Below are positions 1-64,000 of a stretch of DNA of 64,000 nucleotides, one piece after another; position 1 is the stretch's first letter; every line of letters starts with the position of its first letter. The notes under the pieces were generated by a model that was not told the origin of the DNA, did no database searches, and saw nothing but the letters and a program-made list of their open reading frames with translations. The stretch is from Vermamoeba vermiformis (taxonomy: Eukaryota). Where the stretch lies: positions 1-64,000 of the forward strand of contig JBEWZL010000239.1 of NCBI GenBank assembly GCA_045837725.1. The letters are read 5' to 3'. Both the position numbers and the translations under genes were made by a program.

Positions 1-199
1 AACACTAAGAGCAATGGTCCTTTGCAGGGTTATCAAAGGCAGAGAGAACCTCAGCATTCTGCGATCCAGGACATCAAACATTTTCAACATGGGGGCATGT
101 CAATCCCACAAACTTCAACAAAAACCACCTGCAACCAATGTAGAAAGATATATCCACCAACTATCACTCATACAGACACTAAATTTGTTTGTACAAAAA

Positions 200-2327
200 T
201 GAATATTCAAAATATTTATTTGTATATTCAAAAAATACAGCTTCGACTTGTCTGGATCTGCTTAACCAGCTCTTGCTGCCTTCTTTTGACCTGACAACTA
301 GTATTAGAGCACTGTAGTTAATTATTTGAGTGCGTTTTCAAACTTACCAGTGGTCACTGAAGCTCCACACAGATTGATCCTGGATCGTGCACGAGCCTCT
401 GGATCGGCAAAAACTCATGTACTATTTATCCTACAAGTATGACATTAATTTTACCATAATACTCATATTATTGTCACTATGAATTGATACTTACTGGCTC
501 GAACTGCTAACAAAAAGTTATAAAGTTTTTGGTAACGGCTAGATTTGATTTTATTAAATATTTATTTTATTATATAGTAGCAGATAATGCCACCAGTTTA
601 ACCACATAGTGTAGTTAATATTTATATTAATATTCTTGGATTACTTACTTTACTGGAAGCCACCAGACTGAAATTGGCAAATCCTGATCTCGATCCAACA
701 TCGGCTGACCATCGGATCCTCACCAATGGGCCCTCTCCTTGACCTCTTACATATTTGAATAGTAGCACACTACTGATGTGCCCCTTGAGAAGTGTATTAG
801 GAGGTTGGCAGTGCGTGCATTGGTCAGATTTTAATGAGCATCGATCACGTGCTTGACCAAAAAAAGATTTTTTTGTTCATTTTCTGTTACATTCAACTTG
901 CCAACAACACCACTATATAATGTATAAGAACACCTGTATTTGGGTGGCTTCCTTTCATTGCAGCAGTAAGTAATCAAATGCGGACCCACGAAAATAAATA
1001 GTTATTATTTTTTTTTAAATATTCAAATTCAATTCTTTATTTTGTCACTCTGATGCTAATCTACCTTACTATAGCACACAAGTAATATCTGATGGCTGTA
1101 TTGGATGGTTTGGACTTATTCTGCACTGTTAGGGTTATGTAAGTCTTCAGGGTTATAGGTGTGAATCTTTGACCGTAGTCCTTGGACTACGCTCAGTCAG
1201 GAATTCTGCATTTGACCGTAGTCCTTGGACTATGCTCAGTTGAGAATTCTGAATTTGAGCGTAGTCCTTGGACTACGGTTGTTTCATCATCTTTTCAAAC
1301 TTTTGAATAGACAAATTAGATTAATGTATATGCAAAGTAACTTACGTTCCCTTTCTCAGGTCACCTGTTATAGCTTTGGGCAGTTTCCCCCTGTTCAAAT
1401 ATGTCATGAATTCTGTATTTGAGCGTAGTCCTTGGACTACGGTTAGTTGAGAATTCTGTATTTGACCGTAGTCCTTGGACTACGCTCAAAGTATATGGTA
1501 TAACCCTGACCAGTTGTCAGGAATTCTGCATTTGAGCGTAGTCCTTGGACTATGGTTAGTCGAGAATTCTTGATTTGACCGTAGTCCTTGGACTACGCTC
1601 AGTTGGGAATTCTGCATTTGACCGTAGTCCTTGGTCTACGGTCACATTATCTTTACAAACTTTTAAATATACACTTTTAATTAATGTATATTCAAAATTA
1701 CTTATGTACCCTTCTACAGGTCATGGAGACAATTTAAGCTGCTTTGCCTGTTTTCAGGTATGTCAAGAATTCTGTATTTGAGCGTAGTCCTTGGACTACG
1801 GTTAGTCGAGAATTCTGCATATGACCGTAGTCCTTGGACTACGCTCAGTCAGGAATTCTGCATTTGACCGTAGTCCTTGGACTACACTCGAGGAATTGTT
1901 AAAGTCAATGTAGTGCCCTATGACAATGCATAGACACTATGTTTTTTTGCATATTCAAAATATTGACATTCTTTAGAGATATTCAGTTGGTGTTAGATTC
2001 GGTCGCTGCAACCTCCCACCACTCACCATAGATGACTGGCCCACATGTATAAATGAATATACATTTTACTATTTTGCATATTCAAATATTCTGACCCTTC
2101 ATGATTAGGCTGGTACACATCAGGTCTTCAAGAATTCTTTGTTTGAGCGTAGTCCTCGGACTACGGTTAGTCAAGAATTCTGCATTTGACCGTAGTCCTT
2201 GGACTACGCTCAGTCAGGAATTCCGCATTTGATCGTAGTCCTTGGACTACAGTTGATCGAGAATTCTGCACTCTACCAGTTGGACGTGCATACAAATGAA
2301 TAGACATTTTGTAAGCATGCATATTCA
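200..2327. repeat. Six dyad sites TGAATAKACA-N11-TGYATATTCA
   Basis: Left arms at 200, 1304, 1664, 1927, 2054, 2297; right arms at 221, 1325, 1685, 1948, 2075, 2318. The spacer is 11 nt in all six. An extra half-site lies at 2466. Confidence 0.85.
1161..2270. repeat. Hairpin minisatellite: 14 copies of CGTAGTCC-TT-GGACTACG in 43-bp units, in clusters with ~360-bp higher-order period
   Basis: Core starts at 1174, 1217, 1260, 1424, 1467, 1537, 1580, 1623, 1783, 1826, 1869, 2148, 2191, 2234. Unit consensus GAATTCTGCATTTGASCGTAGTCCTTGGACTACG(CTC/GTT)AGTYRR. Linkers 1278-1405 and 1641-1765 are similar to each other. Confidence 0.97.
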
Positions 2328-2538
2328 AAATAGTTACCGATGAAACTAAGTTCCTTAACTTTAGGCTCAGTCTTCATTGTAAACCTGCCAAGGCAAATGG
2401 ATGGGAAAACAATGTTTGTGATTCAAAATTGGGAAAACAAAGATAGTACTGATTTTACGCATAATTGTATATTCAAAAATAAATAACGTTTATTCAAAAA
2501 TTTGACATTTTCCAGGCTTTAGGCCTATAAGCCTTAAA

Positions 2539-3629
2539 TTAGCTAAGCCTAACTATATATATAATGTGTTTTGCACGAGGAGACAATCCACCGTGAACGT
2601 TCTTTGGAACTTGAACTTGAACCTCTGCTCGCCCTTTGGTTAGTAACTGTCAAATTTTTCGGTTTATGCTCAATTATACGCACCGGGTCTGCGGAGCCAT
2701 TTTCTGCTGTAACCGATGACACACATAGGTCTAGGAACATCTGTTTTATTCTCCGTACCTCTATTTCCAACCAGTCAATTAATATCTCGTTATAATACTC
2801 GTTACGAACCTGTGCAAGCCGCGAACATCACGAATCATGACGTCACCAACCTTCATTTCAATTGGTTGGAGCATTGCTTCTCCGTTATTAAGCTTCTCCA
2901 TGGCGACAGGTTTCTTCAAAGCGTGAGTGCCCTTTGCAATCTCTAAAGGACCGTTCCTAATAATAAGTACTTAGCGATTTTACTCAAATTGATACTTTAT
3001 CGGGATCTAAACTTACCAAGGATCAATTGTAACATCAACCAAAGGAAAATTGACGGCGAGCTGAAACATTGGTGTTTCGTGGTCCATATCGTGGAACAGA
3101 GACGGGGTGTCACGGTGAACTTCTTGGGTATCCTAATACGAGTCGATATAGTTATGTTAACATTACCAAAGCAATTTATCTTACTGAACCCTTGCAAGGC
3201 GTATCGACTGCTAATTGACACATGACGAAATCTTTACCAACGAGGCTAAACAAAGTTTTATCAGATCGCAATAATATTTTTGTCTAGGTGTTAAATATAA
3301 TTAAAAATATCTCCTTACCGTTCAACAATTTGCAAAATATCTTCGTTTTCATAAATTAGTGGATCTGCGAACGGGGAAACAAAGGGCAAAGTGACGTAAT
3401 ATCGGGCAGGACCTCGAGCACCTTCTTTTCCTCGTTTTTCAATGTGATAATCCAACAAAGGCAAAAACGCCGTCTTCCATGACTCTAACAAGGCAGAAGG
3501 AAAGTGATCTCTCAAGATCACATACCCGTCACGCTTCGTGATCTGAGCGAATTCCTCATGCTGTTCGCTAGTGTATTTCGCTTGAGTGCTTTCAAATGCA
3601 GCCAAACCTCGTCTCGTTGCTTCTTGCAT
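2539..3629 (-). CDS. Phytanoyl-CoA dioxygenase (PhyH)-family Fe(II)/2-oxoglutarate dioxygenase, multi-exon; C-terminus possibly truncated
   Basis: Spliced translation gives RDGYVIL, QEVHRD (HxD iron ligands), NFPLVDVT, NGPLEIAKGTH, MKVGDVMIRDVRGLHRGTEN and RPMCVIGY. Confidence 0.88.
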
Positions 3630-3787
3630 TGCTGTTGTTGTGGTCACTTGATGTCAATCAACAAAAAAGAATCTTCATTCCAATTTTTCCGGTTGCTGCC
3701 AGCGACCAAAAATAATTAAAGTTTGATATATTTATTACTTAATTACTATAGTACAATAAAATTTATGGTTATTCAACAAAATACAAA

Positions 3788-6700
3788 CTAGTTCTTCGAG
3801 TCGGCGATGGGACTGCGCATCGACTGTGCGTAAAGGTCACTAGCACTGTTAGCAGTTGGAGTCGATGTACTTCCAATGTCAAGTTCGATTGTGCCGTTCT
3901 TTTCAAACTCTGCAATTTGCTTTCGTTTCCATAACAAATCGCTTTGAAGTTTTTCTGAAGAGATATGAATATTAATGCTCGAGCCAACGTCTCGTAATAT
4001 TAAATTAACATACCAGCTTGTTTCTTGAGAGTGGCAAGAATAACGCCTTCATTCAAGGTCAAGTACATCTTCGGTGCGAAGAGAATAAGAAGTGACATGG
4101 TTGTTTCGAATAAAATGCCGGCAGTGACAGCGATTGCGATTGAATCAGGGTCTGCGAGAACTGAAGCGACAGGAACAACAACGAACAATGTCAGAGTAGC
4201 GTTGTAAATCTACGGACAATTAGTTATGCTGAAACCAACCAAGAGTGAGAGTACTCACGGAAAAGGCCAAATGCTTGCTCTCGTTGTAGTTTTGAGGCAA
4301 CTTGCGAGTCTTAATAGCCAAGAAACAACCGAACAACAGCAAGGCACAGTTGAAAGCCAGCAAGGCGTACAAGAACCCAGGAGTGCTGCTGTGACATTCG
4401 TAGGTGATGTTTTCAGTGCTCGAATCCAAGTCGATGACCACACGTTCCAAGTAGGGGAAGAAAATGAACCAGAACAACATTACCAAAGCCTCAACACTGA
4501 CGAGGACAGCAACGGCCTTAAGCAAAGTAGCGTCGCGGATCTATGTGAAGGTTAAGGTTAAACCTGATCAGGACTTAAATTAGCGAGCTTACCGTCATTG
4601 GCTTCACACTATTCACGGTGAATAATCTCCACAAGCGCCACTCTTTAGCGAAGAACGAGCCATACATCATAGCGAAGCCCAAGCATAACAACCAAACTCG
4701 CAAGACGCAGAAACCATCGCCAGTCTGAAGCCAAAAGTAGGTGGACACGTAACAGAGAATGGCACCAATAACGATAACCCAACAGAGCACAGGACTAGCC
4801 TTACGAATGACAGAGTGATTTCGCTTGACTATCAAAATGACCAGCAGAGCTATTGACAAAGCAATCAGCACTGATGCCAAGACGTAGATTGAGATGCGCA
4901 AGGGCTGTTTGACATCGTTGACTTGTAAACAGTGGTACTCGGACTCAACCAAGTAGGCTTGGGAACCGTCATTACATTGGCTAATGACGATGGTAAAGTT
5001 CACGTCTTCGGGGCCACTTGGAATGGTATTGAAGTTGACAGTAACGGCAGACTCAGGACTGGCGAGAATCTTCAACAACTTGAACTGAGCAACGCCATTG
5101 TCACCAACTTCTTGCTCGACAACACCTTTCAGCACGGCCGCATCCGAAACAGTTACTTGAATTAAAAGATCGCGCGCCTGCTTGACAACCTGCGAGAACT
5201 TGTCGATGACCTGCACGTCGATGGTGAAGAGTTCAGACGATGCCAATGCGCTAGGAGGAGAGGTTGAGAATTGAAGTCGAGAAGAAGCAGTAGCAATGTC
5301 ATTGCCAAACAGTGCCGAATTTCCAGAGTACGTGCAAGCCGTACAAAGATCGTTGCCCAAACTGAAGTCGCAAATAGAACTGTCGGTAACTTGGAAGAAG
5401 AAGGCACCACCGCCAATATCAGCTTGGTTCGAAGTGAGCTGCGCGTTAGTCATATTCAGGCAGCTCGTCACGTATTGACTGAGTGCATAAGCTCCGCCAC
5501 TACGAGCGGTGTTGTTGAAGAAGCGTGAGTCCGTGAGAACAGGTTTGGAATAGGCGTCTTGATAGACAGCGCCGCCGTAAAAAATGGCAGAGTTTGACTC
5601 AAAGTCCACATTCGTTAGCTCGGCCCTGCTCTGATCCGCGAAGTACACAGCACCACCACTACAAAACGTTAATAGGGATTCAGTTTTCAAAGTAAGATAC
5701 GTACTAGCTGGCTGAGTTGCCACTAAACTTAGCGTTGGATAAACGTAGTTGGGAGCCAACGGTGGTTTGAATAGCACCTCCATTGCCTGCCTCGTTCTGT
5801 AGTAAAGACAAATGAGCCAAGAAATTGCCAGCAAGAAAGCACATTGCAAACATACGTTGCTAAAAACAGCGCCGTCGATATCAATTATGGCCAGACCAGC
5901 GGAAACTAGAGCACCAGCGGAGGATACAGCTACGTTGTTTTCAAAAGTGCAATTGCGGATGTAATAACTAATTAAGCTAATTTAGTACTGGGACAAGGTA
6001 GTAGGACTACGAATCCGGATTTAGACTTACGTAGTAGTATCGCCCGTTTCGCCAGAGAAGGCAGCAGCACGAAAAGCGGTATTGTTTTTAAGCAAACTAT
6101 CAACGATAGTCAAATTTTGACTTCCCACAAAGTCGACACCAGCGGAAATGAATCCTGATCGGCAAGAATCGAAGACGCAATTCTTAATTAATGTGGGACC
6201 AGAAGCTGCTATGCCACCTCCTTGTTGCTAAGAATATGTGTCAGTTGAGTTTAATTAGTATATCGGCACGCCGAAAATCTGCGTAGATCTCTTTTGACAT
6301 AATTTAACCCGGCTTTCAGCAGTATATATTTATATTAATGAGGCCAGAAGGTCGTTCATCAACGAAAGAATCACTTACTTGAGCATAATTGTCGTAAAAG
6401 TAACTGTCCTGAACAGTGGTCTGTAAGTCCGAGAAAGATGACACTCCACCTCCGGAGCCACCAGAGTTACCGCTAAAGTAGCAATTCTTTATCAACGAGA
6501 CACCGTTGGTCGTAGTTCTGATACCACCACCTGCGTTGTTGGCGATATTGTTGAGGAAAGTGCAGTTGTCGAAAACGGATTGCGTGTCACCAAAAGTGTA
6601 AACGCCACCGCCGTAGAGAGCCGAATTGTTTTGGAAAAGCGTGTTGCGGACAGTGTAAACAGCACTACCACCTATTCATTCGAATGAGGTCACAAAATGA

Positions 6701-7994
6701 CATAAGTAAAAAAAATTCTAAATTTGGGTTTTTAATTAAAAGAGTGTTACCATCATCGATGCCACCACCAAAGCTGCTGTAGCCATCTCGGAAAGTGCAT
6801 CCCTCGATTAGCATCTTTGAGCCGTCTTCGGGCACCACTACACAAAGAGAGAACATTGTTAATTGTTTAGTATCATGTGATTTCGAAATTGATGCAATGA
6901 TACAAAATACGAAACACAAAATCCCATGTGGACAAAAGCGATGAGCCAATTTATAGTGTATATAATAAGAAATTGAACCTATCTACTTACGTGCTCCTCC
7001 CCAACCTCCTTCGCTGCTCATGCATCCGGCAAAGATCGAGTCTCGTAGAGTAACTTCGCTCTGAGTAACGAACATGGCTCCAGCAATGCCAGCACGACAG
7101 TTAATAAATTGGCTACGCTCAATGGTTGCAGTACCGTTCTGTAAAATAAAAAAAGGAAAAGTTAAATTTAGAACGTGACCCTTGGTGAAAACTCGACTTG
7201 ACTGTGCAGTCCACTGCAATCGTTAAGATGATGCGATGTCCGATGATTATATTATATGTTTTAGGTAATTTGATTGCGATATAGTTAATCAAAAGCAGCG
7301 GGCAGATCGTGCACGTCGTTTGTCCACATTTTGATAATTTGCTTTGGATAAAAATGGTGCTTACCCTATCAATATAAATGGCTCCACCTGGTGCATTGTC
7401 AACATTTCCATTGGCTTTGCAAGCATCAAATTTGACGTCGGTAATGTTAACGACCGCATTCACGATCATAGCGCAACCTCCGGTCAATTTGTTTGAGCCC
7501 GCATATCCGGAGGCACTTCCTTGTCTTAGAGTCATTGCCGACACTGCAGTGTTGACAACTCCATCGAAAATAAAAGCGCGGCCTGAAAACAAAATCATTA
7601 GTACTGTTTCTCCGCGCGTGGATGTTCGCTACGGCTAGCTTACCTGCATTGGCCAAATCAATTATAGTGCTATCGATACCTGCACCTATTATAGTGACCC
7701 CACTAGGCACGACAAGCTCTCTGAAGTCGGTGCCAGTGTACGTTCCCGCAGCAACTGAGATGACATCTCCTGAAACGGAGTGTTGCAATGCGTTGCGTAA
7801 TGTAGCGCATGCCGTGGAGCTGCAATCATTGCTCGTATCTGTTCCTGTTGTTGAAACGAATCTCTGGGTTCCTAATCATGAAATTTTATTAGCTGATTGC
7901 TCTGGGTGGATGGCGTTTCGTAAATGATATTACCAATGCTCCAATGGAGCGATAATATGAAACATATAGCAACTAAAATGTGCTTTTGTTGCAT
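3788..7994 (-). CDS. Class C (GABA-B/Grl-like, 7tm_3) GPCR with large pectin-lyase-like/PMP-repeat beta-helix ectodomain
   Basis: Signal peptide MQQKHILVAICFILSLHWS. Repeated GGA(I/V)/FxxN motifs. 7TM motifs IRKASPVLC, CVLRVWLLCLGFAMMYGSFFAKEWRLWRLF, KTRKLPQNYNESK, LFAPKMY. Confidence 0.9.
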
Positions 7995-8574
7995 CTTGGA
8001 TGGTTGTAATTGCAAAAAACGTTGGTTTTTTCGTACTTATTCGCGACGTGTCAAGCTCGTCAGTTGTGATGCCGCAATTTGTAAAACCTGCTCGTTTCTA
8101 AATCAGGCGAAGTGGGCCTGGAAAATGTCCCACAGCTCGTTCTCCAGGTACGCACACCGAGGATTGCCCACCAAGTATTCGGTTTCCAAATCCGGTTCGG
8201 ATTTTGCAAGCTCCACTTATCCTTTCTCGTGGCAGTCTGGAAACTCGAATAACGAGTTGATGCATATAATTTATGGTGCTGTTCTTTGCTACTACCTATG
8301 CAATTGAAATGCATCGTTTTTGTTTGAGTTCAAAATTTAAATTCCAAATCTCGTCAAAATTCAAACAAAAAATGGCCACAATCATGACATTATTTGTTGG
8401 AAGAGAGCGAGCTAGAAATAAAATTACTAATCATATAAAAAAATATTGAACAGATCTATTTTTGGAGGTTACCTTTCTTTCTTTTGGATGGACGACCGCC
8501 ATTTTAATGTCGTGAATCTTTGGTATGCGTCATTTGTGATTTTGTTTGCAAAATGTGTTTGCTCATCTATTAAT

Positions 8575-11500
8575 TTATTTATTTACACGAGTTCCGTTTT
8601 TTTCAGTCTTCTTGCGCGGTTTCTTACTCTTATCCACCCAAGTCACCCCCTGCAATGTGTTAATATCGCTGCTAGCGAAACAACCGACGCACAACTTACT
8701 TTTTTACGCATGAAATCCTTCAGAAATTCTTTGGAGCAAACGATATCCTGTTTTTTTAGCATGCTTTGTAATTCGCCAAGCTCCAAAGGCTAAATTAATG
8801 GCATCAGTAAAGATTGGACTTAGGACTGGTATAAATGTAATTCTCACCCCGTATTCGAGGATCTTTTCCCACAGCGGTATGTTTGCCTTGATGAACTTGG
8901 CGATCTTGGATTCCAGTTTAGTCTTGTCATCTTCGCTCAAACTGTCTTCGGCATCTTTTTTGCTCTTCTTGGCTGGTGGAGAATCCGCGTCATCTTCACG
9001 TTTCCTTTTCTTCTCGACTAAAGGAGCTTCACAAGCGGTCAGATTGGTCCGGGATGCGTGCTTGTCTTACCATTCGATCGCAATTTCCATAATTGTTGGA
9101 GCTGATCCACCATAAACGCTTTAGTTCCAGGCTTTATTCCGAACTTCGATACTTCAGCCTTCAAAATTCATGAGTGCCAAGTTACATCAAATATTTGTTA
9201 CCTTCAACTGCTCTAGTGACATAGCGTCATAATCGGGTACATTAGAGGGTTTTGAAGTCGACTCTTCGTGGTCGCTGCCAACCGACGATGACAACGAGGA
9301 CCTCTTGCGACTGAAGAACGGCTTGTCTTCTTCGTTGTCAACCGCGATGGGTGCCATGAATCCTCCTTCATTCTCATTGGCGTTTACGGGTGTGGGCAAT
9401 GAACTGCTGAACGCTGAGTCAAAGTCGTCTTCGCTGTCTATGCTCGTGTTAACTCGGTACTGCCTGCGAACTGCATCAATTTTTTTGTCTTTTTCTACGG
9501 TTAAGCGCCCAATCTGTTAATGTGTAAGTGCTTATTAGCTAATCGTGGTGACATATTAAGTACCTCTTTGTAGTATTCATCTTTAAGTATTTTCATTTTG
9601 ATTGCCAGTTCGCGCTTTTTGGTCTGGATCAAGCGTTGGTATTCAAGCACAATTTCTGTCACTTTGTCGGCTACGACTCGGTCTTCTTCGCTTGGACTCG
9701 ATTGATCTATTCTCGGCAACGCCTTTGGCGTAGTAGCGTGGTTTGCTGCCTTGGACATCACTGCTGGAGGATCGGCACGAGAAGGCGGACATTCCATAAA
9801 TTGACTGAGACTGACAATTGTTGTCGTGTCGTCTACACCGTGCGCTGGGCTTGATTGTTGCGGCGCTGTTAAGTCGATTGTCCGCTGTTGATTCGTGATT
9901 GTAGTTCGCTTCGGTTTGCTCAAAAACGGATGGACAACCTCGTCGGCCAGAGCTTCGTAACTCACGTATTGATTCTCACTTTCCCAATCGTCGAGCATTG
10001 AGTTCAGTTCTTCTTCTTGTTCTCTAACCGCTCGGACTTTTTGTGTGCTCGTAATATGTGGGGGAGTTGCAACGTTGATTTCTATTGGCTTAGAAACCGC
10101 CTTCTCGGCTTCCACTGCCTTTGGTATATCAGGTTTGGGTTTGGGTTTTGGTTTTGCAAACACGGGCGCTTCTGTTTCTTCATTGCACTCTGTTTCTTCT
10201 TCTTCGTCAGCTTCTTCTAGCTTCTCTTTACGATCGTCTAGTATTTCGGCCATAAACAATAATTGTGACGATTGTGTCTCTTCATCCGTTAAGATAACAG
10301 TTTTCTGCTTGATTGATTCAACAGCCACTAATCTTTCAGCCAATTTCAACGGTGGTCTAGCTTCTCGTTGGGAGGACGGAATGACATCGGTATTAAACAT
10401 GGTATCAGTCAAATCAACATCTACATCGCCGGCTTGTAGAGTCCAAATTGAAGGCGAGGTCTCCGCAGATTTCCTGGAAAAGTTAGTAACTCGGCTCGCG
10501 CAACTAAACATTCGTACTTATATTTGTCCTGTAAAGCACTTTGTTTGATCTGAGGGGTTGATGGGATATCGTCGGCGAGCAGTTCTTCCTCTAGATTGAA
10601 TGACTTCTCCGGAGTATTTTTTGCACTGAAGCCTGCTAAGTCGCGTGGTGTTGATCCGTTGCTGCTCGGAGGAGAAGAGATTTTCTCTGAGGCACTCAAT
10701 GCCATGGCCAACATGATTTTCTCTTCGGCTTCGTCTTTTGGTACATCACCAGATAAGCGCAGCTCGTTCATTTTCTTCGGTTTAATGGGCGTTTTGAAGT
10801 CGTCATCTGAACTCAGTTCAGAAGGTAAGTTGTCGAAGTACGCTGAAGTTACGACTTTCTTTTTCCTTGGTTTCTTCTCCTTAACCTCTGGAGGGGACTT
10901 TTTTTGTAAGTTCAGTTGCGCTATGTCCATCACAACGTTCTTCTTTTTAGTGCCGCTTGCCTTGCTACTTGTCCTCGATAGTGGCTTTGCAGGTGTAGAT
11001 TGCATCGGTCGTACAACTGGTTTTCCGACAAGCTGCTCTTGCAGTGTCTTCAGCTGGCTTGGACTAACATTGTTTTTCTTCGCGCACGCCTTCAAATGAG
11101 TCATTCTTCCCTTGATCTTCAACGTACTAAAGTCTTTGCTGCAAATAAGACAAAACCATTGCGGATCAATGATTGATCCGTAGGTTCCCTGCGGCTGTTC
11201 TTCGACTGCTGAAGTGCTGCCTTGACTTTCATTGCGATTCTGCGACTCCGAATCGTCGACGCATCTATTTACATGCTGCGCGCGTCTGGCTTCGTTATAC
11301 TTTGTCAAATCCTTGCTGCAGATGATGCACAAAAACTTTTCAGTACTTAACGAGGCATTCTCTTGAGTATCGATGCACTTGTTGACGTGTGACTCTCGTT
11401 GCTTAATCGTAAAGAAATTAGCCTTGAACAGAAACTAGTCCCACTTTGCTTACCGCTGCATCCAATTCCGATATATCGGTATTGCAGATTACGCAGTGAT

Positions 11501-11993
11501 CTTCGGGTGAGATAATTAAGGAGAACAACTGCTCGAAAGCTTCGTCCCTCCCTTCTTTGTCCTCCAGGTCCTCTTGATCTTTCTCCGCTGCCTTGCTATC
11601 AAAAGGTATTGTCTCGTTCAATGAATCATTTGCGGGAATGCTGTACAGCTGCGAGACACGTTGGCTGCTCTCAATCTCCTCGACACTTTCGTCGTTGTCG
11701 GAATTGTTGTTATTCATCGGTCGTGACGCTTTGATATTGTTATTATTTTTGTCTTTGTGTTCCATTCCTGTAAGGTGAATATAAATATGAGAAAATTAAC
11801 AAATTATCAATTGGTTAATGTTTTCCCTACCTATTCGCGTCCTTTGTGCGGCATCTACGTGCTTTAGCGCTTTTTTCGCGAGTTTAACCTTTTTCTCGAA
11901 TTCTTGTAATTTTACCTTCGCTTGTGATAATTTATCTTTCGAGTGAGCGCTAGATGTTTCAGATGTATCGACTCGAATTGTTGGGGAAGTCAT
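8575..11993 (-). CDS. SLX4: SLX4-like structure-specific endonuclease scaffold
   Basis: Three CxxC...HxxxC UBZ-like fingers, MLR-like IMLAMALSAS, SAP-like PDYDAMSLEQLKAEVSKFGIKP, and C-terminal SLX1-binding-like FIKANIPLWEKILEYGPLEL...DFMRKKGVTW. Confidence 0.85.
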
Positions 11994-12299
11994 TCTATAA
12001 ATTTAAATAAATATTAAATACAAATAACTGATAGGCGTAACAAAACATTCGATTTTGAAATAAATATGCCGGTGGATCGAGATTCAAGGCCTTGCTTCAC
12101 TCACCAATTTGGCTTAAAAGAATATATTATGTCATTATGGTGTTGCGTTACGAGTTCGTGATTAATAATTAGCAAACAATCGAAAACTTAATAGCAGCAG
12201 GAATTTCTACGAAAGGGAGACCTGCTGGAGATCTGCAAACTGTATTGCGCATGGACGGATAGCATCAACGTGCGTATTTGATATGAGTTATTTACACGT

Positions 12300-12945
12300 T
12301 TATTCAATGTCGTCTTCAAAGTCCGCCTTCTGCTTGGGCACAACGTAAAACTGGCCATCGCGCACTGAAGCTAACTCGAGTATCTTCGGCACACCATCTT
12401 TGCCTTCACCACTTGCACTCGTTCCCTCACTGTTAATCACGTGATCGTCGCGCTGCTTTAGAGCCACGTGTTCGAGCACAGATAACAAAGGAGTAACGCC
12501 TGTCGTGTCAATACGCTGTATTTTCTTTACTGATTGCAATATATTGTCCAAATCTGCTAGTAGCGTTGGTATTTTGTCCTCTGTGGGTGCTAGACCTGCG
12601 AGGGTTGCAGATTTGAGCAGATCTTCACGCGTAATTGTTTCGGAATTAGAGTCTCTCGTCAAAAATGTTTCTTTAATTGACCACTGTGGTTTACTGAATT
12701 CCTATCGTGTAAAGAAGTCAAAATAACGCCATACTGAATTTATAAAAATATTTGTTTAATATTCAATGATTTCTCCGATCGTGTTACGCAACATATCCAC
12801 AATAACGAATTCTTACCGTAAATTCTTTGCTTCTCTTTGTGCACGTATGAAAGGCACTGATTTTTGTAACACAACTACTGCGAGCTTTCGCTGCTGCATA
12901 GGAGCGAGATACAGCTCCGGCTGTCTTTTTGAGCACAATATTCAT
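12300..12945 (-). CDS. GATC: Glutamyl-tRNA(Gln) amidotransferase subunit C, mitochondrial
   Basis: ITREDLLKSATLAGL...IQRIDTTGVTPL...RDD...GQFYVVPK; basic N-terminal presequence-like first exon. Confidence 0.85.
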
Positions 12946-13063
12946 AATGATAGTAAGCGAACACCGTGATGCGCAACTGTGTGCAACAGATGGGTTGGCT
13001 AAAACGAAAAGTCGCAAGAAGAAGGAAGTAAACGCTGTTCCAGAAACAAACTATTTTCCGAAC

Positions 13064-14837
13064 ATGAACACTAACCAACACTCCATATTAATTGTCGGAG
13101 CAGGAGTATTCGGCTTGTCAACGGCACTAGAGCTACATAACCGAGGATACTCCGTTTCAGTTGTTGATGCAGATCGTGTTCCGGCCGAGCTTGCTGCAAG
13201 CACCGATATTAGCAAACTTGTGCGTGCTGATTATGGTGACGACGAGTTTTACTTCGATTTGATGGTATGTTGTTGCAATTTACATTAGATCCGAAAACGG
13301 TTTTAAATAAATCCAAGCTTCAATAAGCTTGACGTGAGTAATTTTGGAATAAATAATTTAATTAAAGTGTAATTAATTTTTTTCTTTTAACTTCATTGAT
13401 CTTGGCGGTTCCTCACACCTTACATTAGGAAGAAAGCTTCAAGTTATGGGAGCAGTGGAACAAAGAATGGAAAGAAGATTTATATCACCAAGATGGTATT
13501 TTGGCGCTGTCCAGAAGTTTTAAGGTACGTTGAGGTCGCGTGTTTAAACATTGTGCTCAGTGAACCACACTTCGTGATTTTACTTTATTATTAAACCGGT
13601 TTAATTACCTACAGGACGGCAACTTTATTTATGAAACGTGCAAAACACTTAAGAAGCGCAAATACCCTGTGGAAGAACTCGATCGAAGCACGATCACCAA
13701 GCGGTACCCTGCTTGGTAAGCTCAGACGTATTCCACCCTCGAAGCCTAATTAATGTATTGTATGCACGAAGGAATTCTTCCATTTGGAATCGTGGCTACT
13801 TCAATACACTGGCCGGCTGGGCCGAGTCAGGTCGCGTAGTGACGAAGCTTGCCGAGAAGCTGCGCAGCTTGGGCGTAAAGATCGATCAACTTGCAGCCAG
13901 CGAAGTGTTGCGCAGTGGCAACAAAATCACGGGCATTAAGTTCCAAGATGGTTCTGTGCGCACTGCTGAGTGAGTACATTTGACGTAATTCTTACCTGAT
14001 CTGACCTCTCGTAGTACTTACGTCATTGCTGCCGGTGCATCGACTGCCATGTTGTTGCCCCATTTGCAAGTAAGGCGACGAACATATTTGAGTTGATTGG
14101 ATCTAACGTCGCGCTGCAGGCAGCGATGGTTGCTACTGGCCAGCCAGTGTTCCACTTTACACCACCTCCCAAACAAGCTCACTTGTTCCACAGCTCTCAA
14201 TTCCCTCCATTCTTCTCCGACATTACGGAGACAGGTTATTATGGATTCCCTCCCCACCCGAGTGACGGTCGCATCAAGATGGGTACGTAGTTCTTGTTTG
14301 CCGATTCCCACGCTAACCTTTGTAGGCCACCACGGTACTGGCTATCCCATCTCATGGCCAATCACCGCTGCAAAGGTCAAAGAGACTTGGGACCGTGTAC
14401 TCAACATTGAGACTGCCAGAATTCGAAAGTTTTTGGCACAGTCCATTCCGTCCCTTGCTGAGGCACCCATCATTTTCACTCGTTTGTGCCTTTATTGCGA
14501 TACGTGCGTACTTCCATATCCCTGAGCTCCAAACTGACAACTGTTTAGTAAGGACACTGACTTTTGGATCAACCGCGATCCGAACTTTTCAAATCTGGTT
14601 GTGTCTGCAGGTGGAAGTGGGCACGGATTTAAATTTAGTAAGTTTAAAAATCGTGTACCTCTTTTATAACTTCTTTTTGCAGCTCCCATTATTGGCAAAA
14701 TAACCGCGGATGCGTTGGAAGGAAAGCAAAACAGATTTTTGGAGCGCTTCAAGTACCGCACTTTTGACAACAATGTAACCGCTAAAGAACAAGCACGCTG
14801 CAAAACAGCAGACTTGACACTGCAGTCGGCATTATAA
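13064..14837 (+). CDS. FAD-dependent sarcosine/pipecolate/fructosylamine oxidase family
   Basis: IVGAGVFGLSTALEL, AASTDISKLVRADYG, YYGFPP, TRLCLYCDT, GGSGHGFKF; ends in SAL*. Confidence 0.9.
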
Positions 14838-14846
14838 ACCGTTCAT

Positions 14847-16940
14847 TTAATAGTCCTCCTCCCAATGAGGATCGTAATCACGGCCAATCATTGTGTTGAC
14901 GTACCAGTGATTCAGATCGCGCTTAGTGGATGTCGGAGGATCGAAGCCGTACTTGACGCGCGTTGTGGGTAACATGGTGGATAGCTCTAACATCTTGCTT
15001 TGTGATATTTGCTTCTTGTCCGCGAGCACGACAGAGTTGTTCACCAGATCTAATTCTTCCAGTTGTGTGAGTCCAGTCAAGTGAACTAGGCACTCCTCTG
15101 GCATCGAGTCGAGTTTTAAATGGCGAAGCGTCGAACATCGTTGTAAGTGTGAAAAAAACTGAGCTGTATCGTCTGGTCTCGAGGTGTAGGCATACTCTTC
15201 CGCGATAAGTCGAAAAGAGCGAATGTTAAACTTTGACCAATCCTCCTGACTGCCAAGCATGTCCATGTAGAAGTTGGGTACTACAGTGATCTCTTTGAGA
15301 GAGGGCGGTGCATTTTTGATCTGTGCTTGCTCAGCCCCATCGTAGACGAGCTTTTCTAAATTTACGGCACCTTGCAAATCGAGTGCCAGGGGCTGTTTAC
15401 AATGTATCACCAGCTTTTTGAGACGAGGCATTTCAACATTCCATTTGCCTTTGTCGGTATTCAGCGATACAGTCAACGAGACCAAGCGATCAAAGCAATC
15501 TTCAACGGTGATAGCTTGTTTGCTGTGCCACGTCAGTTTGGTTAGATTTGAGGCGCTTCTCAAGCCATTGATATTGTTGCAGCACAAATAAAGCTCCGTC
15601 AATGCAGGCAATTCGGAGGGTAGTGTCACCGTACCCCAGCAGTTGATAATTAAACCAGTTAATTTGGTCAACATTTCGTCGGGAAGTGGAGGTGGGGCCT
15701 CATTATTGCCCACATAGCGCACTCTGAAACGTGTTAGTTCAATTTATATTTGGATAAAAAGGGTGTAACTTACCCTAGCTTCTTCAGTTTACCAAATTTT
15801 GTTAGTGCGGTCACCTCGCTGCCCCGATTGGCAAAGCTTAAACGCAACTGTGTTAAATTCGACAAATTGGTTAACGAGGATAACTCGGAGATTCCCCTTG
15901 TTTGATCATCTAAATCAAGCTTGGTTAAATTTGTCATGCGGCCAATGCTAGCCAACATTACAGGATCCAACACCGGCTCTGTAGAATCAGATTTCCTGCA
16001 GTTCACGATAGAAAGACTAGCCAATCGAGACAGATTCGCTATCATTTGATGTGAAGGAAAGGATTTCGAGAGGATTCCTTTCAAAACCAACTTATTAAGA
16101 TTCTTCAAGTGGCGCAGAACATTGAGTTTAAGGCTCATTTTCTTAGTTCGGAACCACTGTGGCTTTGCAATAGTTACGTTGCTGCGCCAAATTAGACCAA
16201 GTCATTAGCCAAGCCAAAAACTTACGTGATACGTGGTGCTAGCATTTTGAACAGCCTTTTTGATGTGTAGAGGAATGAAAAAGTGTCCGGCCAAGCAACA
16301 ACGAAGGCGGCGATGCGACCGTACAACTCCTATAATATGTAAGTAAAGGATTCGAAGTAAAAGTATGAGTCCACATACAGGTAGCAGGGTCATGAAGGAA
16401 CCTTCAGCGCATTCGTCGCCCCAGTGATCGTCGCGACGACAATGAAAGCATGTGCGTACTGAGTAACAAAGTTATTAATCATCCTACGATTGGTATCTCT
16501 CCGTCAGTTACCTGAAAGCAAAGGCACTTTCAAAGGTGAAATTTTAAGCTTCAACGTTCGTCTTACGTGTTTGAATGCTTTTTGGGCTTCTTGCTCGTTG
16601 ACGAACCGCAAATAGATTCCTCCTAAAATAATTAGCAAACTCGCTAAGTTCAATAGATGCATTACCGTTCCTATTCTGTACGTTTTGTAGCTTGAACGCC
16701 CGCAAGTTAAAGATTGCCGATCCAATTTTCCAATTTGTTTCCTCTACCCAACAAATAATATTAATATTTGTGGATAATTTTTTAGATTATACGTGCTTAT
16801 GGTATATGCCACCGGTTCATTTGTTTGACTTTCCTAAAGATCCTGTCAATTTGTGGGTGCGATATCGAAGACCCTACCGAATCACTAGCATCGCTATCCT
16901 CTTCATCGGAGCTAAAATTAAGTGCAGCAAAGCGACTCAT
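14847..16940 (-). CDS. LRR protein with F-box-like segment, CCHC zinc knuckle and possible RRM-like N-terminus
   Basis: LxxLxxLxL repeats in 14847-16138; CFHCRRDDHWGDEC at 16409-16450; LLPxELYGRIAAFV F-box-like segment. Confidence 0.7.
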
Positions 16941-17095
16941 GGTTTGACCGTGTTGTGGTTCAGGTCTGATGTTGAAATAAAATTGCGATTGACCTGGAGA
17001 GGGGCTTGCAAAAAAAAATTGCTGGCATTGGACCCAACTTTTTTTGCAACAACTTAACAGAGCACTGGGTTTCGTGCAATAATTAAAGCGCCGAC

Positions 17096-18842
17096 ATGGA
17101 CATAATGTTAATCGCAATAATTCTGGGTCTGGTAGCTGTTGTTGGATTTATTTTCGCAAACGCGCTTAAAAAGAAAGCTACCACTCCTGACACTGCACAA
17201 ATCAAAGCGGAACAAACTAGTAAACCAGAAACGAGCAAGAAGGTAAACGTGGGTGCCAGGTTTTTTTGTTTGGCCATCTGAAAAAATTGCAAATAATTCA
17301 GAAAAATTCGTATTAATATCATTTTGTTGCAAAGGCTCCTAAAAAACCCGCTAAAGTACCTTCTCAACCCACAATTTCACATCCGCTACTGTTTACTCGA
17401 ATAAAACTTCAGGATGGCCCGGTGACCGCCATTTGCTTCAGCCCGAATGGCCAATACTTTGCCTCGTGTTCTAGTGATAGAAGTGTACTAATATTCAACG
17501 CAAATCAATTGAACGAGAAAGATAAGAGGTGCGTGTCGCGTCAAGATCGAATTGTACAACTTGTATTTATCGCAGTCATTTAGGCACATCCGAATTAACA
17601 CTGAATATGACTACGTTGCGGCATGCAGCTTCTCTTCAGACAGCAAACAATTGGTTGCTGCATTTGGTGACGCCAAAAAAATAGTCACGTATCAGATCAC
17701 CACGGAGGTATAAATACAGCTTTATTCGTGCACCGAAATCAAATTAATTGTTACTGCTTCAGAAAAATGCCGAGGGACGCCATTACAAGGCTGTGCACGA
17801 ATTTGAGACGCAGCACAAAGCGAAGATCGTTTCTATGCAATTGAGCTCCTCACAGCAATTCATCGTCACATGCGGTGCTGGTAAGAATGAGAAATATGAG
17901 TATAGCACTCGAGTTCAAGTAACTAAAAGCGATTGTTATAGACACTGAAGTCAAGGTATGGTCTCCGAAAGGCACATTGATCGAAGCGATCGATACGAAG
18001 CAAGGTCGCAACAATATGTATGGCTTATGAGGATATACATAGCTGCAAATAATTAACTAACCCATCAAGGTCGATAATTTCTCCCGACTCCGCGTACTTT
18101 TCAGTCGCAGCTTGGATGGCTGACGTCCGTGTAAGTTATTGAATGGCGCGTTGTTTCACCATCCGTTCTCACGCCATGTCTGTAGATCTGGAAGATTCTA
18201 CAAGACAAGAAGACTGGCGCATTTAGCGGCGTTAAGAAGCCTCATATTGGCATGTTGAAAGGACACAAGGTACACTGCCATACACGTGTCAATTACTTTC
18301 TTGTTAACATCACGGGTGTAGAGTGGTGTCAACTCTGTGTGCTTCAACTCCAAATCGACGAGGATGGTATCTGCGTCGGAGGATGGTACATGGAAAGCTT
18401 GGAATATTGCCGTTCAGTATGTATCTTATATACCTCAAGCGTGTGTGATCCGGTCAGACTAATTGACGTACACGGTAGATTCGAGTTGGATGCTGATCCT
18501 GAGCTCTTGTTCTCCGTTGAAAATACTTATAAGACCACTGACAAGTCTTCCAAGACAAAGCCTCTCCCGTTCCATAACATCTCAATGTCGCCCAACGATC
18601 AAGTCGTAGCTACTGTGACTGGCAGCAATATCAACGTAAGTCCTGGTCACTCTTTGATTGGTTGACTAATTGGTTGTACTGCGTAGCTTTGGAAAGCTGA
18701 AAATGGTGAGCTGATCGACTCGATCGACGGTGTGCATGGAAGTTTCATCACAGGCTTGGCGTGGTCGCCTGACAGCTCTCTTCTTGCTGCTTCGTGCGAA
18801 GATAAGGCAGTGTACATATACAAGAATCCACTGAAAAAATAA
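17096..18842 (+). CDS. TBL2: Transducin beta-like protein 2 (N-terminal TM + WD40)
   Basis: N-terminal hydrophobic anchor, HPLL motif, FSPNGQYFASCSSDRSV, AAWMADVR, LKGHK, SEDGTWKAW, DADPELL. Confidence 0.85.
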
Positions 18843-18937
18843 ATAAATAGTGACGTGCACGGAAGGCTTGGAGCCTCGTGACTTCAGCAGGAAATTTTTC
18901 CCATCCAATTTTTATTTTGCATTACAAGGACACAACC

Positions 18938-21425
18938 ATGCTATCTCGTGTTCTATCTCGCACTTGGCGTGCAACAACTTCACATTTAAGCCGATCAACC
19001 TCGCGGGTTGGATCGAGACAAGTCAAGCGCACCCTTCACACTAATAATGCCCAAAAATTAAATACACCACTAGCAAAAAAACTAATATTTTCCGGGTTAT
19101 TTGGCATGTCTGCGGTAAGTCCAAAATATCTTTGCCACGTAAAATTATCGAATATTAATAAACTGGGCCTTGCTGCATTAATTTAATGTTAATAATAATT
19201 TAAAATATTAGCTTTATGTTGCTAGCACAGCTTTTGCTGAAGACAATGAGCAGAAGAATGAGGAGAGCGAACAGAACGATCTTGACTTCTTTTTAGCTGA
19301 CGAGGACGATGAAACAAAATCAAATAAAGCAGAAGATGTAGCAGAGGAGAAGGACAAAAAGAAGAAGAAAAAGAAAAAGAAGAATAAGAACAAGAAGAAA
19401 AAATCGAAGCACGTGTCCGAAGAGGAATCCGTCGCGGAGACAGTGGAACCTGAGGAGCCAAACCCTGTCGACATCGCTGAGGATAAGCGCGATGACGAGG
19501 AGCTCAATGGAATTCTAAGATACAAATACTTAATTGTTGGTGGAGGTACTGCATCTTACGCGGCTATTCAAGCTATTCGGAAGGAAGATCCTGACGCTGA
19601 GGTAAGCTTACTAGTGACTTGAGTATTAGTTGCATATCATCATCGAGCATTTGTTTCGAGCACAACTATGTGCCAAGTGCTGTACTAACTTAGCTCGTAG
19701 ATCCTGATGGTCACTTCCGACGAACGCCCACCTTATCAAAGACCACCTCTCTCCAAAGAGCTGTGGTGGACTGAAGACGCAAATGTTGCACAAAACCTCA
19801 AGTTTACTGATTGGATGGGCAATGTCACCCAGTAAGTAACTGTGTTAGTATCATGCTCATGAACTGACTTTTAACAGCGTTGAGTACAAACACTTATCGG
19901 ATTATGCAGCAGACAGCAAAATTCGTTTAGTGTTGGGGCAGAACGTGAAGGATATGGATGCGTACCGCAAAGCAGCTCTTCTTGAAGATGGACGCATCAT
20001 CTTCTTTGAGAAGTGTTTGTTGGCTACTGGTGGCGAACCCAGACAATTGCCTGGCGCGCCCAAGCACCCGCACGTGACCACTTTCCGCTCTGTAAGTCAA
20101 GTGTATGGACTTACATTACATTATGCTTACTAACGGGACGTACGCAAGGTGCGCGACTTCCAAGATCTCGACGCTGTCACGCGGGATCCGAACGTTAAAC
20201 ACATCACTGTTGTGGGTGGTGGATTCTTAGGCACTGAGATTACTGCTGCATTGAATTCCCGTGCTAAAAAGGCTGGCTTTAAAGTTGCACAACTGTTCCC
20301 TGAACCTGGTAAGAGAACCTATCGGATCGAGTCATTTGATCTGACTCGTCACAGGTATTATGGCATTGAATGTACCCGCCTATCTTAGTGATTACGCCAC
20401 GAACAAATTACGTCAAGATGGTGTTGAAGTGCATACCGGCGTCGTAATCAAGAACTTTGAGGTAAACGACCAGAAAGCATTGACAAGCGATTCGTCAGGC
20501 TCGGAATCTGGTCAAGAGCCTCAAAGCCGCGCAGGCAACTTCACATTGACATTGTCAAACGACCAAAAAGTCCAAACTGACCACGTTGGTAAGTGTTAAA
20601 ATGAATGTTTTCAGATCTGTTATGGTCAGATTAATAATAGTTTTTTCATAACAGTCGTCGCTATCGGTATTAAGCCTAACACCCAGTTGGCTGAGTCAGC
20701 AGGTCTCGAGATTGACAAGAACAACGGTGGAATCGTCGTAAATCAAGAATTAGCAGCTCGATCTGACCTCTATGTGGTAAGTACTATTTAATTCACATCA
20801 ACTCCAAAATTGTGTACACAACCATAATCACATAACGCGGGAATATGTCCAAAAATAGCTCACATCAATCTCCTAGGCCGGAGATGTGCTCTCGTATTAC
20901 GATCCAATCCTTGGTCGTCGACGTGTCGAGCATTACGACCACGCCGATAACAGCGGCAGACATGCAGCTCTGAACATGACAGGTGCTCGCAAGGCTTACA
21001 ACTACATGCCCATGTTCTGGGGTGCGATGAACGGCATCCCTTACGAGGCTGTTGGTTTGATTGACTCAAAGCTCGACACTGTTGGAGTATGGCAAAGAGG
21101 TGAGTTGCATCGATAGTTGGCTGATATCTAACCGATCTCCTTAGGAGAAGACGAGAACGGCAGTGAGAACGAAGAACAAGGCGAGTACAAGAAAGGAATT
21201 GTGTATTACATGAAGAACAAGAAGATTGTTGGCGTGCTCTTGTGGAACTTGTTCAATCGTGTTGATGACGCTCGTCGTGCCATCAGAATTGGTCGTGAGT
21301 TTGACGACACGGAGAAGTTGCAACGCGTGATTGCTCTGGATGATAAGGATAAGGAGGAGGAAGACCGTCGCATGAAAGAGCTGAATGATCGCGACACACA
21401 ACAAGCTAAGACCGTCAAAGTCTAA
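18938..21425 (+). CDS. AIFM1: Apoptosis-inducing factor (mitochondrial FAD/NADH oxidoreductase)
   Basis: YLIVGGGTAS, PYQRPPLSKELWW, CLLATGG, VVGGGFLGTE, GRRRVEHYDHA, PMFW, YEAVGLIDS, VGVLLWNLF; mitochondrial presequence. Confidence 0.95.
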
Positions 21426-21498
21426 GACCAGTTCTGCGTGTAACAGATAAATAAAATTACTTAGAGGTTAAATTTACCTCAGCTCTGTCTAGTTCTTG

Positions 21499-24400
21499 AT
21501 GGAGTTGCCATCAGAGATTTGGGCAGCAATCTCAGGCGATTTGTCGGTGAGCGACAAGTGCTCGCTAAGTGCTGTCTGCAGATTAACGAAGCAAACAGTT
21601 TACAATGACTCATTTTGGCTTGATTTTGCTTTGAAAAATTTATTACGTGGCCTAACAATCGAGGAGATAATTGTTTTGGTGTTTTTGAAGGCAGATCAAG
21701 AAAGATTATCAAAAAGTCGAATTTCAAAAATTCAAAATTATCTCAAAATTAGCTATGACGCATCCATTGGTAAGTTAATGTTTTTTCATTAAATTCTAAC
21801 TCATTGGCAGATTTATCAGCAACACTTGCGAAGGAGGGTGCGATCTCGCCTTCGCTGATTAATCTTGGTGAGTATCGAGGAATTGCATGGCGAGAGTGGG
21901 CTAGTAACACGTTTGCATTCAATTTTGTGGCGTTGTTTTGCCGGCCGGAGACCCTGAATGTAAGCTCGAGGTGCTGTCGGATCCGTTTAAAAAGCCTTTT
22001 TTGTAGATAAAGGGCACGCTAGAGCAAAACGATATGAAAATGTTACTATCACGGCATGGAGAGGCAATTAAGCACTTCTCTTGGCGAGAAACTACATTCG
22101 TAATTGATTGGGACGTCACCAAATTGCTGCCTAACTTACAGAGCGCCATCTTGCCTGAATTCGTAGGTCTTGCTAACAATATGGAGCACTAACTAACGAT
22201 TACTTAAGATGAAAAATAATTCTTTTGCAAGCAGCCTGTCCACCTCGCTCACAAAGCTTGATATAACGACCAGCGGAGTCGTGAACCTGAGCTCGTTTAC
22301 TCGATTAGCGCAGGTAAAGTCTTGATTTATTCTGTTTGGCGACTAACGCGAATGTGTACAGCTGCGATCGTTCAAAGAAAGCGGCGGTGACGGACACTCT
22401 GATCTGCTTGTGTTTCTTCGTGCTCTTGGCTCGCAGCTGGAGAGTTTGAGTACGTACTTAATTGTACTCCTGTTGCAACGACTAACTTCTGTATTAGAAC
22501 TGATATCGCTCTCACAGACAGACGTTATTGTAGGTAGCGTAGCTGGCGATGCGTTCTAATTCTTTCGCAGGAATTGGGTCAATACTGCTCTCAACTAAGA
22601 TCGTTGCGTACATCCGAAGTCCAGTGTCCCGATACATTGTTCTCAGGACTAACAAACATCGCTACAAACAGCCCCAAGTTTCCAAAGACATTGCAAATAA
22701 AACACGAAGGAAAAAGAAAAGACCTCCTGCGCTACTTGGTGCTGAAAAATTCTTTACAGGTAAATCAAAAGAGCGACGCGCGCGATAACTAACTCATTCC
22801 TTAGCTTTTGGACATCGTTTGAAGAAATTAGTGCTTGAAAATATTGAGTGCTCAATTATAGAGCACATTGCGCACGCTACGAATTTGGTTCATTTGACCT
22901 TGACAACTGAAGACCCAAAGTCGAAGGTGGCTGACAGCTCAAATATCGTAGTGCCGCAAGTTATTGCACAGCTCAAGAAACTTGAGGATTTTACTTTAGG
23001 TAAGTTTGTTCTTGCTCGTTTTATAATACTTATCTCGGTATGGCAGCATTGTTCTCTGATTTTGAAGTGGAGTTGCATCACTCGCATCTTACAAAGCTGA
23101 ACGTCTTCGTTCGCCATAGTGTCATTAACATACCGTCGCTCATCCACCTCGAAGTACAGCGTGCTTCGGAATCGGTCCACCTGAGCAACTGTGCACTGAA
23201 GGTACTGTCGGTTGGCAGTGACGTGCGTCAATTCACCACTGTGGACGTAAATTGGAGTTCATTGGAGGAACTACGGTTTTACTCCAACCACTTAAACTAT
23301 TGGGGCTTTGTGGACAACTTGCCGAAGGACCTCGTCGCCAAAACTGCGCTGCACTCGAACGATTTAGCTTTTCGAGTGATTGATGTGAGCTCCTTACTCT
23401 ATTCGCACCTACAATTAATTCATCTATACTACATTGGCAGAACAAGTCGCTGATGCCTGAAAGGACAACCCTCGAATGGAGCCAGCTAGAGCTACTCTTC
23501 GAAAAGCCTCGCGTAATACCTCGTGAACTAATGCTGTACGGAGCCCCGAACGCGTTGATTGGTTATAAAATGCTCCTCGATAAGTTCAATGCCATTGAAA
23601 GTTTGGACTTCTGGGACTGCCAGGACATTACAACTGATGCTTTGGATATTCTTTGCAGTGGTAAGGTCATTTCGTTGTTTGACACTCAAAACTCCGCAGC
23701 ATCGTCTCAATCTTGGAGTAGGATTGCCGAATCTGAAGCAGATCGGATTCACCGAGTCACGCAACGTGGCTGCACCATTCAGTCACTTGAAACTTCACAG
23801 CAAGAGCTTGGAACTGATCTACTTGTATCACATTCACTCCGTGGAGACGAGCGACATTCAGTGTCCCAATCTTCGAACTATTACATTTGATAACGCTGGT
23901 AGAGTACGTTGAGTTCGGATCGTGTATCAAGTGGATTAATCGCTTTTACAGTACAATTTTCTAGAAGACGTGACCGACACCAACTTCTGCGAAATGACGC
24001 TACAACAACTGGGGTAATTCGTCTTTGTATTAATTTTCTTAAATCTAATGTATTATGCAGCGAAACAGATGCTTGCCCAAAGTTAATTAACTATGTGGCT
24101 TATCCGACGCAAACATACCTTGACTTGACAGATTACGCCTCCAAGGAGCCCACTAAGCCTGTTTTGTTGACGAGGATTCCTTCAGGCCTCACTGTTTTGA
24201 AACTGCATCTCAACTCGAACTTGGTCGCTGTGGATGTGGAGTCGGACGCGCTTCGGCAGTGTTCAATTACTTGCTGTCATTACTTGAGAACTATCAAATT
24301 GAAGGCGGACGTGCGTTCATTTGATATTGCCAACACACCGCTATTGGAGCACCTGACACTGGAATCAAAGGTAACGACAGATTTTGACTGTTCGGTTCTG

Positions 24401-25013
24401 ATACCTTTTAGCTGATACAAGACATTGACGTGCCGCATCTACAGTATGTCAAACTGGTGACACCAAAGTGAGTACCGTCTTCATTTTTGAATATAAACTA
24501 ACGAATGTCTAGCTTAAAACGGCTTTCCATATTCGCTCCGGCCTCGTATCACATTTTGGATAACTTGCAACACCTTGAAGAATTGAGCATCAGTAAGTAC
24601 ATTAGTTTGAGATTTATTAATTGGGACTAATCATTTCAGATGCGGAATCCGAGCTGTTTAGAATCAATGGCAAAGTATTCTTCACCAAGCTGTTCAATTG
24701 TTGTCCACGGTTGCGCGTCCTCGAGTGGCATGAAAAGTGCGTCGGAATATCAGTGTCGCACATAATGGCACTCAAAAATGCGTACAAGAAGCAACACAAC
24801 GTAGACATTGAGTTGCGTGGTCCTAAAGATCTGTTAGAGGCCGTGGAAAAACTCGAGGCACAACAAAAGCTGCCAGAGAAGAAACAACGCATGCTGAAAA
24901 TCAATGCACTGATGAAACGAACAATCAACAATTGGAAACAGAAACCAAAAGCGAAAGCATTTCGAGCGTGGCGTGATTATGCGTTGAGGGACAAAAAGCA
25001 TGATAAGAAATGA
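21499..25013 (+). CDS. F-box/LRR protein (paralog A)
   Basis: MELPSEIWAAISGDLSVSDKCSLSAVCR...NDSFW F-box followed by degenerate LRRs; colinear with the 31115-34650 gene. Confidence 0.85.
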
Positions 25014-25050
25014 TTTATTTAAGTTTAATAAAAAATGATCAGTTGATTGG

Positions 25051-28000
25051 TTAATTAATGGGACGAATGTATTTGTTGTAGTCCTCATCTTTGTTAGTCC
25101 ATTCGCGCAACACTTTCAAGTTTTTGTGGAGCGGTGAAATGTGGTCTTGAGGCGAGAGCGGCGAGATCGAACCGAAGTACGAAGAGGACAAATAGGGAGT
25201 AGCTGAAGTAACCTCGTCATCGCGGTACGCTGACACAGGATTAGTACTAATAGACGAACAGAACTCACTGAACCTACCATCGTATTTGAGCGAGAAGTTT
25301 TCAAGGTGATCCTTGACATCAGCGCGCTTGATCATGCCAACGAAGCCAGTCAAGTTCATCTTCTTCACGTGAATCACAAAGTTCTTGTCTTGTTCTTCAA
25401 GAGGTTGCAAAATTGACGTGCCGAACGCTTGTTGCAACAACTGCCAACAGTAAGTATATGCGGTGTCATACCTTATTATCAAATTTACCTTTTTAGTCAA
25501 TTCGTAGTAATCGTTGGGAGCCAAGTCGAACGATTGCCAGAAGCCAGGAATGGCAGCGGGTTTGAGGAAGGGGAAGATGCGATTCTGGACGTATTCAGTC
25601 ACCACTGGCTCGGCGTTGTTGATCGCTGCAGCCAAATCTTCCTTTGTCAAGCGGATGACATCGGTAGAGATGCTGGGCAGCTTGGAGCGTCGCGAGTACA
25701 ACATTTTGCTCAACGTTTCGCGCAAGTGGTTGGCGTTGTCAATGACACGACTTTGAACTTTTGCATCGTAACCCAACTGCAAGCCAAACACGCCAAAGAC
25801 TAAACAAAAGATGTTAGCACACGACAGGTAATCACGATAATTCCTTACCTCTGTACACAATGTTGTTCAAGTTTTGCGTGGGCTCGTTGATGATCTCGGT
25901 CAAGTGGCTTTCAAAGTAGTTGAGTTCCATGCGCTCCAATTCGACGGTCAAGCCCAGCAAAGCGTCTTCGGGAGAGATTTGCATGAAGTAGCTGCTGGAG
26001 AGACCAGGGCCTTGAATTCTACGGGCCACAAAGCTCCTGTTTTGCATGGGAATGCGAGCACGCGGCTTGATGATCGCCACGTACATGAAGAGGTCGTACA
26101 TGTAGCGCACGAGAGCCTTGATCGAGTAGCCAACTGTAATGGCCACACCGGCCACGGGGTGAGCTGCAAGACCAGCGACAAGTGCCAAGATGGAGCGAAC
26201 AGCACCTCCGAACACGATCTTGAGCAACAAGCCCAGCAAGGGGAACAAGGGTTGACGATTGAAATAGGGCTCATAGAACACAAATCTAAACAACTGCACC
26301 AAGGTCACAACAGTAGGCACCCAGGCCACAGAGGTGATCATGCCGAGAAGTGACACGACGAAGTTGACCAAAGTGGCTGTGGGCTGAATGACAGTCCAGA
26401 TCGTAGTGCCGAACAGACCCTTGAACACGTAGTTCCAAAGTCTGCACGCGTTAGTTTAAGTAACTTAAGACGAAGATGCTATCGACGTACCTGTTCAACT
26501 GACGCACGAAAGTTTTGCCCAAGAAACCAGTGTCAGGCTCAGCTTCAAATTGAGCACGTGACTTTCTGACGCTCTCCCAAATAGCGCGAATTCGTTCGGC
26601 GAAAGTCAGAATCTTGCTGTTCGGATCGCGCTGGAGTTCTCCAGTGAGGTAGTTGACTTCCCACAAAGGACAGAAAGGCTTGTTGTAGAACAACGCCTTC
26701 AAACCAAACGTAGCTACAATTGCGCGTTAGCTCAGCAATTGATCGATGCCACATTCATTGCACTTACAGTTGAGCATTGAATACACGAGCACCAGTAACG
26801 AATTGCTCCACCAAGTGGTGATGCGCTTGTAGTAATTTCTCCACACCCAGAACCACTGCTTTGTATTCGTCTCGGTGACTTCCCACTTCTCTGCATGATA
26901 GTAGCCGGAGTGGCTATCACGCTTGATTACCCAGTGTTTTGCTCTCCAAATATGGCGATACCAACTGAACGTGTAGGTCGGCAACGTGATCTTATTCAAT
27001 CTATTCGAGTCGCGTTAATTCTATCATAATGTCATCAATTACATTAGAAGTGTAACGTACTCTTTCTCTATGGCCGCTTTGAACTTTTGATCGCGCACTT
27101 TGTGCAAAAAGAAGCGCAAGAAGAAGGCTTGTTGTTTCCAGCCGTTCTGGTCAAAGATTTTCAACGCTCGCTCGTGCACCTCCCACTGGTACTGTTCGGT
27201 CACTCGCGCGAGTTCTTGGCCGACTTTCTTCTCGATCCACGAGTTGATGCGTGATCTGATGGGATTGTTCTTCACCAGATTCTCTCGATAGACGCGAATC
27301 TTTTCTTGAACTTCAGTGTCAACTTGAGCTGTCACTGTGAAGATAGCGCGCACGGCTAACAAGTGTTGGATGAGTTCCTCAGCCTCGCCCTTGTTCTTGA
27401 ACTCCTTGCGGATCTCTTGCAATATCAGCTCTGTGTTCTTCTCCACAAGCTCATCAGCCACGCGGGTCTTGACAGCCTTCAATCGTTCGTCGCGTGCCGC
27501 TTCGGTCTCGTTTTCAACGACAGGCAGTTCAGCCACGTACTGTTCGTACAATTTTTTGCCAAGGGCACGACGTTCAACGCCCCATGCGTTGTTTACGCGA
27601 TTAAAAGTCGCCTCCATTCTTCTGCTGGTCTGCGCAGCGTTAGAATTGGAGCAAGAGAGGCGTGAGGGTAACGTACCTTGTTGAAGTGGATCCAAGGGCC
27701 CATATGAAACACGAGCGAGGGATCTTCTTTGCTCTTGTACACCTCAAGTTCAGCAGGGTCCTCTTGCAGCTCTTTGAATAGCAACACTTTGAGTGCACTT
27801 TGTGTTTTTTCATCCATCTCATACGAGGGGTACTTAGGGCTGGACAGAACGGATTAGAACCGCGCAACAACACTAGATGAACAGCTTACTAAGAGCTTGG
27901 CACACCAAGGAACAAGTTGAAAATGTCGCGGAAGGCCCGGAATCCGTAACGAATACCACCGATAATGCTGAACGATTCCGCACTTAAAAGACGAGTTAGA

Positions 28001-28913
28001 AGGCTGATATTACATTGGTATAGAGTAGGATTCACCTAGTATTGAAAAAGCGAGCAGGCATTTGAATGGCAAATTGGTTGACCGTGTAGGCGAGGCCTTT
28101 GTACCACGAGTTGCGAATGTTGTCCACACCGGCAATCAACAAGGGAGTGATCAACCAGACGTGCTTCTGCTCGGGAAATTTCTTGCTCTGCACGGAGAAT
28201 GTGCCTGTAGCCCAGAGCTCGTGGCGTTGCTCTTTGGTGAGGTACTAAAGTGGATTTAGTAAGTTCATGAAATTGGTAGCAAAAATAGAACAAGACTTTA
28301 AAATATCAAAATAAATTGAAATTAAGCACCAGTTCGAATATTTTGATGCATTCGCGTGCTTCGAAATGAATATTGATTTTTACGGATTTATCTTTGGTTA
28401 CCTTCTGTTTACCGTTCGCGTCGCGAGCTACTTCGTCCAATTCATCGAAATTAGTATTCACAACATATCGTGAGCGAAGGTCTTCACTAGCCTTTTCGTC
28501 GGCAAAGGCGGTGGGAGGCAATCTGATCGACAGGTATTTCCAGAGCCACACCTCGGTTGCAAACAAATGCTCAATTTGCTTCACTACCTCTTCTTCAGCA
28601 TTGTTACGGCCAGCGACCTGAGAATTTAAAGATCAAATCGAATTTAAAAATAGAATCCGGCAGGAAATTTTAAGTGCCAACAATTTAGCTTTACATCGCG
28701 ATAATTATGTAATACGTTATGCTTACATCGTCATTGGGTCTGATGATACTTGGGTCAACTGGTATTTTCTCTCGGTTCGGATCGTACACCTCCTGAATTT
28801 ATGATTAGCTTCGTTCCTAATTCGTGAACTATCGACCACACTATTTTATTCCAATAGCAGTATATCTTTATATATATAATATTTACCTTAGGAACTTGCA
28901 CTGCGCCTTCCAT
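25051..28913 (-). CDS. Large hypothetical protein with coiled-coil region and hydrophobic/TM segments
   Basis: Long spliceable ORFs with strong codon bias; Trp-rich FSWYRHIWRAKHW, FEAEPDTGFLGK and RARIP...ARRIQGPGLSSSYF blocks. Family not recognised with certainty. Confidence 0.75.
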
Positions 28914-29136
28914 GGTGTTGTGTCCAAAATTTTTAATGAAACTGAGGAGTTCAACCGTGTCAGCATCTTAACGGCTGCGTATTTCGGAATTGCAAAAAGA
29001 CCTTAAAATAAGGAACAATGGGAACGGGTGATATTCCAAAGTGAAACAGAATTCCTGAATTTTTGTGCGCATCCGATTTTTTTTTGTTGTTAAGACAACC
29101 ACAGCTCGACATAAACACTGCGCGAATTAAATTATC

Positions 29137-30967
29137 ATGGGTGACAAAATGGAACTTGATAGCGTGGAAATCAACTCCGAATCCAGCGAGAAAACAGAGG
29201 AGTTGTCAGATGGCGAGTGGGCGGCGCTAGAAGCGGCCGAAAAAGAAGCTATCGAGAAATTCAAAGACCAAGACAACAATAATAACAAATCTAACGATAA
29301 TAAGCGACATCCTGCTTCTTTAGAAGAAGATCAAAAGAAGATGTCGCTTGTCTTTGAAGAGCCCGTGGAGGAAGAGGACGATTTCTTTCAAACAAATAAT
29401 AATCAACCAGAATCAGGCGTGAGAACACGGCAAACGACATCAGCACAGAACTCTGGAAAGAATTTTCTATTTTATTCCGGTAAATAATAACCGTTACAGA
29501 TCTGCCCAAAAAAATCTAAATATTTGTATCACTCTGCGAAAGAGATTTTCATATTTATTATCAGGAAAAATCAAATCAATGCCCAGTGGTGATTATCTTG
29601 ACAACATCCACAAGCGCTGGTGGTATAATTACGACTTATTAGAGCAATTTCACGGGTATGTATATTTAAATATACGTGTTATATTAGATATTAGCGACCG
29701 GATCCGAATTTAGACGGAATGCCATAAATCATGCGGGATCTGAATATTTTCTACTTCCTTAGGTATATTCAATGGCTATTTCCTGTCTTCGAATCAAGTG
29801 GCATGAATTCAATGTCTGCCGCGCTATCAAAACACGAAGCTAAATTAATTAGAGAAGATTTTTATGCGGCCGTTCGGGTCATCACTTCCTATAGGTAAAA
29901 AATTCCAATAATAATTTAACAATAATCATTAATACTCATCATTTTCAGAATGATGTTGAATTTCTACGGCTTGAGATTGGTCGATGAAATGACTGGTGAA
30001 ATTGAACGGTGTCCGCACATTTGGCAGAACAGATACAAGAATCTCATTGAACACCCGCATAACTTTTTGAGAATTAGTGAGTATAATTATTTATAATATT
30101 TTGACCCGGACTCTAATATTATTACAGACCGCATTTTGACGAGCTTGGGTCACTTGGGATTTTCACGTTACAAACGACCTCTGGTGCGTCATTTCGAGAT
30201 TGAAATTGACGAGAATGGATTGCTGCACTCGTGCAAGAAATCACTCGATAAGTTCTGGAAACAGACTTTGGAAGTCAACAGCAAAGAGTACGAACAACAC
30301 TGCTGCTATAAAGAGGGCTCGTATTAATTGCATTTGTCTTGTAGGTATTATTTGAAGACCAAAGAAGCGCCCGAAGATCGTACGGAATCAATATTCTTCC
30401 ATCACTTGCACAATCAAACGGACATGTACAAAGCCTACCAAAAGCATTGCGAAATTTTCACGCGTAATCACGTAAGCTCTCCATTCGCAAGACTCGTGTT
30501 ACGAGAAAGCTCACCTAAGTTTCCTTTTTAGGCAAAAGACAAAGAGGAGAGCGATGAAACTGAGAGTTTGTCGTGGAGAAAATATGAAGAGCGAATGAAA
30601 CGAGCCAATCACGACATTGCACTGATCAACAATCAACACACGACAACTAAGCGGAACAATAACGAAAATAATACGAACAAAACAAATAATACTAACAGTA
30701 AGAATAAGACCGCTAATGATCCTAAACAACGAAGGTAATATTAATGTTTCGAAAGTTGTTCAAAGCACCAAATAATTGCAATTTTTTGACGCTCTTAATG
30801 GTAGGTTGGATGAGATGTTCAAAGGCAAATCGACCAAAAATAACAACGATGACGATGAAGATGGTGAGCCCATGTTGAGAAGTGGACGAGGACGTGCTGC
30901 AAATAGCAAACCTCCTGCAGCTGGTGCCAAGAAATCTCCTCGTGGACGAGGCAGAGCCAAAAAATAA
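29137..30967 (+). CDS. Opioid growth factor receptor (OGFr) conserved-domain protein
   Basis: YDLLEQFHGYIQWLFP, YRMMLNFYGLRL, HPHNFLRINRILTSLGHLG. Confidence 0.9.
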
Positions 30968-31114
30968 AACACAGTAGTGATGCGTAACTTTGCGTACAAA
31001 GCGAGGGCCATGCATGCAATAGTTAGCAACAACTTGCGTTGATTTCTGTCAGTTTAAGTTTGCTAGCAAATGAAGAGGTAGTACCTCGTGCAGATTGTGA
31101 AGCAGAAATTTATT

Positions 31115-34100
31115 TTAGAAATTGATGTCTTTGTTTGACAAGTGATTAACTTGGAGCTTTTTGTTGTGCATTGTTTCGAACTTGCGCTGAACTTCATCCA
31201 AGAGAGGTGTTTTAGCGCAGCACCATGTCAACACCGTTAATTGCGGACAAGACGACAACAACTTGGCGAATAGAGTTGCTGCATCAAACTTCTGGTCAGA
31301 TTCATTCTCTCGGCCTCTATTTTTGTCGTTATTCTCATCGGTGCCATCATTGGCATTATTCTCGTCATCTTCCGTTTGATAAGTCTTCTGCTGTACTTCT
31401 TTCACGGTAAGTTCTTCGAGGGTTGCGAGGCGTTCGAAAAAATCGTAGGTGATTGGGCACACAATTGACAGCTCTTTTAGCCTTGAATGAACATGTTAGT
31501 AATAACTCATATTTGCAGCGAGGGCAATTATCGTACTTTGGAGTGTACAGCTCGATGTGTTCAATTTGTGAGCAAATGTCCAATGTCTTCAGAAGCTGGA
31601 TGGATGTAATGATTAGTCAACCAATACAGGTGCACATAACTCACTGTAGATTCAAGGAACAATGATTTTAAGGGCGCATCGGTCGAGAATCGGCGCAAGG
31701 GCGCTTTGATTTTGACACGTGTCAAGTTAAGGCACCCATCGAAACTCGCTTCGGTCAAATTGTCAGACTCGAAGTCAACCTCGACCAAGTTCATATTCAA
31801 ATATAGACGCTGGAATTGCAGCTGGGACGGCACTCTTGTCAATTTAACTGCACGGTGGTTAGGTCTTTCATTTCGAAAGAAGCAACAAACAACTAACCCG
31901 GCTTCGTTGGTCGCTTTAAAGTGTACATGCCATCAGGGTAGGTTTGAGTAGGATACGCTGAGTAGTTCAACAAGTTGGGACACGAGTTTGTTTCACTGAA
32001 ATTGATAAAATTAGAGCAAACCGAACAGTACTTTGACTACTGACCCGATCAGTTGCAGTGTAGCTTCGCACAGATTAGTGTTCGTGACGTCATTAAGGAG
32101 GTCGTACTATTAAGTGTTAGTTCAATATAGAGCTCTTTTTGTTTTTGCTTCTCTGCTTCCAAATGGTACATACTCTGCCATCGTTGTCAAAGGTGATGGT
32201 ACGAGCATTAGGACACTGAATGTCGCTCGTCTCCACGGAGTGAATATGATACAAGTAGATCAGTTCCAAGCTCTTGCTGTGAAGTTTCAAGTGACTGAAC
32301 GGTGCATTCACGTCGCGTGACTCGGTGAATCCGATCTGCTTCAAATTCGGCAATCCTGACACACTGTCAATCACAAGAACGTTTGACTATCGATCAATCG
32401 GTCCGATTTACCTTTGCACAGTATATCAAGTGCCTCAGCAGTGATGTTAGCACAGCCGTAGAAGTCGAGGCATTCAACCGAAGGAAATTTCGCTACCAGC
32501 AACTCGTAATACCGCAAGTCAAGCGGAGGTCCCTCAAGGGTCAGTTCTCTAGGTTGAGCAACATAATCTACGTCAGCGGGCTCCATCATTTGCTGCTGCG
32601 TAATTTTCACGGTCGGTGGCATTAGGGATTGATTCTGAACATTACGGTTAGTTTGCGTTCAACAGATGCTCCTTTGACATACTTTTGTGGCTCTGAAAGG
32701 CAAATCTACGTCTCCAGTGACACATCCTTTCTTGAGCACTACATCAGCAGGCATTTTGTCCACGAGCAACCAAAACACTGGCACTGTATCGTTGTCCATC
32801 GTTACTGTCAATGACTCGAGAGCAGACCAATCGACATTCATCGCTTCATGCAGACCTGTCACAGGAGTGGCAAAATACAGATGTTTCAAAGCACAGCTCT
32901 TAATGCCAAAAACGCCCTTGAAGACGCGAAGGTCAACGAGTGCTGGTGTGTCGATGATCGAGTCCGCAACTCGGAGCTGCAACTTGGTCAAGTGTGGGTG
33001 CGTGAGGTTGATTCGGTGTGGCGTTGCCAGTTCTGTAACTTGTTAGCGTTCATGAACCTAGATAAGGCAAAAATAGTCATACCCAAGTCAAGCTCGAGAA
33101 GCTTTGAAAGCTGAGCAATAACGTGCGGCACAGTGATGTTCGCTGCACCATTCTTATTCGAGGGCTCGTCAATGACCTTCAGTTCCAGTTCAACGAGATT
33201 GGTGGCGTACACAAGATGTGCCACGTGTGAGTACGCCAAGTATTGTAATTTGAGCTTCAACAAACGAGAGCCAAAGTCTATGAAAGTACGTTAATATTAA
33301 GGAGCAAGCAGGAGGGTAGACGCGTACTTTGAAAGAAAAACGAACTGTCTTCACCAAAACCAAGTGACCCAATTATTCCCCGACTTTGGAACCGTCTTAG
33401 TTTCAATTTTTTGGGGAACTCCGCGCTGCTTTTGGCAAGCTTGGACAGTGTTTCGAACACTTTCTTCGGGTACTCTTTCTCCGCTGTTAATCGCAAGCTA
33501 TGCAATTGCTTACAGTGCTTCGCTAGGCTCTAATTAATGTTGTACTTAGCAATAGAATATTAAATTTTCTGAATTCATTCACTTGCATTCATATCGGCTT
33601 TGGACATGTTCGCCAATCCTGCGACACGAGCATTAGTATGGCCCATTATTACAGTGTATTTCAATCGTACCTAGACTTTTTAAATTGGGTCCTAATGCTC
33701 GAAGCAACTTCTCTTTCTCATCGTAACTACAGTAAGAAGTGTCTTTCAGCTTCGTTAACTGAAGAATTGTTAGTTAGATTTTTTGATTATTATATAGCAA
33801 TATGAATACATTAGTCATAGAAGTAAGCATGTTTAGCTGCCCGTTGTCGATATCGAGAGTGAGAGCATGTAACCGCGTCATATTTTGCGACATCGATTCG
33901 AGTACCTAAAAAAATCAAATAAATACTGCATACTTCCTTATATCACAGACGACGTACTGAGCTCTTGAATTCACCAGCCAATGCCTTGAATTTTTGTAAA
34001 TTAGGCAGTGCCTTGCTCAAATCATCGCAATTTACTCCGAAAGAATCGTTGCGGTACGTCAAGTCAGTTATTGAAGTGCCGTGAAGCTCCCATAACATTT

Positions 34101-34650
34101 CAATTTCCTCCTTGTCGCCTTTAAGGGCCTATTGTGATATTAATTGGAAAGTCGGTTGCTCGTAACTTACTGTAAGCTTTACTGGACGGCAAAATAGAGC
34201 GACGAAGTTGCATGAGAATTTGTAGGTACCCCACTCGCGCCACGAAATGCCGTTATAGCTGCCAAAGCTGATTTCTGACGAGGGTTTTGATGCTTCTTTA
34301 TTGATAATTGCTGGAATGTCTGGATGCGAATGTTTAATTGAAAAAGGAATTATTTATTTATTTATTTCAAAGATCCTACCGATAGACGTGCCATATTTGA
34401 TTTTTAAATATTTTTGAATTTTTGAAATTCGACTTTTTGATAATCTTTCTTGATCTGCCTTCAAAAACACCAAAACAATTATCTCTTTCACTGTCAGTCC
34501 TCTTAATAAATTTTTCAAAGCAAAATCAAGCCAAAATGAGTCATTGTAAAGAGTTTGTTTGATTGCTCTGCCTGTCGTCAGAAATGAACACTTGTCGTTC
34601 ACTGGCAAGTAGCTCGCGATGTGCAACCATATTTCTGCTGGTGTATCCAT
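31115..34650 (-). CDS. F-box/LRR protein (paralog B)
   Basis: MDTPAEIWLHIASYLPVNDKCSFLTTG...NDSFW plus LRRs; similar exon layout to paralog A. Confidence 0.85.
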
Positions 34651-34893
34651 TAGAAGTCAGCTACAATGATGCCGCGTTCATTTTGTGTCAAAGAGGTGCC
34701 ACAGAACGTGTCCCAAACCTGCGAAAAATGAACGAACAATTGTCCTGCCATAGTGAAATTGTACGAACACCATCTTTTCGAGAAGATATTAGGAAGTACT
34801 ATAATTCAATGATGCTACTTTCAAGTTAATGTATTTACCTTTCTATTTACACTTCTCTTATTAAATATAACTTATATAATACAACTATATAAT

Positions 34894-37868
34894 CTAATTA
34901 ATGCCTTGCGGTCTGCCAGTGATCATTTGTGGCTGATTTCTGAACTGTAAATGCTTCGCGTATTCATCGTTCGATTGCACCATCTTGCTCAACAGCTCAT
35001 CAAATGAATGTGCTGCCATTCTACGAAGATCCTTGTAGCTGCAATAACAGTTGTTAAAACAAGTTAAAAACGTGTTATTTCAGCCGTACCTGATGAACAG
35101 AGTTGTCTTCTGATCTCTGCTCGTCAACAAGACTTTCTCATCCACACCAGCGTCAAGCTTGTTGAGCGCATTAATAACATGCGCAAAATCAATCGATGGA
35201 GTGCCGTCCTCGTACACTTGATGGAACACAAAGTCACGGAACAATTTCAAGATGTATCTGTCTTCTGTTTCCGACCAATTGGCAGACTGTTCGAATTCAG
35301 GTCGTTCGTTAATGAAACCTAATTTGACGAGCAGTCTGAACATGCGTCCATTCTCGAGCTCTTTCATGAGATCATTTTCCAAGTCATCGCAAGTGCTGTA
35401 AGAGCAATTAGTATACGTTTCCTGAGCTAATCTGTGTCATACTTCTGAACTCGATCGAGGTGCTCAAGTATTTTTCCGCTGATAGATTGACAAATGTCAT
35501 TGATGATAGGACTTTGGTTCGCTTCAACAGGCTTTGTCTCCAACAGCTTTGCAATTAAATTACGCAACTCTGCACTGTACGTGCTCTCGACGTGTTCCAA
35601 GGCTTTTGCGACTTGCTGCAAGGCCAATAATGACCGGTGACACAACACCAACAACAACTTGCCGAAGCACTTCAAATCTTCCGCCTGTCAAGTGTTAGCA
35701 CAAGGCTGGTATAATTGGTCATCAGGGCATACCTGGGCTTGAGCGATGTGCTTTTTACTCGCGAGATCTCGGCTCAACAGCTCTTCAATGCCGGTCCAAT
35801 TGATGCGAACACGACACTTTCCGCTGATGAGTACTTTCGAAGGAAAGATTCGGCACGATAGTCCTGCGGCGTGAATAGTGCGCAACGCCGAGGCTATTTG
35901 AACAGTAATGGACCACAACACATCTTCTGGAATAACTGTCTTTTCTTGTTCTCCGGTCGAGCGTAAAAACCGTTCATCGAGTGTGTCAGCGCCAGGGTAA
36001 TAATCGTACGCCAAGTACAATGCTGGACCAACGTTAAATTCTGCGAAGTTGTATGAAGTCGTTAGCAAGTACTTACTATTTACATTGTCAAACGCGTTAC
36101 TCGCGAACATCTCTCGTAGTGGCACGATATTCGAGTGACTGAGCTGCTTCCAAGCCTCAACACACTGCACTGCCGACTCGTGCAAGCGAATGCCATCAAT
36201 TTTCCTGTGAAAGATTAGTCCAGATACATTAAATAGGCTCAATGAGGGCCCTACTTCAGTGCGTAACATCTACCATCAGCTGCGCTAGCTTTGAAAGTCA
36301 GAGTTCGCAAGCCAAATACTTTCGAGACATTCTCGTCGCGTAGATTTTCCAGAGGATACAAACTGTGATATCGATGGAGGGTGCGCGGGAGTGAAGCTGT
36401 TTCGGGGTCTGTACGCAAGGGTTAGCTTCAGTATCAACGTCAAGATAAGCACTTGCCATCGGGTGAAGTGCCCTTCAACATCAATTCACTGCGGCGCTGC
36501 AGCTCTTTCTTCAAATCATCTGATATGAAGAAACTGACTGGACGTCGTGGCATGGGCTGTGATAGAACTGCCGCTGGTCCCGGCAAAATAAACATCGTCG
36601 GATGTGGTACTGGATTCGGCATAGGATGTTGTGGAGGCATGTAGAAGTGATTGGGGTATTCACCGTGAGGGTGCTAATGCTTTGATTAGATACTAAATCA
36701 AATTGAAGCATGTGACTTACCATATTTGGATCTTGAAAGTGGATCACGCCATTAGGCTTCAAGCCGTTCATATACGGTGAATGATTCAACGACCCAACGG
36801 GACTGGAGCCATTAATAGGACTAGGGCTCATGCTGTGATATTGACCTGGGGGGCTACGACTAACCATCACCGGTGCGTGTCGACTGGGTGAATAAGGTAT
36901 CGGCACAATTGGTTGTAATTGCATGGGACTGGCGTGCCGCGGTGAGTGCAAAGGCGACGGGTCCCGTGACTGTCTTTGACCTAAAGTTGATTCATCAATG
37001 ATGTACTCTGGTCGTGCTACTCCATCGAACATACCCGGTCGAAACTGCGGGGAGTGTTCGTTGACGGGCGTCAATTCGATACTTGGTACGGGCGATGAGC
37101 TCGCGGTAGACTTGGGGCTGCCATCTACGAATTATTAGCATGCACAGTAATTCATTAAATGGTTTACTGTCTTACCTAATGATGTTGATTGCATCGCGTG
37201 AGTCAGGGCGGATCTGAATTAATTAGTGTTTGCAAATAATAATGATACTATATATGAATGTATTACAACTCATGCTCGCCATTAGCCTCGTTTCCAGTCT
37301 GAAAAATATGAATTTTGCGTCAGAAAATTGAAGCAAATTTGATTTTTTGAACTTACAGGACCGTGATAATATTCACATCCTCGATTTTGATATTTACAAT
37401 AGCCATACGTAGCCACATTTCTACACGGCCGTTGAGATTTTGGTACTAAAATTGATGATAAATTCAGTAAAATCAACTTTAAATTTCTCCTTCCATCAAA
37501 GCCGTAACTGATCTATATTGTATTGCTATCTAGACTTAACCGCAAGAAATTGAAATTGCAACACGATCAAAGAATAAGAATGTGAAATATCTTTTTTTCG
37601 ATTTTTTTGAATTATTATTACGGGTAGTTTCGGGAATGGGATTTTTACCTCCGTAGCCATTCGGATGAGTAATATTTATGAATTTTGAATCACCAGCAGG
37701 CTGCACGTGTTGAAAACTGCAGTAATCCCCGTGGTTGCATACTCCACTTTGTGCATAATAGCGACAAATTCTAATACAGAAGTAAATGTAAAGATTGAAT
37801 GTACCAAAGTATTCAAATTTAGTATTATAATGACATTATTCGGAAACTTACTGGGTTGAAGTATTCAT
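34894..37868 (-). CDS. PAN3: PAN2-PAN3 deadenylase subunit PAN3
   Basis: Two CCCH fingers (CRYYAQSGVCNHGDYCSFQH; CRNVATYGYCKYQNRGCEYYH), pseudokinase HSNIVPLRE/YDYYPGA, and ELENGRMFRLLVKLGFINERPE...WSETEDRYILKLFRDFVFHQV. Confidence 0.95.
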
Positions 37869-38082
37869 CAAGCAAAGTTAGATCGGGCAAGTTTGACTTA
37901 GTTGCACGAAGCTCTTTCTACGTCTTATTCTCGATTAATCGTTCATATGTTACTGGTATAACAAAAAGATATGCAAAAGTGAACCACAGAAAAGTTTTGA
38001 GCATTTTTGTGTGGACGAAGAAAACTGCAACGGAATTCACGGACCACTTTCGTATTTAAAATTACTTACGGATAGCACAAAG

Positions 38083-39893
38083 ATGTTCGGACAAGTTGTA
38101 ATAGGTCCTCCTGGCTCCGGTAAAACGACTTACTGCAACGGAATGTCGCAGTTTATGAAGGCGATCGGAAGGCAAGGAAAAGTCACTAACTTTTATGTAC
38201 AATAATATAATTAGTGCTATATTAGTGAAAATAATGTAATTTGATTATTTTATTCATACTTTGTATTTTTAGAAAGGTGGCAGTAGTAAACTTGGATCCG
38301 GCAAACGATCAAGTGCCTTATGAATGCGCCATTAATATCCACGATTTAATATCATTATCCGATGTAATGGAAGAATTTGGATTAGGCCCTAATGGAGGTA
38401 ACAGGCGCCACCATAATTTTTTTTACTTCATAAAAGTTATTTTTATTAATGTTAATCGTCTATCTCTAGCTAATATACTACAATTTTAGGCTTAATGTAT
38501 TGTGTAGAATATTTAGAAAAAAATCAGGACTGGCTATTTGAACAGCTGAAAGAATTTAAAGGTACGTGTCAAGATCCAGATCACATGATGTAATAGGCAT
38601 TACTACGCATTTGCAAATGTTTTTCAATTGATATATTACTCATACGTAATTATTTAGACCATTATTTGTTATTTGACTGCCCCGGTCAAGTCGAATTGTA
38701 CACGCACCATGACAGCATGAAAAACATCGTTCAGGAGCTTACCAAAAAGAATTATAGAGTAAGTTGATATGTAACAATAATGTGGTTGCCTAGTATATTA
38801 GATTAGCGAATTTATATTGGCATTTTGAATCATTTCAAATTCGAGTTTGTACGCCAAAACTGCTGGTCAAGAATAGTTCTACTTGCCCAGTATTTCCAAC
38901 TTATTTAATTTTCAAAGTTGTAAAAACTCATAGTAGACGCGTAAAATTTGCAACTTGTATCCGTTACAGGACTAACATGGTTTTAAATTTAGCTATCATC
39001 AGTACATTTTGTGGATTCGTTCTACTGCAGTTCACCCTCAAATTACATCTCATCAGTCCTTCTCTCATTATCAACAATGCTACAATTAGAATTACCTCAC
39101 GTAAACGTGTTATCAAAAATAGATTTGGTAGAAAAATATGGAAAATTAGGCAAGTCCCGTGGATCGGGATTTTACAAGTTCAGAAATTCATTACTAATTT
39201 TGCTATTTTAGATTTTAATTTGGAATATTACGCCGACGTGCTAGACTTGAAATATATTCAAAAAGCTTTAAAAAAGGTAAGCGTTGGTGTCCCAGCCAGA
39301 TGCACACAAACACTCCCGCGCGTAGTATTAATGTGTACCGTTACTTCAGGAAAATTTTTCTCCAAAGTTTGCTAAGCTATCAAAAATATTATGCGAAGTC
39401 ATTGAAGACTTCGGTTTAGTCGCATTTGCAACACTGAACATAAATGTAAGTCAGTTCAAAAACACAATTATTAATCGTACACACGCTCACTGTAGACAAA
39501 TCTAGTAATAATGCAGATTGTTATTGAACGGTCTAAATAATATACTAAATAATTGGTGGAGTGAGCGGTTAATTAACGTGGATCCGCTAACTGACACTCG
39601 GTTTGTAGGATAAAGACAGCGTGTACAAGTTGCTCAAAACAATCGACAAGAGCAATGGATATATTTACGGCTCGCTAGACAAAGTCGATCAAATGGCACA
39701 AGTAGCCACTGAAGACATTGATTTTGAATACTTTCGATCCATGGCCGTGCAAGAGAGGTACATGGACGATGAAGACGATTGGGACGACGTGCTCGTAGGA
39801 GAGGATGAGCAAGACAAGGAACACGACACGAATGAAGTCGATGAAATGGAGGTGGATCGAGAAGCGAATTTAAAAATGACTGATGTGGACTAA
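38083..39893 (+). CDS. GPN2: GPN-loop GTPase 2
   Basis: [58 protein letters not shown]. Confidence 0.93.
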
Positions 39894-40306
39894 AATAAAA
39901 GGTAACTTGATATGTGTATCCCCTTATCATGGAAGTAATGCGGAGCGATATCCGTTGAAATTTGGAGCCCCTTCGTCCAATTTGGCGGCGCCGGATGCGG
40001 CCGGCGGAACAAATCAAACCGAATATTGCGTCTATAGAATTTGCGTCGGCTAAACATAAGAAAATTGATTAGCGGTAGCACTGCTATAACTTTATAGCCT
40101 ATAAGTGTCATTTTTTACATCATTACTGAGTTTTTTCTAAATTTAGAAATTACATAAAGATAAAATTTCGCGGGCTTGTGACTTCCGTTGCGAGGTTTTG
40201 TTCATTTCATTAATTTAGTTGTCATAGAGACAACATATCTATGTACATATCAAATTTGTAATTATATTGTAGCTTTGTAAATTATTTATTCTCGCAAAGC
40301 AATTGA

Positions 40307-43300
40307 ATGGAGAGATCAGACAAGGTCAAAAACTCTAACAATAATAATAAGAACGATAATAACGTGAATAAATCACAAAATAGTCAACCATTTGCGTCAC
40401 CAATGGAGAAGGTCAAAGCAAATCTGCAACTTGTCATAGACAGCAGCTTGAATTCCCTTCCAGATGAAGACTCGGCGTCCAGCGATTCATCTAGAGATCG
40501 CAAAACACAGCTCGATGCTATGAGCAAAGTTTATTCTCGTTTCGCATCTGATCACCACTTGCCAGCCTCGACGGCGTCATCTTCAAAAAGTTACGCGGAA
40601 GACGACGAGCATTACAAAAAAGCTAAGCATTGGATGCGCTCGCGCTCATTTGATATTTCATCGAGGAACTTAATGCAGAAATATCAATTGACTCAGCCCG
40701 AGGTCGATGCTGATGAGTCGTCCCAAGAAAGTTCGAAATTACCTTCAATCAAAGAAGATGATGCTATTAATAAGGACGAAGATTCGATGAGTGGTGTCAG
40801 CGAAGAGATATCTTGGCAGGACATGCTCTCAAAGGACCCAAAGAAGATCAAGTTTGAAAAAACAACCAAGACGAGTCCAAGAAGCCCTCGTTCAGTCTCT
40901 GTAATGATCAAGCCAACTGCGTCAAGCACTAACGCTACAATGAAGCCTTCCAAATCGCATCACGACACCATCTCAACAACGGAGCGCGCTCAATTGCGAT
41001 CCACAAGATCAAACGAGTTCCATGGCTTTTCTCGATCAAGAACCTCTTCAACTGGCGACGGTAGCTTATCCGATAGCTTTAGCAGCAGTAGCAAAGATGT
41101 CTCGCCTCGTCCACGAAGCAAATCCATCGCTGTTGGCTCGGTACTCTCGCCTAGGGGAACGCTTCTGATGCAGAAGAAAAGCGAGCCTAACTTGCTCGTC
41201 AAAGGACCGCTTGTCACCGTGCAAGAGAAGGAGCGCAAACTGAAGCGAAGTGATTCAGAGCCATATTTATACTCGTGGGAATACGGAAACATTGAAGCAG
41301 ATCTTTACATTCCCAAAATCGGCTCCATCAATTATTACTTGGCTCAACTATGGAGAAAGAAAGACAATGTTTTATATCAACGCGTTAAAGAGCGCAAATT
41401 GAGACCTTCAGTGAGCGCCAGATTCGGTTTGAAGTAAGTGACACTTTCAAATGATTAATTAATTCCTAATTAAAATTATTGCGGTTATTTATAGCACTAA
41501 TATACTGAAATACACGTCATTTGTTCGATATAAATTCGTATAAGCGAATTGAATAGGAAAAATATCTGTCCCGCTAACCGGCAATAGTTATAAAACGATT
41601 AAATCGTCTATATTTGTTAAGTCATACTAATAGTATATTCATTTAAGGATTGGAGACGAAGAGTTCTCATTAAGATCGTCGACAGAATCATCGGCTGAAG
41701 AGGATGTGGTTTTCAAAGACGAACAAAACAGATCCGTGATCTCAGCAACCCGATCAAAATTATTGCAATTATTAATTGACAGTCAAATAGCTGGTAAGTG
41801 CATTAAGATTGATTCCATATATTCGGCAATTGAATAGCACGGTGATGTATGACGCGTGTCAACACGTCAAATCGAGCCGAATACTGCAATTGAATCGTAT
41901 TCCAAGGCTTAGTTTATATCAGTATTTTTAATTGCCTTTTTTGAGTGTAATTTTAATTGTTTCGCTGGCTAACGTGACTCGTTTTTGGCAGACTCCGATT
42001 TTATTGAAACAGTTTTATCGAGTCATATATTATGGACAACCTCAGCTGATGTATTGGGCTCACTACTCAAATTGTAAGTAATTAATTTGCATCATAAATT
42101 AATTAATCTCGACGACAAATGTGATTTTAGAGTTCAACATCATTGACTAATATGGGCAGCCCCTAATTTATAATTATTTTAATATAGCTTTGACGAGCCA
42201 TTCAAATATTATGTGCCAGAAAACCCGTCGAAACTTAGCGAGGCCGAGAAACAAAAAGCTAAAAATATCATTCAGTTCAGGTACCTACAAAAAAATCCTA
42301 AAAATATACCGAGTAGTCTATAATACATATTATACTATTAGAGTAATTATCGTGATGAAGAAATGGCTCAAAATGTCGCACCACGATATTGCCAGAAGCC
42401 AAGCATTGACGCAACAGTTCCTCGGTTTTATCGACAGATTGACCAAAGACGAGTCCGCCAAAGCAATGGCTGAGATTATGAGCGCTGCTTGGGATGAAGC
42501 AGGCAAAAAGGTAATAATCTTATTTAAAATTAATTTTCGTGTTGCGGCTGACTTTCTTTTTTAGGCCAATAAAATTCATGCCAACGTGTACGACTATGAA
42601 CATAATTCTAGTGTCGCCAGTTTGTACTCCCCGGTGATGCCTCGTCAAGTAGGAGACAGAAATATTGAAATTTAATCTCGAATGAGTACCTCATTTAATC
42701 CTAAATATTTAGACTGATTACAAAAAATGGAACTTTGTCGAGCTATCAATGAAAGAATTATCGCGCCAATTGACAGTTTGCTACCACATGTTGACTTTGA
42801 GAGTAACACGCGATGATTTATTCAACGCTATTAAATCCAAGCCTGAAGTCAACAATCCAGTAGTTATATTATCTTCATTTTCAAAACGAGTACGTGGTAT
42901 ATTCTACGTTTTATCGTGAATGACAGGCAATTAATTATTGAAATTTTTAGGTAACGAACTGGGTCAAGTCTGAAGTACTTTTGACACCTAACATTAAGAA
43001 ACAACAAAGCATCGTTCTCAACAAGCTAGTGCAGCTGTTGTTGGTAAGCGATATTCAACTCTATCTGTGCCTTTCAATCGCTCACAAGACTGCAGAAATT
43101 GTTGGACTTGAACAACTTCCACGGTGCGATGGACATCTTTTTGGGCCTACAAGACTTGCACATTGACGCACTGAAGAAAACTTGGAGTGTAAGCACCTAA
43201 TATAATGTTTATAGTACTTTTAACATCAAGATAATCAAGTACCAAGGGCAATTTTTGTTGACAGTTTGACACGTGTCATCAGGTCCGTACCGATATTAAT

Positions 43301-44162
43301 TTTTCGTAACAGAACGTGGACAAAGCACACCGCGAGAAGTACAACACAGTGCTGCACGAGCTGTTTAATCCGCGCTCTAACTGGAGCAATCTCCGTGCCA
43401 GAATTCAAGCTGCTGACACGCCCTTGATCACACCATTCAATCTCATTCTGCACGACTTGGCTATGATGAGCGAACACGACACTTATCAAGATCAACAAGA
43501 AAAATTCGTACGTAGTCTATTGATGCTATATGAATCGATACTAATTGACGCTGGTTGGCAGATCAACTTCGAGAAGATGAAATCTTTGGCAGATATTTTG
43601 AAGAACTTTGAGAGAGGCCAACATGATCTCTATCCATTCCAGCCTATCCCATCGTATCAGGTACGATAACATTGAATATTAATTTTATTCTTAACGAAGA
43701 TAAATTTTGGAGATTGTCAATAAAAGTAACTGACCAATGTACTGTTTATAGTCATGGTTCAAAGAAGGTTTAGTGTCCTTAGACGACGCACAAATTACGA
43801 CTGAAATAGTCAAGCGTACTGGCGAAACAAGTCCTCGCGGGCCTGCTGCTTCATTGCAACGCATCTCTTCCAGAAAATCTCTTACGCTAGTCTTCAAGCG
43901 TAAAAAGAGCTCAAATAAGATCTCGGACAAAAAAATCAACAGCAGCAGTAGTATGATGATTTCTCCGACAAGCACTCCTAAAGAAAAAGAGAAAGAACCG
44001 ACATCCGCGCCGCTGGCCACTCCTAGCCTCGGAACAACACCTAAAGTCGGTTCAGCTTCGGCACCAGGTAGTGCAAGTGTACCGCGTAAGATCTCTCCGT
44101 TAGCTTTCTCGACATCTGCTGCCTCCCCGACGTTGCCTGCCAAACACAGCGATAAAAAATAA
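40307..44162 (+). CDS. Ras guanine nucleotide exchange factor (REM + CDC25 domain)
   Basis: SATRSKLLQLL, RVIIVMKKWL, ELSRQLT, VTNWVKSEVL, LNNFHGAMDIFLGL, NWSNLR, INFEKM; Ser-rich N-terminus. Confidence 0.9.
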
Positions 44163-44526
44163 TTTTGACTTGTATTGTATTTACGCGTGTAAAGCGATTT
44201 GTACAAAAGTTAAATAATAGATTGCAGCACTTCTGTAGTTTACTCGCGTACAGGTTCGCAATCAGCTGACGCAGACGAAGACCTGGATCCTGGCGAAGCA
44301 TGTCAGAATGCTTGACAACCGCAACCTTCCATCTGATATTCTTGAGGATAAAAATCGACCTTTCGTCGGAAATATCGCGGCCTATTGTAGAAGGCCAGAA
44401 CGACAGCTGTGTTCGGATATTTACTTTTCTTTCGACTTTTCTTGCGCAGAATAAAAAGGCGATGTCAAATGAGAACTTTTATTGTTAAACCTGCTTAGAT
44501 AGAGAATAACATAAGCCAGTTGCACT

Positions 44527-46486
44527 ATGGAACATAGCAAGAAGACTATTGCCGTTACTGCGATTGGATCGTGGGGAGATGTGCTTCCGTATGTCGTCTT
44601 AGCCGAAGATTTGCATAAGAAAGGATATCACGTCATTGTTGGTGCTGCTAAGCGATATGAAGATCAGATATTAAAGCGAGGTACGTTAATTTTAAAGCGT
44701 AATTCGAATCCATGAATTCTAAACGGACGTTATTAATCAGATAATTTTACATAATATTTTTAAAGTATTATTTTTATTGGAAGTGAATGTAACCCTCATC
44801 CAACGGCTAATTTCGAAATCGGATCCTCAAAAAAATCTGTCTAATTTCGTTTATAGGCGTCGAATTCCTTGATATTCCGGGCGATATGGAGTGGAGTTTA
44901 GCAAACACACCTGAAGGTCGAGAAATGGCTCGTAATCCTTCAATTTTCAAGCTTGGTGCGATGAAGGCAAGATCCGTTCAAACTGAATAACTACGATGCT
45001 AACAGCGTTATAAAATAGAAATTTATGTATCCCATGATGGAATCGTGGTTCAAAGGGGTCGCTGAATTAGCAAAGAAAGCGGATGTGCTCGTCTTGGCCA
45101 CAACTTCTTTATTAGCAGGCTTTAGTACCGTAAGGCATTTATACCTATTATTCTTATAATACTAACCTTTTATTCCCTAGTTGGAAGCGTTTCCTAATTT
45201 GAAATCGATCGTTATTTACATGCAGCCCAACACGCCCTCACAATATTACGCACCTCCCGCCTTGAGCGGCGAATCGACCAGTTGGTTCAATTGGATTAAC
45301 AGCGCTAAGGTACATCATGCACTATAATTAATAATGCAATATCACCCCGCGTTCGAGCCCAACTTTTCACCTCGGTTATACATAGACATTGATATTAACG
45401 TATTATACGTGCAGTGGAAGATGATGTACTCGGGAGCTTGGTCAATGTGGAAGGACAAAATCAACGAGTTGAGAAAGACCGAGTTGAATTTACCGCCCGT
45501 AAAAGACGGGTTCATGGACCACTTTAACAAGTTGCAGAACAAACCTAAATTCACTTTGACTGCTTATAGCAATCATTTATTTGACAGACCGGCAGACTGG
45601 TATGAAAAATCTCCAATATTAAATCGTTGCTTACTGACACGTGTCACCTGCTAGGCCTGAAACTGAAGTCATTATCGGCCCCATTTGTCAAACTACAGAC
45701 GATACTTTTGAACCACCGAAGGACGTCGTAAGTCATTGTTATGCCCGCCGAATATTACGACCGCTTATTAGCCGTGTAGAATGTTGGCTAACGTGTCACA
45801 TTTTGACAGGTGTCATTCTTGGAATCGGGCGAGGCACCTGTATACATCGGCATGGGCAGCATGATGAATTGCATGTTCGATGAGCCAGAACAACACAAAT
45901 TCGCTAAAATGTGGGTCGACGGTATAAACCAGCTCAAAAAACGTGCTATTATTGCGTTGACTGGCTTTGCTGAGGCTGACAAATTCATCGCATCCATTCC
46001 AAAGCAGGAAAACATTTTCTTCTTGAAACAAAGTACGTACTAGAGGTACCAATACGTATACACATGCAAGGACTAATATCACTACTTAGACATCCCTCAC
46101 TCGTGGTTGTTCCCTAAATGTTGTGCCGCTGTTCATCACGGCGGTGCTGGCACGACGCACAGTGCCTTGTTGTACGGTCTGCCGTCATTTATCGTACGTA
46201 TATATTGCTTTGAAATGTGTGTCAGTTTGATCTAATAGGCAACTTCTCTTCATAGATGCCAGTCGGAGCTGATCAGCCCTTCAACGGAGATTTGGTCTAC
46301 CGCAAGAAGTTGGGTCCTGAACCAGTAAAAATTCGCAATTTGAACACGAAGAAGTTCGTTCAAGCATTGCAAGTGTTGTTTGATCCAGTCATTGTGAAGA
46401 ATGCCAAAGAATTCGGTGAAAAAGTACGCCAAGAACGAGGTCTGGCTGAAGCATCCAGATTTGTCTCAGATCTGGCCGACAATTAA
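44527..46486 (+). CDS. Sterol 3-beta-glucosyltransferase-like GT1 glycosyltransferase
   Basis: [37 protein letters not shown]...[17 protein letters not shown]. Confidence 0.92.
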
Positions 46487-46519
46487 ATCTTATTTTTCAT
46501 CGATACACCTAAACAACCT

Positions 46520-49500
46520 TTAATTCTGCTTAATTACTAGCAAAGGCTTAGCATCAGTTACTAAAGCTTCTATTCCTCCGTTTAAAACGCTCACATGAGG
46601 TATATTGGCTTGCACTAGCTCGTTAGCAAACTATCGAATGAATCTGGTGAGATCGAGTTACATAAGTTTTATAGTTTGTACTTACTTGTATTGCTACTGT
46701 GTTATTATTGCCGCGATCCACAACGACTATGTGATCTTTGAATGTGGATAAGAACTGTACCAGTTTCGGCATTGATTTTTGTTTCTTTTTCAGATCGAAC
46801 TTGAGCGAATCTGGCCAAAACACTCTTTCGCTCCTAACTTTGTATTAGCATGTGACCATATACTAAATGATGCCTATTGTCGCTACATACTCTTCAGGGC
46901 CTCGTATATCCAATACGGCGAATTTAAATTGACCGCCAACTAGATCTGTCACAGCGACACGCGGTGAAAGTTGAGTGGCCAATGTGTCCACTGGAATGCG
47001 TTGTTCCCACCACCTCTTGCTAGGTTTCTAAATAACAATGTATCAGTAACATTATTTCTATCGCATGAACTCAACGGCATAGCTCCGATATCGAAGTCGG
47101 ATCTACTGTTGGTGACACTTACTGAGTTCTCATTGAGCGTTGTGACACTCGGCGGCGTGACATTCATGATCTCCTTGGCGTCCTTCAAACACTCCTCGAT
47201 GTTCACGGCAGGCAAGCTCGAGAATAAATGAATGCACGCATTGAAATCTAGCGGCATCAAAAAGTCTTTCAACTGACGCATGATGGCACACGCGATAAAC
47301 AACGAAAATGACGGTGGCGACAGTAACAACGTATCCCAAATATGGAATATTTCATCCAACGAGAAAATATCTGCCATAAGGTGAGTACTTTCATATGGAT
47401 AAAAAATGTTCTACGTACGAGTGAATAGGGTCAAGAACCAAGGAATGGCGTACAATTCAGGCTTGAATCCAATGTCATTGAGATGATTGGCGAGGATTGG
47501 ATCGTGATAGGCCAAGATTTGTTGAAACAAGACGAGTCGTTCTTGCAGGTTGGAGTTGTTGACCTCGTCTTTGTGCAGCAGTACGTTGTGCAAGAACTTA
47601 TCTACCACGCGCTGCAAACACCAAAACGCCCTGGCCTCGTCGTTGAAATTCAAGACGACGAACGGAGCCAACAACGAGTCCACTCCTATGACAATTATTA
47701 TGAGCTGAAGTGCCACCCTTTAATTTGAAGGATTCATTGATGTGAATAATATCCCCCGAGATTTTACACTCACATAATAAATCTAATTTATGTGAGCAAG
47801 CCAACCAACCAGGGTCTAAATAATTTTTGAATGTGAACTTGTTTTTGTGCGTACCTTGCCAATAAGCATAATCAGGGTTGTATTTGACCCACGCTTTCAA
47901 AATTCGCTTCAACTTTCTGTGCCCCGCTGATGAGCTCAATGCTGGGTTGTATTGATGACAGCGCGGCACATCCAAGTCAATTTGTCTGTCGTGAATGCCT
48001 TCACTCTCTTTGTCAATCTCTTCGTACTTCTTCTTGTACTCCTCGGGACTGCAGTTCACGCGTTAGTACTCAGCGAATGATTCATATTTAACCGCGCCTT
48101 ACTTTGTCACACCAAGTGCCAAGGCCCAAATGTCCGCACGAAGCACGGGTGGAACATCTTTCTAAATTAGGAACAAGTTAATATGATAGCACGACTAATA
48201 TGGCAATACGTACCTCAGCTTCGACAATGGCTTGCCTCCAACTGCGTGGTCGAGCGATCAATCCACGGAGTTTTGCGACTCTGTTTTGTTGGTAGATCCA
48301 CGACTTTTCTCGCTCCGTCAACGACATCGTAGTACTATTCAATAGTATTAATAATTAGTTGCCGATATCTATTTCAATATACTATTAGTGCCCCGTATCT
48401 CAACATTCACCTCTAAAATTTTTTAATATCACCCTTACTGTTATGGTATTGGGTGTTATTTATTATGATTAACTATATCAGGGCTTGCCAGATTTTTTGG
48501 TTTGTTCGGTGAAAAAGTAACCGTTACAAACCATCAAACTTTTCCCGCTCGATCCAGCCAGTTTTTTTGCTTAGTCCGGATATCTCAACAAATCGCTTCG
48601 CTGAGTTCGGACAAGCAAACAGAAACAGCTGCTCGTGCACTTTACATGTTTAATTATATATTTGATATTTCCATGGCTACTTGAGGTTGCTGTGACGAGT
48701 TACAGGTTTGGTCGTCTGTGACCCAAATCTGCAATCCGCCATTGCAAGCAATCAGTCAGCCACTTACAACCACCTGGCTTATAGTAATAATTATATAATA
48801 ATTATCCAAGCACTACCAAATTTGTTAGTGCCTGTCGAGGCGCGGTAGAAACGCTTGGATCAAAAATTTGGCCGAGAAATGTACGGGCCAAGTAGGCTTT
48901 AAAAATGTTGAGAAAATGGGTCCGCCGAGATACGGGGCATTCGTAGTACTTGCCTATCAACTTGTTTGGGCTTGGATGAGCCTTCAATTTTACTTCGCAA
49001 AGCAGCGAATGACACGGACAAGATTTTGTCCCAGTACAGCATTGAAGTGTCACGTGGCTGTTGGAACATGAAGGTCGCTTCTGATTGGGTCTCGTCGCGC
49101 AGTTGAACGAAGACTGGCAGTCTCATGACCGGCGGTGGGATTTTGTATTCCTAAACGACACGGTTAGAGCACTGTCGATCGAAAATGACAGGTGTCAAAA
49201 ATTTTCTCGAATTACTTACAGGACTCAATAATTCCGTCTCAATATCTCCGCCTGTCAATAGCCAAAAGTGGAACAAATCTTCGACTGAAAATCCTTGACT
49301 TTCTGTTGACTGTGGCTCTTTGTCCTTTTCGTCGTTTTTGTCTTGCTCGTCCTTATTATCGAGCAATATGGATCGTTGATAAGGCGTTAGTGAATCAAAA
49401 TTATCATCGTCTGGAATCAGGGAGCATTTCAAGAAGGGTTTGATGGCCCAAAATGATCGCTTCTTTTTGTTGTCAGCCTCCAGCAAGACACTAAAACATG

Positions 49501-51040
49501 CATTAATAATGTGCTAGTCATTGAATTGAATATATTTACCTGAAGTAAGGATGTTGAAGAAGTTCTTGAGGCTCAGGTCGTTCTGTCGGATCCGCAGTCA
49601 AGCAGTAGGTCAAAATCTCCTTGAATTCATCGCTAAACTTAGTAAAAGGTTTCTTATTGAGCCATTCAGATAACGTTTGAGATCGTTTCCTATTCAACTC
49701 TGCATATCTCGACTGTCGCTCATCAAAAGTCCATTTCGCCCTGTCATGCTTATGCACTGAATTAAATATCAGAGCTCCAATAGCACTTTCTTTTTGTTTG
49801 ATAAGTTCGAGATCACTTTGTTGCAGATCAGCTGTTTTTTGAACTTCCAACGCGACATCAATATCGTGACCACAAAATTTCAAAATCTACCGTTGAGTTA
49901 GTAACGCCACTTTAATAGTAAATATATATACCTTCAATAGCGTTTCATAGGCAGGGTTTTTGTTAGAATTGTTTTTCATGTTCACTGAAATGAGATCCCA
50001 AGGCACGTGACCCAGCACGAGGTGCAACAAAAGTACACCAAGACTCCACGTGTCAACTTTGAACGAGTCCGACACTGTTGTGGGTGTGATGAAGGCGATG
50101 CCTCGTGCAATACTCTCGGGTGCCAAGTACGTCGGATTACTACGAGATGAGATTAGTCGTGTCAAACACACGTGTCAAAATAGATTTACCCGATCGGAAA
50201 TGGCACCAAAGATCCTGCTTCAGTCATGGAGTATAATCCATAGTCTGCTAGTTTAATCTCATCCTATAATTGCATCGTTAATCAATACAGGGCTGTCATT
50301 GTCTTGGGTGCCGTACCTTTTCATCGAATAAAATATTGTCCAAGTTGATGTTACGATGAATAATATTGTGTTCGTTCAAGTACGTGATTGATTTTAACAA
50401 TGTAAATGCCATTTGTTGCAATTCTCGTTCTTCATATATTCTACAAGACGGAGATTAGCGTATCACGGTGAGAATTGCAAGCCTGTGATCTTACCCGCCT
50501 TGACTTTGCCTGCTGTGCAGATCCGTCAATAAATCCTTTGTGTAATGCTCTGAAACTATAAATAGCCGCTCTAAAGTAATAATTAGGCAATGCGGCATTA
50601 AGACATTTGTTATAATTGAAAGCATAGTCAGTATGATGACGTACCGTGTTTGCCCTTGACAATATCAATATATTTACATAAATTAGGATGAGACAGATCT
50701 TTTAAGGACTGAAATCGGCCGACGATGTGATTGGTGGGAATAACAACTTTCTTTGACGTAGGCTTGATGAAGGGCTTTGGTTTCTTCGCAAAAAATGTCT
50801 TAATGCCGACATTCATCTCAGACCTAAATATGAAACACTTAGTGCGACGAGCGAAAGATTAAGATCCGGAAAAATATTTAAAAAATGAAAAATTGAAAAT
50901 AATACCACTGCATACTAAAATAACTCTGAGTGCAAATTAGTGCATCATACAAATATTCAGATAAAATATTTTAATTTGATGAAAATTGAAGTAATCAATA
51001 GAAAGATTTTTCCATTTTACCTGTGTTGCGCCGCCATCAT
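46520..51040 (-). CDS. TBCK: TBC domain-containing kinase-like protein (kinase-like + TBC + rhodanese-like)
   Basis: VGRFQSLKDLSHPNLCKYID, PTYLAPE, QIDLDVPRCHQY, YWQGVDSL, PELYAIPWFLTLF, IWDTLL, LDIRG, VLNGGIEAL. Confidence 0.93.
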
Positions 51041-51189
51041 GTAAGTAATATCTAATATAATACAACTATATAATACACGTGTTAGTCTCGCACTCTTTCT
51101 TGTACAAATGACAAAACAAAATTTAATTCAAATTTGCATGGCAGCGTGATGCCCACACACGAACAAAATTCACATAATATAATATTTAT

Positions 51190-51844
51190 ATGAATAAAGA
51201 AGATCTACCGATAAGAAAATTATTTATATCGCATCTGTTCCAAGTGCTAGAACTAGACTCGCAAAGCAACGCTGGAAAGAAAACATTTTTATTTAATCAA
51301 GTGCCGTTTCATCGCGTATGGCTACAGGTAATTTAACTAAATAGTAATAGTACTAGGAATTTATTACGCGGTAAATAAAATTTTAATTAATTAATACAGC
51401 AACGATCCAATTTTTTTATCTCCGCATTTATTATTACAAATACCTTTGCATTAATCTTATCAATTATCTTGTAAATTTAGGGCATTATTTCCCGGGTCGA
51501 TAATCGGTTCGCAGAGCTGGATGACGGAACTGGAGCTGTCACGCTCGACATGATGGCTGTACAGAAGCGAGAGCTTGCATACATTCCCGGTAAATATCAC
51601 AAAATAATTAGTTGCTCAAAATTAATAGCAATTCAAATTTGGCGCGAATTCGATCTGGATCGACTGACAAGTTCCCACAGGAATGTATGTGATGATATCT
51701 GGCACGTTAAAATTTCAACCTGATGGCAAGCTATTAGTACTAGTAACAAAATATGTAAATATAAGCGACGAACCTAACAGAGAAACACTTTGGTATCTCG
51801 AAGTCATGGATGTACATAACAAGTTTTACAGTAAATTTACATGA
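51190..51844 (+). CDS. RMI2: RecQ-mediated genome instability protein 2 (OB fold), 3 exons; absent from the ORF track
   Basis: Manual splice: PIRKLFI...RVWLQGII...LDDGTG...GMYVMISG...KYVNISDEPNRETLWYLEVMD. Confidence 0.8.
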
Positions 51845-51918
51845 CACTATCAGCGAACGCAAATATATTAAACCAACCAAACACCACGGAAGCAGTAGCA
51901 ACAAAAAAAAGGTGACGT

Positions 51919-54900
51919 TTATTTAGGAATGTAATTCATCAAGTAGAGCGAGTTATAATCAACAGTCTTCATATCAATGTACTCTACTCGCTGCCACATG
52001 TCCAAATAGTTGTCGTAAAACTTTGAAAACGGGTTGCCGTTCTGGCCAATCGGATGAATGAACTTTGAGTTGTTAAAGTTGCCAAGATCTGCAAAAAAAG
52101 ATCAGCGAACAGCTCGCACAACATCATTAACTATGCTTATCTTACCGATAATCTGTCTGTAGCTAGGACCACCGTCCATCGACAAGTCACTCGCGAACGG
52201 ACCAACATTTACAGTCCAAAAATCACCGCCCGCAGGTACTCTGCAATATCGTTTAATAACCTACTTATGTAACTGATATGCAGTACTTACGATCTATCAA
52301 ATATGCAGCCAACAGGTGTCTCAGTCATTACACGATGAGGGAACACCGCTTGATGCACTTCACCCCAGGTCCTTGGTCTGTCAACTTCGCGGTTGAGTGC
52401 GAGGTTCTTGAGCGTGCTCACGAATGTCTATTGAAGTAACGTCAGTACGCGGCATAGGATTACGTCTACAAGGCCGTACTCTGTTAAGAATTGCCATATA
52501 CGTGTCACGGTTATTAGTGCTCTCGTACAAGTTGTGGTTCAAAATTTGAATCAGACCCATGATATTTGGCGTCGAGGTCCAGTTCTTCTCGGCGGCCACT
52601 GCTTGCTCGAGCTCTAGCAGCCACTTGACATAGATGTGCGCCTAGCAATAGGTGTCAAGAACTGCCTCATGGAAAGCACTCGAGCCTTGCTTACCTCAAC
52701 GGAGTCAGTGCGCATCACGCCGTCCCATTCAAGCATTAAGGCACGGAAATAGATGTACACGCGATCTTGATTGTTTTGTGCTGTGGTCAGATACTTGCGC
52801 AAGTGATTGTAGTACACCAAACTGCAACACGAATGAGATACTGCAGACAAAAAAAATGACACTTACCTCTTGACGTCAGCTTGTATTTCGATCATGTGCT
52901 CGACGGTCATATTGACAGCCTTCTCTTCGATCATCTCGACGATTCTCTTGGCTCTGAAAGGCTCTTCCCAATCGCTGTCGTACAAGATGGAGTACGGATA
53001 CGTTACAGGTGCTACCTTGTTGTTTGCCGAGGCAACATAGCCTTGTTTAGGATTCAAGACGGAAGGCAAGTCCTCGAACGGAATGTAACCCTACATGGCA
53101 TTATCAATGTATGCTCCCAGAATGCCGACAGTGTTGTACTTACCATCCAGTCGTAGTGACCATTACCAGGCATGGGATAAGCACCTGTGTGTTCCGCAGT
53201 ACGAATCGGAATCATGCCAGTGGCTTGATAACCGATGTTGCCCTGTTGCACGTGTCAACTTGGTACGTTGTCTTCCAGCTTAACCTTACCTCAACATCAG
53301 CGTAAACAAAATTTTGAGCAGGAATGATAAATTTTGCTGCTGCCGCTCGGAATTCGGTCCAGTTCTTGGCCTTGTTGACGTCATAGAAGGCCTCGAGACT
53401 ATTACGCAGGTATTATTAATAATCATCGACACCCTGATGTTAATCCGATCTTACGTAGTGTCGCGCTCGTGAGCCACAGTCCATCGCAAAGCCAATGGTC
53501 CGTGAAGTCTGCTGTCGTAGAACTCTGACATGATGGGTCCATAGATGGTCTTCTTGACAGTGTACGTTACATTGACCACCTACATCCACGGTAAGTGCCA
53601 AAAACCATGCGTGACTAGTTAAAACTTACTTTGCCGCCGTCTTTAACCGCAATGGTGTACGTTTGGAATTCATAGTCCTTCTTGGTACCATTGTGACGGT
53701 ATGAAGTCTGATCAATTTCATCGATAATGTACAGATCTGTTGTGAACTGTGAGCCACAGAATGAGCGATAGCTAACTGAATGCACGTACCTTGCACATCA
53801 GCACCAACGTTCGTTGTGCCCCATGCGATATAATCATTGTGACCCAAGACGACACCAGGAGTAGCTGTGCACCAAAGTTAATTTTTATAAGGAATGTAGT
53901 GATGGTTGTTATTACCTGGGAATGTAGCGCCAATGTTGCTCGAAGTTGGACTTTGGAGGTGGATCATGATCCAGATCGAAGGCACCTCGAATTCCAAATG
54001 AGGATCATTGCACAAGATTGGTTTGCCCGACAAAGTTCTGTTGCCAGAGATAACCCAATTGTTCGAAGCCTTCAATTTGATATTATAGCCTGTGTATTTC
54101 TTCAACAAGTCAATGATGTTGATGTTTTCGTTCGTCGATGATTGGCTGTTAGACTTCTTCGCACTTTTGAAGAAATCTTCGTAAATTGCCTCAATTCCTG
54201 AGTCGCCCTTCGCTTCGGCATTGCGCTTTCCTTCAATTTTGAAGTCTTCAGATTGCACGATCGTAGGCTCGTCAAGCGGATAATGTGGTGCTTGAGCCAA
54301 GATATCAGCTTCAGTCATTTGGTCAACGGTGAGTTTGATGTATCTTGCGATCTCTCTGTTGACATTTTCTACGCAAATAGATCAGTCTAAGCTCGGCGTT
54401 GCTTTGACTTAAAACATACCTGATAGACCCACGGACATCACTTTACCCCAGATCATCACATCGAGTGGCTCCCATAACCCAGGCTTGGTGCCAATCAATC
54501 GGAACTCAGGCGGTAGATCAGGATTGGTTTTGATATATGCGTTAATACCCTGAAGTTGGATCAGTTGGCATGTTGCGTTATCTATGAACGGTACTTACGT
54601 CGCAATAAGCTTGCAATACATCGCGAGTATCTTGTCGCAGTATTTTCAACGACTCGCTAGCAGCTTTCTGAACGCCAATAGCTAAGAAAAACTTATCAAT
54701 GTTGAGTGTGGCATTGCCAAGGACTTCAGAGAGCTTGCTACGGCCCAATCGTCGAGTAAACTCTAATTGCCATAGTCGTTCCTTCAAATTTTAAAGTTAA
54801 TCGGAGGTTAAAAGTACGACACCGAGGCAAAAAAATAAAGAGCGAAATTTCATAATTTCCCGAGGTTAAGTTCGTCAAGCGTTTCAATGGGACTTACTAC

Positions 54901-55658
54901 GGCTACTACAGCCCCTTGGGTCATATATAAATCATGATCATTGTTAGCGACGATGTGGATCATGCCTAAAAGCAAAAAATTGTTAATTAGGCAGTTTGCG
55001 AAAAACAGAAAAATCGGTTAATAATTTAGAACTCTGTATCTTATTGTATGTCGTTGTATTCAATATGGAAGATTATTAGTATATTTTTACCATTAATTTC
55101 TCGATAGACTTGAACTTTTTCTTGAAGTCCTTCTAATTTAAAGCTTCCAGTAATCTTGGGCACCGATGAATAGCTAAGGAAAATGGCCGACAGAATTACC
55201 AACACTGCCAAGCTAAGTATTGTAAGGAAATGAAGGATCCAGCTTGGATGGAAACGAGGACACTTCCATTTTCCTTTCAGCACAGCTTGGAATTGGGACA
55301 ATTCCAGCTCCTCGTCATCTTCTTCGGCCGACATTGTGTGGAGCGAGTCATTGTAGGGATCCCATTCGTTCTCCGGATGTTTCAGTTCCACAGTTTCTAG
55401 ATCCTTCGTTACAGGAGTTGCATGTAATTGATACCTCCTCGAAAGGAAGTACCAAGATGAAAGGGCGAACATAATAACGGATACGCCTCCCAAGACTGTC
55501 AATAAAGCGAACGAATCCACGCAGTTACGACAGCCAACAAGAACATTAAAAGCGTAGACCAAATTAATGATTCCTACCATGGCTATAGCCAAGCAAAAAA
55601 TGGCTATCGACCACTTCGTGCATGGCCGCTTAACGTAAGAGCTGTGTTCGTCCTTCAT
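51919..55658 (-). CDS. Penicillin acylase / acyl-homoserine-lactone acylase family Ntn-hydrolase with N-terminal TM segments
   Basis: ERLWQLEFTRR, nucleophile SNNWVISGNRTLSGKPILCNDPHL, GHNDYIAWGTTN, QNFVYADV, GYVASANNK, GPSYRQI, GQNGNPFS. Confidence 0.93.
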
Positions 55659-55764
55659 TTCAAAATAAATAAATAAAATCGGATCCAAAATTAAACGGTC
55701 TTTGCCAATTTGGTGCGGACTTTGGTGCACAACAGATTGTTTCATGAACCAAGGTTTATACTTT

Positions 55765-57611
55765 TTACAGGTCAGCAAAGAATTTGCCAAGGGGAGTGTT
55801 ATTCAGCTTTTCTTTCTTTGACTTTTTGTTCGAAGGCTTTTCGCTCACGCTCTCATCCTCCTCGTCAGCTTTCTTCCTTTTAACTCCCTTCTTCGGTGCG
55901 TCACTGAAACTCTCTTCCTCAATCTTGTTCTTCTTTGTCGGGTGCTTAACATTCGTGTTGTTCTCTTCTGAGTCGTCTTCCTCGTCTTCTTCGGCGTCGT
56001 TTTCTTCATTATCATCACCTTCTGCGTCATTTTCTTCATCCTCGCCATCATTTTCATCGCCTTCTGCATTATCTTGCTCACTGCCTTCGCCACTGAACTC
56101 TTCGTCGCTATCTCCTTCGCCTTCTTCGTCCTCCTCGTCAAGTTCGCCCAAGAATTCAATTCCCCAGAACTTGAGCGTTGACTCGTTCGGACAACTTGCC
56201 AAGAACTTGCGATCGTGCGACATGGCTAATTTATCAACAGGATAGTCATCGTGCTGACCAACGACACCTAGCAGTTTGTTTGGGTGAATGGTTACAACTC
56301 GAATCAGACCGTCCGCGGAGCCCGTAAGAATCGTGTCGTCGTCGTATTTGATGATCTTGTCCACAGAATCAGGATGGCCAGTGAATCGATCAGTAACGTC
56401 ACCCCAATCTCCCCACGACCAGATCCACAAACAGCCAGTCTGTCCTCCTGTGATAGCCTTCTTTCCATTCTGTATAATGTAAGAACACTGCACTTTGCAA
56501 AGAATGGACTAAACATTACCTTTACAATGACGCAGTTGAGTAATTCGTCCTCCATGTTGTCAGACAATGCTTCCAACTTGCCTTTTCTGTAGCTGAACAC
56601 AGCGAGCGTGCCATCACCACTAACGATACATTAGTAAGAAAATGGCATTGCTAATAAGTCCGTACCTTGGTGCGAGGAGAATTCGCTTTGTGTGATTGTA
56701 AGCGAAGTCAGAAATGTACTCCGTGTTCTCCTTCCATTCAAAGACTGTGCCCTTCTTTCTCATGTCCCAGACCTATTAGACGATTAACGTCGCTTTTCCT
56801 AAAAACTCGTTATGCGCGATAATTACCTTTACGACTCCGTCATCATCCCCGGTGAACACAAACTGCTCGGCACATCCAACACAATTGATCGCAGTCCTAC
56901 AAGTCATTAGATTTCATTTATAAGATTTTTTATCGCATACTTGTGTGCTTTATCGACTTCGTAAAACGATTTTGAGGTCTCCACGTCGGTAACTTTAAGA
57001 GCTCTATCGCTAGACACCGTATACAGATCTGGATCGCGATCGAGAAAATTAGTGGATTGAAAATTAGCAGTATTGACGTGATATCTAATCACTTACGGGT
57101 TCCTGCGTCATTGAACTTCATATCGCGGAGAGATTTGTCGTGCAAGGATAAATTCCATAGCTCTTTGTTCGAATCCAAGCCGTATTCATATCTATAATTA
57201 TTGTTTTCATCAGCTATTGGTTTAAAATAATATTTGATTATAAAGGCATCGTGGATCACTAAAATTCTAATTTTCTCTATTTTTGAACGATTTTTCTGAC
57301 GTCGATCTTGGAAGATCAGTGCTGATCTCCTACTTCAAAACAATTGAAATCAATAACAAATATAATGCTTACAAAGCCACAACTCCGTCCATAAGACCGC
57401 AGGCAATCTTGTCCGATGCGTTATGAAACTCCATTGTTACAATCGGCGAATCGAAAGTTATCATATTTGGAGTAGGCTCCTCGTCGTCGCCCTCCTCCAA
57501 TACCTCTCCTTCCTTGTTTTCAGCATCCTGATCCACATCTGCTCCTTGATCTTGTTCTTGATCTTCGCTATTATAACTGGAAGAAGATAAGCTTTCCTCG
57601 TCACTGCTCAT
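55765..57611 (-). CDS. WDR55: WD repeat-containing protein 55 (JIP5-like ribosome biogenesis factor)
   Basis: TGDDDGVVKVWDMR, EYISDF, SDNMEDELL, WSWGDWGDVTDRFTGHP, GSADGLIR; acidic tail ending FFADL. Confidence 0.9.
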
Positions 57612-57756
57612 GATGTTTGTGGTTACAGATACTATTAGTTTAATTATTATGAGCCGCGCTGGCAGTTGTTAGATTTTCTGCCCTGGTTAATGACGTCACA
57701 ATTTTCTTCGTGCTCTTCTTGTATTTCGTTTTGCACACCGCAACACAGAGCAACAA

Positions 57757-59696
57757 ATGCAACGCATTACCGCACTAGTTGTTGTCTTGGTAGCCCTGTT
57801 GGGTTATACCATTGCCACTCAAGAGCAAGCTCCGAAGTGGACTCCTCCAAGCCCTGCAACCAATCCAAACGTAGTCTTTGTAGAAACTTTTGATAATAAT
57901 TGGTCCGACCGATGGACAGTCTCTAAAGACCCCAAATTCACTGGTAAGAAAATTATTCAGCATTGAGAGAGGACACGTCATCTGGATCGATAATTATTTC
58001 CAATATTTTGAATTATTGGTATTAATTAAAATTTAGGTAAGTGGGAAGTTAGACAAGGAGACGCACCCTACGGCGTCGCTGGAAGTGAAGGCCTCGTTGT
58101 TTCCACACCCGCCGCTCATCACGGAATTGTTACTAAGTTCCCCAAGGTGTTGCACAATGAAAACAAAGACCTGGTCGTTCAGTAAGAGTGTCATAATAAT
58201 TATTTCTTTTTCTAATTTTTCGTAGATTCGAGTTCAGAAGCCAAAAGTTTTTGGATTGCGGGGGTGGATACATCAAGTTGTTGAGAGCCGACGCGGTACC
58301 CGAAAACCTCGAGAACTTCGCCGCTGATACTCCTTACACCATTATGTTTGGTCCTGATAAGTGTGGTTCCACCAACAAGGTTCGTTTTCTCAATTTTGAT
58401 TGAATATTCTTGCTGTACAAAAGTATTCTTTTGTGGCTCGCCAAACTGACTTACTGACTGTATTCCCAACCTCTTAGATTCACTTCATCTTCAACCACCA
58501 AAGCCCTGTCACCAAGAACTACGAAGAGAAGCACTTCATTGACGCTCCTCAATGGAAGAACGACAAGATGACTCACTTGTACACCCTCGAAGTTCGCAAG
58601 GACAACTCTGTCTTCTTGTACATCGACCGCGAGCTCGTTAAGAATGGCACCTTGCTCTCTTCCTTCAAGCCTCCTGTTAACCCTCCTAAGGAGATTGATG
58701 ACCCCACTGACTCTAAGCCCGCCGATTGGGTTGACGAAGAGACGTAAGTTACATGTTAGTTGATTGGCGCGAGTAATTACTAACTGGTGCGTAGTATTGC
58801 TGACCCCGAAGCCAAGAAGCCCGATGATTGGGATGAGGATGCACCCGCTGAGATTGATGACCCCAACGATAAGAAGCCTGAAGGCTGGTTGGACAACGAA
58901 CCCGCCGAAATCCCCGACCCTGAGGCTCAGAAGCCTGCTGACTGGAACGACGAAGAAGACGGTGAATGGGAGGCTGTTACTATTCCTAACCCTGAGTGCG
59001 AGGAAATCGGCTGCGGTGAATGGAAACCTGCCCGTATTGCCAACCCTGCCTACAAGGGCAAGTGGATTGCTCCTCGCATTCCCAACCCCGCTTACAAGGG
59101 TCCTTGGAAGGCTCGTCAAATCCCCAACCCCGAGTTCTTCGAGGACTTGCACCCTCACAACTTTTTGGATATTGGTGGTCTTGGTATTGAGTTGTGGACT
59201 GTCACTGACGGTCAAATGTTCTCCAACATCATCATTACTCATGATAAGGCTATTGCCGACGAGTTCGCCGAGCACACTTTTGTTCCAAGACACGAGCAAG
59301 AGTTGAAGATCCTAGAGGAAGAGAACGCTGTAAGTTAGCTCGATGAACGTGTCGCTCGAGTCTGTGACTAACCTGTTTATGCAGAAAAACCAACCTAGCG
59401 CCGTCACTCAAGCCTTGACTTGGGTCACTAAGACCCTTGAATCCCTTCAACACAACCCTCTCGCTCTTGGTGGTGTCGGTGTTGCTCTTGGTGTCATCCC
59501 CGTTATCTTGTACTTCGCTTGCCGTAGCAGCAAATCTGATGAGCCTACTGGCGAAAGAATTGGCGAGAAGAAGGAAGAGAAGGAGACCAAGAAAGAGGAG
59601 GGGTCTAAGGACAAAAAAGAAGAAGACGACAAGGAAGTTAAAGAAGAGAAAAAGACTCCTGCCAAGTCAGGCACTCGTCGCCGCTTGGACAACTAA
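57757..59696 (+). CDS. CANX: Calnexin
   Basis: Signal peptide, [22 protein letters not shown], IxDPxxxKPxDW P-domain repeats, GEWKP...[10 protein letters not shown] segment and charged tail. Confidence 0.96.
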
Positions 59697-60277
59697 TGTC
59701 TGAATTTACCTTGTTAATAAAAACGATCTGATTTTAATTATTAATAACGGTTAATTTCGCAGTTGTGCGCCTTAGCTAAAGCAGTGTCGCTGTGTTGAAT
59801 TTTATATAGGGGTATGCACGTTTGAGTAATTATTAAGCGAAACGCTAAGCTTAACGTCTTGTGAGCGGATCATCCGCAACAACATCCGTTGTTACGTGTG
59901 ATAGCAATTATAACTGACCTACAAGTGACACCACCGTAGAAATAACCTTTTGTAGTGCTCGAGAAGATCATAAACGCGAAAGAAAGCCAAGGCGAGTTGT
60001 TTCTGATTTTGGGCAAAAAAACTGGCCAAAATCTTTGGGCCGAATTTTTCCACGACCGACTTTTTGCCTCTTGTTTCGTAATCCTTCCTTCCCTATCTTC
60101 GCACCAGAAGCACCAAAGGTGATTATCGTTACAACGTGGATTGACAATTAATAATTATAATAACGAGGATTATCGTAATTAACATGCAATCAACAATACT
60201 GCATCATTAATCTAACATCTAAAATAATTATAATTATCTAATAATTATTTTGGTTAGGTTTATCTTCACAATATAAA

Positions 60278-60954
60278 ATGGTTCGCATCGGAGTTTTGGC
60301 TGACTGCTTGAAGTCCATCACTAACGCTGAGAAGCGCGGCAAGCGCCAAGTTTTGATCAGACCCTCTTCCAAGGTCGTTATTAAATTCTTGCAAGTCATG
60401 CAAAAGCACGGTATGTATTATTAATGATTAATATGCATTAATGGCAGTAGGGACAATGAATATTGTCAAATTATAAAGACGACAGAAAAATATTTATTAA
60501 TTATTGAGGTCGAATCCCGTTATTAATTGTAATACTCAGGTTACATTGGCGAATTCGAAATTGTTGATGACCACAGATCCGGCAAAATTGTTGTTAACTT
60601 GCTCGGTCGTTTGAACAAGTGCGCCGTTATCAGCCCTCGCTTTGATATCAAGAAAGACGAGATGGAGAAGTGGGAAAACAACCTCTTGCCCTCCCGTCAA
60701 TTCGGTTTCCTCGTTTTGACTACCTCTTACGGCATTATGGACAACAAGGAAGCCCACAAGAGAGGCACTGGTGGCAAGGTAAGATCACATCCCAGATTAT
60801 TTTTCAATTTTATTTTGTTTAGCTGTTGAACTATCCTTTTACGATTATGATCGGCATTAATTGCCACCATTTGATGGCTTTTTTCTTCTACAAATATCTT
60901 GGACAATTTTTCTGACGATCTTTTTTCATCCAGATCCTTGGTTTCTTCTACTAA
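60278..60954 (+). CDS. RPS15A: 40S ribosomal protein S15a (uS8), 3 coding exons; probable 5'UTR intron ~60119-60257
   Basis: [33 protein letters not shown]...HGYIGEFE...[10 protein letters not shown]...GGKILGFFY*. Confidence 0.98.
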
Positions 60955-61547
60955 GCAGTCGATTGTGAAGTAAAGACCTAAAATAAAAAATGTATGAAAC
61001 GACCGAATAAATAACAAAAATTAAAAAAAAATCAGTTTGGATTATGCGTACGCCATCCACCCGTGCTTCTTTTACAAACAGATACAACATTCGAGTAAAC
61101 AATGAATCTTTTGTGCTGCACCATCGGCTCTCGGCCTGGGCTCTAGGATAGTGCGCAGCAACTGTAGCTAGGCACGTGGTCTGTCTTCTGGGAATTTCTC
61201 GTTCATCTGCTTTTGTTTGTTCAGGCTTTTGTTGCTTACCACAACTCTGAACGCAACGCTATTTATAATATAAAATGAGCGAGGATACTGCAGTGATTAG
61301 GACAGGTAATTATCCAGTCGGATTGACAACTTGCCAGGTTTTGGATCGATAAAAATTGACCAAACACTCTAAATAATATTATAAAAAATACTACTAGTTC
61401 ATGCATTGTGAGTTATTAATAAATTAGTTCTAATTTTGTTATTTTAAATTGTTATGGCGGGCATAATTTTAAAAATCAGAACTTGGCCTCATTTTACATT
61501 AATACTCACTATCTAATATGCTTGCTTATTTTTCAGATTTTCAATAA

Positions 61548-64000
61548 ATGAGCGAGACCAAGAAAGACAGCGTGGCACCCCTGTCGGAATGCTCGACATT
61601 TACCAACTTGCTGGCGTCAGTATTGAGCACGCCAATCAAGAAGCGTCATTTAGAAGATAATGAAGACGAGCACAGCCCAAAACGACAGAAAAAAGAGCAC
61701 TCCCCGAACCCTTCTCTATCAGCAGATATTCACAACAATGCAGACGAAGCAATTAACAAGAGTGCTTCAGCAAGTGTGATGAACGGCAGTGAGCCCGATG
61801 AAGAGCTGTTTTCATCCGCGAAGAAGCTGTTGGACACTTCAATTGGTGTTGACAGTGAGAGTGCGAGACAAGATGACAGCGACGATTTATTTAACAAAGT
61901 AAACAGAGCCGATTCTTTTGTCGTTAAAAAGACGGAAGATGAAGCACGCAGCAAAATTTTTTCAGACTTGATGGAAACTGACGAGCCCATGACGACTCAC
62001 ACCCGAGAAGAAAAGAATGATGACGACGAGCCATTATTTACCTCAGCGAGGCTTGTCAAAGAGCCTGATGAAGAGCCTATGTTCACCTCCGCGAAGAAGC
62101 TCTTGCATTCAAGTAAAAAGAGCCCCGATGTTCAATTCAGAACGGCAAAGAATGTGGCTCGAGATAATGCCGATGATGAACCTCTGTTTGCCTCTGCAAA
62201 GTCACGCATGAACGAAGAGACTGAATCGAGTGAGCCGGTATTTAGTTCTGCGAAGAAGATGGTATCGAATACAGCTCAAGACGGGGCACCTAGAAGGCGT
62301 GTCAAGATTGGAGACAAACCTCTCAAAGGCAAGAAAGTTAACATCAGCGATCTATTCGAGGATGACGATGCAACGTCAAACATAGACGAGCCGAAAGGGG
62401 CCTTGTCCACGCGTACAATCGAGGAGCCTTTCTTCCGTTCCGCGAAGAGTTTGCCGAAAGACAACGATGAACCGACCTTTTCTTCTGCCAAGCGTTTGCT
62501 CGAGGAGGAGAAGGAAGTGGGGTTTACTACAGCGAGCAAAGCCCGGGAAGAAGAACCCTTATTTACATCAGCAAAGCAGCTGATGCGAGGGGAGAGCGCC
62601 GACAAGCCTCCTGTCAAGGCCACCTCTGCGCAGAAGAGAGTTATCATCAAGGGTCCTCCGTTGAAGAAGGCGAAGATAAGCGCTATATTTGACGACGACG
62701 AGGATGCTCCCGAGACATCTACAACGGCTGAGTTTTCTTTTGGAAAGAAGGCCAACAATGACGCGGGTCAGAAGTCCAGCCCTGAGTCCGATATAACCCA
62801 CTCTGAAGAGAAGAAAAGCCGTATGAGTAGCATATTTGACAGTGACGAGGAGGACGGAGGTGACAGCAAAAAAGAGTCTGATGAAGATCTGCTGGCCAAA
62901 TACGGCGGATTTACCAACTTTGCAACCGGCAAGAGCACCACGAATATTCTCAAGGACAAGAAGAACATAGCCAAGGCGCAGAAGGTACTCGGAGACGTCG
63001 CCGAAAAGAAGGCTAAACTCAGCCGGATCTTTGATGACGAGGACGACGAGCCTGAGGAGGGCACCAAAAAGGAGTCCGACGAAGACTTGCTCGAGAAGTA
63101 TGGCGGCTTTACGAATTTTGCCACCGGCAAGAGTACCACCAATATTTTGAAGAACAAGAGCAACATAGCTAAAGCGCAGAAGGTTCTCGTTGACGACAGC
63201 GAGAAGAAGGCAAAACTGGGTCGTATTTTTGATGACGAGGATGACGAGCCTGGAGATGCCAAGAAAGAGTCCGACGAGGACCTGCTCGAAAAGTATGGAG
63301 GCTTCACTAACTTCGCTACGGGCAAGAGTACAACCAATATCCTGAAGAATAAGACAAATCTTTCGAAAGCACAAAATGTTCTTGGCGACAACAGCGAGAA
63401 TAAGGCCAGACTGAGCCGCATCTTTGCCGACGAGGACGACGAAGAGAACAAAGTTGATGACAATCCGAACAAAGAAACTGACGAAGACTTGCTCGAGAAG
63501 TACGGAGGCTTCACGAATTTCGCCACCGGCAAAAATGAGACGAACATTCTGAAGAAAAAAGACAGTCTGAACACAGCCCAAAAGATGTTAGGCACTGCTG
63601 ATGAGAAGAAGTCTCGATTGAGTAGGATATTCGACGACGAAGAAGACGAGGGCCTGCCAAAGGAGAACGACGAAGACCTGTTGGCGAAGTTTGGTGGATT
63701 TCAGAATATGGCCACTAAACAGCCGATGAAGCCGCCTGCTAATAAGGAGAGTGTGTCACGTGTCAATGCAATCTTCGATGAGAAGGGTGACGACGAAGAG
63801 GCTCTCGAGAAAGCGTTCGCAAAGAGACGCGAGCAGGCAGCCAAGCAACGTGTTCAAAAGCGACAACCAGCTGCTCCGCTTAATCCGCTCGAGAAGGGCA
63901 AGAGACCGTTCGTCAAGCCTCGAGCGACAGTTACTCCGAACAAACCTCCGGTGGCCAAGCCAGTGCCTGACGTGCCCTTGGCCTCATCTCAGGACGATCA
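61548..64000 (+). CDS. BRCA2-like / RAD51-binding repeat protein, N-terminal ~817 aa, open at window end
   Basis: Uninterrupted ORF from ATG 61548 (missing from the track because there is no stop in the window). Ten Fx[ST]A motifs, five BRC-like repeats, and KRPFVKP. A DNA-binding domain is not in the window, so orthology is unproven. Confidence 0.65.
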   Translation, partial: MSETKKDSVAPLSECSTFTNLLASVLSTPIKKRHLEDNEDEHSPKRQKKEHSPNPSLSADIHNNADEAINKSASASVMNGSEPDEELFSSAKKLLDTSIGVDSESARQDDSDDLFNKVNRADSFVVKKTEDEARSKIFSDLMETDEPMTTHTREEKNDDDEPLFTSARLVKEPDEEPMFTSAKKLLHSSKKSPDVQFRTAKNVARDNADDEPLFASAKSRMNEETESSEPVFSSAKKMVSNTAQDGAPRRRVKIGDKPLKGKKVNISDLFEDDDATSNIDEPKGALSTRTIEEPFFRSAKSLPKDNDEPTFSSAKRLLEEEKEVGFTTASKAREEEPLFTSAKQLMRGESADKPPVKATSAQKRVIIKGPPLKKAKISAIFDDDEDAPETSTTAEFSFGKKANNDAGQKSSPESDITHSEEKKSRMSSIFDSDEEDGGDSKKESDEDLLAKYGGFTNFATGKSTTNILKDKKNIAKAQKVLGDVAEKKAKLSRIFDDEDDEPEEGTKKESDEDLLEKYGGFTNFATGKSTTNILKNKSNIAKAQKVLVDDSEKKAKLGRIFDDEDDEPGDAKKESDEDLLEKYGGFTNFATGKSTTNILKNKTNLSKAQNVLGDNSENKARLSRIFADEDDEENKVDDNPNKETDEDLLEKYGGFTNFATGKNETNILKKKDSLNTAQKMLGTADEKKSRLSRIFDDEEDEGLPKENDEDLLAKFGGFQNMATKQPMKPPANKESVSRVNAIFDEKGDDEEALEKAFAKRREQAAKQRVQKRQPAAPLNPLEKGKRPFVKPRATVTPNKPPVAKPVPDVPLASSQDD
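62800..63790 (+). repeat. Five coding tandem repeats of 63-69 aa (KxxLSRIFDD...DEDLLxKYGGFTNFATGK...KAQxVL)
   Basis: (Y/F)GGF anchors at 62901, 63099, 63294, 63501, 63690; synonymous divergence between copies. Confidence 0.95.

What the first reader, a model, noticed from the sequence alone, without database searches (positions are those of the whole stretch)
21499..34650. Inverted, diverged F-box/LRR paralogs with exact identity islands: conversion tracts or an inversion switch
Seen: the genes face each other around a ~6-kb two-gene core and most exons are only moderately similar even as protein. Yet 21599-21645 = rc 34504-34550 (47/47), 21664-21737 = rc 34412-34485 (74/74), and 23778-23866 = rc 32211-32299 (88/89, with 29 more identical bp at 23734-23762). 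Synonymous sites are included, while flanking introns are unrelated. Inference: the islands are in-frame inverted repeats at equivalent positions, so crossover in either would flip the internal segment and make intact chimeric F-box proteins with swapped LRR blocks, a shufflon-like diversifier of E3 substrate specificity. Recent gene conversion or shared exonic regulatory or small-RNA target sites are alternatives.
Basis: partly seen in the sequence, partly recalled or inferred. Interest (0 to 1): 0.7.

Follow-up and report, generated by a model that had tools for sequence, protein, structure and literature searches.

The report
Gene-conversion islands in inverted F-box paralogs
Two old, tail-to-tail copies of an F-box gene share four short, letter-identical stretches that are best explained by ordinary copy-and-paste repair (gene conversion) between the copies, not by a built-in DNA flipping switch.

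Summary
My hand-built gene models give two convergent 16-exon F-box genes that are 48% identical as protein. Synonymous divergence is saturated outside the islands and near zero inside them. Where both copies have the same amino acid, the codon is identical in 75 of 76 cases in the exact blocks against 109 of 293 outside the islands. The flanking introns are no more alike than shuffled sequence.

The island letters are not conserved in relatives. RNA reads of a divergent relative and a metagenome homologue use other synonymous codons. I found no Rfam match, no unusual RNA fold and no recombinase.

The best reading is recurrent short-tract interlocus gene conversion, confined to the most protein-constrained segments.

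One open point remains. An ORF from another public assembly (P0001) joins the 5' end of gene A to the body of gene B, switching inside the 47-nt block. That is what a crossover inversion would produce, and also what a repeat-induced misassembly would produce. No same-strain raw reads were available to decide. A programmed, shufflon-like switch is unsupported.

The parts
21499..25013 (+). Gene A, an F-box gene with 16 exons (hand-built model). As assembled it needs a 1-nt frame correction in exon 7.
   Evidence: The GT-AG model was guided by homology to B. Pfam F-box PF00646 scores 24.7 bits against a cut-off of 20.5, and F-box-like PF12937 scores 26.6 against 24.3, both on exon 1.
31115..34650 (-). 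Gene B, the paralogous F-box gene, with 16 exons and a clean 914-codon reading frame.
   Evidence: F-box-like scores E = 2.6e-4, at 21.1 bits below the 24.3 cut-off. The first 12 introns lie at homologous positions. One intron is specific to B and one to A.
21578..21772 (+). Island 1, A arm (3' part of exon 1). It covers the end of the F-box and a family-conserved segment just downstream.
   Evidence: Inverted pair I2, 195 nt, 87%. pS is 0-0.3 here against 0.6-1.0 in the flanks.
34377..34571 (-). Island 1, B arm.
   Evidence: An independent metagenome contig covers it with 0 differences (record 11).
21599..21645 (+). Exact block 1a (47/47 with 34504-34550). It contains the A-to-B switch point of the chimeric ORF P0001.
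21646..21663 (+). An 18-nt diverged patch between the two exact blocks (10/18 identical, two amino-acid differences, and even synonymous codons differ).
21664..21737 (+). Exact block 1b (74/74 with 34412-34485).
23720..23909 (+). Island 2, A arm. It corresponds to exon 11 (23722-23903) plus the splice-site letters.
   Evidence: Inverted pair I1, 190 nt, 91%.
32168..32357 (-). Island 2, B arm. It corresponds to exon 11 (32355-32174).
23734..23762 (+). Exact block 2a (29/29 with 32315-32343).
23778..23866 (+). Near-exact block 2b (88/89 with 32211-32299; the single synonymous mismatch is at 23831).
25014..31114 (.). The 6.1-kb core that a crossover in either island would invert. It holds a Lips-family gene on the - strand (about 25054-28632) and a second gene on the + strand (about 29131-30967).
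   Evidence: Pfam PF25228 matches three exon ORFs with E = 8.7e-12 to 1.7e-54. Spliced contigs with CT..AC joints are seen in run X8. ORFs are listed.
22709..22724 (+). A-rich run in exon 7 of gene A. Here the homology-supported frame changes by one base, which is either an apparent frameshift or an assembly indel.
   Evidence: The start of the exon matches B in one frame and its end matches in another. Downstream, 615 codons remain open.

Best explanation
The two genes are old duplicates: synonymous sites are saturated, intron sequences are unrelated, and each copy has one private intron. They sit tail-to-tail 6 kb apart. In two short exon segments the copies are kept letter-identical by recurrent, short-tract, non-reciprocal homologous repair, that is, interlocus gene conversion between inverted paralogs. 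The likely mechanism (inferred) is that a break in one copy is repaired from the other copy wherever enough identity remains. Identity remains only where strong protein constraint has slowed divergence: the segment just after the F-box and the exon-11 repeat unit. Each conversion then resets those segments to identity, so the process sustains itself. Tracts stop at unrelated introns and at small patches where the paralogs have diverged in protein sequence. That explains why there are four blocks of 29-89 nt and not one long block. A crossover outcome of the same recombination would invert the core and swap gene parts. This may have happened at least once in a related strain, but it would be a by-product and not a programmed switch. 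The identity pattern, the synonymous-site statistics and the non-conservation in relatives are shown. The recombination mechanism, its recurrence and its direction are inferred.
For: 1. Synonymous divergence (pS) is 0.0-0.3 in 20-codon windows inside the islands and 0.5-1.1 in most windows outside. Overall pS is 0.72 and pN is 0.36.
2. Identical codon given the same amino acid: 75/76 in the blocks against 109/293 outside (p = 3.6e-16). The five longest identical-codon runs all lie in the islands, and the run of 26 was never reached in 20,000 permutations.
3. The letters are not constrained as such. In raw RNA reads of a divergent relative (X21), every read covering exon 11 differs from the window at six or more positions inside block 2b (23793, 23813, 23817, 23852, 23859, 23860) and at 23876-23887. 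The 30 letters upstream use other synonymous codons. In the metagenome homologue L001 only 3/11 and 8/16 same-amino-acid codons in blocks 1a and 1b match the window, against 14/14 and 24/24 between A and B.
4. The islands coincide with the most conserved protein columns of the family (invariant columns; relatives).
5. Introns flanking the islands are unrelated, so tracts end where homology ends.
6. Block lengths of 29-89 nt are at or just below the 50-200 nt where surviving tracts are reported to cluster. Conversion is documented between adjacent inverted paralogs and in the fog-2/ftr-1 pair (PMC3966223, passages read).
7. There is no Rfam family in the window, no exceptional RNA fold in the islands (z = -1.36 and -0.08) and no recombinase or transposase.
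Against: 1. I could not compare both paralogs within a second species. The classical proof of concerted evolution (paralogs cluster within a species for the island only) is therefore missing. The relative's reads look like a single gene with allelic SNPs.
2. The saturated 18-nt patch between two exact blocks requires either two separate short tracts or selection against converting the two differing residues. A single simple event does not explain it.
3. The islands are also the most protein-constrained parts, so some of the identity comes from purifying selection.
4. P0001 shows 18/18 A-type sites followed by B-type sequence. A crossover, not a conversion, would produce this if the contig is real.
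5. The gene models are hand-built and have no same-strain RNA support. Gene A carries an apparent frameshift.
Confidence: 0.72

Rival explanations
1. Flip-flop inversion polymorphism. Crossovers within the islands repeatedly invert the 8-13 kb between them, so both orientations (and the chimeric A/B genes) exist among strains. The identity islands are then the conversion footprints of those crossovers, as at the yeast chromosome XIV flip/flop region.
For: P0001, an ORF from a 2869-nt contig of another public assembly, is A-type at all 18 of 18 diagnostic residues in positions 2-34. It is then B-type at positions 54-55 and 85-88, and continues through B's intron 1 and exon 2. The switch falls inside exact block 1a. 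A metagenome contig (X5, record 11) matches B from 34072 up to exactly 34550. Its remaining 108 letters do not continue into B's 5' end as the window does. The geometry allows in-frame exchange. A precedent is in print (PMC9731477; abstract and section 10 read).
Against: Both chimeric contigs switch exactly where a short-k de Bruijn assembly must branch, so a misjoin explains them equally well. The X5 contigs come from a k = 31 assembly, which is shorter than the 47-nt block. This k value is recalled and comes from no call. No reciprocal product (B 5' end joined to A body) was found in the protein collection (1 candidate, a distant relative). No strand-changing joint appeared among the 15 joints listed, although 20 more were not shown and no same-strain raw reads exist. 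The identity blocks are 29-89 nt against 4 kb in yeast, so crossover should be rare. Position 80 of P0001 is A-type within B-type context, which suggests mosaic conversion and not one clean exchange.
Confidence: 0.17
2. Nucleotide-level function. The blocks are shared exonic regulatory elements, such as small-RNA targets, splicing enhancers or RNA structures, and selection on the letters themselves keeps them identical.
For: Identity includes synonymous sites and falls into discrete blocks separated by a diverged patch. Exon 11 is the only part of either F-box gene that reads of the divergent relative could be laid on at 85% likeness.
Against: Relatives encode the same peptides with different synonymous codons. 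There is no Rfam match in the window. Island folds are not more stable than shuffles (z = -1.36, -0.08), while one of two control exon stretches scores better (z = -2.81). That exon 11 can be laid is expected from its protein conservation alone (pN about 0-0.06).
Confidence: 0.05
3. Assembly or polishing artefact. Reads from one paralog were used to correct the other in already similar segments, creating false identity.
For: The window comes from one assembly. Gene A has a suspicious 1-nt frame problem in an A-run, so small assembly errors are possible.
Against: An independent run from another study (X5) has a contig with 0 differences that links both island-1 blocks and the B-type patch to 340 nt of B-specific sequence. 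P0001, from another assembly, has the same peptide across both blocks. The sharp block edges coincide with amino-acid differences.
Confidence: 0.03

Closest known systems
Interlocus (ectopic) gene conversion between adjacent paralogs, e.g. the C. elegans fog-2/ftr-1 pair and the inverted hsp16 modules (review PMC3966223; passages read)
   Same: Short tracts of identity (means of 58-133 bp reported for fog-2/ftr-1; surviving tracts cluster at 50-200 nt) lie inside otherwise diverged neighbouring paralogs. The tracts are largely exonic, and the review argues that faster-diverging introns may impede conversion. It is known to occur in both direct and inverted orientation.
   Different: Here the background divergence is far higher (saturated dS, 48% protein identity; fog-2/ftr-1 have about 28% synonymous divergence). 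Conversion therefore survives only in two islands. No population or between-species data are available here to show donor and recipient.
Saccharomyces chromosome XIV 'flip/flop' region (PMC9731477; abstract and section 10 read)
   Same: Paralogous genes form an inverted repeat at the ends of a multi-gene segment. The repeats are homogenised within a genome, and crossover between them inverts the segment.
   Different: In yeast the repeat is about 4 kb and almost identical, and both orientations are documented in many strains. Here the identity consists of four blocks of 29-89 nt, and the only hint of the other orientation is one chimeric ORF that could be a misassembly.
Bacterial shufflons and other programmed inversion switches (features recalled, not read here)
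   Same: Inverted repeats lie in frame within coding sequence, so inversion would swap protein parts.
   Different: No site-specific recombinase was found. The repeats are ordinary homologous coding segments and not short dedicated crossover sites. The host is a eukaryote with spliced genes. There is no evidence that both states occur in one population.

Membership tests
Interlocus gene conversion / concerted evolution of paralogs | Segments whose silent-site divergence is far below that of the rest of the paralog pair | tested here: met
   pS is 0-0.3 in the islands and about 0.7-1.0 elsewhere. Identical codons number 75/76 against 109/293. Run-length permutation supports it.
Interlocus gene conversion / concerted evolution of paralogs | Segments are identical within a genome but differ between species (paralogs cluster by species for the tract only) | tested here: inconclusive
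   Relatives differ from the window at silent sites in the islands. No second genome with both paralogs could be obtained: scans found nothing, and one search gave one single-gene contig.
Interlocus gene conversion / concerted evolution of paralogs | Tract lengths within the reported range, ending where homology ends | tested here: met
   Blocks are 29, 47, 74 and 89 nt. Flanking introns are unrelated. The reported range of 50-200 nt comes from PMC3966223.
NAHR inversion polymorphism flanked by homogenised inverted paralogs (yeast flip/flop type) | Both orientations found among strains or species | tested here: inconclusive
   Chimeric ORF P0001 fits the inverted state, but the contig DNA could not be fetched. 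No same-strain raw reads exist.
NAHR inversion polymorphism flanked by homogenised inverted paralogs (yeast flip/flop type) | Long, nearly identical inverted repeats at the segment ends | tested here: not met
   Only 190-195 nt at 87-91%, with exact blocks of 89 nt or less. The rest of the genes is about 56% identical at the nucleotide level.
Shufflon / programmed DNA-inversion switch | A dedicated site-specific recombinase encoded at or near the locus | tested here: not met
   No recombinase, integrase or transposase Pfam family was found in 14 exon/ORF translations of the locus or in 59 ORFs of 110 aa or more elsewhere in the window. Split (spliced) genes could be missed.
Shufflon / programmed DNA-inversion switch | Both orientations coexist within one clone or population | not testable with these tools
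   The only raw reads (X21) come from a divergent relative. The other runs are short-k contigs that cannot bridge exact repeats.
F-box protein (SCF substrate receptor) | An N-terminal F-box domain | tested here: met
   Gene A: PF00646 scores 24.7 bits (cut-off 20.5) and PF12937 scores 26.6 (cut-off 24.3). Gene B: PF12937 scores 21.1 bits, below the cut-off, E = 2.6e-4.
F-box/LRR (FBXL) subfamily | A leucine-rich-repeat solenoid C-terminal to the F-box | tested here: inconclusive
   There are only sub-threshold Pfam hints: LRR_4 with E = 0.031 on exon 11 and LRR_Zer-1 with E = 0.046 on exon 8. A simple LRR motif count was 9 and 5 against shuffle means of 5.4 and 4.4. The AF2 model of exon 9 (pLDDT 69.3) gave no Foldseek match with E <= 0.001 (best 0.88), though most weak rows are LRR proteins. 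The spliced protein could not be submitted whole.

The most novel reading that the evidence does not exclude
The inverted paralog pair is a natural flip-flop cassette. Rare crossovers in the two conversion-maintained islands invert the 8-13 kb core and reassort the promoter/F-box end, the middle repeats and the C-terminal repeats of the two substrate receptors. Up to four gene configurations would then segregate among strains as standing variation in E3 specificity. P0001 would be the first observed recombinant.
Probability: 0.12. Interest if true: 0.6.

Novelty: new member of a known kind. Interest (0 to 1): 0.3.

Why it matters
This is a clean small-scale example of how gene conversion can persist for a very long time between otherwise saturated paralogs. 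It survives only in the segments where protein constraint preserves enough identity, and it stops at introns and at residues that distinguish the copies. Such islands bias divergence-time estimates and can seed misassemblies. They also supply the substrate for inversions that make chimeric genes. If the chimeric ORF from the second assembly is real, the locus would be a eukaryotic case of modular reassortment of an F-box receptor by inversion, which could be tested with a few PCRs. Otherwise it is ordinary concerted evolution.

Tried and rejected
**Genome and earlier notes**
- No whole genome is held for this window, so other family members outside the 64 kb could not be sought. Inside the window, tblastn finds only the two copies.
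- Earlier-findings look-ups returned nothing.

**Sequencing runs**
- No RNA holder was listed for the window's own strain.
- The runs labelled with the same species name, X21 (raw RNA reads) and X24 (contigs), proved to be a relative that is mostly under 95% alike. They could not test for chimeric mRNAs, the frameshift or the gene models in this strain.
- Contig runs cannot bridge exact repeats. One contig ends its match exactly at 34550.

**Relatives' DNA and protein searches**
- Fetching the DNA behind P0001 failed. The genome-contig scan matched 194 pattern stretches with none confirmed. The metagenome-contig scan with alignment A1 matched 556 stretches with none confirmed.
- The second metagenome scan, with P0010, gave one 3127-nt contig (L001) holding a single distant homologue and a non-syntenic neighbour.
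- The exon-11 protein search found no candidate.
- The whole-library search with exon 1 gave only 7 proteins with E <= 0.001. Four of them (E <= 1e-10) are relatives' exon-1 ORFs.

**Other tools**
- The protein atlas gave no usable hit for the core gene.
- The PDB sequence search with exon 13 gave one irrelevant weak hit, E = 0.14.
- The automatic intron-finding scripts over-fitted and were replaced by hand-curated models.

**Explanations rejected**
- Codon bias as the cause of identity: the background rate of identical codons is 0.37, so the chance that all 76 block codons match is about 2e-33 (75 of the 76 do).
- A structured RNA.
- A wider inverted duplication of the neighbourhood: apart from the two island pairs there are only chance-level matches of 20-24 nt.
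Full report
**Observation.** The repeat finder groups them into two inverted pairs, 21578-21772/34377-34571 (195 nt, 87%) and 23720-23909/32168-32357 (190 nt, 91%). Nothing else in 20000-36500 exceeds chance-level matches of 20-24 nt. Probes from each island hit the 64-kb window exactly twice, against 0 expected. tblastn with both proteins finds only these two gene copies in the window.

**Anatomy.** The window is a gene-dense eukaryotic region with introns of 41-67 nt that mostly carry a CTAAC-like branch site. I built both gene models by hand from GT-AG sites and mutual homology, because the automatic attempts over-fitted (then 11-13, 17).
- Gene A runs 21499-25013 on the + strand. Gene B runs 34650-31115 on the - strand. 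Each has 16 exons.
- The first 12 introns lie at homologous positions. B has a private intron (31897-31848) and A has a private intron (24593-24639).
- B is a clean 914-codon frame.
- In A's exon 7, the start matches B in one frame and the end matches in another. The change falls in an A-rich run at 22709-22724, and the 615 codons downstream are open. This is either a very recent frameshift or a 1-nt assembly error.
- Exon 1 carries an F-box. It is above the Pfam cut-offs in A and just below in B.
- The LRR label is only weakly supported by my tests: Pfam E = 0.03-0.05 on two exons, a motif count near the shuffle level, and an AF2 model of exon 9 with pLDDT 69 whose Foldseek rows are mostly LRR proteins but none better than E = 0.88.
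- The 6.1-kb core holds a Lips-family gene (PF25228) on the - strand and a second gene on the + strand.
- The gene ending at 21425 lies upstream of A, and a PAN3 pseudokinase gene lies upstream of B.

**Is it more than chance and protein constraint?** Yes.
- The proteins are 413/866 (48%) identical.
- Overall pS is 0.72, which is saturated. In 20-codon windows it is 0.0-0.3 inside the islands and mostly 0.5-1.1 outside.
- Among codons where both copies have the same degenerate amino acid, the codon is identical in 75/76 cases in the exact blocks, 90/110 in the islands and 109/293 elsewhere (Fisher p = 3.6e-16).
- The five longest runs of identical synonymous codons (26, 17, 14, 11, 11) all lie in the islands. 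In 20,000 permutations the mean longest run was 7.8 and the maximum was 21.
- Introns 1, 10 and 11 align no better than shuffles.
- The islands are mosaics. In island 1 an 18-nt patch (21646-21663; 10/18 identical, two amino-acid differences, with synonymous codons also different) separates the 47- and 74-nt blocks. In island 2 a 15-nt patch with two amino-acid differences separates the 29- and 89-nt blocks, and the last 37 nt of exon 11 are again diverged at silent sites.

**Are the letters themselves under selection?** The evidence says no.
- The raw RNA reads labelled with the same species name (X21) turned out to be from a divergent relative: 258 of 266 laid reads are under 95% alike.
- Those reads cover exon 11, and every read differs from the window at 23793, 23813, 23817, 23852, 23859 and 23860 inside block 2b, and at 23876-23887. 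The 30 letters upstream of 23771 encode a similar peptide with other synonymous codons.
- This divergence is of the same order as in the neighbouring conserved gene: about 30 fixed differences listed over 20912-21365, with more not shown.
- In the only relative's DNA I could fetch (L001, a 3127-nt metagenome contig), 3/11 and 8/16 same-amino-acid codons in blocks 1a and 1b match the window. That is about the background rate, against 14/14 and 24/24 between A and B.
- No Rfam family matches anywhere in the window.
- The islands do not fold better than shuffles (z = -1.36 and -0.08). One of the two control exon stretches folded better (z = -2.81) and the other worse (z = +0.88).
- At the protein level the islands are the best conserved parts of the family (invariant columns; relatives' ORFs).

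**Best explanation.** Recurrent short-tract interlocus gene conversion between the inverted paralogs.
- It is confined to the two segments where purifying selection on the protein has kept enough identity for homologous repair.
- It is bounded by unrelated introns and by small patches that differ in amino acids.
- Block lengths of 29-89 nt are at or just below the 50-200 nt where surviving tracts are reported to cluster. Conversion between adjacent inverted paralogs and in the fog-2/ftr-1 pair is documented (PMC3966223; passages read).
- What is missing is the classical proof: both paralogs from a second species.

**The inversion idea.** A crossover in either island would indeed invert the core and give in-frame chimeras. 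I found no support for a programmed switch. No recombinase or transposase family appeared in 14 translations of the locus or in 59 long ORFs elsewhere, and there are only two repeat pairs, which are ordinary homologous coding segments.

One result does keep an occasional inversion alive.
- The protein collection holds a 169-residue ORF (P0001) from a 2869-nt contig of another public assembly.
- It is A-type at all 18 of 18 diagnostic residues in positions 2-34. It is B-type at 54-55, A-type at 80 and B-type at 85-88. It then reads through B's intron 1 and exon 2 with a few strain differences.
- The switch lies inside exact block 1a.
- A crossover inversion predicts exactly this. So does a misjoin at a repeat in a short-k assembly.
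- The same ambiguity shows in run X5. A 587-nt contig matches B with 0 differences from 34072 up to exactly 34550, and its other 108 letters do not continue into B's 5' end. I could not read those letters.
- No reciprocal product was found, but it might simply not have been assembled or called.
- No strand-changing joint was among the 15 joints listed. Twenty more were not shown, and no same-strain raw reads exist.
- The nearest documented analogue of the inversion reading is the yeast chromosome XIV flip/flop region, where 4-kb homogenised inverted paralogs drive recurrent inversion (PMC9731477; abstract and section 10). The repeats here are some 50 times shorter.

**Artefact check.** The X5 contig comes from a different study. 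It links both island-1 blocks and the B-type patch to B-specific sequence without a single difference. P0001 carries the same peptide across both blocks. I rate polishing-induced identity as unlikely. A's copy and island 2 lack equally direct independent support.

**Verdict.** This is a new member of a known kind, namely concerted evolution of islands in inverted paralogs. It is of modest interest unless the chimeric configuration proves real.

Noticed in passing
window 22709-22724 (gene A, exon 7): The homology-supported reading frame of gene A changes by one base within an A-rich run. Read as assembled, the frame stops five codons into exon 8, yet the 615 downstream codons are open in the shifted frame. 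This is either a very recent frameshift (a truncated or pseudogenised A in this strain) or a 1-nt assembly error.
   Followed up: partly
P0001 (169-residue ORF from a 2869-nt contig of another public assembly); corresponds to window 21499-21645 joined to 34503-34144: A chimeric ORF. It has the 5' end of A (18/18 diagnostic residues), then B-type exon 1 remainder, B intron 1 read through, and B exon 2. The switch lies inside the 47-nt exact block. It is either a real recombinant or a misjoin at the repeat.
   Followed up: partly
window 34072-34550 (run X5, record 11): A 587-nt contig from a water-metagenome run matches B with 0 differences and stops matching exactly at the outer edge of block 1a. 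Its first 108 letters lie elsewhere. This could be the same A/B chimeric path or simply a graph branch.
   Followed up: no
window 20500-35700 (runs X21 and X24): Runs labelled with the same species name as the source are mostly 85-95% alike to the window. The label therefore covers clearly diverged lineages. A water-metagenome run (X5) holds both the window's strain (0-difference contigs) and a divergent relative, whose 4948-nt contig has the gene that lies upstream of A.
   Followed up: partly
window 31848-31897 (B) and 24593-24639 (A): Each paralog has one private intron: B within the exon that matches A's exon 13, and A within the region that matches B's last exon. All other intron positions are shared. 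This shows intron gain or loss since the duplication.
   Followed up: partly
window 25013-25054: The stop codon of gene A and the 3' end of the Lips-family gene on the opposite strand lie only about 40 nt apart, so the two 3' UTRs probably overlap.
   Followed up: no
window 15773-16201 (- strand): An ORF with a Pfam LRR_R13L1-DRL21 match (E = 5.6e-7). It is another LRR-type gene 5 kb upstream of gene A, and tblastn at 1e-3 detects no relation to A or B.
   Followed up: no
L001 607-1720 (- strand): The distant homologue's contig carries a different upstream neighbour on the opposite strand, a long ORF with no counterpart next to A or B. Synteny with the window is therefore not conserved at that distance.
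   Followed up: no
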